A stretch of DNA of 64,000 nucleotides, taken from positions 1-64,000 of the forward strand of contig CAWENF010000014.1 in NCBI GenBank assembly GCA_963810275.1. The letters are read 5' to 3'. The position numbers and the translations under genes were made by a program. The stretch is from an uncultured archaeon (lineage in GTDB: Archaea > Thermoproteota > Bathyarchaeia > Bathyarchaeales > Bathycorpusculaceae). The notes beneath the pieces are model-generated. The model was not told the origin of the DNA, ran no database searches, and was given only the letters and a program-made list of their open reading frames with translations. Shown piece by piece: positions 1 through 64,000 of this stretch (position 1 is its first letter; every line of letters begins with the position of its first letter).

Positions 1-1047
1 GTCAAGCTGGGGCGAGACGAGCCGTATAGCGGCTTCTTCGGAGGATATGAATTGAAGGTCGCCTCGAGCGCCTGCAACCATGGGACGTAGCTTGATGCGA
101 TCACCTAGGCCGATCATTTCCCCGTGATGAGCGATGACGACACCGAAGGGTCCGTTCATGAGTAAACTGCCGTATGTTTGACGAAGAGCAGTTATGAGTT
201 CACGCTGTTTGGGCGGCATAACGTCTATTTCTTCCCACATTGGAGCAGCGAGAACTTTGATAACTAACTCAATTGGCAGATGCTGGCGGCGCATTAGCAA
301 ATCAACAGCATAAGCGAGCACTTCGGTATCGGTTTGCATGGTACATTTGTAGCCGAACATTTCGAGGTAGCGGCGGTTAATGCCATATGATGAAAGTTCG
401 CCGTTGTGGACAACAGTCCAGTCCAGGATGTTGAATGGGTGTGCTCCTCCCCACCAGCCCGGAGTGTTGGTTGGGAACCGGCTGTGGCAGCTCCAGAGAT
501 AGCCCTCATAGTCCTCTAGACAGAAGAAGTCCGCGATGCCTTCAGGGAAACCGACGCCTTTGAAGACGCCCATGTCTTTGCCGCTGCTAAACACAAAGGC
601 TTTGCCTGTTTCTGTGTTAATACGCATGACCGCTTCTATCACGTAATCCTCTTCAGATTGGTTCACGGCGGGTTGACCCTTCTTGGGATGGACAAAGTAT
701 CGCCAAACCAGCGGTGGATCACGTACATCTGCAGGTTTAGTTTGCATTTCTTCATCGTAGACTATGTCGAATTTTGAGGCTAAGATACGATCAGTTCTGT
801 CTTTTGCATCCTTGCTCAGGTACATGACGTGAAGGGCATAGTATTCTTTGAATTGGGGGTATATACCGTATACTGCGAAGCCACCGCCTAAGCCGTTGCC
901 GCGGTCATGCATGTTTACCATGGCGCGCACGGGGTCTTTGCTGTTAAAGCGGCCGCCAGCAGTGTTCATCATAGCAAATATGCCGCAGGCTGAGAAGTCC
1001 TTGTCGTCACCGTAAGGGTTAATTATTTTCTGATCGAATTGGTCCAT
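1..1047 (-). CDS. Class II glutamine amidotransferase, glutamate synthase GltB1-like subunit (3' end runs off the window)
   Basis: Manual translation from ATG at 1047: MDQFDQKIINPYGDDKDFSACGIFAM...HDRGNGLGGGF...HSRFPTNTPGWWGGAHPF...VHNGELSSYG...TDTEV...DRIKLRP. The start overlaps the upstream stop (TAATG). Confidence 0.88.
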   Translation of the reverse strand, partial: MDQFDQKIINPYGDDKDFSACGIFAMMNTAGGRFNSKDPVRAMVNMHDRGNGLGGGFAVYGIYPQFKEYYALHVMYLSKDAKDRTDRILASKFDIVYDEEMQTKPADVRDPPLVWRYFVHPKKGQPAVNQSEEDYVIEAVMRINTETGKAFVFSSGKDMGVFKGVGFPEGIADFFCLEDYEGYLWSCHSRFPTNTPGWWGGAHPFNILDWTVVHNGELSSYGINRRYLEMFGYKCTMQTDTEVLAYAVDLLMRRQHLPIELVIKVLAAPMWEEIDVMPPKQRELITALRQTYGSLLMNGPFGVVIAHHGEMIGLGDRIKLRPMVAGARGDLQFISSEEAAIRLVSPQLD

Positions 1048-2327
1048 TATTGTATCACACTCATTTTCTTTTGAAGACCCACAGGCAAGACGGCTAAGCC
1101 GAAATCTTCCTCAAGTAGGGTCTGCTTGAATTTTTTAACGTCAATTTTTTTCTTCATCAAGTTAAGATAGATGCCTGCACGCTCGATGCAGTTTACGAGA
1201 GTAAAGCCAACGATTACGTTGTTGCGCAAAACCACCTTTTTATACACTTTTGCAGCGGGGTCGGCTCTAACTAAAATTTCCAGTGTAGGGTCGTCTTTGG
1301 GGTTGGCTAAACCAACGGAGACGATGGGTACGCCAAAGTATTTTAGGCTGCTCATGTTAGTTCCTCCGTTATAAAGGGTTTTCACGCCTGCCATGTTGTA
1401 GCCTGCCACGCGCCCTTCTTCAACTGCAAGGGGCCAGAGAGGCAGTAACCGGTTTTGCCCCAAGATGTAGTCGTAAGCTTCGGCTACGTCGCCACTGGCG
1501 TAAACGTCTGGCAAATTGGTTTGCATAGTGTCATCAACGACTATGCCACGGTTCATTTTGATATCTGTACCTACCGCTATTTCTGTGCGGGGGATAACGC
1601 CGATGGCTACAATAACTAAGTCTGTTGGCACCATGTCGCCTTTAGTTAAGACGACTCCACCAACTATGCCTTCGTTGCCATCTTTGCCGACGATTTTGAC
1701 AACAGATTGACCTGTGACTATGTTAACGCCCGCTGCTTTAACAACACCCTCTACGATGTCGGAGGCTTTTGTATCTAAGAGGAGGCTTAGGATTTTCTCC
1801 TGCAACTCTACCAAGGTGACTTTAAGGCCTCGTTTGGTTAGGGCGTCGGTGACGCTGATACCGATTAAGCCTGCACCGATAACTACTGCGGTTTTTGCGT
1901 TTATTTCTTTTATTTTTGTGACCAAGCTTTCGGCATCACGAATAGTTGTGAAGGTGAATACACCCTCTTTTTCTTGGCCCTCCATTTTTGGTACGAAAGG
2001 CTTGCCGCCTGTTGACAAGAGGAGTTTCTCATAGGAAACTTTTTTGCCATCTTCCAAGGTCACAGTTTTATTTTTGAGGTCGAGTGCAGTGGCTTTTTTG
2101 TCCAAGATGGCGTGGGCATTGTGCTGCGTCCAGAAGTCATCTTCACGGCACATCATTTTGGGGAAGTCTGCTTTGCCGCTGACAAAGTCGCTAATCATGG
2201 GGCGACTGTACTGTGGGCAGACCTCATCAGAGATGACGGTTATTTCGCCTACATGGTCAACTTTTCGGATGGCTTCAACCGCACCGATGCCTGCTGCGGA
2301 GGCGCCGATTATGACGTATTTGCTCAT
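1047..2327 (-). CDS. FAD/NAD(P)-dependent pyridine nucleotide-disulfide oxidoreductase (NirB/rubredoxin reductase-like)
   Basis: Two Rossmann motifs (VIIGASAAG, VVIGAGLIG) and TNLPDVYASGD. Operonic with the ferredoxin and GATase genes. Confidence 0.9.
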   Translation of the reverse strand: MSKYVIIGASAAGIGAVEAIRKVDHVGEITVISDEVCPQYSRPMISDFVSGKADFPKMMCREDDFWTQHNAHAILDKKATALDLKNKTVTLEDGKKVSYEKLLLSTGGKPFVPKMEGQEKEGVFTFTTIRDAESLVTKIKEINAKTAVVIGAGLIGISVTDALTKRGLKVTLVELQEKILSLLLDTKASDIVEGVVKAAGVNIVTGQSVVKIVGKDGNEGIVGGVVLTKGDMVPTDLVIVAIGVIPRTEIAVGTDIKMNRGIVVDDTMQTNLPDVYASGDVAEAYDYILGQNRLLPLWPLAVEEGRVAGYNMAGVKTLYNGGTNMSSLKYFGVPIVSVGLANPKDDPTLEILVRADPAAKVYKKVVLRNNVIVGFTLVNCIERAGIYLNLMKKKIDVKKFKQTLLEEDFGLAVLPVGLQKKMSVIQ

Positions 2328-2770
2328 TTTCGTTTCACCTCAACAAACACCAACGCCTCATTTGGGCAGTTGGCTACACATGCGGGTTCTTTTTCGCCTT
2401 GGCATAGGTCGCATTTCGCGACTACTTTGTTTTGTTTGTCCATTTTGATGGCGCCGTATGGGCAAACCATAACGCAGGTCCAGCAGCCTATGCATTTATC
2501 TTTGTTGTGGCTTACTTCGCCTGTTTTGGGATCTTTGGTCATTGCTCCTGTTAAGCAGGCGGTGACGCAGGGAGCGTCATCGCAGTGGCGGCACTGGATG
2601 GCAAACGAGATGGGTTTGCTTATGTCTCTGCGGACTCTGCTTATGGGTTTTGGGTGTTCGACGTTGTAGGCTTTGATTATATCTTTTGTTTTTGAGTGGG
2701 CGGTGGTGCAGTATACTTCGCATAGTCCACAGCCGATGCACGCTTCTTGTTTAGCAATTATTTTCTTCAT
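2324..2770 (-). CDS. 4Fe-4S dicluster protein (CooF/HydN-like)
   Basis: CIGCGLCEVYC, CRHCDDAPCVTAC, CIGCWTCVMVCP and KCDLC...PACVANCP motifs. Confidence 0.92.
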   Translation of the reverse strand: MKKIIAKQEACIGCGLCEVYCTTAHSKTKDIIKAYNVEHPKPISRVRRDISKPISFAIQCRHCDDAPCVTACLTGAMTKDPKTGEVSHNKDKCIGCWTCVMVCPYGAIKMDKQNKVVAKCDLCQGEKEPACVANCPNEALVFVEVKRK

Positions 2771-3048
2771 TTTGGTTTAACCTCTCTCTTTTTAAGGTTT
2801 AGCGGGGACAAGTGAGCATAAGAATATGGAGTTCTATGTCGGTTGTGCATAGAACACCGTTGCTTTTTATCTTTTGATTATCCTTATTGATTATTATTCG
2901 ACAAGTGTTCAATGACATCATATACCCTCGTTTTGCGAATGTTAGACAGTTGGAATGCATATAATCTATATAACCATGTCGAAAATCATTTATATGTAAA
3001 TTTGTCAAATATGTAATATATACGAAACATATACCACGAGGAAGCTAA

Positions 3049-4152
3049 ATGGCAGAAAAAGACCTTGGATACCGAAGAGTCCAATGCACAGGCAGAGGCT
3101 CCTACATCATCAGCCTGCCCAAAGAATGGGTAGAAGACATAGAACTAAAACGTGGCAGCGAAATCGCCTTCACCATCCAACCTGACAATACCCTAAACCT
3201 AATCCCACGCAAGATCGCAGAAAAAGAAGGCAGAACCGACCACACCAAACTCAAAGAGTATTACATAAGCGTCGACCCCAAAGATCCTCAAGAAGCCACC
3301 CTACGCATGGTAAAAGCACTCTACGCCATCGGAGCCGACATTATCCGCATCCGCTTCAAAAACCCCAAAGATGCCTCCAAAAACAAAAACGAAACCAAAA
3401 ACTTCGTCCGAGATACCTTTTTAGGAGCCGAAATAATCGACGAAACACCTGAAGAAATCACATTGCAAATCCTTATAAAACACAGCGAGTTTGGCGTTGA
3501 AAAAGCCGTCCGCCGCATGGCAATCGTCGCCTTAGCAGCCAACAGAGACGCCATAGCTTACTTCGCCGACCGCAACCCCTCATTGTTCGAAAGCGTCTTA
3601 AATGCCCGAAACGATGTCAACCGCCTTGGACTATACATCGTACGCCAACTCAAATACGGAATAGAACGCAACCTCTACCGTGAACTGGGTTTCCGAACTC
3701 CCAAAGAGTTCCTGCTACACCGTATAGCCGTGAACGACATCGAAAATATAGCTGAAAACGCTCTAAACATCGTCAACAACATAGGCGCCTTCCAGAAGAA
3801 AATCGACGATCAAACGCTCTTCTTGCGCGACCCCATCGACGAAGAGGTGTATGGGCAACTTACCAGGTATTATGGTGAAGCTCAACAGTTCTACGAGGAT
3901 GCTGTTAAGGCGGTATTTAAGCGAGACTATAAGGATGCTGAGAAACTGATTTCCAAACGCGAAGGGCTGGTTGCGCTGGAAAACGAGTTGATGATGCTGG
4001 TTTCAAGCAAGAAAATGGATCCCAACGTCACCGCCATTCTACGCCTTATTTTCGACAGCGCCAAACGCATCTTGGACTACGGCAGAAACATGGCAGAACT
4101 TACGCTTAATCGCACTGTAGAAGAACTCTGCGCCAACTTGACCTATAAGTAA
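3049..4152 (+). CDS. AbrB-PhoU family regulator
   Basis: N-terminal RRVQCTGRGSYIISLPKEW AbrB motif followed by helical PhoU-like repeats (IENIAE, AKRILDYGRNMAE). Confidence 0.88.
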   Translation: MAEKDLGYRRVQCTGRGSYIISLPKEWVEDIELKRGSEIAFTIQPDNTLNLIPRKIAEKEGRTDHTKLKEYYISVDPKDPQEATLRMVKALYAIGADIIRIRFKNPKDASKNKNETKNFVRDTFLGAEIIDETPEEITLQILIKHSEFGVEKAVRRMAIVALAANRDAIAYFADRNPSLFESVLNARNDVNRLGLYIVRQLKYGIERNLYRELGFRTPKEFLLHRIAVNDIENIAENALNIVNNIGAFQKKIDDQTLFLRDPIDEEVYGQLTRYYGEAQQFYEDAVKAVFKRDYKDAEKLISKREGLVALENELMMLVSSKKMDPNVTAILRLIFDSAKRILDYGRNMAELTLNRTVEELCANLTYK

Positions 4153-4159
4153 CAATTTT

Positions 4160-5089
4160 TTAGAATATTTTGTAGAGCGGATGATTAGGCGGCACCGTCA
4201 CGCCCTGTTTTTGGGCTTCGGCAGCCACTATTGCGTCTGCCATCGCAACCGCAGGAAATACCACGTCAGCGAGGTTTATTGGGCCAGCTATGACGAAGTC
4301 TGCGCCCATCACCTGCGTTAGCAGCGTTGATGCTCCTAAGCAGACCTTGCGGGCGTCGACTCCAAACTCATCGGTTTTGATTCGATTCCAAAGTGAGATG
4401 GCATTGCTGGGGGCGCAGCCTGCGGGTAAGCCAAAGCGTTCTTTGATTTGTCGGATGGCGTTGGCTGCAGCGCCGAGACTTGGCACGTTGAGCACCGCTG
4501 TGTCAACAAGCACATTTTGGATTCCCATCTGCTCCGCAATCTTAAGCAAACCAATTTTTTCGCCATTACCTGATAGCGAGGTTACTCGACCTTCGTCCGC
4601 GGCTTTAGGGTCGTAGGCGAGAACGACGGCGGATTTGACGCCTAACTCCCGAATCACCCCAAGTTCTTGCTTGGTTGACCAAAGGTTTATGGAGTTATAA
4701 ATTGCCTTATGAGTTAAGCCTACCTCGCTGATATGCCGCAACGCGACAAGTTTTGCATCACGAGAAACGCTATCAACTAAAAAGGGCACCTCAGTCACCT
4801 CCGAGACGAAATCCACGTACTTTACCATAGCTTCCCCCGTCAAACCCATCACGTCAACAAAGAAGGGTATGCCTGTTTTCTCCGACAACATCTCAGCGCG
4901 GTTAAGCTGCGCCTCTGCGGCTTTGCGGTCAAAGTCGCCAGTTTTTGAGTCGGAGACGACTGGATCAGTGTCGTAGAATATGCTTGGCAACACTACGGTG
5001 GGGTACTCGCCTGGTTGTCCACCAACTCTTACGCCGCCAATTGAAGCTATGGTTTGGAAAGTCTTGTGAAGCGTCAACAAAGGTTCCAC
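4160..5089 (-). CDS. mtrH: MtrH-family pterin-binding methyltransferase (stand-alone)
   Basis: IGGVRVGGQPGEYPTV...SIFY, AIYNSIN, LVDTAV, GLPAGCAPSNA and GADFVIAGPI motifs. Confidence 0.88.
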   Translation of the reverse strand: MEPLLTLHKTFQTIASIGGVRVGGQPGEYPTVVLPSIFYDTDPVVSDSKTGDFDRKAAEAQLNRAEMLSEKTGIPFFVDVMGLTGEAMVKYVDFVSEVTEVPFLVDSVSRDAKLVALRHISEVGLTHKAIYNSINLWSTKQELGVIRELGVKSAVVLAYDPKAADEGRVTSLSGNGEKIGLLKIAEQMGIQNVLVDTAVLNVPSLGAAANAIRQIKERFGLPAGCAPSNAISLWNRIKTDEFGVDARKVCLGASTLLTQVMGADFVIAGPINLADVVFPAVAMADAIVAAEAQKQGVTVPPNHPLYKIF

Positions 5090-5147
5090 ATGTAGAATGG
5101 TAGCGGTTACCGCTATAAAACCAAAACGCCAAGAAAGAGTGTTTTAA

Positions 5148-5222
5148 TGCTCTGGCCGGGATTCGAACCCGGGTCCGCGACTCGAGAGGCCGCTATACTT
5201 GACCGGACTATACTACCAGAGC
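5148..5222 (-). tRNA. tRNA-Glu(CUC)
   Basis: GCTCTGG...CCAGAGC acceptor stem, anticodon arm GCGGC-CT CTC GA-GTCGC, T-loop TTCGAAT. Confidence 0.95.
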
Positions 5223-5396
5223 GCCAACTGCAAGGGGTACATACTGTTTGTTTTTGTATTAATTTACCTTCCCCTCCGAACAACCCATTTAGGTGCAAAA
5301 AATACAGAATTACAACTTCAAGGAGCTCCGCTGAACCAAAAATTAAGACAAAAATTCAGCACAAGACAAGATTTACAAAAAAGAAGAAGGGAAAGT

Positions 5397-7040
5397 TTAT
5401 TCCATATCTGGCATGCCGCCGCCAGGACCACCTGGGCCGCCTTTCGGCGCTTTAGCAGTGATGACATCGTCGATGCGCAAAATCATAGCTGCTGATTCAG
5501 CCGCTGACTTGATGGCTTGCTCTTTAACCACGATTGGTTCGATTACGCCGTTTGCGATGCTGTCTTGGAGTTTTCCTTTGAACGCGTTTATTCCTTGGTT
5601 TTTGCCGTCTGCTTTGTCGTGTACGCTGCGCATTTCGACAAGTATATCGATGGGTTCAAGACCTGCGTTTTCTGCGAGTGTCCTTGGGATGACTTCGATC
5701 GCGTCTGCAAATGCTTCCACTGCTAGCTGTTCTCTGCCGCCTACTTTTGTTGCGTATTTACGGAGTTCTTTGGCTATTTCGATTTCGACTGCTCCGCCGC
5801 CTGGAACAACCTTGTTATTTTCAATTACGTCCGAGACTACTGATAGGCAGTCGGTCATGGCGCGTTCGGCTTCGTCAACCATACGTTCTAAGCCTGCGCG
5901 GATGAGGATTGCGACGCTGTGGGGATCTTTGCATTTTTCAACGAAGATCAATTTGTCGTCGCCGATTTTTCGTTCTTCCACTAAGCCTGCGCTGCCTAGG
6001 TCGTCTTTTTTGAGGTCTTCGAGGTCGCTTACGATTCTACCGCCTGTTGCGCGTGCAAGTTTTTCCATATCGGATTCTTTTACACGACGTGCTGCTATGA
6101 TTCCTTCTTTTGCGAGGAAGTGTTGAACCATATCGTCAATACCTTTCTGGCAGAAAATAACGTCTGCGCCAGAGGCTTTAACTTTTGTAACCATGTTTTG
6201 CAGCATGCTTTCCTCTTGATCAAGGAACGCTTTCATCTGTGAAGGGTCTTTGATTCTGATTTCTGCAGTGATTTCAGTTTTCTCGATTTCGAGTGCTGAA
6301 TCGAGCAGGGCAATTTTTGCGTTTTCTTTAGATTTTGGCATGCCTGGGTTGACGATTTCTTTGTCAATGATTATACCTTGTATTAGCTGGGTTTCAAGGA
6401 GGCTTTTACCTGTTTTCTTGACAAGTTGGATGTTGTCTATGTCTGCTAGGGTTTGGTCTCCGCGGCACTCTGCAATTTGTTTGACTGCGTCGATGCTTAT
6501 TTGGGCGAGGTGCTCGCGTGCTGAGCCGACAGCTTTGCTACTCATGCTTGTTAAAGCTACTTTTAAGAGAGTTTTCTTGTCGTTTATGTCAAGGGGGACA
6601 GCTGTTTTGTTGATGGCTTCGATGGCTTTCACGGATGCTTTGCGGAATCCACTTACGAGAATTGTTGGGTGGATGTTTTGGTCAAGGAGTTCTTCGGCTT
6701 TACGAAGCAGTTCGCTTGCCAAAACCACTGCGCTAGTGGTTCCGTCGCCGACCATGTCGTCTTGGGTTTTTGCGATTTCAACCATCATTTTCGCCGCCGG
6801 ATGCTCAACGTCAATCTCTTTTAGAATTGCAGCACCGTCGTTGGTTATGGTGATGTCGCCTAAGCCGTCAATGAGCATTTTATCCATGCCCCGGGGTCCT
6901 AGGGTTGTTTTTAGTACTTCACCTATAACTCGGGCGGCCATGATGTTGTTTCTTTGGGCTTCTTTACCTCTGCTTCGTGTAGTTCCTTCTTTGAGGATGA
7001 GGACTGGCTGTCCTGAACCTGTTGTTGTTAAATACGCCAT
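5397..7040 (-). CDS. ths: Thermosome (group II chaperonin) subunit
   Basis: TTLGPRGMDKM, TNDGA and GDGTTS motifs with a Gly/Pro/Met-rich tail. Confidence 0.97.
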   Translation of the reverse strand: MAYLTTTGSGQPVLILKEGTTRSRGKEAQRNNIMAARVIGEVLKTTLGPRGMDKMLIDGLGDITITNDGAAILKEIDVEHPAAKMMVEIAKTQDDMVGDGTTSAVVLASELLRKAEELLDQNIHPTILVSGFRKASVKAIEAINKTAVPLDINDKKTLLKVALTSMSSKAVGSAREHLAQISIDAVKQIAECRGDQTLADIDNIQLVKKTGKSLLETQLIQGIIIDKEIVNPGMPKSKENAKIALLDSALEIEKTEITAEIRIKDPSQMKAFLDQEESMLQNMVTKVKASGADVIFCQKGIDDMVQHFLAKEGIIAARRVKESDMEKLARATGGRIVSDLEDLKKDDLGSAGLVEERKIGDDKLIFVEKCKDPHSVAILIRAGLERMVDEAERAMTDCLSVVSDVIENNKVVPGGGAVEIEIAKELRKYATKVGGREQLAVEAFADAIEVIPRTLAENAGLEPIDILVEMRSVHDKADGKNQGINAFKGKLQDSIANGVIEPIVVKEQAIKSAAESAAMILRIDDVITAKAPKGGPGGPGGGMPDME

Positions 7041-7775
7041 ATCGTTATCCCTACTTAGTAGAATCTTGTTTATTTCGGATTATTGCAAAAAGTAAACAGC
7101 AATATAAACTTTAAGGCTCCTTTGAGGCTTGTTGTTTTTTGATATTTACTGCTTTTGAAAAAACCGGTTTTTTAAGATGTAGTTGGCTTGGAGATTATTG
7201 ACTGGAACTTTTTCTTTCTTCTTACGAGATGGTGGTTTTTCTGCACCATAAGACTGCGGTTGATGGCGGTTGCTTATACTAAACAGAGGAGTTAGCTTTT
7301 CTGTACTTCTTTCTTGTTTTTCAGCCCGCTTAGTCCACGCATTAAAACTTATCATTTCAACGATATCTAAGAAATGCGGAAAGCCACACATATTGCGGAG
7401 GCTACCCATAAGTCTAGCCAACCAATTTATCTCTCAAGTAATCAGTGTACCGGTAAATAGTTATAAGGCTTTTAAGGAGCTAAAATTGGGGTAGTCTATT
7501 ACATAAAGCAGAGATGTGGCTTTACTGGTTTTTGTAACTCTTTTGACCAAAATCTGCCTACTCAGAAAAGTTTTTAGCTTATGCAAGAAAGCCCAACCAA
7601 AAACATCGAAACCAGAAATGGCAAATGCTAAGGCTCTCCGCATTTGAACCTCAGTGTATAAGAGCCAAAGTCCACAAGTTTAGGAAAAATTACTCTCGGT
7701 AAAAAACACAAAAAGAAAAACTGACGCAAACTCCTATATGCAACGCATCAGGCTTTGAAGTAGAAGAGACTAAAA

Positions 7776-7964
7776 ATGAACCGAGCAAATTATAAAGTGG
7801 ACAGAAAAAGCCCTAAACAAGACAGCTCAATTACCAGATCTAAAAAGCGAATGCGTGCAAACCCTAAAATGATAAACTCCGCTACAACCCCAAAATTGCG
7901 TGAAGCCTACATATCTAAAACAGAATGGGCAACTAAAAAACTTCCCAAACTTAAAGAACAGTAG
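7776..7964 (+). CDS. Possible small basic hypothetical protein
   Basis: 62-aa ATG ORF in a long intergenic gap. No recognisable motif. Confidence 0.3.
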   Translation: MNRANYKVDRKSPKQDSSITRSKKRMRANPKMINSATTPKLREAYISKTEWATKKLPKLKEQ

Positions 7965-8037
7965 ACTTTTTCAAGGGCAAATAGAAAGAATAACAAAAAT
8001 ATTTTTTTAATTTTCTTAAATTGGCAGGCATTATAGA

Positions 8038-8235
8038 TTGCAACCTAACCAACACAGGAGCAACATCAAAGTGGGCATTCATGTAAGAATTGTTATGAAG
8101 CATGACCAGCAAAGCGGCAAATTAACCGAAGGGATCGTCAAAAGCATCCTCACCAGCAGCCCAACGCATCCCCATGGAATCAAAGTGCGCCTGACAGACG
8201 GCAAAGTCGGCAGAGTACAATCAATAATAAATTAA
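8038..8235 (+). CDS. YwbE family protein (DUF2196)
   Basis: GKLTEGIVKSILTSSPTHPHGIKVRLTDGKVGRV signature. Confidence 0.9.
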   Translation: MQPNQHRSNIKVGIHVRIVMKHDQQSGKLTEGIVKSILTSSPTHPHGIKVRLTDGKVGRVQSIIN

Positions 8236-8313
8236 TGGTGGGGCCTCCCGGATTTGAACCGGAGTCTATAGAGCCCAAGTCTACAAGCCTGGACCAAGCT
8301 AGCCGAAGGCCCC
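8236..8313 (-). tRNA. tRNA-Pro(UGG), CCA encoded
   Basis: GGGGCCT...AGGCCCC ACCA, anticodon arm GTAGA-CT TGG GC-TCTAT, T-loop TTCAAAT. Confidence 0.93.
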
Positions 8314-8473
8314 AAAGCCTTGGTGCAACACTAATTTCCTCTGCACCCATAAAAACCTTATCAAAACATAGACACAAACCAACCCACAACACCCAACTAA
8401 TATGATTAACCACCACTTGAAGGGACAGGCAGCAGTTCTTTAAATGTAGGGAAGAGAAGTAGCTTAAAAACAG

Positions 8474-10303
8474 CTACTTTTTGGGTTTAGGCTTTTTCTC
8501 GTCTTCTTTGTCATCTTTATCTTTGACGATTTTTGTGTAGTAGTATTCGCCGATGTCTTTTTGGAACTTATCCATCTGGCTACCTTCCTTGTTAACACGC
8601 GGACGTAGCGTAACGGAGTCACGACGGAAGGTTATAGCCATCTCTTTAAGGAAAGTGTTCATTCCCCCCCGAAGCGTGGTTGGAGGATGCGCAACACCGC
8701 ACTCACCCGGCAAACCATTGAAAACCATCAAGCGGTCGGCAATGAAGTCCTGCGTCACCACATCGTGCTCAACCACAAACGCCGGAATACCATGAGCTTC
8801 CACTACTCGACGCAGGGTTTTAGCTACGTTTAGACGCTCTTCAACGTCAAGGTAAGCGCTAGGTTCGTCAAGCAAAAACAAGTCTGCCTTACGGCTAAGG
8901 CACGCCGCTATTGCGATTTTCTGCAATTCTCCACCGCTAAGCTCCATAACGTTGCGGTCCATCAGTACCTGCAGCCGCAGAGGCGTAGCGATTTCGGTTT
9001 TGTACCAGCTTGACGTGAAATTCTCTTTAGCCACACTCATAAGCAGCTCCTGCACTGTGCCTTCATAGTCTGGGGCTATGTATTGGGGCTTATAGCTCAC
9101 AACTAACTTGCTAAGTTGGCGTTTGTCATCGGTTTCCTCCAAGCCAGCCAGCATCTTAACAAGTGTAGTTTTGCCAATACCATTAGGACCCAAAATTCCA
9201 ATGATTTCGCCACTGCGGATTTCACCAGCCTCCACGGTAAGCTTGAAGCCACTAAAGGTTTTCTCCATCTTGCTCCAACTCAACAGTGGAGCACCGACGT
9301 TTTCTCCTGCCGTTGGCGGCTTCTCCTGGAAAACGATTGCTTCTTTTCTGAACATGATGTTTTCGTCGGGGATGTAACCTTGTAGGTAAATGTTAATTCC
9401 TGTTCGGACACCGTGCACGTGACTAACGACACCATAAACGCCCGGTTCACCGTAGAACACACAAATTTGGTCAGACAAATAGTCAATAATTGCCAAGTCG
9501 TGCTCGGCAACGATTACTGTTTTGTTCAGTTCTTTAAGACTGCGAATCGCCCTAGCAACGACAAGGCGCTGCTTAACGTCAAGATAGCTGCTGGGCTCAT
9601 CAAACAGATAAACCTCTGCGTCTCGACTCAACGCAGCCGCTACCGCTACCCGCTGCAGTTCCCCCCCGCTAAGCACATCGAGGTTTCGGTCCCAAATCTT
9701 GCGCAATTCCAACTCGTCAGCAATAGCGTCAAGATGTTTACGCTCATCCACCTTGTCTAACAGATCGCCAACTTTTCCAGTGATTGCTTTGGGAATTTTA
9801 TCTACATACTGAGGTTTACTGCTGACTCTGAGTTTCTTCTCGCTGAGCTTAACAAAGTAGTCTTGCAGGCTGCTGCCACGGTAGTACTGGATGATTTCGC
9901 TCCACTCAGGCGGATCATCGAATCTACCCAAGTTTGGTTTAAGGTCGCCGCTAAATACTTTGAGGGTGGTACTTTTTCCTATGCCGTTTTGCCCCAGAAG
10001 GCCCAGAACAGTTCCGGCTGAGGGCATGGGTAAACGGTAGAGTTTGAAGCTGTTTTCGCTAAAACGGTGACTACAATCCTTCTCTAACTCGTCGGGCAGG
10101 TTTACGATGCTAATGGCTTTGAAAGGACATTTCTTGACGCATATGCCGCATCCGCTACACAATGTTTCAGATATGATTGCGTTGTTGCCTTCTACTCGAA
10201 TGGCTTCCACTCGGCTACGCACCATAGGGCAGAAGCTTACGCAGAGCTGGTTGCACTTTTTAACTTTGCATTTGTCTTTATCTAACACGGCGATTCGGGT
10301 CAT
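8474..10303 (-). CDS. rli: Ribosome recycling ATPase ABCE1/Rli1
   Basis: N-terminal Fe-S domain (CSGCGICVKKCPF) and two ABC domains (GQNGIGKST, GPNGIGKTT, LSGGELQ twice). Confidence 0.97.
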   Translation of the reverse strand: MTRIAVLDKDKCKVKKCNQLCVSFCPMVRSRVEAIRVEGNNAIISETLCSGCGICVKKCPFKAISIVNLPDELEKDCSHRFSENSFKLYRLPMPSAGTVLGLLGQNGIGKSTTLKVFSGDLKPNLGRFDDPPEWSEIIQYYRGSSLQDYFVKLSEKKLRVSSKPQYVDKIPKAITGKVGDLLDKVDERKHLDAIADELELRKIWDRNLDVLSGGELQRVAVAAALSRDAEVYLFDEPSSYLDVKQRLVVARAIRSLKELNKTVIVAEHDLAIIDYLSDQICVFYGEPGVYGVVSHVHGVRTGINIYLQGYIPDENIMFRKEAIVFQEKPPTAGENVGAPLLSWSKMEKTFSGFKLTVEAGEIRSGEIIGILGPNGIGKTTLVKMLAGLEETDDKRQLSKLVVSYKPQYIAPDYEGTVQELLMSVAKENFTSSWYKTEIATPLRLQVLMDRNVMELSGGELQKIAIAACLSRKADLFLLDEPSAYLDVEERLNVAKTLRRVVEAHGIPAFVVEHDVVTQDFIADRLMVFNGLPGECGVAHPPTTLRGGMNTFLKEMAITFRRDSVTLRPRVNKEGSQMDKFQKDIGEYYYTKIVKDKDDKEDEKKPKPKK

Positions 10304-10418
10304 TGGGAAACGTCCAAGTATGAATTGAAAGGGTTAGTTATAAATTTAAAACCACAGAACCACCAATTAAACCTACAAGAAACTCAAGCCAACACAACAA
10401 ACAACTAAGATAAAAAAA

Positions 10419-10838
10419 TTAGATGCCCAACTCTAACAGTTTTTTTGGGCTATTAATCTCGATAGATTTAGTTCCAGTCGCAACTCTAGAAAACTTGGAG
10501 TTCGCTTCACACCCCAAAGTAACAACCACATCATCCTTGTACGTCAACGTGATAGTAACGCCTGCTTCCTTTAGTTCCTCAGCCATTTCTTTGAGCACAC
10601 CCAGACTACTACGCGCCGTATTTATTTGCCCCACAACACCTTTTATGCTGGCAGTTATGCCTTTGTCTTCTTTATTTCCCTTAGCCGCTTCAAGGACTTC
10701 TTTTATGAATTCTTTATCAAGGGCTTTAACGTCGATTTTCTTTTCCGCTGCAGTAATTTCTATGGCTTCAACGTTCTTTGCAGAAACAGTAACCTTACCT
10801 GACTTGACTATGTCGCCTATCAAAGATGCGAGGGACAC
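10419..10838 (-). CDS. Hypothetical protein
   Basis: 139-aa ORF with GGAG upstream of GTG. Co-oriented with the ORF 17 nt upstream. Confidence 0.75.
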   Translation of the reverse strand: MSLASLIGDIVKSGKVTVSAKNVEAIEITAAEKKIDVKALDKEFIKEVLEAAKGNKEDKGITASIKGVVGQINTARSSLGVLKEMAEELKEAGVTITLTYKDDVVVTLGCEANSKFSRVATGTKSIEINSPKKLLELGI

Positions 10839-10855
10839 TCCTTGTGCCCCAACGC

Positions 10856-11059
10856 TTAGGGTTTGACTTCTTTGGAGTAGACTATGTCTAAAACAATTGC
10901 ACCATTGATCTTGGCCTTAAACATCCCTGTATCAAGGGTCAAGTCTTCGAAGCTTAGTTTAATATCGGATTCTTTTCCTGCCAGTTTATCAATAACTGCC
11001 AACATTGTTTCCGCCATTCCGTGGGCGGCATTTTCGAGAGATTTTTGACTTTTTTCCAT
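10856..11059 (-). CDS. Small hypothetical protein
   Basis: 67-aa ORF with AAGGTG upstream of ATG and protein-like composition. Confidence 0.7.
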   Translation of the reverse strand: MEKSQKSLENAAHGMAETMLAVIDKLAGKESDIKLSFEDLTLDTGMFKAKINGAIVLDIVYSKEVKP

Positions 11060-11216
11060 AAAAATGCACCTTACAAATAGTGGAAGGTTAAGCCTAAAAA
11101 AGTTATTGCTTAAAGTTTATCAAGCTGTTTTACGAAAAAAATAACCTTGACTTGCTGCAAATAAAATAGTTTAAAATTTAAAAGAAAAATAATGTTAATT
11201 GTGGAGTTAGGTAAGT

Positions 11217-11285
11217 TTACCATTCTTCTTCTTCCCATTCTTCGTCCTCGCCTTCTTCCCATTCATCTTCTTCTTCGTATATCAT
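11217..11285 (-). CDS. 22-aa acidic Trp-rich micropeptide MIYEEEDEWEEGEDEEWEEEEW
   Basis: ATG at 11285, TAA at 11219-11217, GGAGGTGA Shine-Dalgarno 7 nt upstream and T-rich sequence downstream. Confidence 0.65.
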   Translation of the reverse strand: MIYEEEDEWEEGEDEEWEEEEW

Positions 11286-11519
11286 TCTCTTTTCACCTCC
11301 ACGGCAAAACCCATTATGCTATCCTACTCTCGGGATGGTTTAAGCCTTTAGATACGTCAAATGTCGTTAAACCAGAGCTATTCTTTTGGGCAAACAGGGG
11401 TTTTGTATCGGCGTTTTTGTACGTTTTTTTGTTAAAAGAGCAATTGTTTATTAACAAAACCTTCGAATATCACAAGTAGAGGCTTTTCTATAAACAAAAT
11501 CCTAAAAATCATCATAGCA

Positions 11520-12056
11520 GTGGTGGCAATACTTTTAATTGCAGTCGCAGCGTTGGCAGCCGTAATCTTGCTTGACGTCGCCGCATACACAGCCACAAGC
11601 AGCCAAACCCTGACACCTACAATAACCCCCACAGGCAACGCACTTGTGCTCTACGACCCCGGCCTATCCAACGTATCCACAAAGGTCGCCCAGCAAGTCG
11701 CCTCAGACCTCCAAAGCAAAGGCTACACCGTGACGTTGGCAGGAATCAAAAGCTCCGCCGCAGCAGAGACCACAGGTTACGATATAATTATAGTCGGCGG
11801 GCCTATCTACGCTGGTGCCCCAACCACCTCAGTCAAAGATGCCTTGGGCAACCTGCAACATGACTCCAACGCGGAAATTGGAGTTTTCGGTAGCGGAAAA
11901 GGCGCAACTTCACCCGAAGACATAGCATCAATCAAAGCTTCGGTTCCCGCCCTCCAAGCCGATGGCGAATTATCCAACGCGGTGGTTGTCAAAATAGGCG
12001 AAGACGAAGACATCTCAGTTCGTTCGACCGACTTTGTTAATCAACTCGTCGACTAA
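11520..12056 (+). CDS. Membrane-anchored flavodoxin-like protein
   Basis: Hydrophobic N-terminus then flavodoxin-fold motifs (ALVLYDPG, YDIIIVGGPIYAG, IGVFGSG). The true start may be slightly upstream. Confidence 0.8.
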   Translation: MVAILLIAVAALAAVILLDVAAYTATSSQTLTPTITPTGNALVLYDPGLSNVSTKVAQQVASDLQSKGYTVTLAGIKSSAAAETTGYDIIIVGGPIYAGAPTTSVKDALGNLQHDSNAEIGVFGSGKGATSPEDIASIKASVPALQADGELSNAVVVKIGEDEDISVRSTDFVNQLVD

Positions 12057-12129
12057 ACTAGCCATTTTTCTTTTTGTTGAGATTTGGTATACAAAATAGA
12101 TAAATCTCTTATTCGTGCATATCCCAGCT

Positions 12130-12196
12130 TGGGATGATGTGAGGCGACGGCTTCGAGCCTTGCGGCTGTGAGAGCTCGTCTTTATTCGCTGACCCA
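12130..12196 (+). ncRNA. Box C/D guide sRNA candidate
   Basis: Terminal stem TGGG/CCCA, C box ATGATGT at 12134, D box CTGA at 12189, and an internal GCC-TTGC-GGC hairpin flanked by D'/C'-like motifs. TATA-like GATAAAT about 25-30 nt upstream. Confidence 0.65.
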
Positions 12197-12374
12197 CATA
12201 ATTTGCGGATTCCTTTGTTTTTTAGGTTTCACACGGTAGTTTGCATTTTATATCGCTAAAAGTATTTATACGCCCCAAACCTAATGGTGGCTGTCACATT
12301 TACTCATGTATCAAAGCCTCAAAGCTTTTCGAAACATCATGAAATAAAACAGTGGCAGAGAAGCTAGATTAAAA

Positions 12375-13526
12375 ATGGTTCAATCATTTAAGGACTTAAC
12401 CTTATCAAGCGAAGTCCTCAGAAGTTTAAACGAACTTGGGTTTGACGCTCTTTTTCCGATTCAAGCTCAAGCAATAACACCTCTACTACAGGGCAAAGAC
12501 GTAATCGGGCAAGCCCAAACAGGCACGGGTAAAACCGCTGCTTTTGGTGTTCCCATGGTAGAAAACCTCAACCGCGACGTGCGAGGAGTCCAAGGATTAG
12601 TTTTGGTTCCCACCCGTGAGTTAGCCGTCCAAGTAGCCGAAAACCTTGCAAAGTTCGGCAAACATTCCAAAATCAAAGTTTTGGCAGTTTACGGCGGCGA
12701 ATCAATCAACAAGCAGATGCACGCACTCGCAAGCGGGGTCCAAATCGTCGTGGGCACACCAGGAAGACTCATCGACCTCATGGAGCGCAGAGTGCTCAAC
12801 TTGAGTTCCATAAAATTCGTCATTTTAGATGAGGCAGACCGCATGCTTGACATGGGCTTCATCGAAGACATGGAATTCATACTCTCCAAAACCCCCAGAG
12901 ATCGCCAAACAGGCTTGTTCAGCGCAACCATGGATGAAAACGTCATGCGCCTAGCCAACAAATATATGCGCAACCCAGAAAAAATCCTCGTAAGCAAAGA
13001 CGAAATCGCCCTCACCCAAATGAAACAGTACTACCTACTCGTCAACCAAGGCGGCAAACTAACCGCACTATGCGATCTACTGCAAGACGACCGCGTAGAG
13101 AAAGCCATCATTTTCTGCAGAACCCGACACGAAACCAGCCGCTTATCCGACCAACTCTACAAGCGAGGTTATCGCTCGCAGGCACTCCACGCAGGCTTTA
13201 CTCAAGCTCAACGTGACCGCGCAATCAACGAGTTCCGGCACGGCAGACGCGCATTGTTGGTCGCTACAGACGTAGCCGCAAGGGGACTGGATATTCCAGA
13301 CATTACACACATTTTCAACTATGACGTTCCAGAAGATCCCCCGAACTATTTCCACCGCATAGGCAGAACAGCACGCAAAGGAGAAGACGGAACCGCGATC
13401 ACCTTGGTAAATTATGGTGAGATGTCCAATTTCAACAACATCAAAGCCTTCACTAAGACGCGTATCGAAGAAATCAAGAGTCAGTGCACTACGAAAGAAG
13501 ATTCGCCTATTCAGAGTTTCTTCTAA
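12375..13526 (+). CDS. DEAD-box RNA helicase
   Basis: Q motif, AQTGTGKT, PTRELA, DEAD, SAT, ARGLD and HRIGRTAR. Confidence 0.97.
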   Translation: MVQSFKDLTLSSEVLRSLNELGFDALFPIQAQAITPLLQGKDVIGQAQTGTGKTAAFGVPMVENLNRDVRGVQGLVLVPTRELAVQVAENLAKFGKHSKIKVLAVYGGESINKQMHALASGVQIVVGTPGRLIDLMERRVLNLSSIKFVILDEADRMLDMGFIEDMEFILSKTPRDRQTGLFSATMDENVMRLANKYMRNPEKILVSKDEIALTQMKQYYLLVNQGGKLTALCDLLQDDRVEKAIIFCRTRHETSRLSDQLYKRGYRSQALHAGFTQAQRDRAINEFRHGRRALLVATDVAARGLDIPDITHIFNYDVPEDPPNYFHRIGRTARKGEDGTAITLVNYGEMSNFNNIKAFTKTRIEEIKSQCTTKEDSPIQSFF

Positions 13527-13992
13527 ACTCTTTTTGTTTCTTTTGCTTTGCAGTAGACCCCGCCCTTATTTGAAGGGTAAACTGTTTTTCTTTCTTTATT
13601 AGATGTTAGTTCCCACGGCACCTTAAGGCGGCAAATGTGGGCGAATGATTTTTGGTTTAAAGCAGTGCGTCTGACATCATGTGATAGCCGCGTTTTATTG
13701 CACATGCTACAATGAATTGTTGGATTTCGAGTGTAAAGGCGTGTGTAGTTATCTAAAATATAAAAGACTTTTTTTGGGAGTTACATGGGAAACAAGTGTT
13801 TTTTTATGGAAACAAAACAAGAAATTGATAACTGATTGACATTTTTAATGCAATACCCGATTCTAATCTATGGACAATGGTGTACCTAAAAAATGCGTCA
13901 TTTAACCCTATAATGCAGTTAAGTTAAAGAACAAGCAACAAATATAATTAGCACTCGCTAATTCAAACCGGGGAAAGTGGTGTAAGCAGCAA

Positions 13993-15519
13993 GTGGCTCA
14001 AGCAACCTTCGAAGAGATGAGTGCATCCGACTTCTTTTACCGAAACCGCGACATAGCGGGCTTAACCAACCCTTCAAGATCCATATTCGTGGCTATCCGA
14101 GAGTTGGTGGAAAACTCGCTTGACGCCGCCGAAAGCCAAAAAATCCCCCCCGACATCTACGTACGGTTGTCTTTTGAGGCGGAAGCCACCAAAGACACCC
14201 AAATCTATAAGCTACGAGTTGAAGACAACGGCAGCGGCATCCAGCCCCGCTTTATCCCATCGGCTTTTGGTCAAATCCTCTATGGTAGCAAATACAAACT
14301 CAAACAAGCCCGCGGCACCTTTGGCTTGGGCGGAAAAATGGCGGTGCTCTACGGTCAAATTACTACGCACCAGCCTGTAGTTGTCACTTCAAGCACTGGC
14401 CAAGAAAAAATTTACATCTTTAAATTGATGATTGACATCCAGCGGAACAAACCCATAATTGTGGACCGCCGAGTACTCATAAACAAGGATAACTGGCGTG
14501 GCACTATAATTGAGTTCTCAATTGAAGGTGACTACTTGCGTGCGATGCCTAAAATCATCGAGTACTTCAAGCAAACCGCTATGGTGAACCCTTATGCTAA
14601 CATCATCTTTGTAGACCCAAAAGGTAGATTCTACAAATTTACTAGGGGAACCAGTGAGATGCCTGATCCACCCAAAGAAACTATGCCGCACCCCTACGGT
14701 GTAGACGTGGAGCTATTGCAGAGGCTAATTCATATTACTGACTGCCAAAATATGTCAACTTTTCTTAGGACACATTTCCACCGGGTCGGCGAAATAACTG
14801 CCCAGAAATTCCTTGAATTTGCAGGAATCCCCATCAATAGAAGCCCAAAGAAGCTTACGCATGAAGAAATTGTACGATTAATGCAGAACCTAAAGAGATA
14901 CAAGGATTTTCTGCCGCCTGACGCAAGTTGTCTTTCGCCTTTAGGTGAAGATTTGCTCAAAGCAGGTGTCATTAAAGAGCTTAACCCTGAGTATCTTGTC
15001 GTGCATCAGCGTAAACCCAGCACGTATGCTGGGCACCCGTTTATTGTGGAGATGGCTATGGCGTATGGCGGCGGAGTGCCTAAACGCGACAGTTTTGTCA
15101 TTTACCGTTTTGCCAACAAAATACCACTACTTTACGATGAAGCTAGTGATGTGGCTTACCGCGTTATTTCTCGTATGAACTGGCGCCGCTATAAGGTGCA
15201 GCCTGGTATGCCTATAGCTATCGTTATTCATATTTGTAGCACTAAGGTGCCTTACAAAACTGTGGGCAAAGAGTTTATTTCTGACCGACCTGAGGTTCGT
15301 CGCGAAGAAGCAAATGCTTTGCGTGAGATTGCTCGACAGATTCAGCATTTCCTCGCTCGTCAAGAGCACGTTCATAATGAGAAGAAGCGATTGGGCATAT
15401 TCAGCAAGTATCTACCCAAAATCGCAGAGTTCTCAACCATGCTTGCGGGCCAAACCGATAAGCCTGACATAGATAAACTGCTAAAGAGTGTACAGAAGTA
15501 TGGCACAGAAGAAAACTAA
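13993..15519 (+). CDS. top6B: DNA topoisomerase VI subunit B
   Basis: GHKL motifs ELVENSLDA, EDNGSG and RGTFGLG, plus RFANKIPLLYD and VPYKTVGKE. Confidence 0.97.
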   Translation: MAQATFEEMSASDFFYRNRDIAGLTNPSRSIFVAIRELVENSLDAAESQKIPPDIYVRLSFEAEATKDTQIYKLRVEDNGSGIQPRFIPSAFGQILYGSKYKLKQARGTFGLGGKMAVLYGQITTHQPVVVTSSTGQEKIYIFKLMIDIQRNKPIIVDRRVLINKDNWRGTIIEFSIEGDYLRAMPKIIEYFKQTAMVNPYANIIFVDPKGRFYKFTRGTSEMPDPPKETMPHPYGVDVELLQRLIHITDCQNMSTFLRTHFHRVGEITAQKFLEFAGIPINRSPKKLTHEEIVRLMQNLKRYKDFLPPDASCLSPLGEDLLKAGVIKELNPEYLVVHQRKPSTYAGHPFIVEMAMAYGGGVPKRDSFVIYRFANKIPLLYDEASDVAYRVISRMNWRRYKVQPGMPIAIVIHICSTKVPYKTVGKEFISDRPEVRREEANALREIARQIQHFLARQEHVHNEKKRLGIFSKYLPKIAEFSTMLAGQTDKPDIDKLLKSVQKYGTEEN

Positions 15520-16618
15520 GGTTTTAGAGAAGAAGCAAGAGGTCCTAAACGAACTTAGAAAGTTCGGAAGCGATGTTTACACACAGCTCCAAGCAGGACA
15601 GTTTCCAACAGTCAACATGCCTAGCCGTAGCACTGAAAACATCAACTACGACGAGCAACTACGCCAATACGTCTTAGGCGAAAAAAAAGTTGGTAGAAGC
15701 ACCAGAAACATCCGGCACATTAAACCGTTTACTCAACTCGCATGGGTGGCGCTGTTTAGCAACGAATTAACTAGCCAACGCAAAACCAGCACATTAAGAG
15801 ATGTCTACTACTCTGCGCAAGCCTATGAGATGACTTTCCAAGACCAGCAAGAATCAAACAACATTATAACTGACCTTGAAACCCTCACTGGTTTTGCTCG
15901 CGAAAACTTTAATGTATTTCCTGAAGAACGCAGCGCCATTTTCGGCGACCTCGAAATCGGCTACACTGTACCAGGCTACGAAGGCAAAACCGTCAACTTA
16001 ACCAGCCACCCCGACGGAGTCCTCATTGGTCCAGCAGTGACGTCCTCAGAGTTTATCAAAACAAGCGCCGACAAAGTCATAGCTATCGAGAAAGGCGCAC
16101 TTTTCACCAGATTCATAGAAGAAAACGTCCACAACAAGCACAAGTCACTTCTGATTGCTTGTGGTGGTCAAGCGCCAAGACAAACCCGCAGCTTTATTCG
16201 CAGACTCCACGACGAACTTGACCTCCCAGTCTACATCTTAACCGACGGCGACCCTTGGGGAATGCACATAGCACAGGTCATTATTTCGGGTTCAGCAAAC
16301 GCCGCACACCTAAGAGACCTAAACACACCTGACGCTGTTTGGAGTGGCGTTTGGGCAACTGACATCGTTGACTATAAACTGCCTACGGACCCGCTGGACG
16401 AAGTTGACATTAAACGCTTAAACGAGCTGCAAAGAGACCCCCGTTACCAAAACGACCCTGTGTGGCAACGTGAAATCAAGATGTTCCTAAAGATTAAGCG
16501 TAAGACGGAGCTTGAAGCTTTCAGCAGGTACGGGTTAACTTACATTGTTGATGAGTATTTGCCGACTAAGCTGGAGCAAAAGCCTCAGGTGGGTAAGAAC
16601 CCTAAAAAGAAGAAGTAG
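15500..16618 (+). CDS. top6A: DNA topoisomerase VI subunit A
   Basis: TLRDVYY (catalytic Tyr), IAIEK and TDGDPWG TOPRIM motifs. Start chosen at ATG 15500. Confidence 0.97.
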   Translation: MAQKKTKVLEKKQEVLNELRKFGSDVYTQLQAGQFPTVNMPSRSTENINYDEQLRQYVLGEKKVGRSTRNIRHIKPFTQLAWVALFSNELTSQRKTSTLRDVYYSAQAYEMTFQDQQESNNIITDLETLTGFARENFNVFPEERSAIFGDLEIGYTVPGYEGKTVNLTSHPDGVLIGPAVTSSEFIKTSADKVIAIEKGALFTRFIEENVHNKHKSLLIACGGQAPRQTRSFIRRLHDELDLPVYILTDGDPWGMHIAQVIISGSANAAHLRDLNTPDAVWSGVWATDIVDYKLPTDPLDEVDIKRLNELQRDPRYQNDPVWQREIKMFLKIKRKTELEAFSRYGLTYIVDEYLPTKLEQKPQVGKNPKKKK

Positions 16619-17065
16619 TTTACTGATTTTCTGTAGCCCTGTTTTGGGCTGTTTTGTTTTTACTATTTAAGAAGAAGAGGTCTTCTGGCGTTGGGGTGTT
16701 ATGCAGTGTTGCTGGATGTTTTGACGGTCGATAACCTACAGTATCCTCGCCCATTTACCAGCTCCAACTCGAGTATGGCTTTGAATTGTACAAAAGTAGT
16801 CTACCATTTGTCTCGTTGAGATTTAATGTTTTATTAAAAAAATGAATCCTAAATCCACCCATCTGCTGATGAGAGTTGCCAGTAAAATCAAGATAAATGA
16901 GAAAAAAGGTTTTAACTTAAAAGAGCGAGCCCCCGCAAAAACAAGAGAGGTATCAGCAGTAGCAACCGACAGCAAATCACCAGCAAAACCTGTGCAGTCT
17001 TCCCGTCTATCCTCAAAAAGCGCCACTTCCCCAGTGGTATACTTCACAAGCAAACCCAGCATCAG

Positions 17066-17121
17066 AACTTCTTTTGGGTCCCAGATCCAGTAGCTCCCCA
17101 AGCGATCTGCGCCCGCGCAGT
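17066..17121 (-). pseudogene. Relic of a CcsA/ResC-type cytochrome c biogenesis gene (WWD motif only)
   Basis: Adding one G to the G run at 17096-17099 gives TARAQIAWGSYWIWDPKEV, matching the WAxxAWGxYWxWDPKE motif. The flanks do not encode a full protein. Confidence 0.6.
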
Positions 17122-17227
17122 TTAGAAAGCCCGCAAATTAATTTTTAAACATTGATAAAAATCAACTATTTATTTTTGAAGCAGAATAAAAGAAAAGAAA
17201 ATGTTTGGGCAAATTAGCTCTTTTTGT

Positions 17228-17461
17228 TTAGTTTACGGCAACGACAGTTATGTCTTGGGAAACACTCGCTTTAAGGTGCGCTTCTATGCCGTTTTTGAGT
17301 GTCATCTGAGACATAGGGCAGCCTGCGCAGTGTCCAACCAAACGGAGTTTAACGGTGTTTCCGTCTAAAGCAACAAACTGTACGTCTCCGCCGTCCATTT
17401 GGAGTTGGGGACGTATTTCGTCGAGGGCTTCTTGCACTTTTTTCTGCATTGATTCAGCCAT
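17228..17461 (-). CDS. NifU/NfuA-like Fe-S scaffold domain protein
   Basis: IRPQLQMDGGDV...GHCAGCPMSQMTLKNGIE. Confidence 0.93.
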   Translation of the reverse strand: MAESMQKKVQEALDEIRPQLQMDGGDVQFVALDGNTVKLRLVGHCAGCPMSQMTLKNGIEAHLKASVSQDITVVAVN

Positions 17462-17581
17462 ATAACTTCACGTTAACCCTTTCATGGATTAAATGGGTTA
17501 TAAAAGGTTACTCTTCACAGCCAGAATTACCCTTTTTTGCAGCATGCAGCAACGTGCCCTATGCTTAGGCAGGAAAACTGA

Positions 17582-17974
17582 TTAATAGTCTATGGCACGG
17601 TCTTTTAGTTTGCTGTCTATAACGCTTAACAGCTTTTGGGGATTCACTGGTTTACCCAACAATGCATCTGCACCTATATGGTCTTTAAGCAAGTGTATAT
17701 TTCCAGTGAGCATGATTTTAACAGTTTTAGGAGACGCCCTCTGTATGATAGGAAAAAGTTCTGAGCCCTCCATGTCGGGCAACCGGAAGTCTATTAGAGC
17801 AACATCAAAGCATTTGCTTTGCATTTTCTGGATTGCTTCACTACCTTTAGATGCGACATCTACAAGGTAGCCTTTCCTCTGGAAAATCCTTGTGAACATG
17901 CATAAGATTGAGGAGTCATCGTCTATAATCAGAATGGACGGCTTGTTTGCAGTAAATAATAAAGCCCTCTCCAC
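17582..17974 (-). CDS. Single-domain response regulator receiver
   Basis: ILIIDDD, ALIDFRLPDMEG, MLTG and KP motifs. Confidence 0.9.
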   Translation of the reverse strand: MERALLFTANKPSILIIDDDSSILCMFTRIFQRKGYLVDVASKGSEAIQKMQSKCFDVALIDFRLPDMEGSELFPIIQRASPKTVKIMLTGNIHLLKDHIGADALLGKPVNPQKLLSVIDSKLKDRAIDY

Positions 17975-18379
17975 AAAAACAGAGCCTAAGGAAGTTAATA
18001 AAATTTATGAAAACGCTTTTCGGCATTTGACGAATTATCGGCGTTTTATTTGAAAGCCTTGAATACAATCTGAACTTAAGAGATGTATATGCAGAGGAAG
18101 ATATGGCAAACCCGAGCGTATATAATCGGTAAATATCTCGCGAATCATTTCGCTGCAATAATTATCTTGTTTGTTTTACTGGAAGCCACATACCATTTTG
18201 GTGCCTTAACACTTTTCGGAGACATCCTCACATAAGAAATTGTTTACGGCGATCTTCAAAAACGTCATATTCTCCGTAGTCGTCTGGATCTTATTAGCCA
18301 CCGCCAAAAATCATTATACAAGCCACAATACGCAGTTTCTCGCCACTAGACAAAATCGTTCGAGACCGAACAACATTCC

Positions 18380-18930
18380 TGCGGACCAACAAATCCATCA
18401 ACCCCGCTACCTAACCTACTTAGTCTATGCGATAGCCATCGTCATCCTCATACTAATCTGGGTATAATCGTTTATCGGCGAATGGATAGCTAACGTGTTA
18501 GGCACAGACTCAATCATCAGCTTAACCTTAATCATCTTTTTGTTCACATCCAGCGTTCTATGCGAACATATTAGCTTACATGATGCTAGGGAAACTAGCG
18601 AATTCAAAGTAGGCGGCGGCCGCGTCCAAATCGGAAGTCCTCCTCTAGACCGCAGTCACTTTAGGCTATGGCATAAACAAAGACAAACAAATGCATATTG
18701 ATAGCGCTATGAAAACGAACGACATCACCACCACTACACCAGAGAACCCTACGTGCTGCTAAGACGTAGGCAACTACTCGATAACCTAAAGAAATCAACA
18801 GCTTACACGGACCAACCTAACAAATACATCCGCTTAAAAAGCGAACTCATAAACAACATCCTCGACGAATTCCGTCCTAACGGAGTAGAAATCATGTCCC
18901 GACACACATAACACACTCAAAGATTCCGTT
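18380..18930 (+). pseudogene. Degraded MscS mechanosensitive channel gene (boundaries approximate)
   Basis: Fragments in different frames: hydrophobic helices, EFKVG..RVQIG, and C-terminal LKSELINNILDEFRPNGVEIMS. Interrupted by stops and shifts. Confidence 0.55.
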
Positions 18931-19010
18931 CACACAGCACCACCACCCACAATGGCCAACAGTAACATCGCCAAAACCAAATCGTCAAACCAAATTCAAA
19001 GCGGCTAAAC

Positions 19011-19247
19011 CTACTCAGGCGGCTGCTTAATCCACACTTTTGATTTCTCTTGCACCCGCACTCTACCCTCCGACTCCATCAAACCCATCTGAGCGTGTAT
19101 TATTCGGCTGTTTCTTGTGTGGAATTCTTTGCGCAGAGCATCTTCAAGTTTGGGCTTGTTTATGTGCTCTGCTGAACCGACGATATTCCAAAAGAAAACC
19201 TGCACTTTGAGCCGCTTCTTTTCTGCTTCAATTTTTGAAATACCCAT
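19011..19247 (-). CDS. Small basic hypothetical protein (possible wHTH)
   Basis: 78-aa ORF with AAGGT upstream of ATG. The C-terminal helix plus beta-hairpin pattern suggests wHTH. Confidence 0.6.
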   Translation of the reverse strand: MGISKIEAEKKRLKVQVFFWNIVGSAEHINKPKLEDALRKEFHTRNSRIIHAQMGLMESEGRVRVQEKSKVWIKQPPE

Positions 19248-19463
19248 TCGTTATTACCTTGCACAGTAGGGGTTTTCATTTTTAGCTTTGTGGTATGCAA
19301 CGCATGCGCTGCAGTCGCCGTGCATGGGGCATTTATGGTCAGGACAGGGACAATGGGGAGCCTTATAAGACATACCAATTAATCCGCAGTTGAAGGATAA
19401 GATTGTTTTGTCTGGGAAAAACTATAGAAACATCTTCCATAAAATACAAATAGAGGAAAACCT

Positions 19464-20255
19464 GTGCCTGGAGTTCTGGCTTCACTCAAACGCTTAACCG
19501 CATCAATCATCTTAATCATTGTGTTAGCCGCCGCTACACTGCTGTTCTTTGAAGCGTTCATAGCCGCCCCCATCAACCTTTCTAACCAGTTAGACCTTTT
19601 AGTTAACATATCCATAGTTTTCGGCTTCGCCACAGTAGTGCTCTACATATTCACCAACCTAAAAAAGCTCCTAACACCCTACTTAGGCGTCCAAGTAGCC
19701 ACCGTTCTGCAACTTCTCTTAATGGGTTTAACATTAATCATAACTGTTCTAGTAATTTTGGGATTCTTTAGCGTAAGCGCCGCTACACTGCTAACTAGCG
19801 CAGGCATAATCTCAATCACAATCGGCTTGATCATATCCACATTTGTCGGCGGCATCCTTTCAGGCGCACTCATATTCACCACGCATAAGCTGAAAATCGG
19901 AGACGACGTAATGGTAAACAACATGCCAGGCAAAGTAGAGGACATGTCTGCGTTGGTTGTGCGTATCCGAACCGACGTGGGGCAAACCACAATACCTAAC
20001 AGCGCCATTGCCTCTGGCGGAGTAATAATAACCAAGCTGCAAGCGCCTGAACCGACACAGGAGAAGCGTCTGCCTTACAATGTTGGTGACAAGGTGGTTA
20101 CTATGTTCAAAAACGAAGAAGGCGTCATCAAGGAAGTTACGGCTTTCCTGACGCTCATACAGCTGGATTCAGGCAGACAAATAACCTTCTTAAACACCGC
20201 CGTCTTAACAGGCGCAGTGGCGGTGGCAAAAATATCTTTACCTATGGAGAGTTAG
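19464..20255 (+). CDS. MscS-family mechanosensitive channel
   Basis: TM helices followed by LKIGDDVMVNNMPGKVEDM...TIPNS, with a duplicated beta domain (YNVGDKV...ITFLN). Confidence 0.85.
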   Translation: MPGVLASLKRLTASIILIIVLAAATLLFFEAFIAAPINLSNQLDLLVNISIVFGFATVVLYIFTNLKKLLTPYLGVQVATVLQLLLMGLTLIITVLVILGFFSVSAATLLTSAGIISITIGLIISTFVGGILSGALIFTTHKLKIGDDVMVNNMPGKVEDMSALVVRIRTDVGQTTIPNSAIASGGVIITKLQAPEPTQEKRLPYNVGDKVVTMFKNEEGVIKEVTAFLTLIQLDSGRQITFLNTAVLTGAVAVAKISLPMES

Positions 20256-20278
20256 CCTGTCTTAAGAGATTGAGGTTT

Positions 20279-21892
20279 TCAAGGAAGCTGTTCCTGTGTT
20301 TTAGCATCTGTGTCTGAATCAGAGTCTTCTACCTCGGTACTGGCTTCTTTTTCTTTAGCTTCGTTTTTGTCTTCTTCTTCCTCAACGTTCTTTTCTTTAT
20401 CTGCATCTTTCTCCTGCTGCTTTCCCATAGCCTGAATCTTGGCTACAACGGATTGGTGATTGTTTCTGCGTCTCTCTCGCACTCTTGAAAGAGCAACAAG
20501 GAAAACCATGATTTCGACACGACCCAAAATCATTAGCAACATAAACATCCACTTCAACTCCAAGGGTAAAGTGGGCCCAACTACCCCCGCGCTTAAGCCT
20601 GTGGTGGCAACTGCGGAGGTGCAGTCAAATATAGCGTTTACTGGTTTGTAGCCGTAGTAGCTGACTATAAAGGATGAGATAAAGATTGCAACAGCTGTGA
20701 GGAAAATCATGGTTGTCGCTTGCATGACTTCTGAATATGTATATTTTTTGTTCAGGAGACTGATTTTGCTGTTTTTGGTGTCTTTTCCTACAATTGTGAA
20801 TGCAACAGTTTGGGGAATGCTTTTGATTACAAGTAGGAAGCGGTAGAGTTTAATACCGCCTGCAGTTGAAAAACTTGCTCCACCAATGAACATTAGCAGA
20901 ACCAAGAAAAGTTTAACGGAGTCGTTTAAGCCGGCTATGGCAACGTAGCTAAATCCGCTGGTTGACATGGCACTAATCACGTGAAAACCAGCCAAGTAAG
21001 TATCGTATCTGAAGAAGAAAGTCAACACGCCCGTGGCGATGACAACCATCACCAGAAAAACAGTGGTTTCAGAGTTGATGAACTCCCTGATTTTACGCCG
21101 GTATAGTGTTGCTAGAACTAGGAAGTTGGATGCGCCGAAAACCATACAGAAGGGCACAATTATGTTTAGAGGAGGCTGGCTGATTAGGGGAGTTAAGTCG
21201 TTGACAGGGGAGAAGCCGCCCGTGCTCATAGCTGCGAAAATTACAGAAGCTAAATTTATCAGGTCGTGAAAACCCCCAACGTAGCCGAGTACAACCATTA
21301 TGATTGTGACCGCACAATAAACGGCAATAATGAACAGAAAAGTTCGTTTAATTTTATGGTTAGTTTTGGTTATACCCATGCTTTTGGCGAATTCACGTAG
21401 CTTAGCTTCCGGATAAAAGAAAGCCAGCAACACCACAACAATACCAATGCCACCGATGAATTCTGTAAGTCCCCTGTAGAGGATGATTGATTGCGGCAAT
21501 ACAGACAAGTCGGGTACAACAGAGAAACCAGTACTTGTGTATCCCGAGACAGATTCGAATAAGCCATCGGTTAGATGCTGCAGGAACGTGCCGTCAGAGA
21601 AGCCGATGTAGAGGTAGGGGATGGAACCTATGACACTTAACAACACGAAAACCAACACGATAAGTGCACAGGACTGCTTAAACGACATATCTCTTCTTTC
21701 ACACATAGAGTTAGTAAGGAAACCCAAGACTAGAAAGCAGGTGGCGGTCATAAAAAGCGCCAATGCAGCCTCGGTTTCGCCTAAAATGAAAGATACCACT
21801 ATGGGGACTAAAATGAATACCCCTGAGATTTGAAGTATAAACCCCATATTAGCAAGTAGGACAGCCAAGGCATTCTTCATTTGGCTATTCAT
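20279..21892 (-). CDS. trkH: TrkH potassium uptake permease
   Basis: Pore-loop motifs FESVSGYTSTG, MSTGGFS, FIGGASFSTAGGIK, SAVATTGLSAG and GRVEI. Confidence 0.95.
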   Translation of the reverse strand: MNSQMKNALAVLLANMGFILQISGVFILVPIVVSFILGETEAALALFMTATCFLVLGFLTNSMCERRDMSFKQSCALIVLVFVLLSVIGSIPYLYIGFSDGTFLQHLTDGLFESVSGYTSTGFSVVPDLSVLPQSIILYRGLTEFIGGIGIVVVLLAFFYPEAKLREFAKSMGITKTNHKIKRTFLFIIAVYCAVTIIMVVLGYVGGFHDLINLASVIFAAMSTGGFSPVNDLTPLISQPPLNIIVPFCMVFGASNFLVLATLYRRKIREFINSETTVFLVMVVIATGVLTFFFRYDTYLAGFHVISAMSTSGFSYVAIAGLNDSVKLFLVLLMFIGGASFSTAGGIKLYRFLLVIKSIPQTVAFTIVGKDTKNSKISLLNKKYTYSEVMQATTMIFLTAVAIFISSFIVSYYGYKPVNAIFDCTSAVATTGLSAGVVGPTLPLELKWMFMLLMILGRVEIMVFLVALSRVRERRRNNHQSVVAKIQAMGKQQEKDADKEKNVEEEEDKNEAKEKEASTEVEDSDSDTDAKTQEQLP

Positions 21893-22055
21893 AAAATTCG
21901 ACTGTCAATTAATGTCTTTCCTAAATACAGGTCTAAAAGCGTCAATATTAGCACTGAAAAACTGCATTCAAGCGCATTTTGTCCCTTAAAGGTGTGTTTT
22001 ATGGAACCCTATACGACTCCACCGCAATTACTCCTCAAAAAAGAATAATTTTGAT

Positions 22056-24023
22056 TTAGACAAATATCGTGAGCAACCGATATGCTAACCCACCCGCCAG
22101 TAAGGCGACAATTATGTTGGCGGCGGTTATGACCGCTGTTGCTTTCCACCCGAACTCTTTTCCCAAAATTGCCATAGTAGAGACACATGGAATATAGAGC
22201 ATTGCAACCAATGCCATCACGACTAACTGAATAGCTGTGAAGCCTCCAGGCTGCACCATTAAGTTGGTTGTGCCAATTATTGCAACTGCGCCAACTATGA
22301 TAAGTTCTTTGCGAATTGTACCCAAGATCAATAGCACTCCTGACATGACTGGTAACCCAAGCCACCATACCGTCAGGGGAGCCATGGCGTCACTTATGGG
22401 CGTCAGCACATCGAGTGCAAACAGCACCTGAATCAGTGCACTACCAACGATGTATATGGGAAACACCACATAGATGAGGGATTTAGTGCGTGCCCAAGTC
22501 TGCTTTAACACAACATTTGCTGAGGGGCGCTTAAAGCTGCTCATCTCCATAATTAGTCCAGTGGATTTGCCAGGCACCACTTTCATGGCTAATCGTCCAA
22601 GTGCGAAGATGATTGCTATGTCGACTACATAGAGGAGTAACGCCCACTGGATGCCTACGAAGAGGCCAACCATGCCAAAGAGGACTATGGTTCGAGCGGA
22701 GCAGGGTGCAAATGTAATAGCGAATGCTGCTAGTAGACGTTCGCGGCGGGTTTCCATGATTTTGCAACTGTGAATCGCCGGTACACTACAGCCAAAGCCA
22801 AGTATGATTGGGATTAGGGCTTTACCATGTAGGCCCATCTTGTGCATAGCGCTATCCATCATGAAGGCAACGCGGGTTAGTAGCCCTGAGTCTTCGATGG
22901 CGGCTAGTAGGAGATAGAATGGGATGACGAAGGGAATGATTAAGGTTAAGCCCGCAGCGATACCGCCCCAGAGACCGTTTAGGATGATACTTAGGATGGG
23001 CTGGGTCGTTGACAATGCAGGATCGATAGGGTTAATCAGATTTAACCCATCTGAAATCACTCCGGAAAGCGCGTTACCAACAAAGAAAGTCCAAAGCAAC
23101 AATCCAGCAATGACGGCTGCACTAGTGAAGTAACCCCAAATATGGTGAGTAGTTAACCAGTCCAGCTTATCGCTGGTGCTGTCCCAAACCTCATCCTGCT
23201 GCAACGCTGAAGCAGCAATGGAGCTTGCCAAGGCATAGCGTTCCTGGGCAATTATGGAGAAGCATTTTTCTTCAAGACATGTTTGAAGATCCGTCGAGAT
23301 CTCCTTTACAGCATCAATAACAGCTTTGGATTTGGCTATAACTATCTTTGTGATTTCGCTGTCGCCCTCCAGCAGCTTAATCGCCACCCACCGAGACGGA
23401 TACTGCAAGTCAACTTTCTCTTTTTCAAGAATACGTTGGAGCTTCTCGATTTTTTCTTCTACGTCTTTGTGGTAGCTTAAGTGCTTGGTTTTGGGTTTTT
23501 CATTTGCGATTCGAACGACTTCACCCATGAGTTCATAGATGCCTTCACCGCGTGTGGCTATGGCAAATACAACTGGGACGCCTAATTCGTTTTGGAGTTT
23601 TTCTTTGTCTATGATTATGCCTTTCTTTTTTGCTTCATCAATTTGGTTCAGGCAGAGAATTAGTGGAACGCCCATTTCCATAAGTTGCATAGTGAAAAAC
23701 AAGTTGCGCTCCAGAATTGATGCATCCAATACGTTGATAACTACATCGGGTTTCTCTAGTGCAATGTAGTCTCGGGAAACGATCTCCTCAATGGAAAACG
23801 TGGAGAAAGAGTAAATCCCCGGCAAGTCAATGACTGTTATGTCGTAGCCTTCAAATCGCAGGGAGCCTTCGGCGCGGTCAACGGTTTTGCCAGGCCAATT
23901 ACCTATAAGTTGGTCAGAGCCAGTGAGCTGGTTGAAGATGACGCTTTTGCCCACGTTTGCGTTACCAGCTAACGCTAAAGTGATGTGTTTGCAGTTAGCT
24001 GGGTTTTCTCGATTTGAACTCAC
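22056..24023 (-). CDS. feoB: Ferrous iron transporter FeoB
   Basis: GNANVGKS, GNWPGKTVD, DLPGIYS, GFGCSVPA, PCSAR and YIPC. Start reassigned to GTG 24023, which follows a GGTGA RBS. Confidence 0.96.
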   Translation of the reverse strand: MSSNRENPANCKHITLALAGNANVGKSVIFNQLTGSDQLIGNWPGKTVDRAEGSLRFEGYDITVIDLPGIYSFSTFSIEEIVSRDYIALEKPDVVINVLDASILERNLFFTMQLMEMGVPLILCLNQIDEAKKKGIIIDKEKLQNELGVPVVFAIATRGEGIYELMGEVVRIANEKPKTKHLSYHKDVEEKIEKLQRILEKEKVDLQYPSRWVAIKLLEGDSEITKIVIAKSKAVIDAVKEISTDLQTCLEEKCFSIIAQERYALASSIAASALQQDEVWDSTSDKLDWLTTHHIWGYFTSAAVIAGLLLWTFFVGNALSGVISDGLNLINPIDPALSTTQPILSIILNGLWGGIAAGLTLIIPFVIPFYLLLAAIEDSGLLTRVAFMMDSAMHKMGLHGKALIPIILGFGCSVPAIHSCKIMETRRERLLAAFAITFAPCSARTIVLFGMVGLFVGIQWALLLYVVDIAIIFALGRLAMKVVPGKSTGLIMEMSSFKRPSANVVLKQTWARTKSLIYVVFPIYIVGSALIQVLFALDVLTPISDAMAPLTVWWLGLPVMSGVLLILGTIRKELIIVGAVAIIGTTNLMVQPGGFTAIQLVVMALVAMLYIPCVSTMAILGKEFGWKATAVITAANIIVALLAGGLAYRLLTIFV

Positions 24024-24033
24024 CTGAGTCACC

Positions 24034-24759
24034 TTATAATTTTTCTTTTGGGATAGGCTCAACGAATACTTTGGATGCGATGCCGCGGCCGATGGCGAGT
24101 TTAGAGCCTCGAACCGAGACCTCGATGGGTCCCTCAAAAGGCGCCGCTTTGACTAAGGTGACTTTTGTGCTGGGTGTTAAACCCAGGTCTAGGAGGCGTT
24201 GTAACACCGTGTGTCCTCCTCGAATGAACTGAATTTTTCCTGATTGCCCTGATTTGAGTTCGCTTAGTGCGAGAAGGTTTTCTTTGCGTTTGCCTACTTC
24301 TTCAAGCCCTTGCGCATGGAGTTTCATGCATTCTTCGCAGCTGGTGAAGGGCAACTCGCAGGCAGGTATGGTTTTTCCGTCGTCGCTGCATCGGTCTGGG
24401 TGTTTTAGGAGTCGGCAGAGAGATTCTTCGGCTTCGTCGGAGAGGGCGTGTTCCATTTCACAGGCTTGGGTGTGAACTTTGTCTTTGCCGATGTGTAATA
24501 CATCGGATAGGAAGGTTTCTAAGAGTCGGTGTTTTCGCGTGATTTTTTTGGCTTCTAGGAGGCCTTTTTCGGTGAGGGTACTGCCGTGGTAGGGACTGTG
24601 TTGTATGTAGTTTTGTTCGGCGAGTTTTTTGAGCATCTCAGTTACGCTTGCGGGGGCTACTTTTAGTTTTTGGGCTATGGCGTTGTTGGTGACGAGGTTG
24701 CCGTTTTTGGTTAGGCTGTAGATGGTTTTGAGGTAGTCTTGAGTTGTTTTTTGTTCCAT
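24034..24759 (-). CDS. DtxR/MntR-family metal-dependent repressor with C-terminal FeoA domain
   Basis: DYLKTIY, HTH PASVTEMLKKL, RKHRLLETFL and ACEMEH, followed by a FeoA domain RLLDLGLTP...APFEGPI. Confidence 0.95.
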   Translation of the reverse strand: MEQKTTQDYLKTIYSLTKNGNLVTNNAIAQKLKVAPASVTEMLKKLAEQNYIQHSPYHGSTLTEKGLLEAKKITRKHRLLETFLSDVLHIGKDKVHTQACEMEHALSDEAEESLCRLLKHPDRCSDDGKTIPACELPFTSCEECMKLHAQGLEEVGKRKENLLALSELKSGQSGKIQFIRGGHTVLQRLLDLGLTPSTKVTLVKAAPFEGPIEVSVRGSKLAIGRGIASKVFVEPIPKEKL

Positions 24760-24773
24760 TTTCTCACCCGCTT

Positions 24774-24919
24774 TTAGACAAACCTAAAAAAGTTAGATAA
24801 ATCTAATAAAGATTTAGGTTAACCTAAAAAATACTGGCATCTAAAGTAGACTATTAACAATCTGAAAAAATAAACATGTTTTTTACGCATTTTAACTAAA
24901 AAACTTTAGGTCAAACCAA
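24774..24919. promoter_or_regulatory. Array of DtxR/IdeR-type operator palindromes
   Basis: TTAGACAAACCTAA (24774), TTAGATAAATCTAA (24793), perfect TTTAGGTTAACCTAAA (24813) and weaker TTAGGTCAAACCAA (24906), all upstream of the repressor-feoB operon. Confidence 0.85.
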
Positions 24920-24997
24920 ACACTCGACAGCAGTTAATATACTACCAGGTGGCGCAAGTACTTCAAAAAAATTGCAGAAATAGACCAAGCTTTTAAT

Positions 24998-26037
24998 CTA
25001 TCCTCTTAACAAGATTCCGGCATCGCCCACAAGGTTAACCAAGTTAATTGGCAACAGATCATAGGTATACGAATATCCCCGCACACAGGTCCTCACGCAA
25101 ACATTACATTTTTCAGCGGCTAAAACGTGATCCAAATAGACTTTGCTTGAAAAATAATCCTTAAAGGACCCATGTTTAAGGTCATAGGTGTGGTCGTACA
25201 GACAGCTGAAAATTTTCTTATCCGCAGAAACATAAACAAACATCCTTGGAAACCTGCACACCCAAACTCTACCTTCAACAAAATGCTTCAATACATATTG
25301 GGTCTCCATCAAAGGAAAACCGGCTTGCTTCAACCGTAACAATGAAAGGTAGAAACCCTGAAGTTGCCGTTTGCTTAGCCCATAATCTTGAACAGGCAAT
25401 TCCGTTCGACCATCCTCAAAACCGGAATTCACAGTCGGCTCCACCGCATTATAAGAAATACCCACATGTAAACTGCGTGCAAGCTTAGCCATGGGCTTTA
25501 TTGCATCAAAATTTAACCTGCTGATAGTAGTTACCAAAGTAACTCTTGTGTTTCCCACCTCCCTTATCCGCTTGATACCTTCGATAACTTCGTTAAATGC
25601 TCCACTCCGTCCCCTGATGAAATCATGATAATCATTAAAGTAATCCAGCGAAACAAAAGCAAAATCTAGATTTCTAAGAAATTCGGCTTTTGCCTCCAGA
25701 ACGAAGCGTTCGTATTCATAGTTGTCAGGAACCCCTTCTTCTTTGCATAATCTATGACTTTTCCGATGTCACTTCTGGTGGTGGGTTCTCCACCAAAAAG
25801 ATAGTAACCACGCATACCGAAATCGTATGCTTCATCTAAAAGCTCAAAAACTTCTCTTGTGGTCAAGTCGTCTTTTGTTTTGTGTGACATTTGCCAGTAA
25901 GTGCAGGTTTTGCATCTAGAATTACAGCTGTAAGTAATGGCGTGAGCCAAAAAAAAGGGTTTATCCGTAAACATCCTTGATTTGAGGAGTGAAAGACCTG
26001 CGTCAAGAAATCTGTCTTTAGTTTCCCTTTTTTGCAT
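24998..26037 (-). CDS. Radical SAM protein with Cys-rich C-terminal (SPASM/twitch-like) domain; frameshifted near 25700
   Basis: CNSRCKTC and FGGEP in the 5' ORF. Continues as VSLDY...HDFIRG and ends with CNVCVRTC in the 3' ORF. Confidence 0.85.
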
Positions 26038-26047
26038 GAATTTTTTC

Positions 26048-27121
26048 TTAATGATTTACGTCTCCAAGTTTGTAGCTTTGCCTTCTGAACAAGTGCAGGT
26101 AAAAATTGGGGTTGGAAACAAGCTCTTCTTGAGCTACACGCAGAAACGTTCCCCTAGAAGCCAGAGAAGCCTCTTTAAAACAGTTGATAAGGCAAAACTT
26201 GTTGTCACATAGCGAAACATCATCTATATGCAGGTTTCCAAGATTTTGCTGTTCCCTAAGATTGCAGATTTTTTCATGCTTATAGCAAGGGAAAACGTTT
26301 AGATTACAGTCAACTGCGATTATATTTTTGCCAGCTCTACAAGGGTACTTCATCGGTAAGCCGTTATGAGCCCTCAATACGTCTCTTAGATAGCAGGAAG
26401 CGGTAATAACATCTGCAGCCGTTGAGCTTCATCTGAAGAATTTTATTAACCATATCACGAAGATTTTGTTGGGTTTGATATTCTGTTTTGGATAACTCTC
26501 CGCCAACAGTAAACGTACTTTTACTGGAAGATACGTAAGGATAAGATAACGCAAAGGAGACGTTCAATTCCTCGTTGACATACTGAACAACCTGTTCCAC
26601 GGTCTCCACTGTCCAAACTGGGGTTAAGAAAAGTAATCGCGTAAAGTTTTATGCCATAAGCCTTTGCGGTATTATAATTGTTTCTTTAGCTTGTTTTGAT
26701 ATTCCAGCAACATGTTTTGCATCATCCCATAGACACTTCATTATAGTGATCAACAGAAATTGATAAAATATCTAAATTTTGACTTAACTTCTCCAAGGAC
26801 ACCTTTAGAAATCGTGCCGTTCGTCGTTAACGTAGTTATCATGCCTTTTTTCTTGGCGTATTCAACTACGTCAGGCAAATACGGATACAGGCTGGTCTCG
26901 CCACCTGTAAAATAGATAACAGAAAAACCGTTTTTTGACAGCACATCTATGGCAAATTTTGCATCTTCTAACTTCATGTCGTAGGGCGTTTCAGCCCAAA
27001 TGTTGCACCTGTCCAAGCATTTTGCATTACATCTAGTTGTGACTTGGAACAGGGCAAATTTCAGTTCGCCTTTGGTTCTTACCAACCGAAATATTGTATT
27101 TATCAAGGTCTGAAAATTCAA
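26048..27121 (-). CDS. Radical SAM protein with Cys-rich C-terminus; several frameshifts (about 26410-26790)
   Basis: CNAKCLDRC, FTGGE, TTNG and ISVDH, with C-terminal YPCRAG...VFPC...CDNKFCLINC spread over several frames. Confidence 0.8.
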
Positions 27122-27194
27122 AAAAAACGCCTCTTGTTTTCTTTTAAGAGAAAACAGAAAAACAGTTCTTATGCTAAAATGGGGGTTTGAAACG

Positions 27195-27271
27195 TGGAGC
27201 CTCGAGCGGGCTTTGATCCCGCGGCCTGCTGCTTACGAGGCAGCCGCTCTACCAGGCTGAGCCATCGGGGC
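27195..27271 (-). tRNA. tRNA-Thr(CGU), CCA encoded, atypical T-loop
   Basis: Anticodon arm GCTGC-CT CGT AA-GCAGC and T-arm GCGGG-ATCAAAG-CCCGC. One C-A mismatch in the acceptor stem. Confidence 0.9.
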
Positions 27272-27332
27272 ATCACAGTGGCATATCAATGAAACACGAA
27301 TTTTTAAATCTTCACAAACTAACACAGTTAAC

Positions 27333-28346
27333 ATGGGAAAGCGCTACATAAAAAGGAATGCGGATTTGGGTGAACATAAAATAATCCAGCTTATCCAGAG
27401 TCGCTTAACCCCCATGCCAGACATAGCGATAGGGTTTGGCGACGACGTTTCAGCAATAAACGTCAACAGCAGCCAAGTTGCCGTGCTTAAAACTGACATG
27501 CTTGTCGCAGAAACCGACGTGCCCCAAACAATGAGCCTATACCAAACCGCGCGAAAAGCCATCGTCATGAACGTAAGTGACTTTGCTTCCAAAGGCGTCC
27601 GACCGCAGGCGGCGCTAGTTGCTTTGGGGTTGCCCCGAGGCGTCAGTAAACATGACGTGGAAGAAATCGTTGGGGGCTTAGACGACGCAGCAAGAGAATA
27701 CGGTGCCTTCGTTGTGGGCGGAGACACCAACGAAGCATCAGACCTCACCATCTCGGTTATGCTGTATGGAGTTGCAGAAAAAAACAAGCTGATGCTTCGA
27801 GGGGGCGCCAAAGCAGGCGACATATTGGCAGTGACAGGAGAATTCGGGAACCCAACGGCGGGACTTTATGCATTACTGCATGGGTTGAAAGCGCCAGGGA
27901 TGGTTGTAGGCGAGAGACTGCTGGAAGCTATCTTTTTGCCCAAAGCGCGACTATCTGAAGGGCTGGCGCTCGCAAAGGTTGGGGCAGTTGGGGCGTCTAT
28001 GGATTCAAGCGACGGCTTAGCATCAAGCATCCACGAGTTGGCTCGTCAAAGCGGCGTCGGTTTCGCAGTGGACAGAACACCATTGGCAAAGGATGCATCG
28101 GGGTTTGCCAGAACCAATGGGTTGGACCCGTTTGATTTGGCGTTTTACGGCGGCGAAGAATACGAGTTAGTGCTTACGATTAAGCCTGAAAAGTGGAGCC
28201 AAGCAGAAGAGGCGATCAAAGCTGCGGGCGGGCAACTCCTACCGATTGGCAAAGCCACAAAAAACTCTAAAATCTTCTTTGAATCCGCTGGTATAAAACG
28301 TAAGATTGAGGCGCGGGGTTGGGAGCACTTCAAAAGCAAAGTTTAG
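27333..28346 (+). CDS. thiL: Thiamine-monophosphate kinase
   Basis: GEHKII, GDDV, KTDMLV, NVSDFASKG, GGDT, MDSSDGL, GGEEYEL and GWEHF. Confidence 0.95.
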   Translation: MGKRYIKRNADLGEHKIIQLIQSRLTPMPDIAIGFGDDVSAINVNSSQVAVLKTDMLVAETDVPQTMSLYQTARKAIVMNVSDFASKGVRPQAALVALGLPRGVSKHDVEEIVGGLDDAAREYGAFVVGGDTNEASDLTISVMLYGVAEKNKLMLRGGAKAGDILAVTGEFGNPTAGLYALLHGLKAPGMVVGERLLEAIFLPKARLSEGLALAKVGAVGASMDSSDGLASSIHELARQSGVGFAVDRTPLAKDASGFARTNGLDPFDLAFYGGEEYELVLTIKPEKWSQAEEAIKAAGGQLLPIGKATKNSKIFFESAGIKRKIEARGWEHFKSKV

Positions 28347-28908
28347 GTTGACGGTCCAATGTGTAATTAATGACTGTTATGCATGCCTTGGCGAGATACG
28401 GTGTCTTGCCGAGGCTTATTTTTTCCCCAAACCGCAAAACAAAACTCTCCACACGTTTAGGCAGCCCAACATGGTCACCCAACACAAAAAGGCTATTCTC
28501 TGCAAACTCCACATTGGAAATATCCTTACCGCCTTCCTCAAGAACATACACTGGCTGGGTTTGGGCTCTTGCTTTAAGTAATGTTTCAAACGAGGTTTTG
28601 TCTTTAGTTATGCCTGGATGAGTTTTGCCGGCGAGGACTTTTTTGAGGATTTGCTGCCAAGTTTCCATGTCGGTGCGGACGTCGTAGAGGGTTTCGCCGT
28701 TGATCTGAATATGAATGGGCGGGTTAGGGGCACCGTTTAGCACAGCGTGGAAAGATACGTCCCTACGGATACCATGGCTGAGGAATAAACTACTAACAAT
28801 ACATTCGTGCACTATGTCTAGGCGACCTGCGCCATGTAGACTTGTAAAGTTGTGGTCGGTTTTTCCCATGCGTGAGAACAGAATGAATTCGCGAGGCAAA
28901 GCTATCAC
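28330..28908 (-). CDS. trmY: tRNA (pseudouridine54-N1)-methyltransferase, SPOUT fold
   Basis: GRLDIV...LFLSHGIRRDV, LEEGGKDI, FVLGDHVG and ISLGKTPY. Confidence 0.9.
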   Translation of the reverse strand: MIALPREFILFSRMGKTDHNFTSLHGAGRLDIVHECIVSSLFLSHGIRRDVSFHAVLNGAPNPPIHIQINGETLYDVRTDMETWQQILKKVLAGKTHPGITKDKTSFETLLKARAQTQPVYVLEEGGKDISNVEFAENSLFVLGDHVGLPKRVESFVLRFGEKISLGKTPYLAKACITVINYTLDRQPKLCF

Positions 28909-28949
28909 TGCTTTAGGGTATATGGAGGTGCTTTAAAGCCCTTCCCCGT

Positions 28950-29300
28950 TTATGCTGCTAAAAGTAAAACCCAGATGTTGTTTGTAACCACAACAATGAG
29001 GAAACAAATGATACCAACGTATGCTGCTCTTAGGGTGTTGTGGGCTATTCTAAATGACATGTCTTTGATGCCAGCGTTTTTAAGCAATATTTTCTCGAGT
29101 AACACAAAAGTTACAGCGACGAAGACAGTTACTGCAAGCTTAACAACAACAAAGTAGGATAGGTTGGTAGCTAATAAACCAGAAATGAAGGGGTTTAGTT
29201 CCTTAGTGCCAAAATACATTGTGCCCACAACTGTAGTTAAACAATCCAGTGTACCCATTAAAATCAAAATTAGGCTTCCGTAGTAACGTATTACAAACAA
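28950..29300 (-). CDS. Small membrane protein, DUF5658-like
   Basis: LDCLTT...ELNP...KL motif with hydrophobic helices. Confidence 0.75.
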   Translation of the reverse strand: MFVIRYYGSLILILMGTLDCLTTVVGTMYFGTKELNPFISGLLATNLSYFVVVKLAVTVFVAVTFVLLEKILLKNAGIKDMSFRIAHNTLRAAYVGIICFLIVVVTNNIWVLLLAA

Positions 29301-30229
29301 AAATGCGGCTTCCCTTCTTTAAAAGCAGACTATCAACACACGGCTACAAACGTGAGACCCCAACAAGTTGGCAATCTGATGCAAGGAACCAGATAACTTA
29401 GCTTGCAGCCGAGGTTGCTTTACTTGTCCGCAACTTTGGATACACAATGTATGTTTTTATATGTTAACTAGCCTGAGTGGACCACAAAAAACTAATGGAT
29501 AGAATCGACTAAAGGAGAATCCGCTTCACAATCCACCACGAGTTGCTGCAGAATTTGTACAATGAAAATGCGCAGAACGTTGCCGTAGATGTCCACGCAA
29601 ACAGGTTGACGGAGGCACCTCTGAATAGGAGTCTTTCCACATCGTCTAAATTGAATTGTTCAGCTTAGCTTCTTCTTACTGTTGCGAGATAAAATCGCAT
29701 ACTCAGCCAAAAAGTCTTTAATCAAGTCTACAACGAAGGGGTTGTTTGTTAAGGGTGACTAGCCTACACATGATTTGATTTTAGTATGTAGAGTTACTTG
29801 CGAGGTAGAAATTGGGGATTACTTGTGTTCTAACTAAGACATAATTTGAATGCCGTCAGGTTGCATTCGACATCTTCGAAACTCGAGATTTATGATTTAG
29901 CTTGTTCAGTTGCGTCCAGGAAACATTAATATGGAGCCGCCCATCCAAGCTGAGACTACCATGATGAATGCAACCGCTACCAAATTTGGATGATTAACAC
30001 TACGACAGGGCTTAGAGCTTTTTTCAAGTTTCTCTTAAAATTTTAAGAATATTTTAATATTTAATTTTGCTATCTTTTTATTGCTTCGATAGCATGTTCG
30101 TATAAGAGCAACTTTTAACAATTTTGTGACTCCGAATGCAACAGCCCAGCCCACACATGTTTAACAAAAATACAAATACTTAAAAAATTTAAGAAAAACA
30201 GAAAACAAAAGTTAGAGAATTGATAGTGA

Positions 30230-30565
30230 CTAAGCGTCTAGCTCGTCGAAAAAGCCTAAAAGCAACTTGGCAACTTTCTCGCCCAACTCAGTTTTAACGT
30301 AATACTTCTTGAGCGGGTCAATTCGTTCGCTTTTAGCTAAGCCCAAAGATTCGATTTCAATCATTCTAGCTCTGAAGGTGCCATCGCTTAGTGTTAGCTC
30401 GTTATCTTTCATGAAGTCTTTAGCATCCTTCCATTTGCCGCGTCCGACATGGAGTAAAAGCAGACAGTCGATTGCATGGTCCTTCTCCAGCATCGCCTTA
30501 ATTGAAGCCATTTTTGGGTCAGTGAGCACGTGCTTAATCTTTTCTTCAGCCACATTCTTTACCAT
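30230..30565 (-). CDS. Winged-helix DNA-binding protein (putative regulator)
   Basis: LSDGTFRARMIEIESLGL...YVKTELGEKVA wHTH pattern. Start placed at ATG 30565 after AAAGGAGA. Confidence 0.7.
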   Translation of the reverse strand: MVKNVAEEKIKHVLTDPKMASIKAMLEKDHAIDCLLLLHVGRGKWKDAKDFMKDNELTLSDGTFRARMIEIESLGLAKSERIDPLKKYYVKTELGEKVAKLLLGFFDELDA

Positions 30566-30870
30566 TTGTAGGTCTCCTTTCATTTTTAATAGAGGATAGT
30601 CGTCTCGCAATATAAATTATATTACGAATTACGAAACATATCTTATTATGTCCGTTCCCTACCAAACCAATACACGTCAACTTCCTTATAAATATGCAAC
30701 CAAATGAGCGGTGTTGTACATCAATTTCCAATTATTATCTGTGCGATTACATTTGTTTAAATATTTTAATTTGAAAATTGGTGTTTAAAGTGTTTAACTT
30801 TGAGTGCAATCTTGGGTGAAGCGAAACTCTTAACTGCCCGCCGGTCTCCATCCAATCTCAAGGTGCTCCT

Positions 30871-31452
30871 TTGACAATCGACATTCAATATGAGATTCCT
30901 ACATGGAACCAAATCTACGATATGCTTCTCTGTCAGACGGAAAAAATCCGCACCATCTACCAGGTTGAGGTAGTTGTAGGGGTTGCAAGGGGCGGGTCAG
31001 TGCCAGCTCGAGTTTTGACAGACTTGCTTGAGGTGTCGCATCTCGCAACAATGCAAGTGGAGTTTTACGTGGACATAGCTAAAACCAAAGCCGTGCCTAC
31101 CTTAAAACAGCCTCTAACCATGCCAGTGCGCGGCAGAAAAGTGCTTTTAGTCGATGACATAACCGACACCGGCGCAAGCCTTCAACTTGCCAAAAACCAC
31201 CTCCAAATGAAAGGCGCGTCGGAAGTCAAAACCGCCACCCTCTACCTCAAACCCCAATCAGCCTTTCAACCAGACTTTTACGAGAAACAAACCCAATGTT
31301 GGGTGATTTTCCCCTGGGACACCAAAGAAACCCTCAGAAAGATTTTGCAGCACAAAATTGGAAAACGGCAAACGAACTGGGAAATCGCAAAAATCGTAAA
31401 AGCAGGGTTGCCTAAACAGTTAGCGGATAAACTCTTAGAGGATATGCGGTGA
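30871..31452 (+). CDS. Purine phosphoribosyltransferase
   Basis: VGVARGG, VLLVDDITDTGASL and WVIFPW. Confidence 0.92.
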   Translation: MTIDIQYEIPTWNQIYDMLLCQTEKIRTIYQVEVVVGVARGGSVPARVLTDLLEVSHLATMQVEFYVDIAKTKAVPTLKQPLTMPVRGRKVLLVDDITDTGASLQLAKNHLQMKGASEVKTATLYLKPQSAFQPDFYEKQTQCWVIFPWDTKETLRKILQHKIGKRQTNWEIAKIVKAGLPKQLADKLLEDMR

Positions 31453-31458
31453 GCGAGC

Positions 31459-32022
31459 ATGCGTTACACAATCGAAGAATATGGCAAAGTCGCTGAAATC
31501 ACGGGTTTTTTAGGAGCTTCGTTTTCTCGGGTTGACGCTTTTCTAAAAGAAAAGCGCAAACAGACCCACAACTGGGTTGATGTACAGTTCTTCGACGCAG
31601 AGTTAATCGCAACCTCTGAGCACCTGTACTTCGCCGCCTTAAACGCCCTACAAGCCTTCCAGAACCAAACTAACATCTCCAAAACCGTCGCTGTCGAAAC
31701 CATGCTCTATGCCTCAGCCAAACGGCAAATCCAGAAAGCTATCAACCTAATCGGCGTCAAACCAGACTCAGAAACCATGGCAACATTAATCGTCAGCAAT
31801 TCAGATAGCCAAGTCCAAGAGACAATGAAAGAGTTAACTACCTATCTGAATGTGGAGCCCGACGACTCCCTACTCTACTTGACGCCCAAAAAAGTAGATA
31901 TAATTAGGGTTGCTTTTCAAATTAGCGACAAAGAAATAAAAGCAGCTACCCAAACAACCCCCGAAGCCGCATTGATCGACCTAATTGTCGAACACGTAGC
32001 CCTACTCGCAACGCAGCTATGA
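31459..32022 (+). CDS. cgi121: KEOPS complex subunit Cgi121
   Basis: QFFDAELI...HL...A, ETMLYASAKRQIQKAI..IGVK. Confidence 0.92.
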   Translation: MRYTIEEYGKVAEITGFLGASFSRVDAFLKEKRKQTHNWVDVQFFDAELIATSEHLYFAALNALQAFQNQTNISKTVAVETMLYASAKRQIQKAINLIGVKPDSETMATLIVSNSDSQVQETMKELTTYLNVEPDDSLLYLTPKKVDIIRVAFQISDKEIKAATQTTPEAALIDLIVEHVALLATQL

Positions 32023-32023
32023 G

Positions 32024-32551
32024 TTAGAGCATTTTTTCTTTGACGACAGCCAAAACGTCATCTGGCTTAATCAATGCTAATCCCGTTAGGGCGCCTAAGG
32101 TTTCGATTTGAAGAACCAAATCGGGGTTGTGTAGGTCGACTTTGCGGTTTATATCGCCTGCTGCGGCTTGGATAAGGTCCTTTGAGTGAAGTTCAGTGAA
32201 CCGTTTCTCGACGGTAACTCGAAAAGATTGGTTTTCACCGATTTTTTGCGCCAACTCCACTCCTGCTTTTTTGATTTGCGCCAAATCTGTGGCCACAACC
32301 CGCTGGACTGGCACGATACGGAGCGCGTAGCGGAAGGCATAGGGGCGCTCGCTTAGGATTTCTCGGAACTTTGCCATCACCTCAAGGGGATCAAGGCTGG
32401 TTTTAGCTACGATTAAGCCGCGAATTTTGGTTTTGGCTGCTTTGGCCTCTTGATCTCCGAGCTCATCTTTCAGGAGGAAGACTATTTCCTTGGTCATGGC
32501 GCGCTCGTTACCGCGCGCTGTGGTTGCGATTAGATTGAATTCGGGTATCAT
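32024..32551 (-). CDS. THUMP domain RNA-binding protein
   Basis: LRIVPV, SFRVTVEKR and VDLHNPDLVLQIE. Confidence 0.9.
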   Translation of the reverse strand: MIPEFNLIATTARGNERAMTKEIVFLLKDELGDQEAKAAKTKIRGLIVAKTSLDPLEVMAKFREILSERPYAFRYALRIVPVQRVVATDLAQIKKAGVELAQKIGENQSFRVTVEKRFTELHSKDLIQAAAGDINRKVDLHNPDLVLQIETLGALTGLALIKPDDVLAVVKEKML

Positions 32552-32942
32552 TGGAGTCTCAAGCTAAACTGGGGCGGCGGGTTATTTTTGCTTTCCTGAG
32601 TTCCTTTTTGTCTTTATACAAGTGTTTATATTTTTACGGTACCACAAGACGGTTGTTAATGAAGCTGTTTTGAGATTACAAAGACGATTCCTGCAACCTA
32701 ATGTGGTGTGACTGCCGCTTTTTTTGTACACGCTCAATATGGCTCTCTATGTTGAAAACGGCGCAGCGTTAAAGTGATGATACATGCGACTAAGAAGAAT
32801 CTATACGAAAACCGCAATAAAACTTTATAGAAAAACCGTTTTTCCCAAAAAAACACAAATATTCAGGCATCTTCCACATAAAGCTACCACTAACCATAAA
32901 TGTATGAAAAGCAAATTGTCCAGTGAGGCTTAAGTACACCTA

Positions 32943-33089
32943 ATGTCAATGAGAGACCCAGTTTGCGGAGCTGTTCTAAACGATAACACCGCGAAGTTCA
33001 AAATATCCTATGATGGAGAAACTTACCATTTCTGCAGTTTAGGCTGCAAGAAAAGGTTCAAGCGCCAACCAACAAAATTCGTAAAGTAA
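32943..33089 (+). CDS. YHS/TRASH metal-binding domain protein
   Basis: Manual translation MSMRDPVCGAVLNDNTAKFKISYDGETYHFCSLGCKKRFKRQPTKFVK. Below the ORF track cutoff. Confidence 0.9.
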   Translation: MSMRDPVCGAVLNDNTAKFKISYDGETYHFCSLGCKKRFKRQPTKFVK

Positions 33090-33152
33090 CATCGTTGGTC
33101 GCGGGAAGGTCAAAAAAAAGCTCCCATAGAGCAGCTAACCCAGGTTTTTACG

Positions 33153-34469
33153 CTACAATTTTTCGTTATCAGAAATATCCATCATCGCAATTCCCGAAAC
33201 TAGTTTCGGGTAAAAATCGGTGCTTTTCTCAGGCAAAACCTCATGCTGAACCGCAACCTCAACCACCGTCTTAGCAGGAATTGGATTCACCAGAAAAGCA
33301 ACACCGGCTTCTCCTCTGTCAACTCGGGCAAGTGCATCTTTGGTCCAACGCTCATAAATGATAGTTTCATCAATATCAAGCTCCCCGGTTTTCATAATCT
33401 GCCCAAAAACCAAATCCCGCAGTATGACCACATCAAAGATTTTGGTGTCCTTGGAAGCAGTTGCGTTAATGAACTCATAGACTGCCCTGTCATGCCTCAA
33501 AGTTAAGCCACAGGCTTTCTCGCCATCATACACGCAAAACGCATGCTCACCCATATGACTGCTCAAGTAGGCGTTGACGGCGTCCGCTGTTGGTTTGATT
33601 TCTTCTATGTTGAAAAAGCTACGTATACCCTCCACGACTTCGGGAGTTAACCTTTGATTCTTAAGCAGCCTGTGCGTAGGCAACACAACCAGACCCTTCT
33701 CCTCCACAGGTACAAGGAAACACATATAATAATTGAAAGCCGAATCCTGCGTCCAGTCGGTTTTGCTGCGCATTTCGTCTCGGTAAGCAACTGCGCTTTC
33801 GTATCGGTGATGTCCATCAGTGATAACCACAGCTTTTGGCGCTAAAATAGCTTGCAACTCGTCGATTTTTTGGGGGTCAGAAACTTTCCAGATTGTGTGG
33901 TGTACGCCGTATTCGTCGGTGACTTTGATAAACGGCTGGGTCTGAGCAATCTTAGCCATTAATTGTATAGACTTTTCCTGGGGGTCTTGATACATTAAAA
34001 ACACAGGTTCGAGGTCTTTCTGAACTGTTCGTAACATTTTGAGGCGATCAGCTTTGGGTGCTTTGTAAGTGGCTTCATGAGGAAACACGACGTTTTCACT
34101 GTAAGGGTAGAGTTTCATGGCGACGATTAAGCCTGTCCGTGTAAAACTTTTGCCGTTTAAGATGAATTCTTGACGAGAAACAAAAATTGCTGGCTTCGCA
34201 AGTTTAGCTATAACACCCTCCGACAGCCAACTGGTGATGCGTTGATGGGCGACATTATATTTGTCGGCTTCAGTGGGCAGAGTTAGGCGGCAGTAGTTGT
34301 AGGGGGACTTCTCGTAGTAAGCTTTCTGCATCTTTGGACTTATTTTGTCGTATGGCTGCGCTATGAGGTCTTTGGGGTTGCCTGCTTTTGGCGTGTAAGT
34401 AATGGCTCGAAACGGTTTAACATCGACCAAGGGAGCTGTCAACTCAGAGGTTAAGTCTTTCAAGCGCAT
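33153..34469 (-). CDS. DUF1015 family protein (ParB-like; clustered with serA/serC)
   Basis: PYDKIS, VFPHEAT, ITDGHHRYE, LPTHRL and PEKSTDFYPKL. Confidence 0.9.
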   Translation of the reverse strand: MRLKDLTSELTAPLVDVKPFRAITYTPKAGNPKDLIAQPYDKISPKMQKAYYEKSPYNYCRLTLPTEADKYNVAHQRITSWLSEGVIAKLAKPAIFVSRQEFILNGKSFTRTGLIVAMKLYPYSENVVFPHEATYKAPKADRLKMLRTVQKDLEPVFLMYQDPQEKSIQLMAKIAQTQPFIKVTDEYGVHHTIWKVSDPQKIDELQAILAPKAVVITDGHHRYESAVAYRDEMRSKTDWTQDSAFNYYMCFLVPVEEKGLVVLPTHRLLKNQRLTPEVVEGIRSFFNIEEIKPTADAVNAYLSSHMGEHAFCVYDGEKACGLTLRHDRAVYEFINATASKDTKIFDVVILRDLVFGQIMKTGELDIDETIIYERWTKDALARVDRGEAGVAFLVNPIPAKTVVEVAVQHEVLPEKSTDFYPKLVSGIAMMDISDNEKL

Positions 34470-35346
34470 CTATAATGTTATTGGCTATTTGTATGCTTGC
34501 TCTATGTTGGGCCTCGAAAGTTTGAGCACCAATATGCGGTGTAGCAATCACGTTTGGAAGCGAAAGAAGCTTGCTGTTTTTGGGCGGCTCCTCCTCAAAA
34601 ACGTCCAGTGCAGCGCCTGCGACTTTGCCTGTCACCAACGCGTTGTAGAGGGCTTCCTGGTCAATGACTCCACCGCGTGAGCAGTCGATTATGCGCACGC
34701 CTGGCTTCATCAACTCAAATTCCTTGACAGAAATCATATGCCTAGTCTTGGGTGTCAGCGGTACGTGAATTGTTATAAAGTCTGCTTGGGGCAACATTTT
34801 ACCCAACGGAACAAAACGGTCTTGCACGCATTCCTCAACTACAATCACCCGCATCCCAAACGCCAATGCTAGGCGCTCCACATCTTTACCTATGAAACCG
34901 CATCCAATAACGCCAAGTGTTCTGCCGTTAAGTTCAGTGCCCATCAACTTGTCTTTTTCCCATTTACCCTCACGCAACGAATTAGTGCCCTGCACAATGT
35001 TGCGTGCAAGCGCAATCATGTGACCAAGGGTCAGCTCGGATACGCTGATGTAAGATACATGCGGCGTGTTCACCAAGGCGATCCCCCGCTGTTTAGTACG
35101 TTCGTAATCCACGTTGTCTAAGCCTTCGCCTGCTCTGCCAATCACCTTAAGGTTTTTAGCGTTCTCTAACAGTTCGCCACGGACTTTGGTAGCGCTACGC
35201 ACAATCAAAACGTCATATTTTCCTATGATTTTGGGCATGTCGGATTTGGGGATGTCCCAGCCCCGGTTAACGCTGTACCCTTTTTTTTCGAGGAGTTTAA
35301 TGCCTTCGTCAGCGATTTTGTCGCTAACGAGGATTTTTATGGTCAC
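34444..35346 (-). CDS. serA: D-3-phosphoglycerate dehydrogenase / 2-hydroxyacid dehydrogenase
   Basis: VRSATKV, GRAGEGLDNVD, GVIGCGFIG, LDVFEEEP and TPHIGAQT. Confidence 0.88.
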   Translation of the reverse strand: MTIKILVSDKIADEGIKLLEKKGYSVNRGWDIPKSDMPKIIGKYDVLIVRSATKVRGELLENAKNLKVIGRAGEGLDNVDYERTKQRGIALVNTPHVSYISVSELTLGHMIALARNIVQGTNSLREGKWEKDKLMGTELNGRTLGVIGCGFIGKDVERLALAFGMRVIVVEECVQDRFVPLGKMLPQADFITIHVPLTPKTRHMISVKEFELMKPGVRIIDCSRGGVIDQEALYNALVTGKVAGAALDVFEEEPPKNSKLLSLPNVIATPHIGAQTFEAQHRASIQIANNIIDALERLNL

Positions 35347-36416
35347 TATAATCCCCAGATTTCTTCGATGCTTCCAATTACTTTTCTGATGCCGTCAACG
35401 TTCCATTCGCCCATGTGGCCAATGCGGAAGGTTTTCTCTTTGAGTTTGCCGTAACCAGCGGAAATCATATAACCGCGTTCGGCGAGTTTCTGGTTTAGGG
35501 CGTTGACGTCTTTGCCTTCAGAGTTTATGCAGCTAACAGTTATGGATTCGTAACCCTCTTCGGGGAACATGCTGAAGTGCCGTTTAGCCCAGCCTTGGGT
35601 GAACTTTGCCATGTCGAGGTGACGCTTGTAGACTTTGTCATAGGTTTCCTCCAGCAGCAGATCCATGCGTTTGTTGAGGGCATAGAGTAGTGAAATGTTA
35701 GGGGTGAAGGGTGTTTGGTGCTTCTTTTCAAACTCAAAAATGTCAACCAAATCGGTGTAGGCACCTCTGCTAGGAACGGTGGTGGCACGCTCAAGGGCTT
35801 TGTCGTTGACTAAGCCGACTGCGAGTCCTGGCGGTAGGGCGAAGCATTTTTGTGTGCTGCCAAAAAGCACGTCCACGTTCATTTCTTGAGGTAGCGTTTT
35901 GTCACCGGCGATTGAGCTGACTGCGTCGACGGCGAATATTGTGTTTGGGAATTCATTTTTAACGATTTTCCCTATTTCAGCAACAGGACTGCGTACTCCA
36001 GTGCTGGTTTCGTTGTGGCAAACCCATACCGTGTCGTATTTGTCCGATGCGAGTTTTTCGGCAACCATCTCGGGTTTTATAGCTTGACCCATCTCGACTT
36101 CGAGGATGTCGGCTTTTTTGCCGCATGCTGTGAAGGTTTGAGCAGCACGTTTGCTGAATGCCCCGTTAACGCATACGAGTGCTTTATTTTGTACAATGCT
36201 TCGGGCGACTATATCAAACCACAAAGTGCCTGAGCTAGTGGTTACGGTGGGTTTGTATTCGGCTGGTAACTGGAAGAACTTTGTGAGTTTTTCTGTGATT
36301 CCGCCATATAAATCGGAAAATGCTTTTTCTCTGTGCCCAATCATGTATTGGGCTTGTTCGGTTAAAACTTCTTTACTTACTTCGGTTGGACCGGGAATCA
36401 AAAGTTTTTTGTGCAT
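35346..36416 (-). CDS. Class V aminotransferase (archaeal phosphoserine aminotransferase-like)
   Basis: LIPGPT, HNETSTG, VDAVSS, STQKCFALPPG and FRIGHMG. Confidence 0.92.
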   Translation of the reverse strand: MHKKLLIPGPTEVSKEVLTEQAQYMIGHREKAFSDLYGGITEKLTKFFQLPAEYKPTVTTSSGTLWFDIVARSIVQNKALVCVNGAFSKRAAQTFTACGKKADILEVEMGQAIKPEMVAEKLASDKYDTVWVCHNETSTGVRSPVAEIGKIVKNEFPNTIFAVDAVSSIAGDKTLPQEMNVDVLFGSTQKCFALPPGLAVGLVNDKALERATTVPSRGAYTDLVDIFEFEKKHQTPFTPNISLLYALNKRMDLLLEETYDKVYKRHLDMAKFTQGWAKRHFSMFPEEGYESITVSCINSEGKDVNALNQKLAERGYMISAGYGKLKEKTFRIGHMGEWNVDGIRKVIGSIEEIWGL

Positions 36417-36482
36417 GGCTAATCCTTCAGTCAGAAATGGTATTCTCTGAAAATATAAGGCTTATGCGAAGAGAATTGTGGG

Positions 36483-37653
36483 TTAGATGTCTGTTTGGTT
36501 CCAGTAGTACACTGCCTTGTAGCTGTCCGGAACCGGATAGGCAGGGTCTTCGTAGGCGATGTCCAAGTTGTACCCATAGTGACCCAGCATCAACTGCACC
36601 TTATCCCAGATGACGGGTGATTTTTCGTCGGCAGCCCAGAAACCCCAAATCTTATCCTCGGGATGACGCATGCCCCACCCATAGTTATGCGGCAAAACCA
36701 GCACTACATCTGATTGCGGCGCCCGCTCGATTTCGCCGTTTTGGATGCCGTTCCAGAGCCGCTCTATTGCGTCAAAGTGCTCCTGCTCCATAACACCATA
36801 CGGGTTAGTGCTGTTATAGGGGAAATCAAAAACTACGAGGTATTTGGCGCCAGCAGCGTAAGCGTCCCGCATCTGGCCGTAAACCTCATCGCCACCTGCA
36901 AGATACGGGGGCTCCGTGTACTTCCAAGTAACTATGACACCCCAGTCTTTGTGTTGAAAGTTTGCTGCACCACGAACCAAAGCGATGTCCTGCACCAGCG
37001 TTTGATTCCAACCTGCCTCAGCCAACATAACATCGTACCCTGACGTGTAATCAAACCAGTAAAGAGTGTAGTCGGAGCAGAAAATAGGGATACCTGCCTC
37101 TTTGAGGGCTACTGTTCCCCCATCCCGCTGGAACATCTCTTCAAATCGTTGGGCGGTGGCATCATAGTCAACGCTTTGAGGCATGTACCAGCCTGCGGCT
37201 TGGTCTATCCAGATGCCGCCCCGCTCATCATAGTAGTAGACGCCTAAGAATTTGTCACCGTATGCTGTTTTGGCGTCTTGAACAAACATTAGGCGCCAGG
37301 TAAGGTTTTTTTGTTCTAAAATGTCAGGGGCTAAGTCGCCAAAGGAGACTATGAGGTTTAAGCCTTGGACGGTGGCGTATTCGCAGATTTGGCGGGTAGC
37401 GGATTCGTTGATGCTTAGGGGTCCTGACTGCAAAATAAACAGGTTACTGTAAGCTTTGGTTTTGTCGATTAGTGCTTTGGCTTGCTCGTAGGTGTCGCCG
37501 CCAAACGCTACCCCAATATAGCAGTTTGCTTCGCCGTCTGGAGGCATCTGGCGGTGATTTAGTAAACAACAAAAAACTAACTATAACAATCAATGCAACC
37601 GCCAACAAAGCAACAGTCAAGTGTCTCTTGGGAAGCCTCAACCTTACACGCAA
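36483..37653 (-). CDS. Membrane-anchored hypothetical protein; frameshift near 37550 separates the N-terminal TM segment
   Basis: The upstream frame gives RLPKRHLTVALLAVALIVIVSFLLF. The 354-aa downstream ORF has YYYDE, WFDY, WGVIVTWKY and YGWGMR. Confidence 0.75.
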
Positions 37654-37785
37654 CCAGAAACAAGTTCTGCCATATAAAATAATAAACGTTAAGGTAAGCA
37701 TTGAATTGGCGAGCACCGTTTATTTGAGCAGTAACTTTTATTTGCTTAAAGTTCAATTGTTGTGTGTTCTGGGCATATTTCGGGC

Positions 37786-37859
37786 GCCTCGATAGCTCAG
37801 CCCAGTGGAGCGGCTGCCTTGTAAGCAGCAGGCCGCGGGAGCAAAGCCCGCTCGAGGCT
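37786..37859 (+). tRNA. tRNA-Thr(UGU), atypical D- and T-loops
   Basis: GCCTCGA/TCGAGGC acceptor stem, anticodon arm GCTGC-CT TGT AA-GCAGC, T-arm GCGGG-AGCAAAG-CCCGC, D-loop AGCCCAGTG. Confidence 0.85.
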
Positions 37860-37921
37860 CTCCAAAAATCTTTTGTAGTAACAAAATAGCTGTCGAATAA
37901 AAGTAAGGTAAAAATGAAAAT

Positions 37922-38173
37922 TTATGCTTTTTCCGAGCCGTCTTCTGTCTTAGCTGCAAGCTTCACTTTAATCGCCTTCGTGTCATTAATCACGAGTTTG
38001 TATTTGCGGGCTTGCGTAGAAATAATTTCGTTCTCAAACAGTTTGCGCAGTGAACGGAAAACCTTCTTGTTGGTTTCACCAGATTTGTCGACGATTTCCT
38101 GCAGCATTAACTCTTTTCCTTCAGCTTGAAGTACTGCAACAACTTTTTCATCAGTCTTGTTAAGTTTTGCCAT
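37922..38173 (-). CDS. Small winged-helix protein
   Basis: LMLQEIVDKSGETNKKVFRSLRKLFENEII HTH pattern. Confidence 0.8.
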   Translation of the reverse strand: MAKLNKTDEKVVAVLQAEGKELMLQEIVDKSGETNKKVFRSLRKLFENEIISTQARKYKLVINDTKAIKVKLAAKTEDGSEKA

Positions 38174-38453
38174 AATCCAATCCTCTAATCGGTTGGTTTC
38201 TTTTTCCCATTATGGGCAGATTGCTTTTGTATTTTGCGGTTCAATTGAGCGGCGAACCATTGAAGCACTGTGGCAATCAGTGGATTTGGCGACTCCATTT
38301 TCCACAGCAAAACTTGCTAAAATCACAGGTTACACAGGGACCTTTCACGCCTATTTAACATTGTACTGTATTTTGTTTACTCATAGTCAAACCCATTCCC
38401 AAACACATGTTATAGGGTTTAGATATTCAGAAGCTGATTAAACCTATTGTCAG

Positions 38454-39080
38454 CTAAACACTAAGCTTGCCCATAAGAACCCTAAAACCACTCTCACGCG
38501 AAAGCACTTCGCAGCCGCCAAACATCGTCTCAAACAAGACAGGCAAGGTTTTGGAGCCAATTTTACTGCGGATCACCATTTGAAAAGTACCGCCACCCGA
38601 GAGGACTTTGGGCGCACCCTCGATTATCGCCTTCACAGTGTCCATACCAGCACTCACCGGCGGATTCGACAACACACAATCAAAACTGGTGCCATCGACG
38701 GGTTCATAGAGGTGACCATAGCGAACTTCAGCGTTTCGAACACGGTTTGTTTCAATATTCTGTTTGGCTAAGCGTACTGCCCGCATGTTAACGTCAGTCA
38801 TAACCACATGCAACTGAGGGTTAACTGCAGCCGCCGTGATGCCCACCGCACCGTATCCGCAGCCAATATCCAGCACGACACCTGCCTGCGGCAATATCAT
38901 AGCATCTATGAGAACATGGGTTCCTAAGTCGATTTTACGTTTAGAAAAAACGCTAGAAGAAGTCAAAAACTCTAATCTTCTGCCTCGCAAGTGGGCTTTT
39001 ATTAAGCCAAATTGGTCGTTACATTTCGGCACCGAAGTAAAGTAGTGGTCGTGGCCAATGTGTTTACTGTTCTTGGTCAT
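38454..39080 (-). CDS. Class I SAM methyltransferase (RsmC/MJ0882-like)
   Basis: HYF, VFSKRKIDLGT, LDIGCGYG and SNPP. Confidence 0.92.
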   Translation of the reverse strand: MTKNSKHIGHDHYFTSVPKCNDQFGLIKAHLRGRRLEFLTSSSVFSKRKIDLGTHVLIDAMILPQAGVVLDIGCGYGAVGITAAAVNPQLHVVMTDVNMRAVRLAKQNIETNRVRNAEVRYGHLYEPVDGTSFDCVLSNPPVSAGMDTVKAIIEGAPKVLSGGGTFQMVIRSKIGSKTLPVLFETMFGGCEVLSRESGFRVLMGKLSV

Positions 39081-40080
39081 TGCCGCTCTTCCAAACTTTG
39101 GGGTAAATGTTTCTGGGCATAAGCACCCTAGCCAAAGTCGCTACCACCCCATGACGCATATCCATGATTTGCTCTGTGGAAACCTGCGCCCTGCCCAAAG
39201 CGATTGCTTCGCCTTTAAGGGTAAATATAGCACAAATACGGCTTTTCTCAATGCCCGTATCAACTTGACAAACGCCCGGAGCCGTCAAATTGGCCCCGTG
39301 GCATAATGCGTCCACTGCGGAATCTCGCACCACCATTTTGGGCAACTGAATAAGTGCATTCTCCATGGGCTCGATAAACTTGTGGAGGTAGGTTATATCT
39401 TTGGTGCGTTCGAACTCGCCAAACCAATATGCCACGTCATGCAACGTTACGCATTTTCTACTGGTTTCCGTGAAGGGTCCAGCGCGGCTTCTTCGCAGCT
39501 CCTGCATGTGACCGCCGACACCTAGGATTTCGCCTATGTCAAAGCAGAGTTTACGGATGTAAGTGCCGCCTTCACAGCCCACTTTAAACAGCACGTTTCT
39601 GCCGTCTCGCTCAAAGTAGTCAATGTAATAGATGCGCCTTGTGCGCAATGCACGCTTAACTGAGCTACGCAACGGTGGGCGCTGATAAATCTCATCCTCA
39701 AAAACTGAAAGCACATGCTTAATACTGGGCTCGTCCACGTCACCATGCAGTTTCAGCACACAAACGTATTCTTTCCCGCTGTGAAGCAGCGCCTGAACCA
39801 TCTTTGTGGCTTCCTCCAACGTGATGGGCAAGATGCCTGTAACTTTGGGGTCAAGTGTTCCACCGTGTCCTATGACGTCGATTTTGAGAATTTTTTTAGT
39901 CCATGCCGCAACTTCGTGGCTGGTAGGTCCAGCTGGTTTGTCAAGATTTATGGTGCCAAACTTGATGTACTGCTTAGCGGTACGTTCCATCGGTTTTGTG
40001 CCGTATTTTGGGTCTGTGTGACCCTCGGATTTGGTGAGTAATTCACGTTTGGTTTCCCATGGTGGAAGCATTCGAGGCAT
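39064..40080 (-). CDS. cbf5: H/ACA pseudouridine synthase Cbf5
   Basis: LDKPAGPTSHEV, GHGGTLDPKVTG, YQRPP and GTYIRKLC, plus a PUA domain. Confidence 0.97.
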   Translation of the reverse strand: MPRMLPPWETKRELLTKSEGHTDPKYGTKPMERTAKQYIKFGTINLDKPAGPTSHEVAAWTKKILKIDVIGHGGTLDPKVTGILPITLEEATKMVQALLHSGKEYVCVLKLHGDVDEPSIKHVLSVFEDEIYQRPPLRSSVKRALRTRRIYYIDYFERDGRNVLFKVGCEGGTYIRKLCFDIGEILGVGGHMQELRRSRAGPFTETSRKCVTLHDVAYWFGEFERTKDITYLHKFIEPMENALIQLPKMVVRDSAVDALCHGANLTAPGVCQVDTGIEKSRICAIFTLKGEAIALGRAQVSTEQIMDMRHGVVATLARVLMPRNIYPKVWKSGNDQEQ

Positions 40081-40144
40081 GCCTTGACGAGTCTCCAGAG
40101 TTGAGGTAAGAAAAAGAAATACGTGGTATTAAAGTTTAAAAAGT

Positions 40145-40414
40145 TTAGAACAAAAGCGTCATTTCTTCAGTTAAGCCTGCGGCGTCGAGTGCTTGGGCTA
40201 CTTCATCGTCAGATGCGCCCCTTTTAATGTCGATTTTGTCTTCAATTGGCATGAGGTGGTTAATGTTGGCGCGTCTGCGTTTGAGACCTGTAACCTTTTT
40301 TGGTCCAGTGACTAAAACGAAGCTTTTGTCAAGGACATCGACGACGACGCCTTTGGTGCAACATTCTCGACCTGCTTGTTTTATGCATATTCTGCCGACT
40401 TCAATGGCGGGCAT
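40145..40414 (-). CDS. rpl14e: 50S ribosomal protein L14e
   Basis: MPAIEVGRICIKQAGRE...VLVTGPK..TGLKRRRANINHL. Start at ATG 40414. Confidence 0.95.
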   Translation of the reverse strand: MPAIEVGRICIKQAGRECCTKGVVVDVLDKSFVLVTGPKKVTGLKRRRANINHLMPIEDKIDIKRGASDDEVAQALDAAGLTEEMTLLF

Positions 40415-40787
40415 ATTTTTCTGTTCTCCTAAGGCACATGTACTGCAATCGGGAAATATAAGGATAACACAGTTTTGTTGTGATTTGTGCACATTTGGCG
40501 GCTGTTTTTGTTTGATGGTATTCGATGATATTCTTCATCTTCTCTTGGTTGGCGGCGTAAACTGTTTTTTATAGAGTACGAGGGGATTGCATACGGCACT
40601 TCCTAAAGCCCTGCCGCTAATCAACAGTTGCTCCTCCTGCTCAAGTTCACCACACAAGAACCATCAACACTCGTAAAAGAACCAACGTGACATCTTGCAC
40701 CCCAATATAGACTCAATTGAGATAAACTGCCAGAGTCGGTCTGTGAAGGTGAAGCAATTGGCGAAAGATGGTTTGCTGGAGGAATAG

Positions 40788-40991
40788 TTACAGTTTAGGT
40801 GCTGCTCCAAGCACTTTCTTCGCCCTTGAAATAAAATGAAGCAAAGCCATATTAGCGGATTGGGCGGCTAATTTAACATCGTTTAGTATTGTTTCAAACT
40901 CCGCACGATCCATAACTTGCCATATTTTTTTATCCGTTACAATGCAAGTGCCCAAACGTTTTAAAAGAAACCCAGCGTAACTTGTTTCCAT
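40788..40991 (-). CDS. Small hypothetical protein
   Basis: 67-aa ORF with no motif. It starts very close to the divergent egsA start. Confidence 0.35.
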   Translation of the reverse strand: METSYAGFLLKRLGTCIVTDKKIWQVMDRAEFETILNDVKLAAQSANMALLHFISRAKKVLGAAPKL

Positions 40992-41001
40992 CTCGCAGTG
41001 A

Positions 41002-42067
41002 ATGAATTTGAGTTTAAACTACCATTACATGCAGTTACCCCGCGAAGTCATAGTCGGAAAAAGGACCTCTAAGTCGCATTCCCGAAGTAGTATCCAGACT
41101 GGGACTAAAAGGCAAAGCCCTTGTAATCTCTGACGATAAATGCTACAAGGTAGCAGGCAAAAAAGTTTCAACCTACCTTCAGCAATCAGGACTCATACCT
41201 GACTTTTTACTTATCAAAGCTATGACTGTTGACGAGTTAATAGTAGTTGAGAAAGTCCTCAAGGAGCAGAAGCCACGAGTGGTTTTCGGAGTCGGTGGCG
41301 GAACCATAATAGATGCCTCCAAACTTAGCAGCGCAAGCCAAAACATCCCGTTTGTCAGCGTCCCGACCACGGTTAGCCACGACGGTATCGCTAGCCCCTT
41401 AGCTTCCGTTAAAGGTTCAGACAAACCCTACTCGGTCCTCGCCCAAGCCCCCATGGCAATAATCGCCGACACAACAGTCATCTCTAAAGCTCCATGGCGC
41501 TTTGTCATAAGCGGCTGCGGCGACATAATCAGCAAATTCACTGCCGTAAAAGACTGGGAACTCGCACACCAAGAAAAGGGCGAATACTACGGCGGATACG
41601 CAGCCAGCCTCGCACTTATGAGTGCTAAACTGGTGACAGAAAACGCACAGTTGATTGTAAAAAAGAAAGACGAAGGCTTACGCGTACTAATCGAGGCGTT
41701 GATTAGCTGCGGAGTAGCCATGAGCATCGCTGGCAGCAGCAGGCCATGCAGCGGCGCTGAGCACCTCTTCAGCCACGCCCTAGACATACTTAACCACAAT
41801 CATGCCATGCACGGAGAACAATGCGGCGTAGGAGCAATCCTAACCAGTTTCCTCCACGGATCTAACTGGCAAAAAATCAAAGCCACCCTTCAAAAATTAG
41901 GCGCACCCACCACTGCACACGAATTAGGAATAAAAGATATGGAATTAGTTAAGGCGTTGCAGGTGGCGGCACAAATCCGCCCAGAACGGTACACTATCCT
42001 GCACAAGCTCAACTTGGGCTTTGACGCCTGCGAAACCGTCGCCCGAGCAACCGGCATCATAAGCTAA
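41002..42067 (+). CDS. egsA: sn-glycerol-1-phosphate dehydrogenase; one extra base in the A run near 41060
   Basis: HYMQLPREVIVG in the upstream frame, then GVGGGTIID, PTTVSHDGIAS, SSRPCSGAEHLFSH, HGEQ and RPERYTIL. Confidence 0.93.
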
Positions 42068-42450
42068 GTTTTCATAAGGGGCTCTAGTATAGCGAATGCA
42101 TTGCCTTCAGGGTCTTCCGCTGCTGCTATCCACCCTACTTCTGGAACTTCCTGTTTTGCCTGCGTGATTTTGCCGCCTAACTTGACTATTTTATCGAGGA
42201 ATTCGCTGACGGATTCGACGGCGATGTAGTTGATGGGTTTGCTCTCTGGAACTAAACACTTGTATAGTCCACCGTTGACGCCTGGTGCTTGGAGCATACC
42301 CTTGTCGTCGGTGGGTACGGTTTGTATTATCCAATACTCGACTGGCCCGCCTGCTTGGACGATTTTCCACCCGAAAACTTGTTCGTAGAAGCTTTTGAGT
42401 TTCTGTACATCGTTTGCAGGGATTTCAAAATGAACAACTGTGTGATTCAA
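42064..42450 (-). CDS. VOC/glyoxalase family protein
   Basis: VVHFEI...FYEQVFGW...GVNGG...DPEGN. Confidence 0.92.
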   Translation of the reverse strand: MNHTVVHFEIPANDVQKLKSFYEQVFGWKIVQAGGPVEYWIIQTVPTDDKGMLQAPGVNGGLYKCLVPESKPINYIAVESVSEFLDKIVKLGGKITQAKQEVPEVGWIAAAEDPEGNAFAILEPLMKT

Positions 42451-42584
42451 ACTTTCTTCACCTCCATCTACCTCAACCGTAATGGATAGAAATACAATCT
42501 ATAGGTAGAGCACTTTGGAGATTTAACTCTTACCAAAACAAGAAAACAAAAATTAGCTAAATAGAAGAAAAGGGTTTGAGACGC

Positions 42585-43391
42585 TTACTGAGGCGCTTCA
42601 GTTTTTGCTTCTTCAGCAGGTTTCTCCTCCGCGGATGCAGGAGTCTCGGCTGCTGGTGCTTCTGCGGCGGGTTCTGGCGTAGGTGCGGGGGCTGCTTCGG
42701 GTTTAGGTTCTGACTTGAAGGTTTCGACGAACTTTATTTCAGTAAAGTCAGGAACGAATTTTTGAATATCCATGGCGATGCCGCGTTTGTAGATTTCAAG
42801 GTGCTCAATGTAGAATGCGTCTTCAGGAACATCAATTGTTAATGTAGCGCCATCTAAAGTGAGGGTGAATTTCCCTTCTTCGACAATGGGGATTCTACGG
42901 TGGACCAGCGAGTTGATTTTATCTTCTTTGCCTTCGAGCTGTTTGGTAACTGTGACTTCGTAGACGAGCGTTCTGCCTGCCAAGGGCGGGTTGAAGTCAA
43001 GTAAAACGCGACCTGCGCCAATGCTGCGGACTGTGGCGTTTTTGCCTTGGAACTCGATTTGTGCACCGATGACTGGGTTGATTTCTTTAGCGTAAAGTTG
43101 CTTGATTGGGACGCGTTTGATTTTTTCTGGGTCTCTAGGTCCGAAGCCTTTCTCAGGCGAAATCTCCACGGTTGCCGGTTTGGCGACTTCCATGGTTTTT
43201 AGAGAATCGTCAAGGGCTTCCATAACCCAGCGTTCTCCGATAACTACGAGTTTAGGTTCGTATATTCTGCCTTCTTTGAAAAGGTGCTCTTTTTTAGCGA
43301 CATCTTCTTGGGTTGTGTCAAAAACTTCGTTTGTTTCTTTAACTTTAGCTACGTAATCGATGAGAATGAAATCTCCTTTTTGTAGGGCCAT
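42585..43391 (-). CDS. Archaeal long-type FKBP peptidyl-prolyl isomerase
   Basis: KGDFILIDY, VFDTT, PEKGFG and LDFNPPLAG, with an Ala/Glu/Pro tail. Confidence 0.93.
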   Translation of the reverse strand: MALQKGDFILIDYVAKVKETNEVFDTTQEDVAKKEHLFKEGRIYEPKLVVIGERWVMEALDDSLKTMEVAKPATVEISPEKGFGPRDPEKIKRVPIKQLYAKEINPVIGAQIEFQGKNATVRSIGAGRVLLDFNPPLAGRTLVYEVTVTKQLEGKEDKINSLVHRRIPIVEEGKFTLTLDGATLTIDVPEDAFYIEHLEIYKRGIAMDIQKFVPDFTEIKFVETFKSEPKPEAAPAPTPEPAAEAPAAETPASAEEKPAEEAKTEAPQ

Positions 43392-43723
43392 CTTTTATCA
43401 TCCTTTAACTGTACGGGGAAGTGTAGAGTTCCAAAGCGCAATAAAAACTTTGTCCAGCCAGAAACGTATGTAATGACACAAAAACAGCGCTTTATTCCTC
43501 AAAAAGGAAGAATAGCTTTTAGGAGCCTTTTCAATAGGGAACTATGTATATAATAGATTTGGTCATAGGTAGTTTAGAGAGCGTCTATTTTTTGTGTAAT
43601 ATGTCAAATCTAGAAATATAGTTCATAAGTAAAAATTGTGAATTAAGATTTGAGAAGGCAAGCGAGGATGAAGGAGAAGGTTCATGTATTCTATTAAGAC
43701 CGGTATTCTGCCCAGCCTTCATA

Positions 43724-44032
43724 TTGGTAGCTATGGGGACAATAGACTGCATAACCACAGTAATCGGCACCCTCCATTTTGGCGCTACGGAATCCAACCC
43801 AATCATGGCATCCGTAGTAGGTAATGTCCCTCTTTTCATGTCGCTCAAACTCGCAGCAACATTCTGCATCGCAAGCACCTACGTTTTAGCCAATAAAATC
43901 CTCCACAGCAGCCTGGACAAAACCACCAAAGGCTTCCAGGTTGGCAGCAAAATAATTAAAGGCACATATTCTGGCTTAATTATGTTCTTGGTTGTGGTGG
44001 TAGTCAACAACTGCTTAGTGCTCATAGTATAA
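43724..44032 (+). CDS. DUF5658-like membrane protein (paralog of 28950-29300)
   Basis: MGTIDCITTVIGTLHFGATESNP...KL...VVVVNN aligns by eye with MGTLDCLTTVVGTMYFGTKELNP...VVVTNN. The start may be upstream. Confidence 0.75.
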   Translation: MVAMGTIDCITTVIGTLHFGATESNPIMASVVGNVPLFMSLKLAATFCIASTYVLANKILHSSLDKTTKGFQVGSKIIKGTYSGLIMFLVVVVVNNCLVLIV

Positions 44033-44198
44033 ACCCCGCTGGGACACCAGAAAACCACTAATATAAGCCATAAGTATGGGCGTAGAAACACAAATCAAAT
44101 ATTTAGGTGCCAACAAATCTAACTTGTACAAGCGCCAACGCGTAAAAAGCTAAGAAACGCTTAACTGAGAAACAGTACATATCAGGTTGTGAAACCAA

Positions 44199-44837
44199 AT
44201 GCCGTTCAATTTATTCCACAGAAAAAAGCCAGAACAAGAAGAACCAGAAGCAGCCCCAACCACCGAACAGGCACCTGAGCCCACGCCAGAAGCCCCAGTT
44301 AAAGCTGCATTTGAACCCATAGAGTCTGAAATGGTTGAGGAATCCAAAACAAATCTACAATCAGAACCAGAGCCTAAACCTGAACCCGAATCGCCAGCAG
44401 CGGAACCCGAACCTCAAGAACACCCCGGAGAGCAACCAGCCGAGGCGCCAATAGCATTAGAACCGCAGCCAGAACCTGAACAACCCGTTAAATCGCCGTC
44501 AGAGGAACCCCAAGCACCGTTAGAACCAGAACCTACATCTAAAATTTATCTAAAAGCCATGCCGCTCAAAGAATTAACGGATGTAGAAAACGTAAAAGAA
44601 GCAGTAACGAACGGCAACATAATAATTTTGCGAATCACACCTCTTGCTGGAAAGAGCATAGAGGACGTCAAAAAAGCAGTTAACGACTTGTTCGAGTTTT
44701 CTGAATCCGTGGGTGGCGACATCGCCCGCCTTGGTGAGGAGCGTGTTGTTATCTGCCCTAAAACAGTGCGAATTTGGCGTGAAAAAACTCCAGTGCCAGT
44801 CCCGAAAAGAGATCCGCTTCCGCCTACAACAGCCTAA
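44199..44837 (+). CDS. sepF: SepF-like cell division protein with Pro/Glu-rich N-terminal extension
   Basis: C-terminal GNIIILRITPL...VGGDIARLGEERVVICP. Confidence 0.85.
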   Translation: MPFNLFHRKKPEQEEPEAAPTTEQAPEPTPEAPVKAAFEPIESEMVEESKTNLQSEPEPKPEPESPAAEPEPQEHPGEQPAEAPIALEPQPEPEQPVKSPSEEPQAPLEPEPTSKIYLKAMPLKELTDVENVKEAVTNGNIIILRITPLAGKSIEDVKKAVNDLFEFSESVGGDIARLGEERVVICPKTVRIWREKTPVPVPKRDPLPPTTA

Positions 44838-46749
44838 AGGTTTCCAGCGCAGACGGAACCACTGTATGTATTCCGGCTTTGTTGTCTAGGAAGTTGCCGA
44901 AGTTTAGGGTCTTTTGTCTTTCGCCGTGCACTACAAAGATGCGTTCAGGTTTAGGAGACAGATGGGTGAGATAGTTGACAAGTTGGCGGCGGTCGCTGTG
45001 TCCACTGAATCCTTCCACGGTTTGTACGCCCATTTTGACGCTGAAAGCAGCCATTTTGCCCTCGTTATCCATCATGGTGACTTCGCCAACGCCTTTCTGC
45101 ACGCGTCTCCCCATGGTGCCCTCGATTTGGTAGCTGACAAAGATGATTTGGTTTAGCTCGTTTGAAGCCCAGTTCTTAAAGTACTCAATTACGGGACCGC
45201 CTTCAAGCATACCGCTCGTGGCGAGTACAATACAAGGTTCACCTTCCATGATGCTACTGCGTTGGCTTGGGTGATCAACAATAGTGAAGTAATCAGATTT
45301 GAAGGGGTTAACTTCCTCGTGGAGGATGCTGTGCCGCACTTCGCGGCCAAGGTATTCGGGGTAGGCGGTGTGGATGGCTGTGGCTTCGCTGATCATGCCT
45401 TCAATGAACACTGGCGCCTCCTTCATTAGACCCCGCTTCATGTAGCCGTCGATGACCAACATGATTTCCTGAGCTCTGCCCACGGCGGGCACGGGTATGA
45501 GAACTTTGCCTTTACGTTCCAAGGTCTGGTTGATTGCTCGGGTTAGAGATTCTTCAGCTTCTACTCTGGTAGGCACAATGTCATCGGATCCACTGTAGGT
45601 AGATTCGGTGATGACAGTTTCGATTCGTGGAAACTCTGTGGCAGCCGCTTCAAGGAGCATAGTTCTTCCGAACTTGTAGTCGCCAGTGTAGACAATGTTA
45701 TGGAGGCCTTCACCTATGTGGAGGTGAACCATTGCGCCGCCCAAAATGTGACCACTGTTGTGTAGTGTTAAGCGGATATCGGGAGCGATGTCGGTGACGA
45801 CACCGAACCTGAGAGGGATCGTGTGAAGCACAGCTTCGCGAACGTCTTTTTGGTCGTAGAGGGGTGTAACGCCCTGCTTGTTGGCTACGTCGAGGTAGTC
45901 AAGCTGAAGCATAGTCATCAGATTTGACGTTGGCGCAGAGCAGTATATGGGTCCGTCGTAACCATACTTGTATAGGAATGGCACAAGCCCACAGTGATCG
46001 AGGTGCGCGTGACTTATGACAACAGCGTCAAGCGAGTCTATTTCAAACTCGGGACTGTCGAAGCGTGGGAATGACTCAAACGGTCGGGTAGAGCCAGGAT
46101 GGATACCACAGTCCAGTAGTACAGATGATTCGCGGGTTTTAATTAGGAATGCGCTGCGTCCAACTTCCTGTGCACCGCCCAAAACTGTCATGCGAACGTC
46201 GCCGACTTCGTAGCTTTTTGGGCGGAAAATACGTTCACCCACGGTTCGCAAAATGCGTTCGCGTTCTTTGCTTTCTGAGTGCAAGTAATGGCGCATATGA
46301 GTTACAATTTTAGATTTAATCGGCGGGCTACGTAGAACATGTGGACGCCACTTGGTTTTCTTAATTATTTCCTGAAGCACCGCGCCGTTTCTACCAATGA
46401 CTAAGCCAGGTTTTTTGGTTTCGATTATGATTTCGCCCAGTGAAGGGTCGAAGTTTATGTCGGTGATTTCAGCTTCGGGCGAGATGAGTTCACGGGCGAT
46501 TTTCTCTGCTTCCACCTCGGGGATACGCACGGATGGGTCGGGACGTATAACGATTCTTTTACGTATGACGCCGACTATCTCGGCCACGATGCTACTTTTG
46601 TCAACCAGAATTTCTGGACGTTTAGTGTAAACTGCAAGCATAGGACCCTCATATTCGATGCGGGTGACCTCTGCTTCGCGGGGAACTTTTTCGAGAATAT
46701 ACTGGCTAATTTCTATTTTATCCTTGTCTTTGTCTTGTGTTCGAGCCAC
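44824..46749 (-). CDS. fttA: Beta-CASP ribonuclease aCPSF1 / termination factor FttA
   Basis: N-terminal KH domains, EVGRS, SHAHLDH, SGHILG, SGML and FSGHSD. Confidence 0.96.
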   Translation of the reverse strand: MARTQDKDKDKIEISQYILEKVPREAEVTRIEYEGPMLAVYTKRPEILVDKSSIVAEIVGVIRKRIVIRPDPSVRIPEVEAEKIARELISPEAEITDINFDPSLGEIIIETKKPGLVIGRNGAVLQEIIKKTKWRPHVLRSPPIKSKIVTHMRHYLHSESKERERILRTVGERIFRPKSYEVGDVRMTVLGGAQEVGRSAFLIKTRESSVLLDCGIHPGSTRPFESFPRFDSPEFEIDSLDAVVISHAHLDHCGLVPFLYKYGYDGPIYCSAPTSNLMTMLQLDYLDVANKQGVTPLYDQKDVREAVLHTIPLRFGVVTDIAPDIRLTLHNSGHILGGAMVHLHIGEGLHNIVYTGDYKFGRTMLLEAAATEFPRIETVITESTYSGSDDIVPTRVEAEESLTRAINQTLERKGKVLIPVPAVGRAQEIMLVIDGYMKRGLMKEAPVFIEGMISEATAIHTAYPEYLGREVRHSILHEEVNPFKSDYFTIVDHPSQRSSIMEGEPCIVLATSGMLEGGPVIEYFKNWASNELNQIIFVSYQIEGTMGRRVQKGVGEVTMMDNEGKMAAFSVKMGVQTVEGFSGHSDRRQLVNYLTHLSPKPERIFVVHGERQKTLNFGNFLDNKAGIHTVVPSALETFRLL

Positions 46750-46753
46750 AGTA

Positions 46754-47398
46754 TTAACTTCCTGCCTGTAGCAGCTTAGATTTCTCCTCGTCGGTTAACT
46801 CTTTGTAACCGAGCTTGGTGATTACTATAATGTTGTAGTTGTTGCCGCTTGCTACGTCGCGTTTCATGGCTGCATTGACAGCCTTAGCGATGGTAGGCAA
46901 CGTTTCTTCTATAGTGGAGTCTTCTTTGAATTTGTCTTCCAAAACACCATAGGCAACTGGGCTGCCGCTGCCGGTGGAAACCATTTTTTCTTCGGTTAAG
47001 CTTCCGTAAGGGTCCAAGTTGAACACGTGAGAACCAGATTCGTCTACGCCGCCGACAAGCACTTGAGTTTGAAGGGGAATATATCTGCCTTGGAAAAGAA
47101 GGTTTGCAACCAGTCTTGCCGCTGAAGCAATAGGTATGGGGCGGTTCAGGTTGGTTTTGTAGAGTTGAGCATTGGCGGTTAAGATGTCGACGACGCGTTG
47201 GGCATCTGCGACTGTTCCGGCGATGGTCATGCCGATGTGGTCGTCAATTTTGTAGACTTTTTTGCCTGCTTTGTGAGCAACGTAGTAACCCATGGTTACA
47301 CGGGTGTCAGAGGCTAAGATTACGCCGTCTTTGCATACGACGCCGATTGTTGTGGTTCCTTTGAGGATTAATTGGCTAGCTGGGTTATTTTGTGACAT
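46754..47398 (-). CDS. psmB: Proteasome beta subunit
   Basis: LKG|TTTIG propeptide cleavage site, ASDTR, GSGS and RDVASG. Confidence 0.97.
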   Translation of the reverse strand: MSQNNPASQLILKGTTTIGVVCKDGVILASDTRVTMGYYVAHKAGKKVYKIDDHIGMTIAGTVADAQRVVDILTANAQLYKTNLNRPIPIASAARLVANLLFQGRYIPLQTQVLVGGVDESGSHVFNLDPYGSLTEEKMVSTGSGSPVAYGVLEDKFKEDSTIEETLPTIAKAVNAAMKRDVASGNNYNIIVITKLGYKELTDEEKSKLLQAGS

Positions 47399-47567
47399 AG
47401 TTTTTTGCTCCTAAAACTCCGTTTTGCGGAATGCCATCCACTAGGAAGATGCATGAAGTAATCAATCTATGAGCCTAATTAATATTTCGCCAAACATTTA
47501 GAGCAACATATTCCCATATAGAAGTGGCAAAGAGAGGAACATTTTTAGGTAACTGGCGATGTTAGTT

Positions 47568-47644
47568 GCAACTCGGCGCGTGAGTGGTGCTTCCCACCCG
47601 TTGCGCCAAATAAAATAAAACCCGGAGTAGGGAGGCAAATACAG
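47568..47644 (+). promoter_or_regulatory. Structured 5' leader of queT-queC, candidate riboswitch
   Basis: Stem GGCGCG/TGCGCC. The loop segment TGCTTCCC is complementary to GGGAGGCA covering the SD. A-rich linker between them. Confidence 0.5.
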
Positions 47645-48175
47645 TTGAAAATACGAACCAAAGATTTAGCTCTAATAACAATATATGCCGCTTTATATGC
47701 GGCGCTTGTAGTTGGATTAGCACCACTCTCTTATGGACCCCTTCAAATTAGAATCGCCGACGCTATGGTTGCATCAATACCCATCTTTGGCATGGCTGGT
47801 GTTTTGGGACATACACTGGGCGTTTTTGTTGCGAACATGTTCTCACCTTTAGGATTTATTGACTTACTCAACACCATCCCCTCGTTTGTTATGGCATTTG
47901 TGGTTTATTATGTGTATAAACGCACACAAAACGACTACACCATCATCGCTACGTGTCTGACGTATTCAGCGGTTTTGGGCGTTACAGTAGGCTGGATGCT
48001 GTCCCTTTTTGGGGCTCCACTGCTCTTAACTATGGCGTACGTTGGAATTGGCAATGCAATCGCAAGCGTAGCAATCGGTTGGCCCATCTTCAAAGTGCTC
48101 AAAAGCATCGGCGTCTACAAATGGTTCTGCAACTGCACGTACGCCCAGCCTCCGGCAGGCAATGGTTCAAGTTAA
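47645..48175 (+). CDS. queT: QueT-family 7-deazaguanine precursor transporter
   Basis: AALYAAL...PLSYGPLQIRIADA...GVFVANMFSPLGFID, with multiple TM helices. Confidence 0.9.
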   Translation: MKIRTKDLALITIYAALYAALVVGLAPLSYGPLQIRIADAMVASIPIFGMAGVLGHTLGVFVANMFSPLGFIDLLNTIPSFVMAFVVYYVYKRTQNDYTIIATCLTYSAVLGVTVGWMLSLFGAPLLLTMAYVGIGNAIASVAIGWPIFKVLKSIGVYKWFCNCTYAQPPAGNGSS

Positions 48176-48187
48176 TGGTGAAAAAAT

Positions 48188-48841
48188 ATGGAATCAAGAA
48201 AATGTATAGTCGTCCTAAGCGGCGGACCAGACTCCGCAGTTGTAGCGCACTGGGCTAAAGCTCAGGGTTACCAAATCCACCCCATCACCTTCAAGTATGG
48301 GCAAATCGCCGAGAAAGAAACCCAAGCTGCAAAACAAATCGCCGAGAAACTTGGTACCACAACCAAAGTCATTGACCTCTCAGCGCTTAAAGAAATCTTT
48401 AGCGGCAACACCAGTCTGGTTAGCCGCGATATTCCGTTAACAGCGCAGTTCAGCAGCCCCATCATCGTACCCTTCCGAAACGCCATATTCCTGTCCGCGG
48501 CTGTTGCCTACGCCGTCACCGCCGGAGCACAAATAATCTTTTACGGCGCACACGGCAGCGACGAGCCATTCTACCCTGACTGCCGCAAAGAATTCTACGA
48601 AGCGTTCGAAAAAGCCGCCCGGTTGGGCACTGACTGCAAAATCAGCATCCAAGCACCGTTTAGCGAACTCAAAAAATCTGAAGTTATAACAGAAGGCGAA
48701 AAACTCAATGTACCCTTTGAGTTAACCTGGTCCTGCTATCTCGACGGCAGCAAACACTGTGGAAGATGCGAGTCCTGTGTCAACCGCAGAAAAGCATTCA
48801 AAGAAGCAGCAATCTCTGACCCAACAGCCTACGATGCTTAA
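48188..48841 (+). CDS. queC: 7-cyano-7-deazaguanine (preQ0) synthase
   Basis: LSGGPDS, YGQ, VPFRNAIFL, YPDCR and TWSCY...HCGRCESC. Confidence 0.96.
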   Translation: MESRKCIVVLSGGPDSAVVAHWAKAQGYQIHPITFKYGQIAEKETQAAKQIAEKLGTTTKVIDLSALKEIFSGNTSLVSRDIPLTAQFSSPIIVPFRNAIFLSAAVAYAVTAGAQIIFYGAHGSDEPFYPDCRKEFYEAFEKAARLGTDCKISIQAPFSELKKSEVITEGEKLNVPFELTWSCYLDGSKHCGRCESCVNRRKAFKEAAISDPTAYDA

Positions 48842-49914
48842 AATAGGGTTTTCTGTTTATCGCAAAATTGCAGGTTAGAAACCCTAACACCAATAAGCCT
48901 CATTTTTCTTCCATTAAGACATGGCAGTAACAACTCTTTTGAAGTTTTATTTAAATCCTCCACTCTGCCGGTCAGGCGTGGAAGCGTTTTGCTTTTCGTA
49001 TGCGTTTCGAAGCCTTGGTAACGGATTTTGACAGTGACTGTTTTGAATAGCAGTTTCTGTTCGGCGGCTTCTTTTTGCACTTCCATGCACAACTCATCGA
49101 GCACTTTGAGGATAGCGTCTGGATACGCGGTGTCCGCCTCAAATGTAATTTCGTGACTGATGCTTTTAAGACCCTCACGCTCTTCCACTTCACTCTGATC
49201 CACGCCTTTAGCGTTTAGATGCATCTGCATACCCATCACACCAAACATGGAAGCCAAAGCGGTTGGGTCGTAACGGGCTAAGTCGCCGACTGTTTTTATG
49301 CCTAACGCTTTGAGTTTAACTTCGGTTTTTCGTCCCACCCAAAGTAGTTTGCGCACATCAAGTGGTGCAAGAAAAATTTGGGCGTCCTCCTCTCTGACCA
49401 CAGTTAAGCCATCGGGTTTTTGGTAGTCACTGGCAACTTTAGCGACCAGTTTGTTGGGTCCAACCCCTATTGAGGCTGTAAGATGCTCTTTTTCCTTGAT
49501 TTCTTGTTTGATTTGGCGAGCTAACTCCTCAGCATTTTCCCAGCTATGAACAATATCCGACACGTCGAGAAAAGCTTCATCTAAGCCCCATTGTTCAAAT
49601 CTGCCAGAGTACCGCCGTGCTATCGCCATTATTTCCCCAGAAACCTTGATGTAAAGTGGGAAACGAGGCGGCAAGTACACCGCATCTGGGCAAAGCCGCC
49701 AAGCCTGCGAAATCGGCATCCCACTTCGGACCCCGGTTGCTCTTGCCTCATAGTTACTGGTGCTCACAACACCTCTGCCTTTGCCCCTTTTAGGGTCTGC
49801 TCCAACCACGACAGGGGTGCCTGCAAGCTGAGGGTCTTCACGTTCCTCCACCGCCGTGTAGAAGTGATCCATATCGAGGTGGAGGATGAAGCGTTTTTTC
49901 TCCCTCATTACCAT
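48838..49914 (-). CDS. dinB: Y-family DNA polymerase IV
   Basis: LHLDMDHFY, SNYEAR, GLDEAFLD and KVASDYQKPDG. Confidence 0.96.
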   Translation of the reverse strand: MVMREKKRFILHLDMDHFYTAVEEREDPQLAGTPVVVGADPKRGKGRGVVSTSNYEARATGVRSGMPISQAWRLCPDAVYLPPRFPLYIKVSGEIMAIARRYSGRFEQWGLDEAFLDVSDIVHSWENAEELARQIKQEIKEKEHLTASIGVGPNKLVAKVASDYQKPDGLTVVREEDAQIFLAPLDVRKLLWVGRKTEVKLKALGIKTVGDLARYDPTALASMFGVMGMQMHLNAKGVDQSEVEEREGLKSISHEITFEADTAYPDAILKVLDELCMEVQKEAAEQKLLFKTVTVKIRYQGFETHTKSKTLPRLTGRVEDLNKTSKELLLPCLNGRKMRLIGVRVSNLQFCDKQKTLF

Positions 49915-50016
49915 AAAGAACCTTTTGCACAATTAGAAATTTGAACCTATCGAAGAATCAGCCTGTCAAACCTAATATTCAACAGGAACCATAGTGAATC
50001 AGAGAGGATAAGTAAG

Positions 50017-50568
50017 ATGGATGTTTTTGAAGCTGTTCGAGTTCGCAAATCAATCCGAGCCTACCAAGATACGCCGGTTCCCAGAGAAAAACTTGAACGC
50101 ATTTTGGATGCGGGCAGGCTTGCCCCTTCGGCACGTAATACCGAGCCGTGGCATTTCATAGCCGTCACAGACACAGAAAAACGCAAGCGCCTCGCAGGCG
50201 GGTTATACGCCAAGTTCGTCGCCGAAGCGCCGCTCGCCATTGTTGTTTTGGGTGACAAAAAAGCCTCAGCAGATTGGTATGACGTAGATGCATCTTTAGC
50301 TTTGGAGAACATGGTTTTAACAGCGGTAAACGACGGACTAGGAACATGCGTCGTGGGTAGTTTCGACGAAAAAGATGTAAAAGACTTGCTTAAAGTGCCA
50401 GAAAACTTTGAAGTCATCGCTTTGATTGCAGTCGGCTACCCGAAAGAGAAAATAGATTTAACCGGCAAGTTGTTACGCCTAGTGAGCACCCGCAAAATCT
50501 TAACAGAAATCGCCAGTGAAGAAGAATACGGCAAGCCCTTCGTACCCAAAACATGGCTGCAAACCTGA
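50017..50568 (+). CDS. Nitroreductase family protein
   Basis: RKSIRAY, APSARNTEPWHF, GLGTC and AVGYP. Confidence 0.93.
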   Translation: MDVFEAVRVRKSIRAYQDTPVPREKLERILDAGRLAPSARNTEPWHFIAVTDTEKRKRLAGGLYAKFVAEAPLAIVVLGDKKASADWYDVDASLALENMVLTAVNDGLGTCVVGSFDEKDVKDLLKVPENFEVIALIAVGYPKEKIDLTGKLLRLVSTRKILTEIASEEEYGKPFVPKTWLQT

Positions 50569-50660
50569 TTTTCTTTATATTTACGATTGGCATGTACCAT
50601 CCAGTAACGGCTAAATACGACAAAGCATAATCCGTTGATTACTTAGCAGGGGATACCATT

Positions 50661-51998
50661 ATGAAAGACGTTCCTGAAATCGTGCATGAACTTATTGAAG
50701 CATCCAAGAAGCATGAGCAGTACCGAGAGAAAGAATGCATAAACATGATCGCCAGTGAAGGCATAAAGTCCCCCGCCGTATGCCAGATGTTGGACATGAG
50801 CCACGACCTCGCCACCCGCTACGCTGAAGGCGAAAACGACGCCGAGGGTCATGTTAAGAAACGGTATTATCAGGGTCAAAAGTATATGAGCCAAATAGAG
50901 GACCTCGCCTGCGACGCTGTGAAAAGCTTATTTGGAACTAACTGGGCGGATGTCCGACTGATTTCTGGTACACACGCCAACACCGCCACCTTCAAAGGCC
51001 TTTCGTTGGCTTCCAAAAATAACAAGATGGTTGTAACACCATTGAGCTGCGGCGCACACATAAGCCATGACTACACGGGTTTAGCAGGCAGCATACTTGG
51101 CATAGACAATATCAACCACGTTTACGACATTAACGAGTTCAACATTGACGCTGAGAAATCTGCCTACGTCATCCGAGCTGCTAAACCAGGCATTGTCACC
51201 TTCGGCGGCAGCCTGTTTTTGTTCCCACACCCAATAAAAGAACTCAAGGCGGTCTGCGACGAAGTAGGCGCATACGTAGCATACGACGGAGCCCACGTCC
51301 TCGGCTTAATCGCAGGCGGACAATTCCAAGACCCCCTTCGCGAAGGCGCAGACTTCATAACAGCCTCCACCCACAAAACCTTCCCCGGACCACAAGGCGG
51401 CGTCATCATGGGCAACTCTGACTCTCCAGCAAAAGAAAAAGCCATCAAAAAAATCCAGCATGCAGTCTTCCCCCTAACAGCATCCAGCACACATCTCGGC
51501 AGACTTCCCGCATTGGGCATAGCCTGCCTTGAAATGAGCATTTTCGGCCAACAGTTGGCGGCGCAAATCGTCAAAAACGCTCAAACCGCAGGTCAATACC
51601 TCTTTGAGAACGGCGTCAAGGTGCTTGCCGAGCATAAAGGTTTCACACGCAGCCACCAAATCGCACTTGACGTCCGAAGCTTCGGCGGCGGCAACAAAAT
51701 CGCCCAAGACCTAGAAGACGCCAACATCATCCTAAACAAAAACTTGCTACCCTATGACGACCAAGCAGGAAAAGAAAACCCATCTGGTTTGCGTGTAGGC
51801 TTCCAAGATGTAACCCGCCATGGGATGATGGAAAGCGACATAAAGCTCCTCTGCGACTTGATGCTTGACGTCATCAAAGGCAAACGCACCCCCGCCGAAG
51901 TCAAGGTGGATGTGTTGGCGCTCAAAAGCGGGTTCTGCGGCGTCAAATACGGCTTCCAAACAGTCGAAGAAGCGATAAAATACGTCAAATCTGCTTAG
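50661..51998 (+). CDS. glyA: Serine hydroxymethyltransferase (archaeal type)
   Basis: NMIASE, RYAEG, RYYQG, YDGAHVLGLIAGG, STHKTFPGPQGG, NKN and SGLRVG. Confidence 0.96.
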   Translation: MKDVPEIVHELIEASKKHEQYREKECINMIASEGIKSPAVCQMLDMSHDLATRYAEGENDAEGHVKKRYYQGQKYMSQIEDLACDAVKSLFGTNWADVRLISGTHANTATFKGLSLASKNNKMVVTPLSCGAHISHDYTGLAGSILGIDNINHVYDINEFNIDAEKSAYVIRAAKPGIVTFGGSLFLFPHPIKELKAVCDEVGAYVAYDGAHVLGLIAGGQFQDPLREGADFITASTHKTFPGPQGGVIMGNSDSPAKEKAIKKIQHAVFPLTASSTHLGRLPALGIACLEMSIFGQQLAAQIVKNAQTAGQYLFENGVKVLAEHKGFTRSHQIALDVRSFGGGNKIAQDLEDANIILNKNLLPYDDQAGKENPSGLRVGFQDVTRHGMMESDIKLLCDLMLDVIKGKRTPAEVKVDVLALKSGFCGVKYGFQTVEEAIKYVKSA

Positions 51999-52079
51999 CC
52001 CCGAAATTGGGGTTTTCCTTTTGTTTTTTGATAAAACTTAATTAACAGTTTTTTTAATCTCATGGTGACTTGAACGGCT

Positions 52080-52364
52080 ATGCATATTGATTTGCTTTCA
52101 ATAATGTTCATTATTGTGGCTGTCGGCGCAGTGGTGCTATTCACTTTACTGCCAAGGTACGGTCCGCACTACACTTCGCGATTAACATGCCCAGTATGCA
52201 AGAAAACTTTTAATTTCCACTGGATACCCGGCGCAACCTTAACCTCACTTATCCGCCGTAACTACCGTGACCTAAAATGTCCCTACTGTCACCGCAAAGC
52301 CACATACGACGTAATGGTCACTCGAGTGCGCACGCCAAGACCTCTGAAAAAAGTCAAGGCGTAA
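52080..52364 (+). CDS. Membrane-anchored zinc-ribbon protein
   Basis: N-terminal TM helix with CPVC and CPYC pairs. GGTGA RBS. Confidence 0.8.
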   Translation: MHIDLLSIMFIIVAVGAVVLFTLLPRYGPHYTSRLTCPVCKKTFNFHWIPGATLTSLIRRNYRDLKCPYCHRKATYDVMVTRVRTPRPLKKVKA

Positions 52365-52449
52365 GCGTAGCAGCGCTCTGTTTGTTGTAGATGGATTTAT
52401 TATTTAGCAGTACAATCATTTTTCCTGTACCGATTCAGGTGAAATCTGC

Positions 52450-53636
52450 ATGAAAGTATTACTTAACGATGGTTTAGAGAAGGAAGGCTTAGCTATTTTC
52501 CAAGAAGCAGGCATCGAAACCGACACTAAAAAACGTGACCCCCAGCAGTTGGTCGCAGACATAGCCGGCTTCGACGCCATAGTAGTTAGAAGCGCCACCA
52601 AAGTCACCCGCGAAGTTATCGAGGCAGGCGCCAAAGGAAAACTCAAAATCATCGGACGCGCAGGCGTAGGCTACGACAACATCGACTCAGCCGCCGCCTC
52701 AGAAAATGGAATAGTCGTTAAAATCGCTCCATTTGGCAGCACCAACTCCGTCGCAGAACTCACAGTCGGGTTGATGATTGCAATTTCACGAAACACTCCC
52801 CAAGCACATCATTCACTCAAAAACGGTGTGTGGTTAAAGAAGAAAATGAAGGGCAGAGAACTCAAAGGCAAAACGATAGGGTTAATCGGCTGTGGGAGAA
52901 TAGGTCAGAAAGTCGCCCAAATCTCCAAACGGGGCTTTGACATGGAAATAATCGGCTACGATATTTGTCCTTGCCCAGAGAGCGGTATCAAATTCCTCGC
53001 CACCAAAGAAGAGGTCCTCAAAGAAGCAGATTATATCAGCGTGCATACAGGTGGCAAAGCAGTCATCATCGGCGCACAAGAACTCGCAGCCATGAAACCC
53101 ACCGCATACATTATCAACACCAGCAGAGGCAACAACATCGACCAACAGGCGCTGTACGCTGCACTCAAAGACGGTAAAATCGGCGGTTACGCAACCGACG
53201 TCTACAAAGAGGAACCCAAAATCGAAGGCGACCCCTTCAACGACAAACTAAAAGAACTTGCACAACGTCGTGTTAAGCAGCCACCTTGGCGCATCCACCG
53301 TTGAGGCACAACAGTGAAACTGCTACCGAAATGGCACGCGTGCTCTGCAGTTACTTGCTGGGTGGCGACTTTACTAACGCCGTTAATGCAGGCGAATGCA
53401 TCGAACTGGAAGAAAAAGAAATTTTCACGTTGTTTGTCCATCACAAAGACGTACCTGGAGTATTCGCTAACATTGACAAAGTATTAGCTGACAGCAACAT
53501 CAACATCCGAGCTAACTATTCTCGCCAAATCAACACTGGTTACGCCATCAGCGTATATGTATTACACCAGAAAGCGCCCGAGGAAGTCGTGGTCAAACTA
53601 AAAGCTATCCCCAACGTTTGCAGCGTAAAATCCTAA
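52450..53636 (+). CDS. serA: Phosphoglycerate dehydrogenase-like protein with C-terminal ACT domain; frameshifts near 53258 and 53311
   Basis: VRSATKV, GRAGVGYDNID, shifted HNVVLSSHLGAST, and ACT domain HKDVPGVFANI...NINI. Confidence 0.85.
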
Positions 53637-53693
53637 AAAAGCCCATTTTATTCAAAAGGGCATATTAACATCTTTTTCTTCTTTTCTGTAACC

Positions 53694-54362
53694 ATGAACC
53701 TTTGCGTGCTGTTTTCAGGAGGCAAAGACTCCACCCTCGCACTGCACATTGCAGCGCAAAAGGAAACTGTAGCTTGCTTAATTACCGTTGAGTCCAAAAA
53801 CGTCGAGAGCTTCATGTTTCATACTCCAAATATCGACATGACAACCATGCAGGCAGAGGCACTTGGGTTGCCGCTGGTCAAAGTGGAGACAGAAGGACAA
53901 AAAGAGGCTGAGTTGAGGATTTGGAGAGCGCCATCAATGAAGCTAAAACCCGCTACAGCATCAAGGGAGTAGTGACAGGCGCTGTTGAGTCGGTTTATCA
54001 GGCGTCTCGGGTGCAGCGCATCTGCAAGCAGACTGGATTTGTGGCAGTTTAATCCTCTTTGGAAAACAAACCAAAAACAGCTACTTGAAACACTCGTCGA
54101 AAAAAAGTTTGAAGTCATCATTTCAGGCGTGTTTGCTTATCCGCTAGATGGAAAATGGCTGGGAAAATGGATAAACTCCGAAATAATCGCCAAACTTGTA
54201 AGGCTCCAAGGCGAGTATGGCATAAGCCCAAGTGGGGAAGGGGGCGAAATTGAAACAACCGTATTGGATGCACCGATGTTCAGGCAAAAATTAGAATCAC
54301 AGAATCCGAAGCCAAATGGAGCGGCAGTTCAGGCGTATACCAAATCAAGCAGGCGAGGTTAA
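53694..54362 (+). CDS. Diphthine--ammonia ligase (Dph6/MJ0570 family); frameshifted
   Basis: LFSGGKDS, SFMFH, shifted GVVTGAVESVYQ, PLW and GEGGEIETTVLDAPMF. Confidence 0.88.
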
Positions 54363-54369
54363 CTCCGAA

Positions 54370-54914
54370 GTGATTATTGTTGTCGACATGAACTGGAAAC
54401 CCGACTCACTGGCTTTTAGCGAGTTTGTATCGCCCATCTTATCGGCAGTCGAAGGCATCGAACCTGTACTGGTCATGCATTACCTTGAATTGACCCTGCA
54501 GGACTTGAAGGAATGCAGCCGCATAATTCTATCAGGAACTACACTAAAGGATTTTGAGGCACAGAAGCACCTTGAAACGTTTGGGTGGCTGAAGGCCTGG
54601 GAGAAGCCTGTTTTGGGGATATGCGCAGGCATGCAAATCATCAGCCTCGTCTTTATGACGTGCCGTTGGCAGATTGCATGCAAGTGGGGATGACCGAAAT
54701 CGCTACAGCCAAAGAGAACCCACTGTTTGGAGGAACTTTTCAGGCATACACTCTTCATAGTCTCTCTGTAGCACCCTCAGATATCTTCGAAACTTTGGCT
54801 AATTCGGAAAATTGTATCCAAGCCACAAAACACAAACAAAAACCCATCTTCGGCGTTCTGTTCCACCCAGAAGTGAGAAACCCAGAGATACTAAAAAAAT
54901 TTGTTTTGATTTAA
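54370..54914 (+). CDS. Class I glutamine amidotransferase (GuaA-A/TrpG-like); frameshift near 54650
   Basis: IILSG, PVLGICAGMQ (catalytic Cys) and GVLFHPE (His/Glu). Confidence 0.85.
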
Positions 54915-55144
54915 CAAAAAAAAGAAAAATGGGGGTGGGTCAGCTTTTAGGTTGCTACTTACCCAGTTACTGACATCGGTAGGTCAAGTACATATATAGT
55001 GGTGTACGGTTGACGAATTCATCTGCGTTAAGCCGCATGAAGTCTCAGTAAAACGGCGGCTTCATTAAGTCACCTTAGAGCTTGGCAAAAAAAGTTAAAT
55101 GGCAAAACCACCTTTTTCAATAGTGAAGTTTTGGTGGAGTCATT

Positions 55145-57556
55145 TTGATTAACAAATTACCTGTTGAGAAACTACGCAACACCTGTAACGCAGACTTCTT
55201 GCACTGTGAATCCACAGCCGATTTGAAGCCCAGAACTGAAATCATTGGGCAAGAACGCGCCGTCCGAGCGCTCAAATTCGGGTTAGGTATAAAAAACCAC
55301 GGCTTTAACATGTACGTGGCAGGCTACCCAGGCACAGGCAGAAAAACCGCAGTGAAAAGCTTTGTAGAGGCACAGGCAAAGAAGCAGCCGGTGCCCAGCG
55401 ACTGGTGCTACGTCAACAACTTCGGCAACCAATATGAACCTAAAGCCATCGAGCTGGAGCCGGGCAGAGGCAAAGGGTTCAAAGAAGACATGAAAAACTT
55501 CATTGAAAACGTCAGAAACGATCTGCCTAAAGCGTTTGAAAGCGAAGACTACGCATCACGCCGAGAAGCTACCCTTAGTAACCTTGAAAAGCAACGCAAA
55601 CGCTTAATCGACGAGTTAAACGCTAAAGCCCAAAGTGAAGGTTTTGTTATTCAAACTACGCCTGTGGGGCTACTGCTTGTGCCAGTCTTGGATGGCAAAC
55701 CCCTTAGTGAGGAAGAAATGCTTGCTCTGCCACAGGAGACTAAGGATAAGCTATCTGAAAAACGCGAGAAGCTGGAGGGGCAGTTTCGTAATGCGATGCT
55801 TCAACTCATCGATATGGAACGTCAAATCCACGAGACACTCAAGAAGCTAAACAAAGAAGTGGCACTCTACGCCATCGGCAGCCAACTCCAAGGTCTATTG
55901 GACAAGTACCAAGGCAACACGCAGGTCACAGATTACCTCAAAGCTGTGGAAAAAGACATAATCGAGAATCTACCGCAGTTTGTAGGTAGAGGGGAAGAGA
56001 AAAAACAGCCTTTTCAGCTACCATGGATGCGTGAGGAGCCATACCGGAAATACGAAGTAAACGTTGTCATAGACAACTCGGAAACAAAAGGCGCCCCCGT
56101 AATTATGGAAACCAACCCCACTTACCCTAACCTGCTGGGCAAAACAGAGAAAGAAGCCCAATTCGGCGCCCTAAACACCGATTTTAGCATGATAAGGGGC
56201 GGTAGCATCCACAAAGCAAATGGCGGCTTCCTCATTGTCCCTGTCGAAGACCTCCTCAGAAACCCACTTGCCTACGACGGCTTAAAACGCGATCTAAAAG
56301 ACTCAAAAATGGCCATTGAGGAGCCCGAGGAACGCTACGGCTTTCTAAGCATAAAAACCATCAAGCCCCAACCTATACCTCTCACAGCCAAAGTCATCTT
56401 AATCGGCGACCCCAACCTTTACCAGATGATGTACAGCTTAGATCCTGACTTTCGCGAACTTTTTAAAATCAAAGCAGAATTCGACACCAAAATGCCCCGC
56501 ACCGACGAAAACGCCCGCCAATACGCCGCCTTAATCTGCGGACTATGTGAAAAAGAGGGAATGAGGCACATTGACGGCGGCGGCTTAGCCAAACTCATAG
56601 AGTACAGCAGCCGGCTTGTGGAGGACCAACAGAAGCTCTCCACTCAGTTCTCGCTTGTCGCCGACGTGATTAGAGAAGCAAACTTTTACGCTAACCAAGA
56701 AGATGCCAAACGCATAACTGCAAAAAATGTTGAGAAAGCGATTGAAGAAAAACTCTACCGCAGCAAACTAATCCAAGAAAAAATGCAGGAGATGGTTAAC
56801 CGTGGATTTTTCCTCATTGACACTTCTGAGGTTAAAGTGGGACAAATTAACGGACTCTCTGTGGCTGGACTTGGCGACTTCTCCTTTGGCATGCCCTCAC
56901 GCGTCACCGTCAGTATAGGGTTAGGCAAGGAAGGCATCATCGACATCGAGCGAGAAGCAAAAATGGGTGGCCCCATTCACACCAAAGGCGTCTTAATCTT
57001 AAGCGGCTACTTAAACGACAAATACGCACGCGACAAACCGCTTAGCCTAAGCGCCAGATTGGTATTCGAGCAAAACTATGGCGGCGTCGAAGGCGACAGC
57101 GCGTCCAGCACGGAACTATACAGCATCCTATCAGCACTTAGCGGCGTGCCCATAAAGCAGTTCTTTGCTGTCACTGGTTCTGTTAACCAGAAAGGTGAGG
57201 TACAAGCTATTGGAGGAGTAAACGAAAAAATTGAAGGCTTCTTTGAAATCTGCAAACTCAAAGGATTAACAGGCAATCAGGCGGTTATGATTCCAGAGAG
57301 CAATGTACAGAATCTCATGCTTAAAGAAGAAGTTCTAGATGCAGTCAAAGAAGGTAAATTCAGCATCTACTCAGTTAAATCAATCGACGAAGGCATCGAA
57401 GTCCTCACAGGCGTTAAAGCAGGTGTGCTTCGACAGGACGGCACCTACCCCGAAGGCACCTTGAACTATAAGGTAACTAAAGCGTTAGGAGAGATGGCTG
57501 AGAAACTAAAAAGCTACGCAGCCCCCGAGGCTAAGACGCCAGAACCAGACAAATAA
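55145..57556 (+). CDS. Lon-like (S16) protease, soluble LonC-type
   Basis: IIGQERA, GYPGTGRKT, HKANGGFL, VEGDSASSTE (catalytic Ser) and IGGVNEKIEGFF. Confidence 0.93.
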   Translation: MINKLPVEKLRNTCNADFLHCESTADLKPRTEIIGQERAVRALKFGLGIKNHGFNMYVAGYPGTGRKTAVKSFVEAQAKKQPVPSDWCYVNNFGNQYEPKAIELEPGRGKGFKEDMKNFIENVRNDLPKAFESEDYASRREATLSNLEKQRKRLIDELNAKAQSEGFVIQTTPVGLLLVPVLDGKPLSEEEMLALPQETKDKLSEKREKLEGQFRNAMLQLIDMERQIHETLKKLNKEVALYAIGSQLQGLLDKYQGNTQVTDYLKAVEKDIIENLPQFVGRGEEKKQPFQLPWMREEPYRKYEVNVVIDNSETKGAPVIMETNPTYPNLLGKTEKEAQFGALNTDFSMIRGGSIHKANGGFLIVPVEDLLRNPLAYDGLKRDLKDSKMAIEEPEERYGFLSIKTIKPQPIPLTAKVILIGDPNLYQMMYSLDPDFRELFKIKAEFDTKMPRTDENARQYAALICGLCEKEGMRHIDGGGLAKLIEYSSRLVEDQQKLSTQFSLVADVIREANFYANQEDAKRITAKNVEKAIEEKLYRSKLIQEKMQEMVNRGFFLIDTSEVKVGQINGLSVAGLGDFSFGMPSRVTVSIGLGKEGIIDIEREAKMGGPIHTKGVLILSGYLNDKYARDKPLSLSARLVFEQNYGGVEGDSASSTELYSILSALSGVPIKQFFAVTGSVNQKGEVQAIGGVNEKIEGFFEICKLKGLTGNQAVMIPESNVQNLMLKEEVLDAVKEGKFSIYSVKSIDEGIEVLTGVKAGVLRQDGTYPEGTLNYKVTKALGEMAEKLKSYAAPEAKTPEPDK

Positions 57557-57743
57557 TAACAACTAACCAGCCCTTCATTTTTTATCTATGTGTGAATAGC
57601 AGAAATTTACCGCCTTATTTCTTAGCAAATGGTGTTTTCTTTTACTTTTCGTGAGTGGTTGCTGAAGAATGGTTTTACTTGTCAACAGCTACAGCGACGC
57701 AACTATTATTAATACTTAATACACACTAAATTTTGGTGACAAC

Positions 57744-60116
57744 ATGACTTTTAATCCTGACATAAAAAAAACCCTGTCAACAAGACCCGCAATCAGCAGA
57801 GCAATAAAGCAGCCAACCTCAACCCGAAATAAAACTCCCGTTAGTATAGTAGTATCTTTAAAAGTACTAGACGAAGCAAAACCCGAAGACATTCAAAAAG
57901 GAATAGCGTATGCTTTTTCCAAAGGAGGCACATTTCTCGCAAAGGCAAACCTAACCCCCAAAGGAACCGCCCAGTTAACATTGAATTTACCCATTTCCGA
58001 GACCGCACAGTCAATACGAGTAATCGTTGGCCCAGATCTATCAGAAAAACAAACCGTAACTGAACTGCTACGCTTTGGAGGCGAACAAGTATATGTTCAG
58101 ATACCGCCAAAGATACGCCAACAAACCGCAGTTATTCAGGTAATCTCAAAGCAGATACTATGCTGGATTCTGAGCCGCTGCATAGTGCGTGGAACAGTCC
58201 TAAAAAGAGTGGTAAGCGGCGGAATCACATTGGATTTGCCTGTATGTGGAGCAACAGTCGAAGTCTACGAAGTTGACCCAGTATACCTTCTGATACCTAA
58301 ATTACCAATCGAAATTATCGAGCACATAAGAGAATTCATAACAAACCCCCCACCTCCTTGGCCCCCAATCAGAGAAATCATTCAGAAACAGCCCTCAATC
58401 GGCCCATTACCCCCACAACCTCTCGTGATAGGCAGCAACAAAATAAAAGAGATCTCAATTAACAAATCATTGGAACCGCAGATTTTAATGCAGAAAAGGA
58501 GCTGCATTAATGCCTCCGCATCGGAGGGTAACACACTTCAGGAAAACTCCACTGACAAAGACATGGCAAATCTACGAGTTTTAGCCCTAACCACCAACAC
58601 TGAACAATTCAGGCAAGTTTTAATAAATTACGCTGAAGTAACAAAATCCATCATATGCATGTTTCCTTTTGCAACGGCTCATATGGATCTAGTAGCGACA
58701 GCAGTAACTGCAGAATGCGGCAAATTTAAAGCAATGTTCTTCAGAGGATGTTACAACACAGACAAACCAGACCTCTATTTCAAGGTTAAACAAAAAATAT
58801 TCCCAACGTTCCCGCCAATTAACATCTATGCACCAACACCAGTGCTTTGCAACACATTCTGGAATTACCAATGCGGAACACAAGAAGTAACCCTTCACGT
58901 TACTCATCCACTTGCAAGAACCAATGCACCCTGCCAACCAGTAGATGCACCACTAAACTGGGTATTATTTATGGCAATCGGCAACCACCCACTAAGCAAA
59001 ATCCGTGGGACCAGCACCACACTTTCAGCATCAACAACCACCGACAACTTGGGCTTAACAGATACCGATGCGCCATTTGGAGAAACATTAAGGCCACGCC
59101 TCGAATTTGACAACAACCTGCGGGAAGACTTAGGCGTAAAATACTATCAAGTATCTTACCGCAAAGGAACCACAAGTGCTTTTGTTCCACTTACAGCCAC
59201 TATTAATCGACATTACACACATGAAATAGGCGACGACCTAGTGCTTGAAGTTTATAACCTTGGACCTAAATCCGAAAAAGCCCCGGGCGTACCCTTGGCA
59301 AACCAAAACCTCTTCGAAATCCCACCGGCACTTCCACCAACAGGTCAATGGAGCACACCTGACGCAGTTGAAGATACTGCCAGCGCTAAATTCCCAACCG
59401 TGAACTTGGCTGAACTTCATGAACCAGGCGTAATGTGGCCTGAAAGTGGATTATACCAAATCAAAGTTGACCTCTTTGACGCAGACGGACAAATAGTCAA
59501 CATCGATGCCCTGAACATAAAATACCGTATTCCATCATCAACAGATCTTTCAGGTACAATTGAAACCGAAGATGCCGCCAGCGGTCTGCTGGAAAATGGC
59601 GTACCTGCAAGTTCAGGATTAATCTATGATGACAACGGCGACGGTAAAAAAAGCATGATTATCACATTAAACATCGACAACAGCCTGTGCAAAGCGGAAA
59701 TCCCAGCACCAACACTTGACGGTGTAGCTGCAGGAGATGATTGTGGAGTAATGAAATACGATAGCGGACCAGGTCCACTAAAAGCCCCTGAAGGATCAGT
59801 GGAGCTATACTACAGACCAGAACATCCGCTTGGAGTCGGAACCAAAGGTTTTGCAACCTTCAGCTTCTCACTCACACGCGGAGGAAACCCTCAACAACTG
59901 ATAGATTCAGGCAGAACACCTTTACCCCCCGCAATTAACTCAGCAACTCGCACTTCCCAAGAAATCCTCGGATTCTGCGACACCGCAGGCTTTGTTGAAC
60001 ACATGCATGTCTATGCTATGGCTACTTCAGGCTGGCGTAGACTCCATGAGTACGACGCTCAAGCAGTAAGAGGATTTGTTTTAGCGCCAAAGGGTAAACA
60101 ACAAGGACCGACATAA
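57744..60116 (+). CDS. Large hypothetical protein (790 aa)
   Basis: Long intact ORF with a GGTGA RBS. Beta-rich with Pro-rich inserts. No family recognised. Confidence 0.85.
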   Translation: MTFNPDIKKTLSTRPAISRAIKQPTSTRNKTPVSIVVSLKVLDEAKPEDIQKGIAYAFSKGGTFLAKANLTPKGTAQLTLNLPISETAQSIRVIVGPDLSEKQTVTELLRFGGEQVYVQIPPKIRQQTAVIQVISKQILCWILSRCIVRGTVLKRVVSGGITLDLPVCGATVEVYEVDPVYLLIPKLPIEIIEHIREFITNPPPPWPPIREIIQKQPSIGPLPPQPLVIGSNKIKEISINKSLEPQILMQKRSCINASASEGNTLQENSTDKDMANLRVLALTTNTEQFRQVLINYAEVTKSIICMFPFATAHMDLVATAVTAECGKFKAMFFRGCYNTDKPDLYFKVKQKIFPTFPPINIYAPTPVLCNTFWNYQCGTQEVTLHVTHPLARTNAPCQPVDAPLNWVLFMAIGNHPLSKIRGTSTTLSASTTTDNLGLTDTDAPFGETLRPRLEFDNNLREDLGVKYYQVSYRKGTTSAFVPLTATINRHYTHEIGDDLVLEVYNLGPKSEKAPGVPLANQNLFEIPPALPPTGQWSTPDAVEDTASAKFPTVNLAELHEPGVMWPESGLYQIKVDLFDADGQIVNIDALNIKYRIPSSTDLSGTIETEDAASGLLENGVPASSGLIYDDNGDGKKSMIITLNIDNSLCKAEIPAPTLDGVAAGDDCGVMKYDSGPGPLKAPEGSVELYYRPEHPLGVGTKGFATFSFSLTRGGNPQQLIDSGRTPLPPAINSATRTSQEILGFCDTAGFVEHMHVYAMATSGWRRLHEYDAQAVRGFVLAPKGKQQGPT

Positions 60117-60301
60117 ACACATCTTTTTTCCCTTTTTTTATATAAAAATAATCAATAGATTGCTTTTCAGCCAGTTATGTTTACAAAAAAGATGTCGTTA
60201 GTATGTATCAGTCACAAATGCTTATACACCTAGCGGCGTGTCTTTAGTTTAAGCAAAAGGTAAAAGTCCAAAGGAAAAACCACCAAGCCTCGTAAGAGGA
60301 G

Positions 60302-60628
60302 GTGAAACATATTTCTAAAACATTGGCAAACATAGGCTTCATTTTGGCTTTAATCGGCAGTTTAATTCTGATAATAGTTGGAATAGGAGCAGCGCTTGGA
60401 ATCTTTTTTTTCATATTCTATCCACTGTACTCATTAGGCGCTTTTTTCTGGGGGATCGCCATGATTGTTGTAGGCATCTTAGCGGCAGGGTCTTCAAAAT
60501 TTGTCAGTAACGTTGGAGCAGCGATTTGGCTGATAATTCTCGCCATCATCGCAGGAATCTTCGGAGCCGGATTTGTAGCCTGGTTAATTGCAATCGGAGC
60601 AATACTCGGATTATTATCAAGGCTATAA
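60302..60628 (+). CDS. Small Gly-rich membrane protein
   Basis: About four hydrophobic segments. GAGGAG RBS before GTG. Confidence 0.8.
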   Translation: MKHISKTLANIGFILALIGSLILIIVGIGAALGIFFFIFYPLYSLGAFFWGIAMIVVGILAAGSSKFVSNVGAAIWLIILAIIAGIFGAGFVAWLIAIGAILGLLSRL

Positions 60629-60877
60629 CTTACACTATCGACGATTAGATACGAAGTAGCCAAATCAGAAAATAGAAGCCACCTGACACTGACCGTTTAT
60701 TACTGAATAAGCCTTGCCATAATCCACCTTTTTCCAAAAGTTTTTTGAGAAACGCCCAAAGTTTCCTTTACGGGAAATCGTCTTCGTATTTGTTTTGCGA
60801 GTTTTAAATTAAAGAAAGGTAAACTAAAAAAGGGAAAAATTAGCCACGCCTTATTTCGGTTAATAAAGCCTAAATTA

Positions 60878-61240
60878 TCAGTGTCTTTCAGTTCTTATTC
60901 CTACACGCATGCCTTCAAGATCTGAATCGGTAAGTTCTTCTTTAAGAATAACAGACTCTCCACTGATAGAGCCCATCTTGCTTGTTGGCAATGGCACGAT
61001 CTTCTTTTGTAGAAACCCCAGCTTTTTCACGTAGATTTGAAGTCTGCATCATCTTTACATCGACTACGTTAACAGTCCAGTTATTGTCGTCAATTTCAAC
61101 GTCTTCGACTTGGCCTATTCTTAATCCGCGTTTGGCATGCCTGTACGCACATAGGAGAGTTGGATTCGCTCTATGGCAAGGTAGTTTCTCTCTGATGAAA
61201 GTAAAGTGCGAATAAGAGCCAGTTGCGTGTTGTCATCCAA
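60878..61240 (-). pseudogene. Fused remnants: DUF202/YidH-like N-terminus plus PRC-barrel fragment
   Basis: 61240-61121 encodes MDDNTQLALIRTLLSSERNYLAIERIQLSYVRTG. An overlapping frame gives GLRIGQVEDVEIDDNNWTV, then shifts to KKIVPLP...SISGESVILK. Confidence 0.55.
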
Positions 61241-61469
61241 AAAAGTCAGAAACTCCTTCACTTAAAAGATAGATTTTGTGAACTTTAAAACGTTGCAAAC
61301 GCGTTTAGCCAGCAGAGTTTTGTTGGTTTTTTAGTCTGTATCATGAGTTATCAAAGCTTTTCTGTGGTGTAGCAAGATTTACTGGTTTGATGCGCATTTC
61401 GGTTAGTAAAAGAAGAAGCAAGCGGAGAAGCAAAACCTTAATGTTGCTTATGCTTCCGCCGCTGGTCTC

Positions 61470-61860
61470 TCGGGCGTTAGTCGGTTACCTCATAAGCTGG
61501 CTGTATTATTCGCGTCAAAGAACATGAAAAACCCGACGTAACACCGAAAAAACGCGGAAACGAGGAAGGCTTAACTTTTATCCCGCGTTTGACAAAGAAC
61601 GCCTATCACAAGAAATCCGCCGGTAACGACGATGCCGTGCGCTTGGGTAGGGCTTGTTGTTGATGGTATGCAATCACAACGCCATTTATACCTTGTAGAG
61701 AGAAGTATTTCTTGCGAGAAATAGCCATCCAAGAGGTACACCCAAAGCTTGGCGGGTCAACTGTTAACTTGGGCATCAATCGCTCAAGACCCTAAAGGAA
61801 GGATTAGGGATCGCCTTTTGATTTGTGCCCTGTGTTTAACCGTGGTTGGTTCGCCAAGCC
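61470..61860 (+). ncRNA. Candidate large structured non-coding RNA (family not recognised)
   Basis: Five consecutive helical domains with G-U pairs favouring the + strand, and no ORF of 60 aa or more. Helix coordinates are in the findings. Confidence 0.6.
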
Positions 61861-61890
61861 TACTTTTAGTTACCCCTCCCCTCTAAGGGT

Positions 61891-62304
61891 ATGTCGTATC
61901 TATGTAGCAGTTATATGCTTTTTAGAAGTATTCATAGCTCCGTGAAAACCGTGAGTTATAAACAGCTAATGCATCCAAAAGTAAGCAAAGCCGAAATTGA
62001 AGTTTTCAAAACCCTCAGCACTCAGGGCTTAACAGGTGGCTTGGTCACCCAGCAACCTATTATCCTCAAATCCACCATACCCGACTTTTGCTGGGTGGAG
62101 AAACGCAAAATCATCTACCTTGACGGCAACCCAGTGCACAAAAAAGACAAGCAACTAAGAAAAGACGAGGAAATCGACGAGTTACTGGAGCAGCAAGGCT
62201 GGGATGTGCTACGCATTCCGTATGATCCACCTTTGACTGAGAAGGGTTTGCAGAAGGTAATGGCGCAGATTAAGCGATTTCTAAATGTCATCGACGATGA
62301 GTAA
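61891..62304 (+). CDS. DUF559/Vsr-like PD-(D/E)xK endonuclease domain protein
   Basis: SKAE, PDF, IYLDGNPVH and RKDEEIDELLEQQGWDVLRIPY. The true start may be GTG 61942. Confidence 0.8.
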   Translation: MSYLCSSYMLFRSIHSSVKTVSYKQLMHPKVSKAEIEVFKTLSTQGLTGGLVTQQPIILKSTIPDFCWVEKRKIIYLDGNPVHKKDKQLRKDEEIDELLEQQGWDVLRIPYDPPLTEKGLQKVMAQIKRFLNVIDDE

Positions 62305-62490
62305 ATAGTCTAAAGAATTCTCTTACTTCTTCGTTGTTATTTCGGGGAGTTTTTTAAATTTTTTTATTACAAAAACCAAAAATCCTTTTTTTAACCGCAG
62401 TCACGCCGAAAATATCTTTCTGGAGTCACAAAACGCAGAGCGCCGAAGGAAAAATTTTAGATGTGATAAAAGTATAACATACGCTTAGGT

Positions 62491-63174
62491 GTGACAGAAA
62501 TAGGCGACTCTCCGCATGTAACCTTCAAGCTTGGAACTGGAGAATCAAAAAGCGACCGCGAAATGCTGAAAAAGAAAAAAGATCAATACGAAAAGAATTG
62601 GTGCAAAACAGGAGCAAAAGTCCTCAAGAAAATAGAGTACTTATGCGGTGACTCATTCCCCAAGAAAGCTACACAAGACGGCATAACCGTCATTCTCCAC
62701 AAGAAGACCCCTAAAAGCCAAGTCAACGCCTACCTCAACGAACAAACGCCTCTTGAAATTCACTTGTATTTAAACAGGAACGACAAAACAGCAACAATGA
62801 AGGAACTCTTAATCCGTATGCTTACCCAATCGTTTATCCATCAACATTACGAGTTTCATTTTCGGATAAGAGAACAAACTCTTTTTGAAGACATCTTAGC
62901 AGACGAGTTGGTGACTTCTAAAATCAGTTTTATGGTTATAGGTCGGAAGCTGGGGCGGGCAAACTGCGCTAAAGCACTCGACGAAGCGGTAGAGCAGACG
63001 ATTTATCGATTATCACAGAAATCAGCGCGAGACAAGCTAACGGAGTTCACTTACTTTTTTTTTCAGGATTCTCAAGTTAAGGGTAAACAGCAGAAAACTG
63101 ACGTTTTAGCGAAACGTGAAGAGTTGATTGCAAAGTTGCTTGAGCTTCTGCCAAAAACAGTAATCATCGAATAA
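62491..63174 (+). CDS. Hypothetical protein
   Basis: 227-aa intact ORF. No motif recognised. Confidence 0.75.
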   Translation: MTEIGDSPHVTFKLGTGESKSDREMLKKKKDQYEKNWCKTGAKVLKKIEYLCGDSFPKKATQDGITVILHKKTPKSQVNAYLNEQTPLEIHLYLNRNDKTATMKELLIRMLTQSFIHQHYEFHFRIREQTLFEDILADELVTSKISFMVIGRKLGRANCAKALDEAVEQTIYRLSQKSARDKLTEFTYFFFQDSQVKGKQQKTDVLAKREELIAKLLELLPKTVIIE

Positions 63175-63190
63175 ACTTAAAAATAAATAG

Positions 63191-63305
63191 TGGCGCCGAG
63201 AGGGGGATTTGAACCCCCGTGGCCCCGAAAGACCACAAGCTGTCAGGTACCACCTGAAGAGGTGAATCTCCAGGCTTGCTCCCTGCCGGGCTAGGAGACC
63301 TCGGC
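63191..63305 (-). tRNA. tRNA-Ser(GGA) with a 26-nt intron at 37/38, CCA encoded
   Basis: CAAGC-CT GGA G[ATTCACCTCTTCAGGTGGTACCTGAC]A-GCTTG with a BHB-like junction. Long variable arm GTGGTC-TTTCGG-GGCCAC-like. T-loop TTCAAAT. Confidence 0.93.
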
Positions 63306-63596
63306 ACACACATAGCAGGTTTGCACAACTTTCTTGAGTTACGCAGAATTTAAAGGTTTATCGGAAAAAACAGCACAAGAAGTAAGGCTTGAGGTAACTT
63401 CAATCTGTGCCACATATTAATTGCGGCGGATTAACATAGAGTCTATTATGGTATGTACAAGATAAGGTGTTGCCACATCGCGTCAGGCGCCAGGAAACGT
63501 TCTGAATCAACGAAGCAGCGGCAAGCGCAAGCAGTCGTCTGATGCACATGTAATTTGCCATACGCACATTAAGAGAAAAAATAAAAAAAGGAGCTA

Positions 63597-64000
63597 CTAG
63601 ACGCCTGCCCAGAACGGAACCTTCTTGCGCATCATGTTGACGTATTCTTTAAGCAGTTCCTGCTCGGGAAGAGTCAAGTCCTCATTGTGTGTTGTCAAAA
63701 GCGCCTTCGCATCCGCCTCAGGCACCTTCACATAAAGCACGTCACGCTCAAACACGTGTCTACCAGCGATTGGTTTATCCATGGAAATCGCCACCTGCAT
63801 ACCAGCTTTAGCTTCACGAATTGATTTGCCTTCGTCCTGCACCTGCTGCACCTCGCCTAACTCAGAGCCGTCTTCAGCGCGCATAAGCGACACCCTCGGC
63901 TTGATGCGGCCAGCCTGAACCTCCACACCTATCACTAAAGGTTTAGCGCGGCGAAAAATACAGTTAGGCAGTACCATGATTTTGCCCGGCTTATATAGTG
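63597..64000 (-). CDS. infB: Translation initiation factor aIF5B/IF2, C-terminal part (5' end outside the window)
   Basis: IFRRAKPLVIGVEVQAGRIKP...AKAGMQVAISM...GRHVFERDVLYV. Confidence 0.93.
   Translation of the reverse strand, partial: LYKPGKIMVLPNCIFRRAKPLVIGVEVQAGRIKPRVSLMRAEDGSELGEVQQVQDEGKSIREAKAGMQVAISMDKPIAGRHVFERDVLYVKVPEADAKALLTTHNEDLTLPEQELLKEYVNMMRKKVPFWAGV

Follow-up and report, generated by a model that had tools for sequence, protein, structure and literature searches.

A conserved pseudoknot in the queT-queC leader of Bathyarchaeia as a strong candidate riboswitch, new and specific to archaea

In this study, we examined the leader in front of queT and queC in a window of 64,000 nucleotides, the whole stretch of archaeal DNA that was analysed, and relate its predicted fold to that of leaders from many other genomes. 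The leader (approximately 47570-47644) would best be read as a cis-acting regulatory RNA, most likely a riboswitch that turns translation OFF in response to a 7-deazaguanine, preQ0 being the most probable effector. We hold this reading to be probable, with ligand binding and the OFF direction both inferred and no binding or expression data at hand. Because a conserved pseudoknot hides the ribosome-binding site, and because it recurs before 7-deazaguanine genes in many archaea, we regard it as strongly placed to be a new riboswitch specific to archaea. If this is true, it would give an already well-studied family of ligands a new aptamer fold, would show that riboswitches sequestering the Shine-Dalgarno sequence (SD) work in archaea of this phylum, and would give a handle on the salvage of archaeosine precursors in uncultured Bathyarchaeia. 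As the RNA is only about 75 nt long, the proposal is open to direct in vitro tests that need no culture of the organism.

Locus and predicted fold

From its domain match, queT is predicted to encode the substrate-binding S component of an ECF transporter that takes up a queuosine/archaeosine precursor. Since queC begins 12 nt after queT (Table 1), the two genes probably form one operon, as far as gene spacing can tell. Three metatranscriptome runs and one DNA run were compared with the locus, as contigs only. The RNA contigs span the proteasome gene next to it and part of queC but reach neither queT nor its leader, and so carry no information on their expression. A sigma-70 promoter and terminator scan was discarded as inapplicable to archaea; the two terminator-like sites that it placed inside queT are at chance level.

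Table 1 Features of the queT-queC locus (positions in the window)
Feature	Position	Strand	Basis or remark
Purine-rich stretch	47530-41	+	5′ of the TATA-like box
TATA-like box TTTTTAGG of the queT-queC promoter	47542-47549	+	Sequence read directly; box start at -33 from P1
Predicted transcription start (inferred, unmapped)	47569-47573	+	TATA position plus usual archaeal spacing
Whole motif, ~75-nt RNA	47572-47648	+	Covariance model R1, 71.2 bits, E 1.1e-14
P1 5′ strand GGCGCG	47575-47580	+	Pairs with UGCGCC 47602-07
L1/J1 UGAGUGG, conserved, unpaired in the pseudoknot	47581-47587	+	U-R-R-G kept in protein-anchored leaders
Anti-SD UGCUUCCC (P2b 5′ strand)	47588-47595	+	Pairs with 47630-37
P2a 5′ strand ACCCG	47596-47600	+	Pairs with C47623 G47624 G47625 (A47626 bulged) G47627 U47628
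L2 U47601, then P1 3′ strand UGCGCC	47601-47607	+	GUU before the stem in nearly all members
L3: A-rich linker AAAUAAAAUAAAA, then CC	47608-47622	+	Length variable, invariant AAA(A/C)CCC end
P2a 3′ strand CGGAGU	47623-47628	+	Alignment columns 60-68
P2b 3′ strand GGGAGGCA, contains SD GGGAGG (47630-35)	47630-47637	+	SD 9 nt before TTG at 47645
queT	47645-48175	+	ORF; Pfam PF06177 6.1e-25; start codon TTG
queC (7-cyano-7-deazaguanine synthase)	48188-48841	+	ORF; Pfam PF06508 3e-62

The initial annotation had inferred a leader of about 75 nt from the TATA-like box at 47542, an inference now backed by 148 related loci, in which TATA-like hexamers concentrate between -36 and -31 relative to the first P1 base and A+T content reaches 81-91% at -34 to -29. 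The usual archaeal spacing between TATA box and transcription start is about 26 nt. With the box at this fixed distance upstream of P1, the RNA would be predicted to begin at the motif itself, and the covariance-model match starts at 47572. The model finds a single copy of the motif genome-wide.

By comparison of related leaders we show that the predicted fold of the leader RNA is an H-type pseudoknot, in which P1 closes a 21-nt loop whose 3′ part pairs with the tail. Much of this had been proposed in the initial annotation. Its P1 stem, GGCGCG with TGCGCC, is present and consists here of five Watson-Crick pairs and G47580-U47602; its pairing of the anti-SD with the tail holds as eight contiguous pairs, one of them U-G, that cover the SD; and its A-rich linker AAAUAAAAUAAAAC is found at 47608-21, a linker being present in all members of the family. 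What it lacked was P2a (ACCCG:CGG(A)GU), with which nearly all of the 3′ part of the loop is paired to the tail. P2a and P2b are stacked helices between the hairpin loop and the downstream tail, with 13 pairs in P2; L1 is left to cross P2, and L3 connects P1 to P2a. Two competing pairings had also been suggested. The inner hairpin of GUGG (47584-87) with CCAC (47594-97) does exist as an alternative, being 93.2% paired as against at most 71% when slid, with little covariation, whereas the pairing of GCAAC (47568-72) with GUUGC (47600-04) could not be upheld, as it lies in an unconserved stretch and partly 5′ of the predicted start.

Covariation, distribution and gene association

Across 150 distinct leaders, the alignment shows that all three predicted helices are maintained by compensatory change. 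The whole pseudoknot is 94.8% paired, compared with 87.0% in column shuffles, none of 500 shuffles reaching the observed value, and with 42-63% when the partners are slid by 1-3 columns; both-sided changes are seen in 10 of the 18 pairs. For the 43 leaders collected by QueT homology only, the values are 93.4% paired versus 88.9% shuffled (0/500), at most 65.8% when slid, and six pairs with double changes. P1 is paired in 100% of cells: its fifth pair is G-C in 138 sequences and C-G in 12, its first is G-C in 145, A-U in 2, U-A in 2 and G-U in 1, and its closing pair is G-U in 150 of 150. No P1 mismatch occurred at the positions where the search pattern described below allowed one (120 matches listed). 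P2b is 92% paired, with both-sided change in six of seven counted pairs, and one of its flanking pairs takes six forms (C-G 51, U-G 21, A-U 20, G-U 19, U-A 15, G-C 4). P2a is 92.2% paired, and a U as its second base goes with CGGA in the tail in 11 of 11 classifiable cases.

Some reservations attach to these figures. The shuffle control overstates the case, relatives not being independent; two of the P2b double changes are one coordinated length change of 1 nt (CCUCC:GGAGG versus CCUCCC:GGGAGG) and not separate substitutions; and P2a is not universal, one subfamily (L026, L191-L197) having no CGG partner in the tail. Moreover, 120 of the 150 aligned sequences were found with a pattern fixing most of P1, J1, L2 and the end of L3, so that the conservation of those single-stranded bases is inflated; fair sets in this respect are confined to the 43 protein-anchored leaders and the model matches. 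In the protein-anchored leaders, the unpaired U-R-R-G, GUU and AAAMCCC bases are strictly conserved. An alternative helix, GGGUG/YACCC, was rejected because the GGCGCG variants disrupt it and compensate for their change inside P1 instead.

The same conservation could in principle act at the level of DNA. The inverted repeats would then be operators, and the A-rich linker, which often reads UAUAAA, would supply the TATA box for a queT mRNA without a leader; many members do have TATAAA in this linker, some 30 nt 5′ of the start codon, as would suit leaderless transcription. Nevertheless, G-U and U-G pairs are frequent in all helices, the invariant closing pair of P1 included, and therefore favour RNA rather than DNA. 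The three "repeats" are interleaved in the manner of a pseudoknot, nearly all members retain a strong SD 5-10 nt 5′ of the start, and there is a separate TATA-like peak upstream of P1. We consider action through DNA extremely improbable.

The association with genes was assessed with a search pattern that comprised P1, loop and linker only, with no SD and no gene named. It matched at least 120 loci, and the genes 3′ of the 120 matches listed were queT (113), queC (1), queE (2) and ECF-like unannotated membrane proteins (3), one match being at a contig end. Thus 116 of the 120 listed precede queT, queC or queE, which bears out the link to 7-deazaguanines drawn in the initial annotation. That annotation had also named a lack of conservation in orthologous leaders as grounds for refutation; instead, leaders across and beyond Bathyarchaeia keep the stem and the anti-SD/SD helix with covariation. 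QueT lies downstream of 23 of 23 divergent or out-of-class model matches and, conversely, 43 of 50 QueT loci have the motif, which is absent before the QueT genes of two high-GC families. By covariance model, it occurs in 94 of 151 sampled Bathyarchaeia genomes (73 of the 95 of high quality) and, elsewhere in the phylum, in 16 genomes from other classes. The records in which the motif was found are archaeal except for one contig labelled bacterium, which was binned from a metagenome. Every identified gene under the motif serves 7-deazaguanine synthesis or uptake, and none is a general purine gene. The element therefore meets the riboswitch criterion of a consistent association with genes of a single pathway, as well as that of a conserved, structured 5′-leader element with covariation.

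Such findings establish a functional RNA, not its partner, and the reader of a real pseudoknot might instead be a protein or a second RNA. A translational repressor could fill this role, as could arcTGT or an archaeosine-pathway enzyme that recognises a tRNA-like feature, or an uncharged or unmodified tRNA. Counted in favour of this is the A-G-U-G-G of J1, which we take, by eye only, to resemble the tRNA D-loop around G15, the archaeosine site. That this stretch would mimic the D-loop, with arcTGT reading or even modifying the leader, is at best barely conceivable. No candidate regulator gene accompanies the motif, and its flanks vary among loci, those of the present locus being a proteasome subunit and DinB. 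A review describes such compact pseudoknots, with an A-rich linker and placed before que genes, as the hallmark of metabolite sensing in bacteria (PMC11625349). A protein or RNA reader in general is, in our view, unlikely.

Proposed mechanism and effector

In the riboswitch that we propose, a plentiful effector would bind among P1, P2a, L1, L2 and L3, by analogy with the ligands of small pseudoknot riboswitches, and would lock P2a and P2b, leaving the SD inaccessible to the ribosome. When the effector is scarce, the loop would fold on itself through GUGG/CCAC, the SD would be freed, and transporter and QueC would be made. The computed energies of the pseudoknot and the inner-hairpin fold are similar: the loop:tail duplex reaches -21.9 kcal/mol, a value equalled by 1 of 1000 shuffled tails, and P2 alone -16.9 kcal/mol, with -15.8 kcal/mol for P1 plus the inner hairpin and -20.7 kcal/mol for the nested minimum free energy (MFE) fold. 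In nested folding, the leader's MFE does not surpass that of shuffles (z -0.17 for 91 nt, -1.30 for 261 nt), an uninformative null because the folding program cannot form pseudoknots. A small CCC...GGG hairpin in the nested MFE fold, which competes with the SD helix, was set aside; it is possible in many members and not kept in all.

Speaking against a riboswitch, the 13-pair P2 is long and might form without ligand. The pseudoknot could then permanently damp the translation of a low-abundance membrane protein, or make it temperature-dependent. The length and stability of P2 (-16.9 to -21.9 kcal/mol) agree with such a ligand-independent role, as do the weak start codons of many queT genes under the motif (TTG, apparently CTG, ACG or ATA). 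It would, however, explain neither the strict conservation of unpaired bases in protein-anchored leaders nor the presence of the same element before the soluble enzymes QueC and QueE, and appears to us quite unlikely.

With regard to the effector, archaea incorporate preQ0 into tRNA as a free base on the way to archaeosine. The genome has QueT, QueC and a TGT/DUF5591 protein, and QueD, QueE and QueF were not found in it (92.6% complete). Since QueF is nearly absent from Bathyarchaeia, scoring above cut-off in 1 of the 151 sampled genomes, preQ0 would be a likelier effector than preQ1, a preference that rests on gene content and not on binding data and that fits the preQ0 sensing first suggested for this leader. 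The apparent lack of QueD and QueE also means that QueT may import CDG or preQ0, either of which could be sensed. A riboswitch for another compound (guanine or another purine, CDG, or the archaeosine base) might further be argued from the missing specificity cytosine of class I preQ1 riboswitches, discussed below. Yet the genes identified under the motif are confined to 7-deazaguanine synthesis and uptake, and we find such a ligand very doubtful.

Comparison with known riboswitches

According to a 2024 review, preQ1 riboswitches fall into three classes, all bacterial (PMC11625349). The archaeal riboswitches reported so far are few, likewise leaders that sense metabolites or ions: TPP, fluoride and occasional FMN, Mg2+-I and guanidine-II, bacterial classes that also occur in archaea (PMC5473149). 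Our literature search retrieved no archaeal preQ0 or preQ1 riboswitch, no fourth class and no prior description of the motif; an unremarked archaeal entry in published match lists cannot be excluded. In Rfam release 15, no model, preQ1-I, -II and -III included, matched stretches of 501 nt and 91 nt around the leader at E ≤ 10, in line with the initial annotation, which had seen no exact fit to these classes. As judged by this absence of a match, the motif is not a member of a known preQ1 class. Genome-wide, RF00522 gave a best score of 15 bits against a cut-off of 39, elsewhere than in the leader; as a control, the same model scored above cut-off in 1 of 14 named genomes. Rfam searches of 13 related loci and of a second leader type returned nothing relevant.

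The motif resembles preQ1-I (RF00522) in being an H-type pseudoknot before que genes, with a hairpin, an A-rich linker and a 3′ tail, SD bases included, that is paired to the loop; the end of the linker and the tail (an A-run, C, then CGG pairing to loop CCG) are similar as well. It is, however, about twice as large, with a loop of 21 nt versus about 12, and measures 63 nt from P1 through the SD (47575-47637) compared with the ~34-nt minimal preQ1-I aptamer. Its L1 has 7 nt rather than 2-3 and continues into a 13-nt paired segment, so that the long loop segment stands 5′ of the pseudoknot helix (L1) and not 3′. In preQ1-I, a specificity cytosine (UC or AC) directly precedes the 3′ strand of P1, as described in the review (PMC11625349); the motif has U there, in GUU (rarely GAU or GCU), and no such cytosine. 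Finally, it pairs the whole SD and its flanks (13 pairs) where preQ1-I pairs 2-4 SD bases, and it is archaeal where preQ1-I is bacterial.

Riboswitches of the SAM-II/SAM-V class are likewise H-type pseudoknots: one loop strand occupies the groove of the long second helix, and the SD-bearing helix closes when the ligand binds. They differ from the motif in ligand, genes, sequence and organisms, and there is no Rfam match at E ≤ 10.

PreQ1-III (RF02680) also occurs before queT and has a hairpin-loop anti-SD that pairs with the SD in the 3′ tail. The review gives it about 100 nt, five helices and a pocket far from the SD helix, and reports it from Ruminococcaceae and metagenomes only (PMC11625349), whereas the motif has three helices in about 75 nt. 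With preQ1-II (RF01054), the motif shares the position before queT, a control of translation only (inferred for the motif), an A-rich junction after the first hairpin, and a complete SD that is Watson-Crick paired in the pseudoknot helix by the presumed pocket. It thereby meets the preQ1-II criterion of a complete SD in the pseudoknot helix before queT, GGGAGG and two flanking bases lying in P2b. PreQ1-II, by contrast, is an HLout pseudoknot of four helices with an inserted P4 hairpin and a three-way-junction pocket, reported from Bacillota only (PMC11625349), and no conserved P4-like hairpin or U-rich triplex strand is seen in the motif, the sole candidate for an inserted hairpin being the CCC...GGG pairing set aside above. 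We judge the chances to be somewhat better than even that the motif represents a fourth class, by structure, among the 7-deazaguanine riboswitches as well as the first native archaeal class of riboswitch, one that would sense preQ0 rather than preQ1 and that most Bathyarchaeia genomes and Methanomethylicus-type archaea would use to shut off translation of the QueT importer, QueC and QueE.

The pseudoknot and its position in the que mRNA

In this analysis, we have shown that que mRNAs carry at their predicted 5′ end a pseudoknot with the Shine-Dalgarno sequence (SD) inside its second helix. The elements that the initial annotation had proposed for the leader, namely the hairpin stem P1, the anti-SD:SD helix P2b, the A-rich linker L3 and a competing GUGG/CCAC pairing within the P1 loop, are all present in the sequence. 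To these we add the helix P2a, with which the tail can pair with nearly all of the 3′ half of the P1 loop. The resulting loop:tail duplex (-21.9 kcal/mol) was matched by only 1 of 1000 shuffled tails, while nested folding of the leader, by a program that cannot form pseudoknots, was no better than that of shuffles (z -0.17). The energies of the alternative folds, which are rough values before any pseudoknot penalty, fit a balanced switch (P1 plus inner hairpin, -15.8; best nested fold, -20.7; P2 alone, -16.9; P1 alone, -9.1 kcal/mol).

Genes and leader elements of the queT-queC locus in the window
Feature	Position	Strand	Remarks
Proteasome subunit gene	46754-47398	-	Upstream of queT, opposite strand
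Transcription start	near 47569-47573		Predicted
Match to R1 (covariance model of the motif)	47572-47648		71.2 bits
P1	47575-80 with 47602-07		GGCGCG with UGCGCC
Inner hairpin	47584-97		GUGG/CCAC
P2b (anti-SD:SD)	47588-95 with 47630-37		UGCUUCCC with GGGAGGCA
P2a	47596-600 with 47623-28		ACCCG with CGG(A)GU
L3	47608-21		A-rich linker
queT	47645-48175	+	QueT transporter component; Pfam 6.1e-25; start codon TTG
queC	48188-48841	+	QueC; Pfam 3e-62
Y-family DNA polymerase gene			Downstream of queC, convergent

Across 148 loci, TATA-like hexamers cluster between positions -36 and -31 relative to the start of P1 and are almost absent elsewhere, with an A+T content of 81-91% at -34 to -29; the window's own TATA-like box, TTTTTAGG, begins at -33. 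This fixed distance supports the earlier claim of a TATA-based leader with the motif at the mRNA 5′ end, the start position itself being inferred. The archaeal TATA box lies at a fairly standard distance from the start of transcription. From this spacing and the TATA position, the start is predicted some 2-8 nt before P1, so that the mRNA would open with the motif. There is no T-run downstream of it, which makes translational control the likelier mode.

Regarding the neighbouring proteasome subunit gene, contigs of three metatranscriptome runs all end at window 47428-47438, 30-40 nt upstream of its start codon, a weak hint of its mRNA 5′ end, as contigs cannot show RNA ends. At one related locus, the 3′ end of a 23S rRNA gene (L005:3210-3471) lies ~1.7 kb from queT, an ordinary context.

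Conservation and covariation

Of 61 related genomes, 49 encode a QueT homologue, and we inspected the DNA upstream of 50 of these genes. The motif is present in 43 of the 50 leaders, a second, different leader in six and neither in one; a covariance model likewise recovered 43. The layout (GGCGSG, U-R-R-G, a variable stretch, anti-SD, A, CCCG, UU, SCGCC, an A-rich linker ending AAA(A/C)CCC, CGG..U, A and SD) is kept although the QueT proteins fall to 24-40% identity with that of the window. A DNA pattern that specified only P1, both ends of its loop and the linker end, and neither the SD nor any gene, matched at least 120 stretches when scanned over one genome per species. Among the matches listed, 66 of 80 record titles read Bathyarchaeia, Bathyarchaeota or Bathycorpusculum, the other 14 being Nitrososphaerota/Nitrososphaeria (5), Methanomethylicota/Methanomethylicus (3), "archaeon" only (3), Promethearchaeati (1), Methanocella (1) and a Methylomirabilota bacterium (1). 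All of these come from metagenome bins, and the stray labels may be binning errors.

For covariation, 150 distinct leaders, 120 of them pattern-selected, were aligned with MAFFT and the pairs of the pseudoknot counted. Every cell of P1 is paired, the fifth pair being G-C in 138 leaders and C-G in 12, the first G-C in 145, A-U in 2, U-A in 2 and G-U in 1, and the closing pair G-U in all 150. The pattern permitted S/S mismatches, yet the 120 matches listed contain none (G/C 111, C/G 9). P2b is 92% paired with both-side changes in six of its seven pairs, most tellingly in those flanking the SD core (for example C-G 51, U-G 21, A-U 20, G-U 19, U-A 15, G-C 4). Two inner double changes of P2b go back to a single coordinated change in length, in which loop CCUCC goes with GGAGG and loop CCUCCC with GGGAGG; this is itself evidence of pairing, but of one event type rather than two. 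The conservation of stem and anti-SD on which the initial annotation had staked its proposal thus holds in orthologous leaders. P2a is 92.2% paired in a register with one bulged base. A U at its second loop base goes with a CGGA tail in all 11 sequences that could be classified; a C at this base goes with CGGG (58), CGGA (36), CGGU (32) or CGGC (5). One subfamily (L026, L191-L197) has AAAA in place of the P2a partner.

Over the whole structure, 94.8% of cells are paired; column shuffles give 87.0%, none of 500 reaching the observed value, and partners slid by 1-3 columns give 42-63%. Changes on both sides are seen in 10 of 18 pairs. Because 120 sequences were pattern-selected, the count was also made on just the 43 protein-anchored leaders, with the same outcome (93.4% paired versus 88.9% in shuffles, 0 of 500; slid, at most 65.8%; double changes in six pairs) despite three P1 rows misplaced by MAFFT. 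Both controls overstate the contrast, since relatives are not independent. Overall, we have little doubt that the RNA element is real.

Distribution and associated genes

R1, a model of the 150 sequences that encodes P2 as the structure, has exactly one match in the window's genome. Matches were found in 94 of 151 genomes of a class sample (73 of 95 of high quality), usually in one copy each; QueT is present in 112 of the same 151. A phylum sample gave 29 of 151 genomes, 16 of them outside the class, in families f44 (9 of 15), f56 (3 of 3), f60 (2 of 2), f64 (one) and f47 (one, weak). In two high-GC families (L223, L225, L226), queT leaders are short and lack the motif; in one of these queT directly follows a tRNA gene, with a short TATA-to-start distance.

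Among the 120 pattern matches listed, the downstream gene is QueT in 113 (Pfam and/or local HMM), QueC in one (L094, 6.5e-63), QueE in two (L117, TIGR04349 4.4e-30, below its cut-off; L067, by eye only), a membrane protein without Pfam or NCBIfam match in three and an ORF cut by the contig end in one (L091). For the first 80, 79 ORFs were scanned, L091 being too short; QueT was called in 69 by Pfam and in 70 by the local HMM, plus three after frame correction, and the remaining 40 matches were all QueT by the local HMM. Weaker or out-of-class R1 matches that were fetched precede QueT in 23 of 23 cases. The three unmatched proteins (L083:5727-6563(-), L092:863-1555(-), L100:4162-4866(+)) are multi-pass and may be another family of 7-deazapurine importers; a language-model look-up placed that of L100 near archaeal "ECF transporter S component" clusters (score 0.94), a lead only. 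One family (L032, L040) has a queT-queC-queT operon, the second queT directly after queC, with the motif only before the first. By eye, several queT genes under the motif have apparent CTG (L004, L006, L024, L082, L087, L108), ACG (L047, L048, L102, L103, L127) or ATA (L088) starts at the SD-spaced position, in frame with the conserved QueT N-terminus, which, with the window's TTG, suggests deliberately weak queT initiation.

The second, shorter leader (L027-L031, L034, L210-L215, all outside the window) precedes a paralogous QueT ~32% identical to the window's. The loop of its 5-bp hairpin (GGUAG/CUACC) opens with UUU and closes with AAC; UUAAAAAAC comes next, then a CGG able to pair with a CCG of that loop. 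Going by the traits that PMC11625349 describes, this leader looks like a preQ1-I type pseudoknot, with no Rfam match at E<=10 and too little variation for covariation. Of 401 genomes of the class, just 6 carry it, every one from family f1, and in G029 it coexists with the first leader type.

Ligand, mechanism and known riboswitch classes

At 92.6% completeness, the window's genome contains a single TGT-family gene, which includes a DUF5591 domain; searches for QueF and PTPS/QueD were negative, and no QueE candidate was credible. Together with queT and queC, this suggests salvage of a precursor (CDG or preQ0) rather than de novo synthesis. In the class sample, a single genome of 151 has a QueF above cut-off, so that these archaea appear not to make preQ1. 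As preQ0 is the free base that ends their pathway, we take it as the most likely ligand, without binding data. CDG remains possible, since the window's genome may import a precursor via QueT and finish it with QueC. The effector would bind where P1, P2a, L1, L2 and L3 meet and stabilise P2a and P2b, hiding the SD (OFF); without it, the loop would fold on itself via GUGG/CCAC and leave the SD free. This inner hairpin is 93.2% paired across the family versus at most 71% when slid, with little covariation.

A 7-deazaguanine riboswitch of a new class is in our judgement the best explanation of the element, a reading that we consider probable, ligand binding being inferred. A 2017 census lists, in its accessible part, only TPP, fluoride, rare FMN, Mg2+-I and guanidine-II riboswitches in archaea (PMC5473149). 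Outside supplementary lists, we found no description of the motif and no archaeal preQ0/preQ1 riboswitch in the literature. The departure from the known preQ1 classes that the initial annotation had judged by eye was upheld with Rfam release 15, in which preQ1-I, -II and -III were unmatched at E<=10 in 501 nt and 91 nt, with no other meaningful match. Searched genome-wide, RF00522 scored no higher than 15 bits (cut-off 39), in unrelated positions, and behaved as expected in control genomes. As far as the accessible part of PMC11625349 describes these classes, the motif resembles preQ1-I in topology, A-rich linker and tail, but it cannot be a member, given its size, where its long loop lies and the absence of the specificity cytosine. 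PreQ1-III is larger and different. With preQ1-II the motif shares full SD occlusion and the queT context, but not the four-helix HLout fold.

What the first reader, a model, noticed from the sequence alone, without database searches (positions are those of the whole stretch)
61470..62304. ~400-nt multi-domain structured RNA candidate directly upstream of a DUF559/Vsr-like nuclease
Seen: the ORF-free region 61470-61860 is largely pairable in consecutive domains. (A) TCGG.GTTA.GTCGG 61470-61484 pairs with CCGAC.TAAC.CCGA 61533-61547. (B) AAACGCGG 61550-57 pairs with CCGCGTTT 61583-90. (C) CGGTA/TGCCG forms a hairpin at 61621-37. (D) A multibranch domain is closed by TTGGGT 61643-48 and ACCCAA 61740-45; it contains GTTGTTGAT/ATCACAAC, TACCT/AGGTA and TATTTCT-TGCG-AGAAATA. 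(E) A ~113-nt rod starts with 17 contiguous pairs, GCTTGGCGGGTCAACTG 61747-63 with TGGTTGGTTCGCCAAGC 61843-59 (five G-U), then GGGCAT.AATC/GATT.GTGCCC, capped by CCCTAA-AGGAAGGA-TTAGGG. The G-U pairs favour selection at RNA level on the + strand. Established: I could not find the conserved RNase P (GAGGAAAGUCC, ACAGAA), SRP helix 8, or group I/II intron domain signatures. Large RNAs beside nucleases are known in OMEGA/HEARO and type III toxin-antitoxin systems. Inference: this may be an undescribed archaeal large ncRNA, possibly partnered with the co-oriented nuclease. Caveat: a TATA-like TTATATG near 61911 could drive the nuclease independently from GTG 61942, so the linkage may be coincidental.
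Basis: partly seen in the sequence, partly recalled or inferred. Interest (0 to 1): 0.82.

Follow-up and report, generated by a model that had tools for sequence, protein, structure and literature searches.

The report
New small RNA gene in Bathyarchaeia
About 154 bases of the flagged 400 are a real, previously undescribed small RNA gene of one group of uncultured soil and gut archaea, with its own promoter, a rod-shaped fold kept by evolution and an unchanging free 5' end; it does not look like a partner of the nuclease gene next door.

Summary
Only part of the finding holds up. The real feature is a ~154-nt RNA gene at 61714-61867 (+). On 68 aligned relatives, 35 of 39 rod pairs show compensatory changes.

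They are not conserved and fold no better than shuffles (z -0.42). Domain D is the promoter.

No Rfam family matches. SRP RNA and RNase P RNA lie elsewhere in the genome.

The RNA was found in 100 of 120 genomes of one Bathyarchaeia genus. Weak relatives occur in one sister genus. It was not found in 135 genomes of other families of the class.

Diverged paralogs keep the rod but carry other tails, and they share a palindromic promoter element.

The DUF559 gene has its own promoter. It occurs without the RNA in 10 examined genomes of the genus and in three other genera. In two genomes it is broken beside an intact RNA. Partnership is therefore not supported.

Function is unknown. The best guess is a trans-acting small RNA that works through its tail.

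The parts
61654..61679 (.). Palindromic upstream promoter element: TTGTTGTTG (61654-61662), a 8-nt spacer, then CAATCACAA (61671-61679).
   Evidence: Conserved as sequence in 19 of 19 aligned relatives. A strict version joined to a TATA box lies upstream of 51 of 65 family members, paralogs included. That strict version has only 14 sites in the whole own genome.
61685..61690 (+). TATA box TTTATA of the RNA gene.
   Evidence: CCATTTATA is nearly invariant in the alignment, and a variable ~20-nt stretch follows it. It lies 21-24 nt before the start of the model match in 47 of 51 motif-bearing members. Its role as a promoter is inferred from the usual archaeal TATA-to-start distance (established knowledge).
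61714..61746 (+). 5' tail, predicted single-stranded: GCGAGAAAUAGCCAUCCAAGAGGUACACCC plus a 3-nt linker. Predicted transcription start at T61713 or G61714.
   Evidence: Almost every tail position is invariant in 20 of 20 sequences of A1 and nearly so in the main-type rows of A2. The neighbouring protein gene is only 66-79% identical at DNA level. One contig of a metatranscriptome run (X3) ends at 61713.
61747..61859 (+). P1 is 61747-61762 with 61844-61859. P1b (GUUAA/UUAAC) is 61763-61767 with 61836-61840. P2 is 61771-61776 with 61825-61830, and 61778-61782 with 61819-61823. The apical hairpin P3 is 61790-61795 with 61804-61809, with loop AGGAAGGA. A conserved internal U-run lies at 61816-61819.
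   Evidence: MFE and z-score. The same architecture is seen in 20 of 20 single folds. On A2 (68 sequences), 85.2% of cells pair, 35 of 39 pairs have changes on both sides, and the covariation score is 0.320 against at most 0.106 for slid partners; 0 of 500 shuffles reach it.
61860..61867 (+). 3' end CUACUUUU; the T-run 61864-61867 is the presumed archaeal terminator.
   Evidence: CCTACTTTT is conserved in the main type and in most paralogs. Its role as a terminator is inferred.
61911..61916 (+). TATA-like box of the DUF559 gene. Not part of the RNA gene.
   Evidence: A TTTATTAAG / TTATAT block is conserved before the gene in the relatives. It is also kept in genomes that lack the RNA.
61951..62304 (+). 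DUF559-family gene, 117 aa. The GTG at 61951 is the start that fits the relatives. A neighbour, not a shown partner.
   Evidence: Pfam PF04480 scores 35.7 bits against a cut-off of 20.6. Vsr TIGR00632 scores 14.7 bits against a cut-off of 97.85. No solved relative was found by sequence.
61387..61640 (+). Remains of a small membrane-protein gene.
   Evidence: Most of 19 relatives have a 54-90-aa ORF here with the motifs KRKRSK..LLPALIFI..GW and ..VTF.P..EE. In the window the N-terminal part is in one frame and the 'EEGLTFIP' part in another.

Best explanation
61714-61867 (+) is a stand-alone gene for a ~154-nt small non-coding RNA. It is transcribed from its own TATA promoter, which carries a palindromic upstream element, and it ends at a T-run. 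The RNA has two modules. The first is a 33-nt 5' tail that does not change across the genus. The second is a ~113-nt rod (P1, P1b, P2, apical hairpin) that evolution keeps paired, with a conserved internal U-run. I think it acts in trans through the tail. The tail would recognise a conserved partner, most likely by base pairing with another RNA. The rod and the U-runs would serve as a stabilising, protein-binding scaffold, for example for Sm-like proteins. Shown: conservation, covariation, independence from DUF559, and membership of a small family with other tails. Inferred: promoter, start, terminator, single-strandedness of the tail, and the mode of action. My confidence that it is a real, independently evolving RNA gene is about 0.9. 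My confidence in the trans-acting, tail-mediated mechanism is about 0.35-0.4.
For: Conservation starts at ~61652 and has the layout of a gene: upstream element, invariant TATA, variable ~20 nt, invariant tail, covarying rod, T-run. Covariation: 35 of 39 pairs have double changes, the score is 0.320 against at most 0.106 for slid partners, and 0 of 500 shuffles reach it. The first structure gave 31 of 35 pairs. G:U cells (220) outnumber A:C cells (133) at paired columns, which favours the + strand. The tail shows no third-position variation although the adjacent coding gene is 66-79% identical. Homologues differ in length by 1-2 nt, and only about half have an AUG after the tail. Both points argue against coding. 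One 151-nt contig of an RNA library (X3, a relative, about 91% identity) spans the predicted RNA and ends at 61713. Distribution: 100 of 120 genomes of the genus, and 65 of 73 high-quality ones, mostly in single copy. Paralogs and sister-genus relatives keep P1, P1b, P2, the U-run, the 3' end and the promoter element, but carry other tails conserved within each subgroup.
Against: No target was found. An ungapped scan of the own genome that allowed G:U pairs gave runs of at most 16 nt, about what chance gives. A gapped duplex scan gave a best non-self energy of -36.8 kcal/mol with the next at -36.1 and -35.7, so there is no outlier. 16S rRNA gave -26.7 against shuffles at -23.9 +/- 2.1 (1 of 30 as good), and 23S rRNA was at the shuffle mean. 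Sites that pair the tail's CAU with an AUG are not enriched at ORF starts (11% of 97 against a 22% background). There was no signal against four other small-RNA candidates. Invariance over all 33 nt is more than a seed needs and would fit protein recognition equally well. Expression rests on a single depth-2 contig from a relative, and DNA carry-over in that library is not excluded. The start and end of the RNA are not mapped. Related genomes are not independent, so the counts overstate the support.
Confidence: 0.4

Rival explanations
1. Protein-binding RNA (an RNP scaffold or decoy, as 6S, Y or 7SK RNAs are). The invariant tail and the internal loops would be read by a protein, with no base pairing to a target.
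For: All 33 tail positions are fixed, and no complementary target stands out. The internal U-run and the GUUAA/UUAAC helix are conserved in sequence even in paralogs.
Against: No partner protein is indicated by gene neighbourhood outside the genus. No K-turn or other known protein-binding motif could be read in the loops. The subgroup-specific tails on one scaffold look more like exchangeable specificity modules.
Confidence: 0.25
2. Cis-acting leader or attenuator of the DUF559 gene. The RNA and its weak T4 run would control read-through into the nuclease gene.
For: Same strand, and the T-run (61867) ends 83 nt before the GTG at 61951. 99 of 100 hits of 71.8 bits or more have the DUF559 gene 80-510 nt downstream (read by eye from the coordinates). 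All 9 genomes without DUF559 also lack the main-type RNA.
Against: A conserved TATA box lies between the two genes, and it persists where the RNA is missing. Intact DUF559 genes without any RNA upstream were found in 10 of the 12 RNA-less, DUF559-bearing genomes that I examined. DUF559 orthologs are present in genera g23 (4 of 4), g28 (2 of 2) and g26 (6 of 6), where the RNA is not found or lies on another contig. The RNA is intact beside a broken DUF559 in G132 and G022. Paralogs sit in unrelated contexts.
Confidence: 0.08
3. RNA partner of the DUF559 nuclease: a guide, a scaffold or a type III-like antitoxin.
For: Adjacency in the genus is nearly universal, and both are lost together in 9 genomes. 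The 'tail plus scaffold' layout resembles guide RNAs.
Against: The same points as for the leader model apply. The protein is only 117 aa with a bare DUF559 domain. There are no tandem repeats as in ToxI. A nuclease toxin could not persist without its antitoxin in 10 genomes and in three genera. Sister-genus RNAs are not next to DUF559.
Confidence: 0.06
4. A DNA-level palindrome, such as a MITE-like remnant, a recombination site, or merely the terminator hairpin of the upstream gene.
For: The rod folds nearly as well on the minus strand (z -4.11). The CM also scores a few loci weakly on the opposite strand. Several diverged copies exist per genome.
Against: One orthologous copy sits at a fixed locus in ~100 genomes. 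Compensatory changes include many G:U pairs. There is an invariant asymmetric 5' tail, and a TATA box and a T-run in the right places. The own genome has no near-identical copies. The tail 24-mer has no hit in viral contigs.
Confidence: 0.04
5. A ~400-nt multi-domain RNA spanning 61470-61860, as first described.
For: The listed hairpins A-D can be drawn.
Against: 61470-61712 gives z -0.42. There is no nucleotide conservation upstream of ~61652. That region overlaps a conserved small protein gene. The TATA box lies inside 'domain D'.
Confidence: 0.02

Closest known systems
Archaeal trans-acting small RNAs (for example the Methanosarcina mazei sRNAs that pair with mRNAs; recalled, not from a call)
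   Same: Small size, own promoter, oligo-T end, a single-stranded conserved stretch next to stable stem-loops, and lineage-restricted distribution.
   Different: No sequence or CM relationship to any Rfam family. The conserved stretch is 33 nt rather than a short seed. No target was found.
Guide-plus-scaffold RNAs next to nucleases (OMEGA RNAs of IscB/TnpB, HEARO)
   Same: A variable or specific single-stranded end joined to a conserved structured scaffold, and a nuclease-fold gene next door in this genus.
   Different: The neighbour is a 117-aa DUF559 protein, not IscB, IsrB or TnpB. The RNA is 154 nt and shows no HEARO/Rfam match. The neighbour occurs without the RNA and the RNA without the neighbour.
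Rod-shaped protein-binding RNAs (6S RNA, Y RNA)
   Same: A mostly double-stranded rod with conserved internal loops and a U-rich 3' end.
   Different: There is no large central bubble, and the 5' end is a free 33-nt tail instead of pairing with the 3' end. No Rfam match. No such RNAs are known in archaea (recalled).
Type III toxin-antitoxin (ToxI RNA / ToxN)
   Same: The order RNA gene, terminator, then a nuclease-like gene on one strand.
   Different: No tandem repeats. The downstream gene has its own promoter and exists without the RNA.

Membership tests
Any Rfam 15 family | Covariance-model match at or above the gathering score. | tested here: not met
   The window at gathering gives only 4 tRNAs, all elsewhere. 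61200-62000 at E up to 10 gives one 12.1-bit chance match against a gathering score of 60. Fourteen loci of relatives and paralogs at E up to 0.1 give only one tRNA.
RNase P RNA / SRP RNA | A match to the archaeal models, and being the genome's copy. | tested here: not met
   Good copies lie elsewhere in the same genome: RNase P RNA at C1:69324-69617 (187.2 bits) and SRP RNA at C2:50736-51051 (150.5 bits).
tRNA (including intron-bearing) | Cloverleaf found by ARAGORN or the Rfam tRNA model. | tested here: not met
   0 genes in 61300-62000. No tRNA hit there.
C/D box sRNA | C box RUGAUGA and D box CUGA. | tested here: not met
   Reading 61714-61867 shows no UGAUGA and no CUGA.
H/ACA box sRNA | A large pseudouridylation pocket and an ACA box just 3' of the lower stem. 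| tested here: not met
   The 3' end after P1 is CUACUUUU, and internal loops are 1-6 nt.
OMEGA / HEARO guide RNAs | Encoded beside IscB, IsrB or TnpB, with the HEARO model matching. | tested here: not met
   The neighbour matches only DUF559 in Pfam. There is no Rfam match.
Type III antitoxin RNA (ToxI-like) | Tandem direct repeats upstream of the toxin gene. | tested here: not met
   Tandem Repeats Finder gives 0 rows in 61300-62000.
DUF559 (PF04480), for the downstream protein | Pfam match above the gathering score. | tested here: met
   35.7 bits against a cut-off of 20.6, E 8.3e-9, profile positions 8-108 of 109.
Vsr mismatch endonuclease, for the downstream protein | TIGR00632 match above the cut-off. 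| tested here: not met
   14.7 bits against a cut-off of 97.85. No solved relative was found by sequence. Catalytic residues were not examined.
Independent archaeal RNA gene (working class) | Own promoter, defined ends, and a transcript. | tested here: inconclusive
   A TATA box and a T-run are conserved at the right places. One RNA-library contig ends at 61713. The ends are not mapped with raw reads.

The most novel reading that the evidence does not exclude
The rod is a common scaffold and the 5' tail an exchangeable specificity module. This Bathyarchaeia lineage would then hold a small set of 'tail plus rod' RNAs: the main type, at least two paralog types at a DnaG / ParB-like locus, and a sister-genus type. 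All would be driven by one dedicated palindromic promoter element and would serve one effector protein encoded elsewhere. That would be an archaeal RNA-guided system of a kind not yet described.
Probability: 0.12. Interest if true: 0.8.

Novelty: new member of a known kind. Interest (0 to 1): 0.5.

Why it matters
Bathyarchaeia are abundant, uncultured archaea of sediments, soils, peat and termite guts. Three full-text searches found no paper on regulatory or structured RNAs of this group, and Rfam holds no matching family.

This locus offers three things:
- A well-supported candidate for a new RNA family, with about 100 orthologs and compensatory changes in 35 of 39 pairs.
- A 33-nt invariant element that must contact something conserved.
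- A promoter element shared with other small-RNA candidates, which points to a regulon.

It also corrects a tempting 'large RNA plus nuclease' reading: the nuclease link is conserved gene order within one genus, not a demonstrated system.

Tried and rejected
Known families:
- Rfam at gathering and at permissive thresholds gave nothing.
- ARAGORN gave nothing.

Copies in the own genome:
- BLAST found only the locus itself plus chance matches of 15-33 nt.

Targets of the tail:
- The ungapped scan allowing G:U pairs gave runs of at most 16 nt.
- The gapped duplex scan of both strands of the genome gave a best non-self hit of -36.8 kcal/mol at C14:177052-177086 (-). That region has no convincing ORF on that strand, and the hit is not an outlier.
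- 16S rRNA of the own genome and 23S rRNA of relative G014 showed no significant duplex. One search timed out and was rerun as a smaller job. No 23S rRNA was found in the own assembly.
- Pairing at start codons: 11% of 97 sites lie at ORFs of 60 aa or more, against a 22% background.
- Pairing with four other small-RNA candidates of the genome was not significant.

Other ideas rejected:
- Small leaderless ORF or RBS-plus-AUG reading of the tail. The AUG is present in only about half of the relatives, there are 1-2-nt length changes, and there is no third-position variation.
- Pseudoknots of the tail with the apical loop. About a third of the species replace the GA-rich hairpin by a short CCUGA...UCAGG hairpin while the tail stays the same.
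- Pairing of AGAGGUA with the 3' UACUUUU, proposed by RNAalifold. It cannot be tested because both sides hardly vary, and 3 of 20 sequences break one pair.

Other checks:
- Viral contigs gave 0 matches to the tail 24-mer.
- RNA runs X1 and X2 cover only the DUF559 gene (61921-62199) and 61500-61637. They say nothing about the RNA.

Full report
OBSERVATION. They are not equally meaningful.
- The rod 61745-61862 folds at -47.1 kcal/mol against -31.9 +/- 3.4 for dinucleotide shuffles (z -4.44, 0 of 200 as good).
- 61470-61712, which holds domains A-D, gives z -0.42 with 60 of 200 shuffles as good.
- The whole 391 nt gives z -2.80 on the + strand and -2.07 on the - strand.
- The minus strand of the rod folds nearly as well (z -4.11), so energy alone does not set the strand.

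WHERE CONSERVATION LIES. BLAST against 60 related genomes matched 29 of 36 genomes of the same genus and 0 of 24 of other genera. The matches start at window ~61652 and run through the DUF559 gene. Upstream of 61652 there is no nucleotide conservation.

Most of the 19 aligned relatives carry there a 54-90-aa membrane-protein ORF that ends 25-73 nt before that point. In the window its N-terminal and C-terminal motifs lie in different frames. So domains A-C sit in a coding remnant plus spacer, and the region is not ORF-free.

GENE ANATOMY. The alignment reads like an archaeal RNA gene:
- an imperfect palindrome TTGTTGTTG-N8-CAATCACAA (61654-61679);
- a nearly invariant CCATTTATA, with the TATA box at 61685-61690;
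- about 20 variable bases;
- an invariant GCGAGAAATAGCCATCCAAGAGGTACACCC (61714-61743);
- a rod with many paired substitutions (61747-61859);
- CCTACTTTT, with the T-run at 61864-61867.

The distance from the TATA box to G61714 is 29 nt from the first T, which is the usual archaeal spacing (established knowledge). The promoter, the start and the terminator are inferred.

A second conserved TATA-like block (61911-61916 in the window) precedes the DUF559 gene. The start that fits the relatives is the GTG at 61951.

STRUCTURE. All 20 sequences of A1 fold on their own into the same rod.

I built a covariance model (R1) and aligned 68 matches from 62 sources to it (A2). Three of those 68 are weak opposite-strand matches at loci already hit. 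I left them in for the pair counts and dropped them for the G:U count and the promoter count.
- With the model's structure, 83.3% of cells pair and 31 of 35 pairs have changes on both sides.
- With a consensus structure that I refined by eye on the same alignment, 85.2% of cells pair and 35 of 39 pairs have double changes.
- The covariation score is 0.320 against 0.028-0.106 for partners slid by 1-3 columns, and 0 of 500 shuffles reach it.

The alignment was fitted to the model and the sequences are kin, so these figures lean towards the structure. The slid controls and examples such as GUUAA/UUAAC changing to GGUGG/CCAUC in one species still make a selected RNA fold the clear reading. At paired columns G:U cells (220) outnumber A:C cells (133), which agrees with the + strand set by the TATA box, the tail and the T-run.

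NOT CODING, NOT A KNOWN FAMILY.
- The tail has no third-position variation, although the neighbouring gene is 66-79% identical.
- An AUG follows the tail in only about half of the relatives.
- Orthologs differ in length by 1-2 nt, from 139 to 166 nt.
- Rfam gives nothing at gathering or at E up to 10, nor on 14 loci of relatives and paralogs.
- ARAGORN finds no tRNA.
- The genome's SRP RNA and RNase P RNA are elsewhere.
- C/D boxes and an ACA box are absent on direct reading. There are no tandem repeats.

TRANSCRIPTION. One search for public runs gave three metatranscriptomes with small shares of the sampled words. When laid on the window, run X3 holds one 151-nt contig of depth 2. It matches 61713-61783 with 6 differences and continues for 80 letters like the ortholog of locus L009. 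It is therefore a relative's copy that spans the predicted RNA and ends at the predicted start. This is weak support: one contig, its length possibly set by the read length, and DNA carry-over not excluded. X1 covers only the DUF559 gene and X2 only 61500-61637.

DISTRIBUTION.
- R1 finds the RNA in 100 of 120 genomes of the genus (65 of 73 high-quality ones). Ninety-eight genomes have a hit of 71.8 bits or more, and two have only a ~47-bit hit.
- In the order it matches 2 of 23 genomes of other genera of the same family, both in genus g26, and 0 of 115 genomes of the other 11 families.
- A broader model (R2) finds nothing in 135 genomes of other families of the class.
- The tail 24-mer occurs in 89 stretches of the species-representative genome collection. 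Of the 80 listed, 69 are titled Bathyarchaeota, Bathyarchaeia or Bathycorpusculum. Eleven bear other labels: 5 'uncultured archaeon', 2 Nitrososphaerota, 1 Thermoproteota, 1 Methanocella, 1 Acidoferrum and 1 Limnocylindrales. I take the last three to be binning errors; that is an inference.
- Viral contigs: 0.

A SMALL FAMILY WITH OTHER TAILS. Weaker matches of 25-47 bits are diverged relatives. They keep P1 (UUGGCGG...CCGCCAA), the GUUAA/UUAAC helix, P2, the internal U-run and the CUACUUUU end, but carry other 5' tails.
- One is the ortholog in G130. It has a changed tail and is still followed by DUF559.
- Two types lie at a DnaG-Toprim / ParB-like-nuclease locus in several genomes, sometimes two per locus.
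- Sister genus g26 has its own tail, kept in three copies, two of them in tandem in L068.
- The own genome has a paralog at C2:123773-123892 (38.4 bits) and a marginal hit at C2:136920-137052 (25.9 bits).
- A short core, AGCCAnC(n)AAG, is shared by several of the tails.

The palindromic promoter element joined to a TATA box lies upstream of 51 of 65 members with a strict pattern and 57 of 65 with a loose one. That strict pattern has 14 sites in the own genome. Three of these precede short hairpin candidates with CU-rich loops, and the others precede protein genes.

THE DUF559 GENE. Its product passes Pfam DUF559 (35.7 bits against a cut-off of 20.6) but not the Vsr model.

For a link:
- By reading the coordinates side by side, 99 of 100 RNA hits of 71.8 bits or more have the gene 80-510 nt downstream on the same strand. 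The exception is a second copy in G085.
- All 9 genomes without the gene also lack the main-type RNA.

Against a link:
- The gene has its own conserved promoter.
- Twelve genomes of the genus have an open DUF559 gene but no RNA hit. I fetched 10 of them, and neither model finds the RNA upstream with filters off, as far as the contigs reach. One of them (G078) shows only a decayed 3' remnant.
- In G132 the gene has four stops and in G022 it is split, yet both have an intact RNA at 154.6 and 151.5 bits.
- Orthologs at 57-77% identity exist in genera g23 (4 of 4), g26 (6 of 6) and g28 (2 of 2). There the RNA is not found, or it lies on another contig.

Within one genus, adjacency is inherited gene order and carries little weight.

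FUNCTION. I could not find what the tail contacts (details under Tried and rejected). The own assembly is 92.6% complete and lacks a 23S rRNA match, so a target could be missing.

I commit to a trans-acting small RNA that works through its tail, with the rod and the U-runs as scaffold (about 0.35-0.4). A purely protein-binding role is the main rival (0.25). Leader, nuclease-partner, DNA-palindrome and 400-nt readings together come to about 0.2.

Two possible alternative pairings exist: tail ACACCC with GGCGGGU of P1, and tail CCAAG with CUUGG of P1. Both sides are invariant, so they cannot be tested by covariation.

NOVELTY AND LIMITS. Three full-text searches returned nothing on such an RNA:
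- 'Bathyarchaeia' + 'non-coding RNA': 1 unrelated paper.
- 'DUF559' + 'structured RNA': 0 papers.
- 'Bathyarchaeota' + 'sRNA': 3 unrelated papers.

I saw the listings and abstract starts only. Subscription journals are not covered. No paper was read, so no supplementary files bear on any claim here.

E-values of my models are rough because of the short calibration. Genome counts are samples of kin, not independent trials.

VERDICT. This is a real, new, lineage-restricted small RNA family of unknown function. The large multi-domain RNA and the nuclease partnership are not supported.

Noticed in passing
G000 contigs outside the window: C2 ~123985-124149 (-), C17 ~28173-28350 (+), C21 ~178467-178640 (+): Three short hairpin candidates with CU-rich loops (CCUCUCUCUUCC-like, complementary to Shine-Dalgarno-type purine runs). 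Each lies behind the same palindromic promoter element plus TATA box as the RNA studied here. The C21 one lies ~1.5 kb upstream of the 16S rRNA gene on the other strand.
   Followed up: partly
L071, L073-L078 (relatives): Paralogous rod RNAs with other tails lie between a DnaG/Toprim-like gene and a ~265-aa ParB-like nuclease-domain gene (DGHHR motif). Two rods per locus occur in L073 and L077. The protein names are my reading of the translations and were not checked against Pfam.
   Followed up: partly
window 61387-61640: A small membrane-protein gene conserved in relatives appears frameshifted or interrupted in the window. The N-terminal part is in one frame and ends at the TGA at 61525-61527. 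The conserved 'EEGLTFIP' part is in another frame.
   Followed up: partly
G132:C18:117626-117977 and G022:C2:36496-36844: The DUF559 gene carries several stops (G132) or is split in two pieces (G022), next to an intact copy of the RNA.
   Followed up: no
window 62491-63174: A 227-aa ORF downstream of DUF559 has no Pfam or NCBIfam family. A homolog follows DUF559 in L070 as well.
   Followed up: no
window 60878-61261 (-): Three short minus-strand ORFs in different frames (61121-61261, 60942-61052, 60878-61030) look like pieces of one broken gene. The two that I scanned have no Pfam hit.
   Followed up: no
L068 1501-1652 and 1859-2000 (-): In a genome of sister genus g26, two copies of the related RNA lie in tandem ~200 nt apart. 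Each has its own promoter element.
   Followed up: no
L009 940-1051: A 112-nt tRNA match (35.8 bits) suggests an intron-bearing tRNA gene. It lies just beyond the DUF559 gene in that relative.
   Followed up: no
window 61500-61637: A 151-nt contig of RNA run X2 matches this stretch with no differences and then departs at 61637. A very close relative of the window's organism is therefore present in that library. This says nothing about the RNA gene.
   Followed up: no
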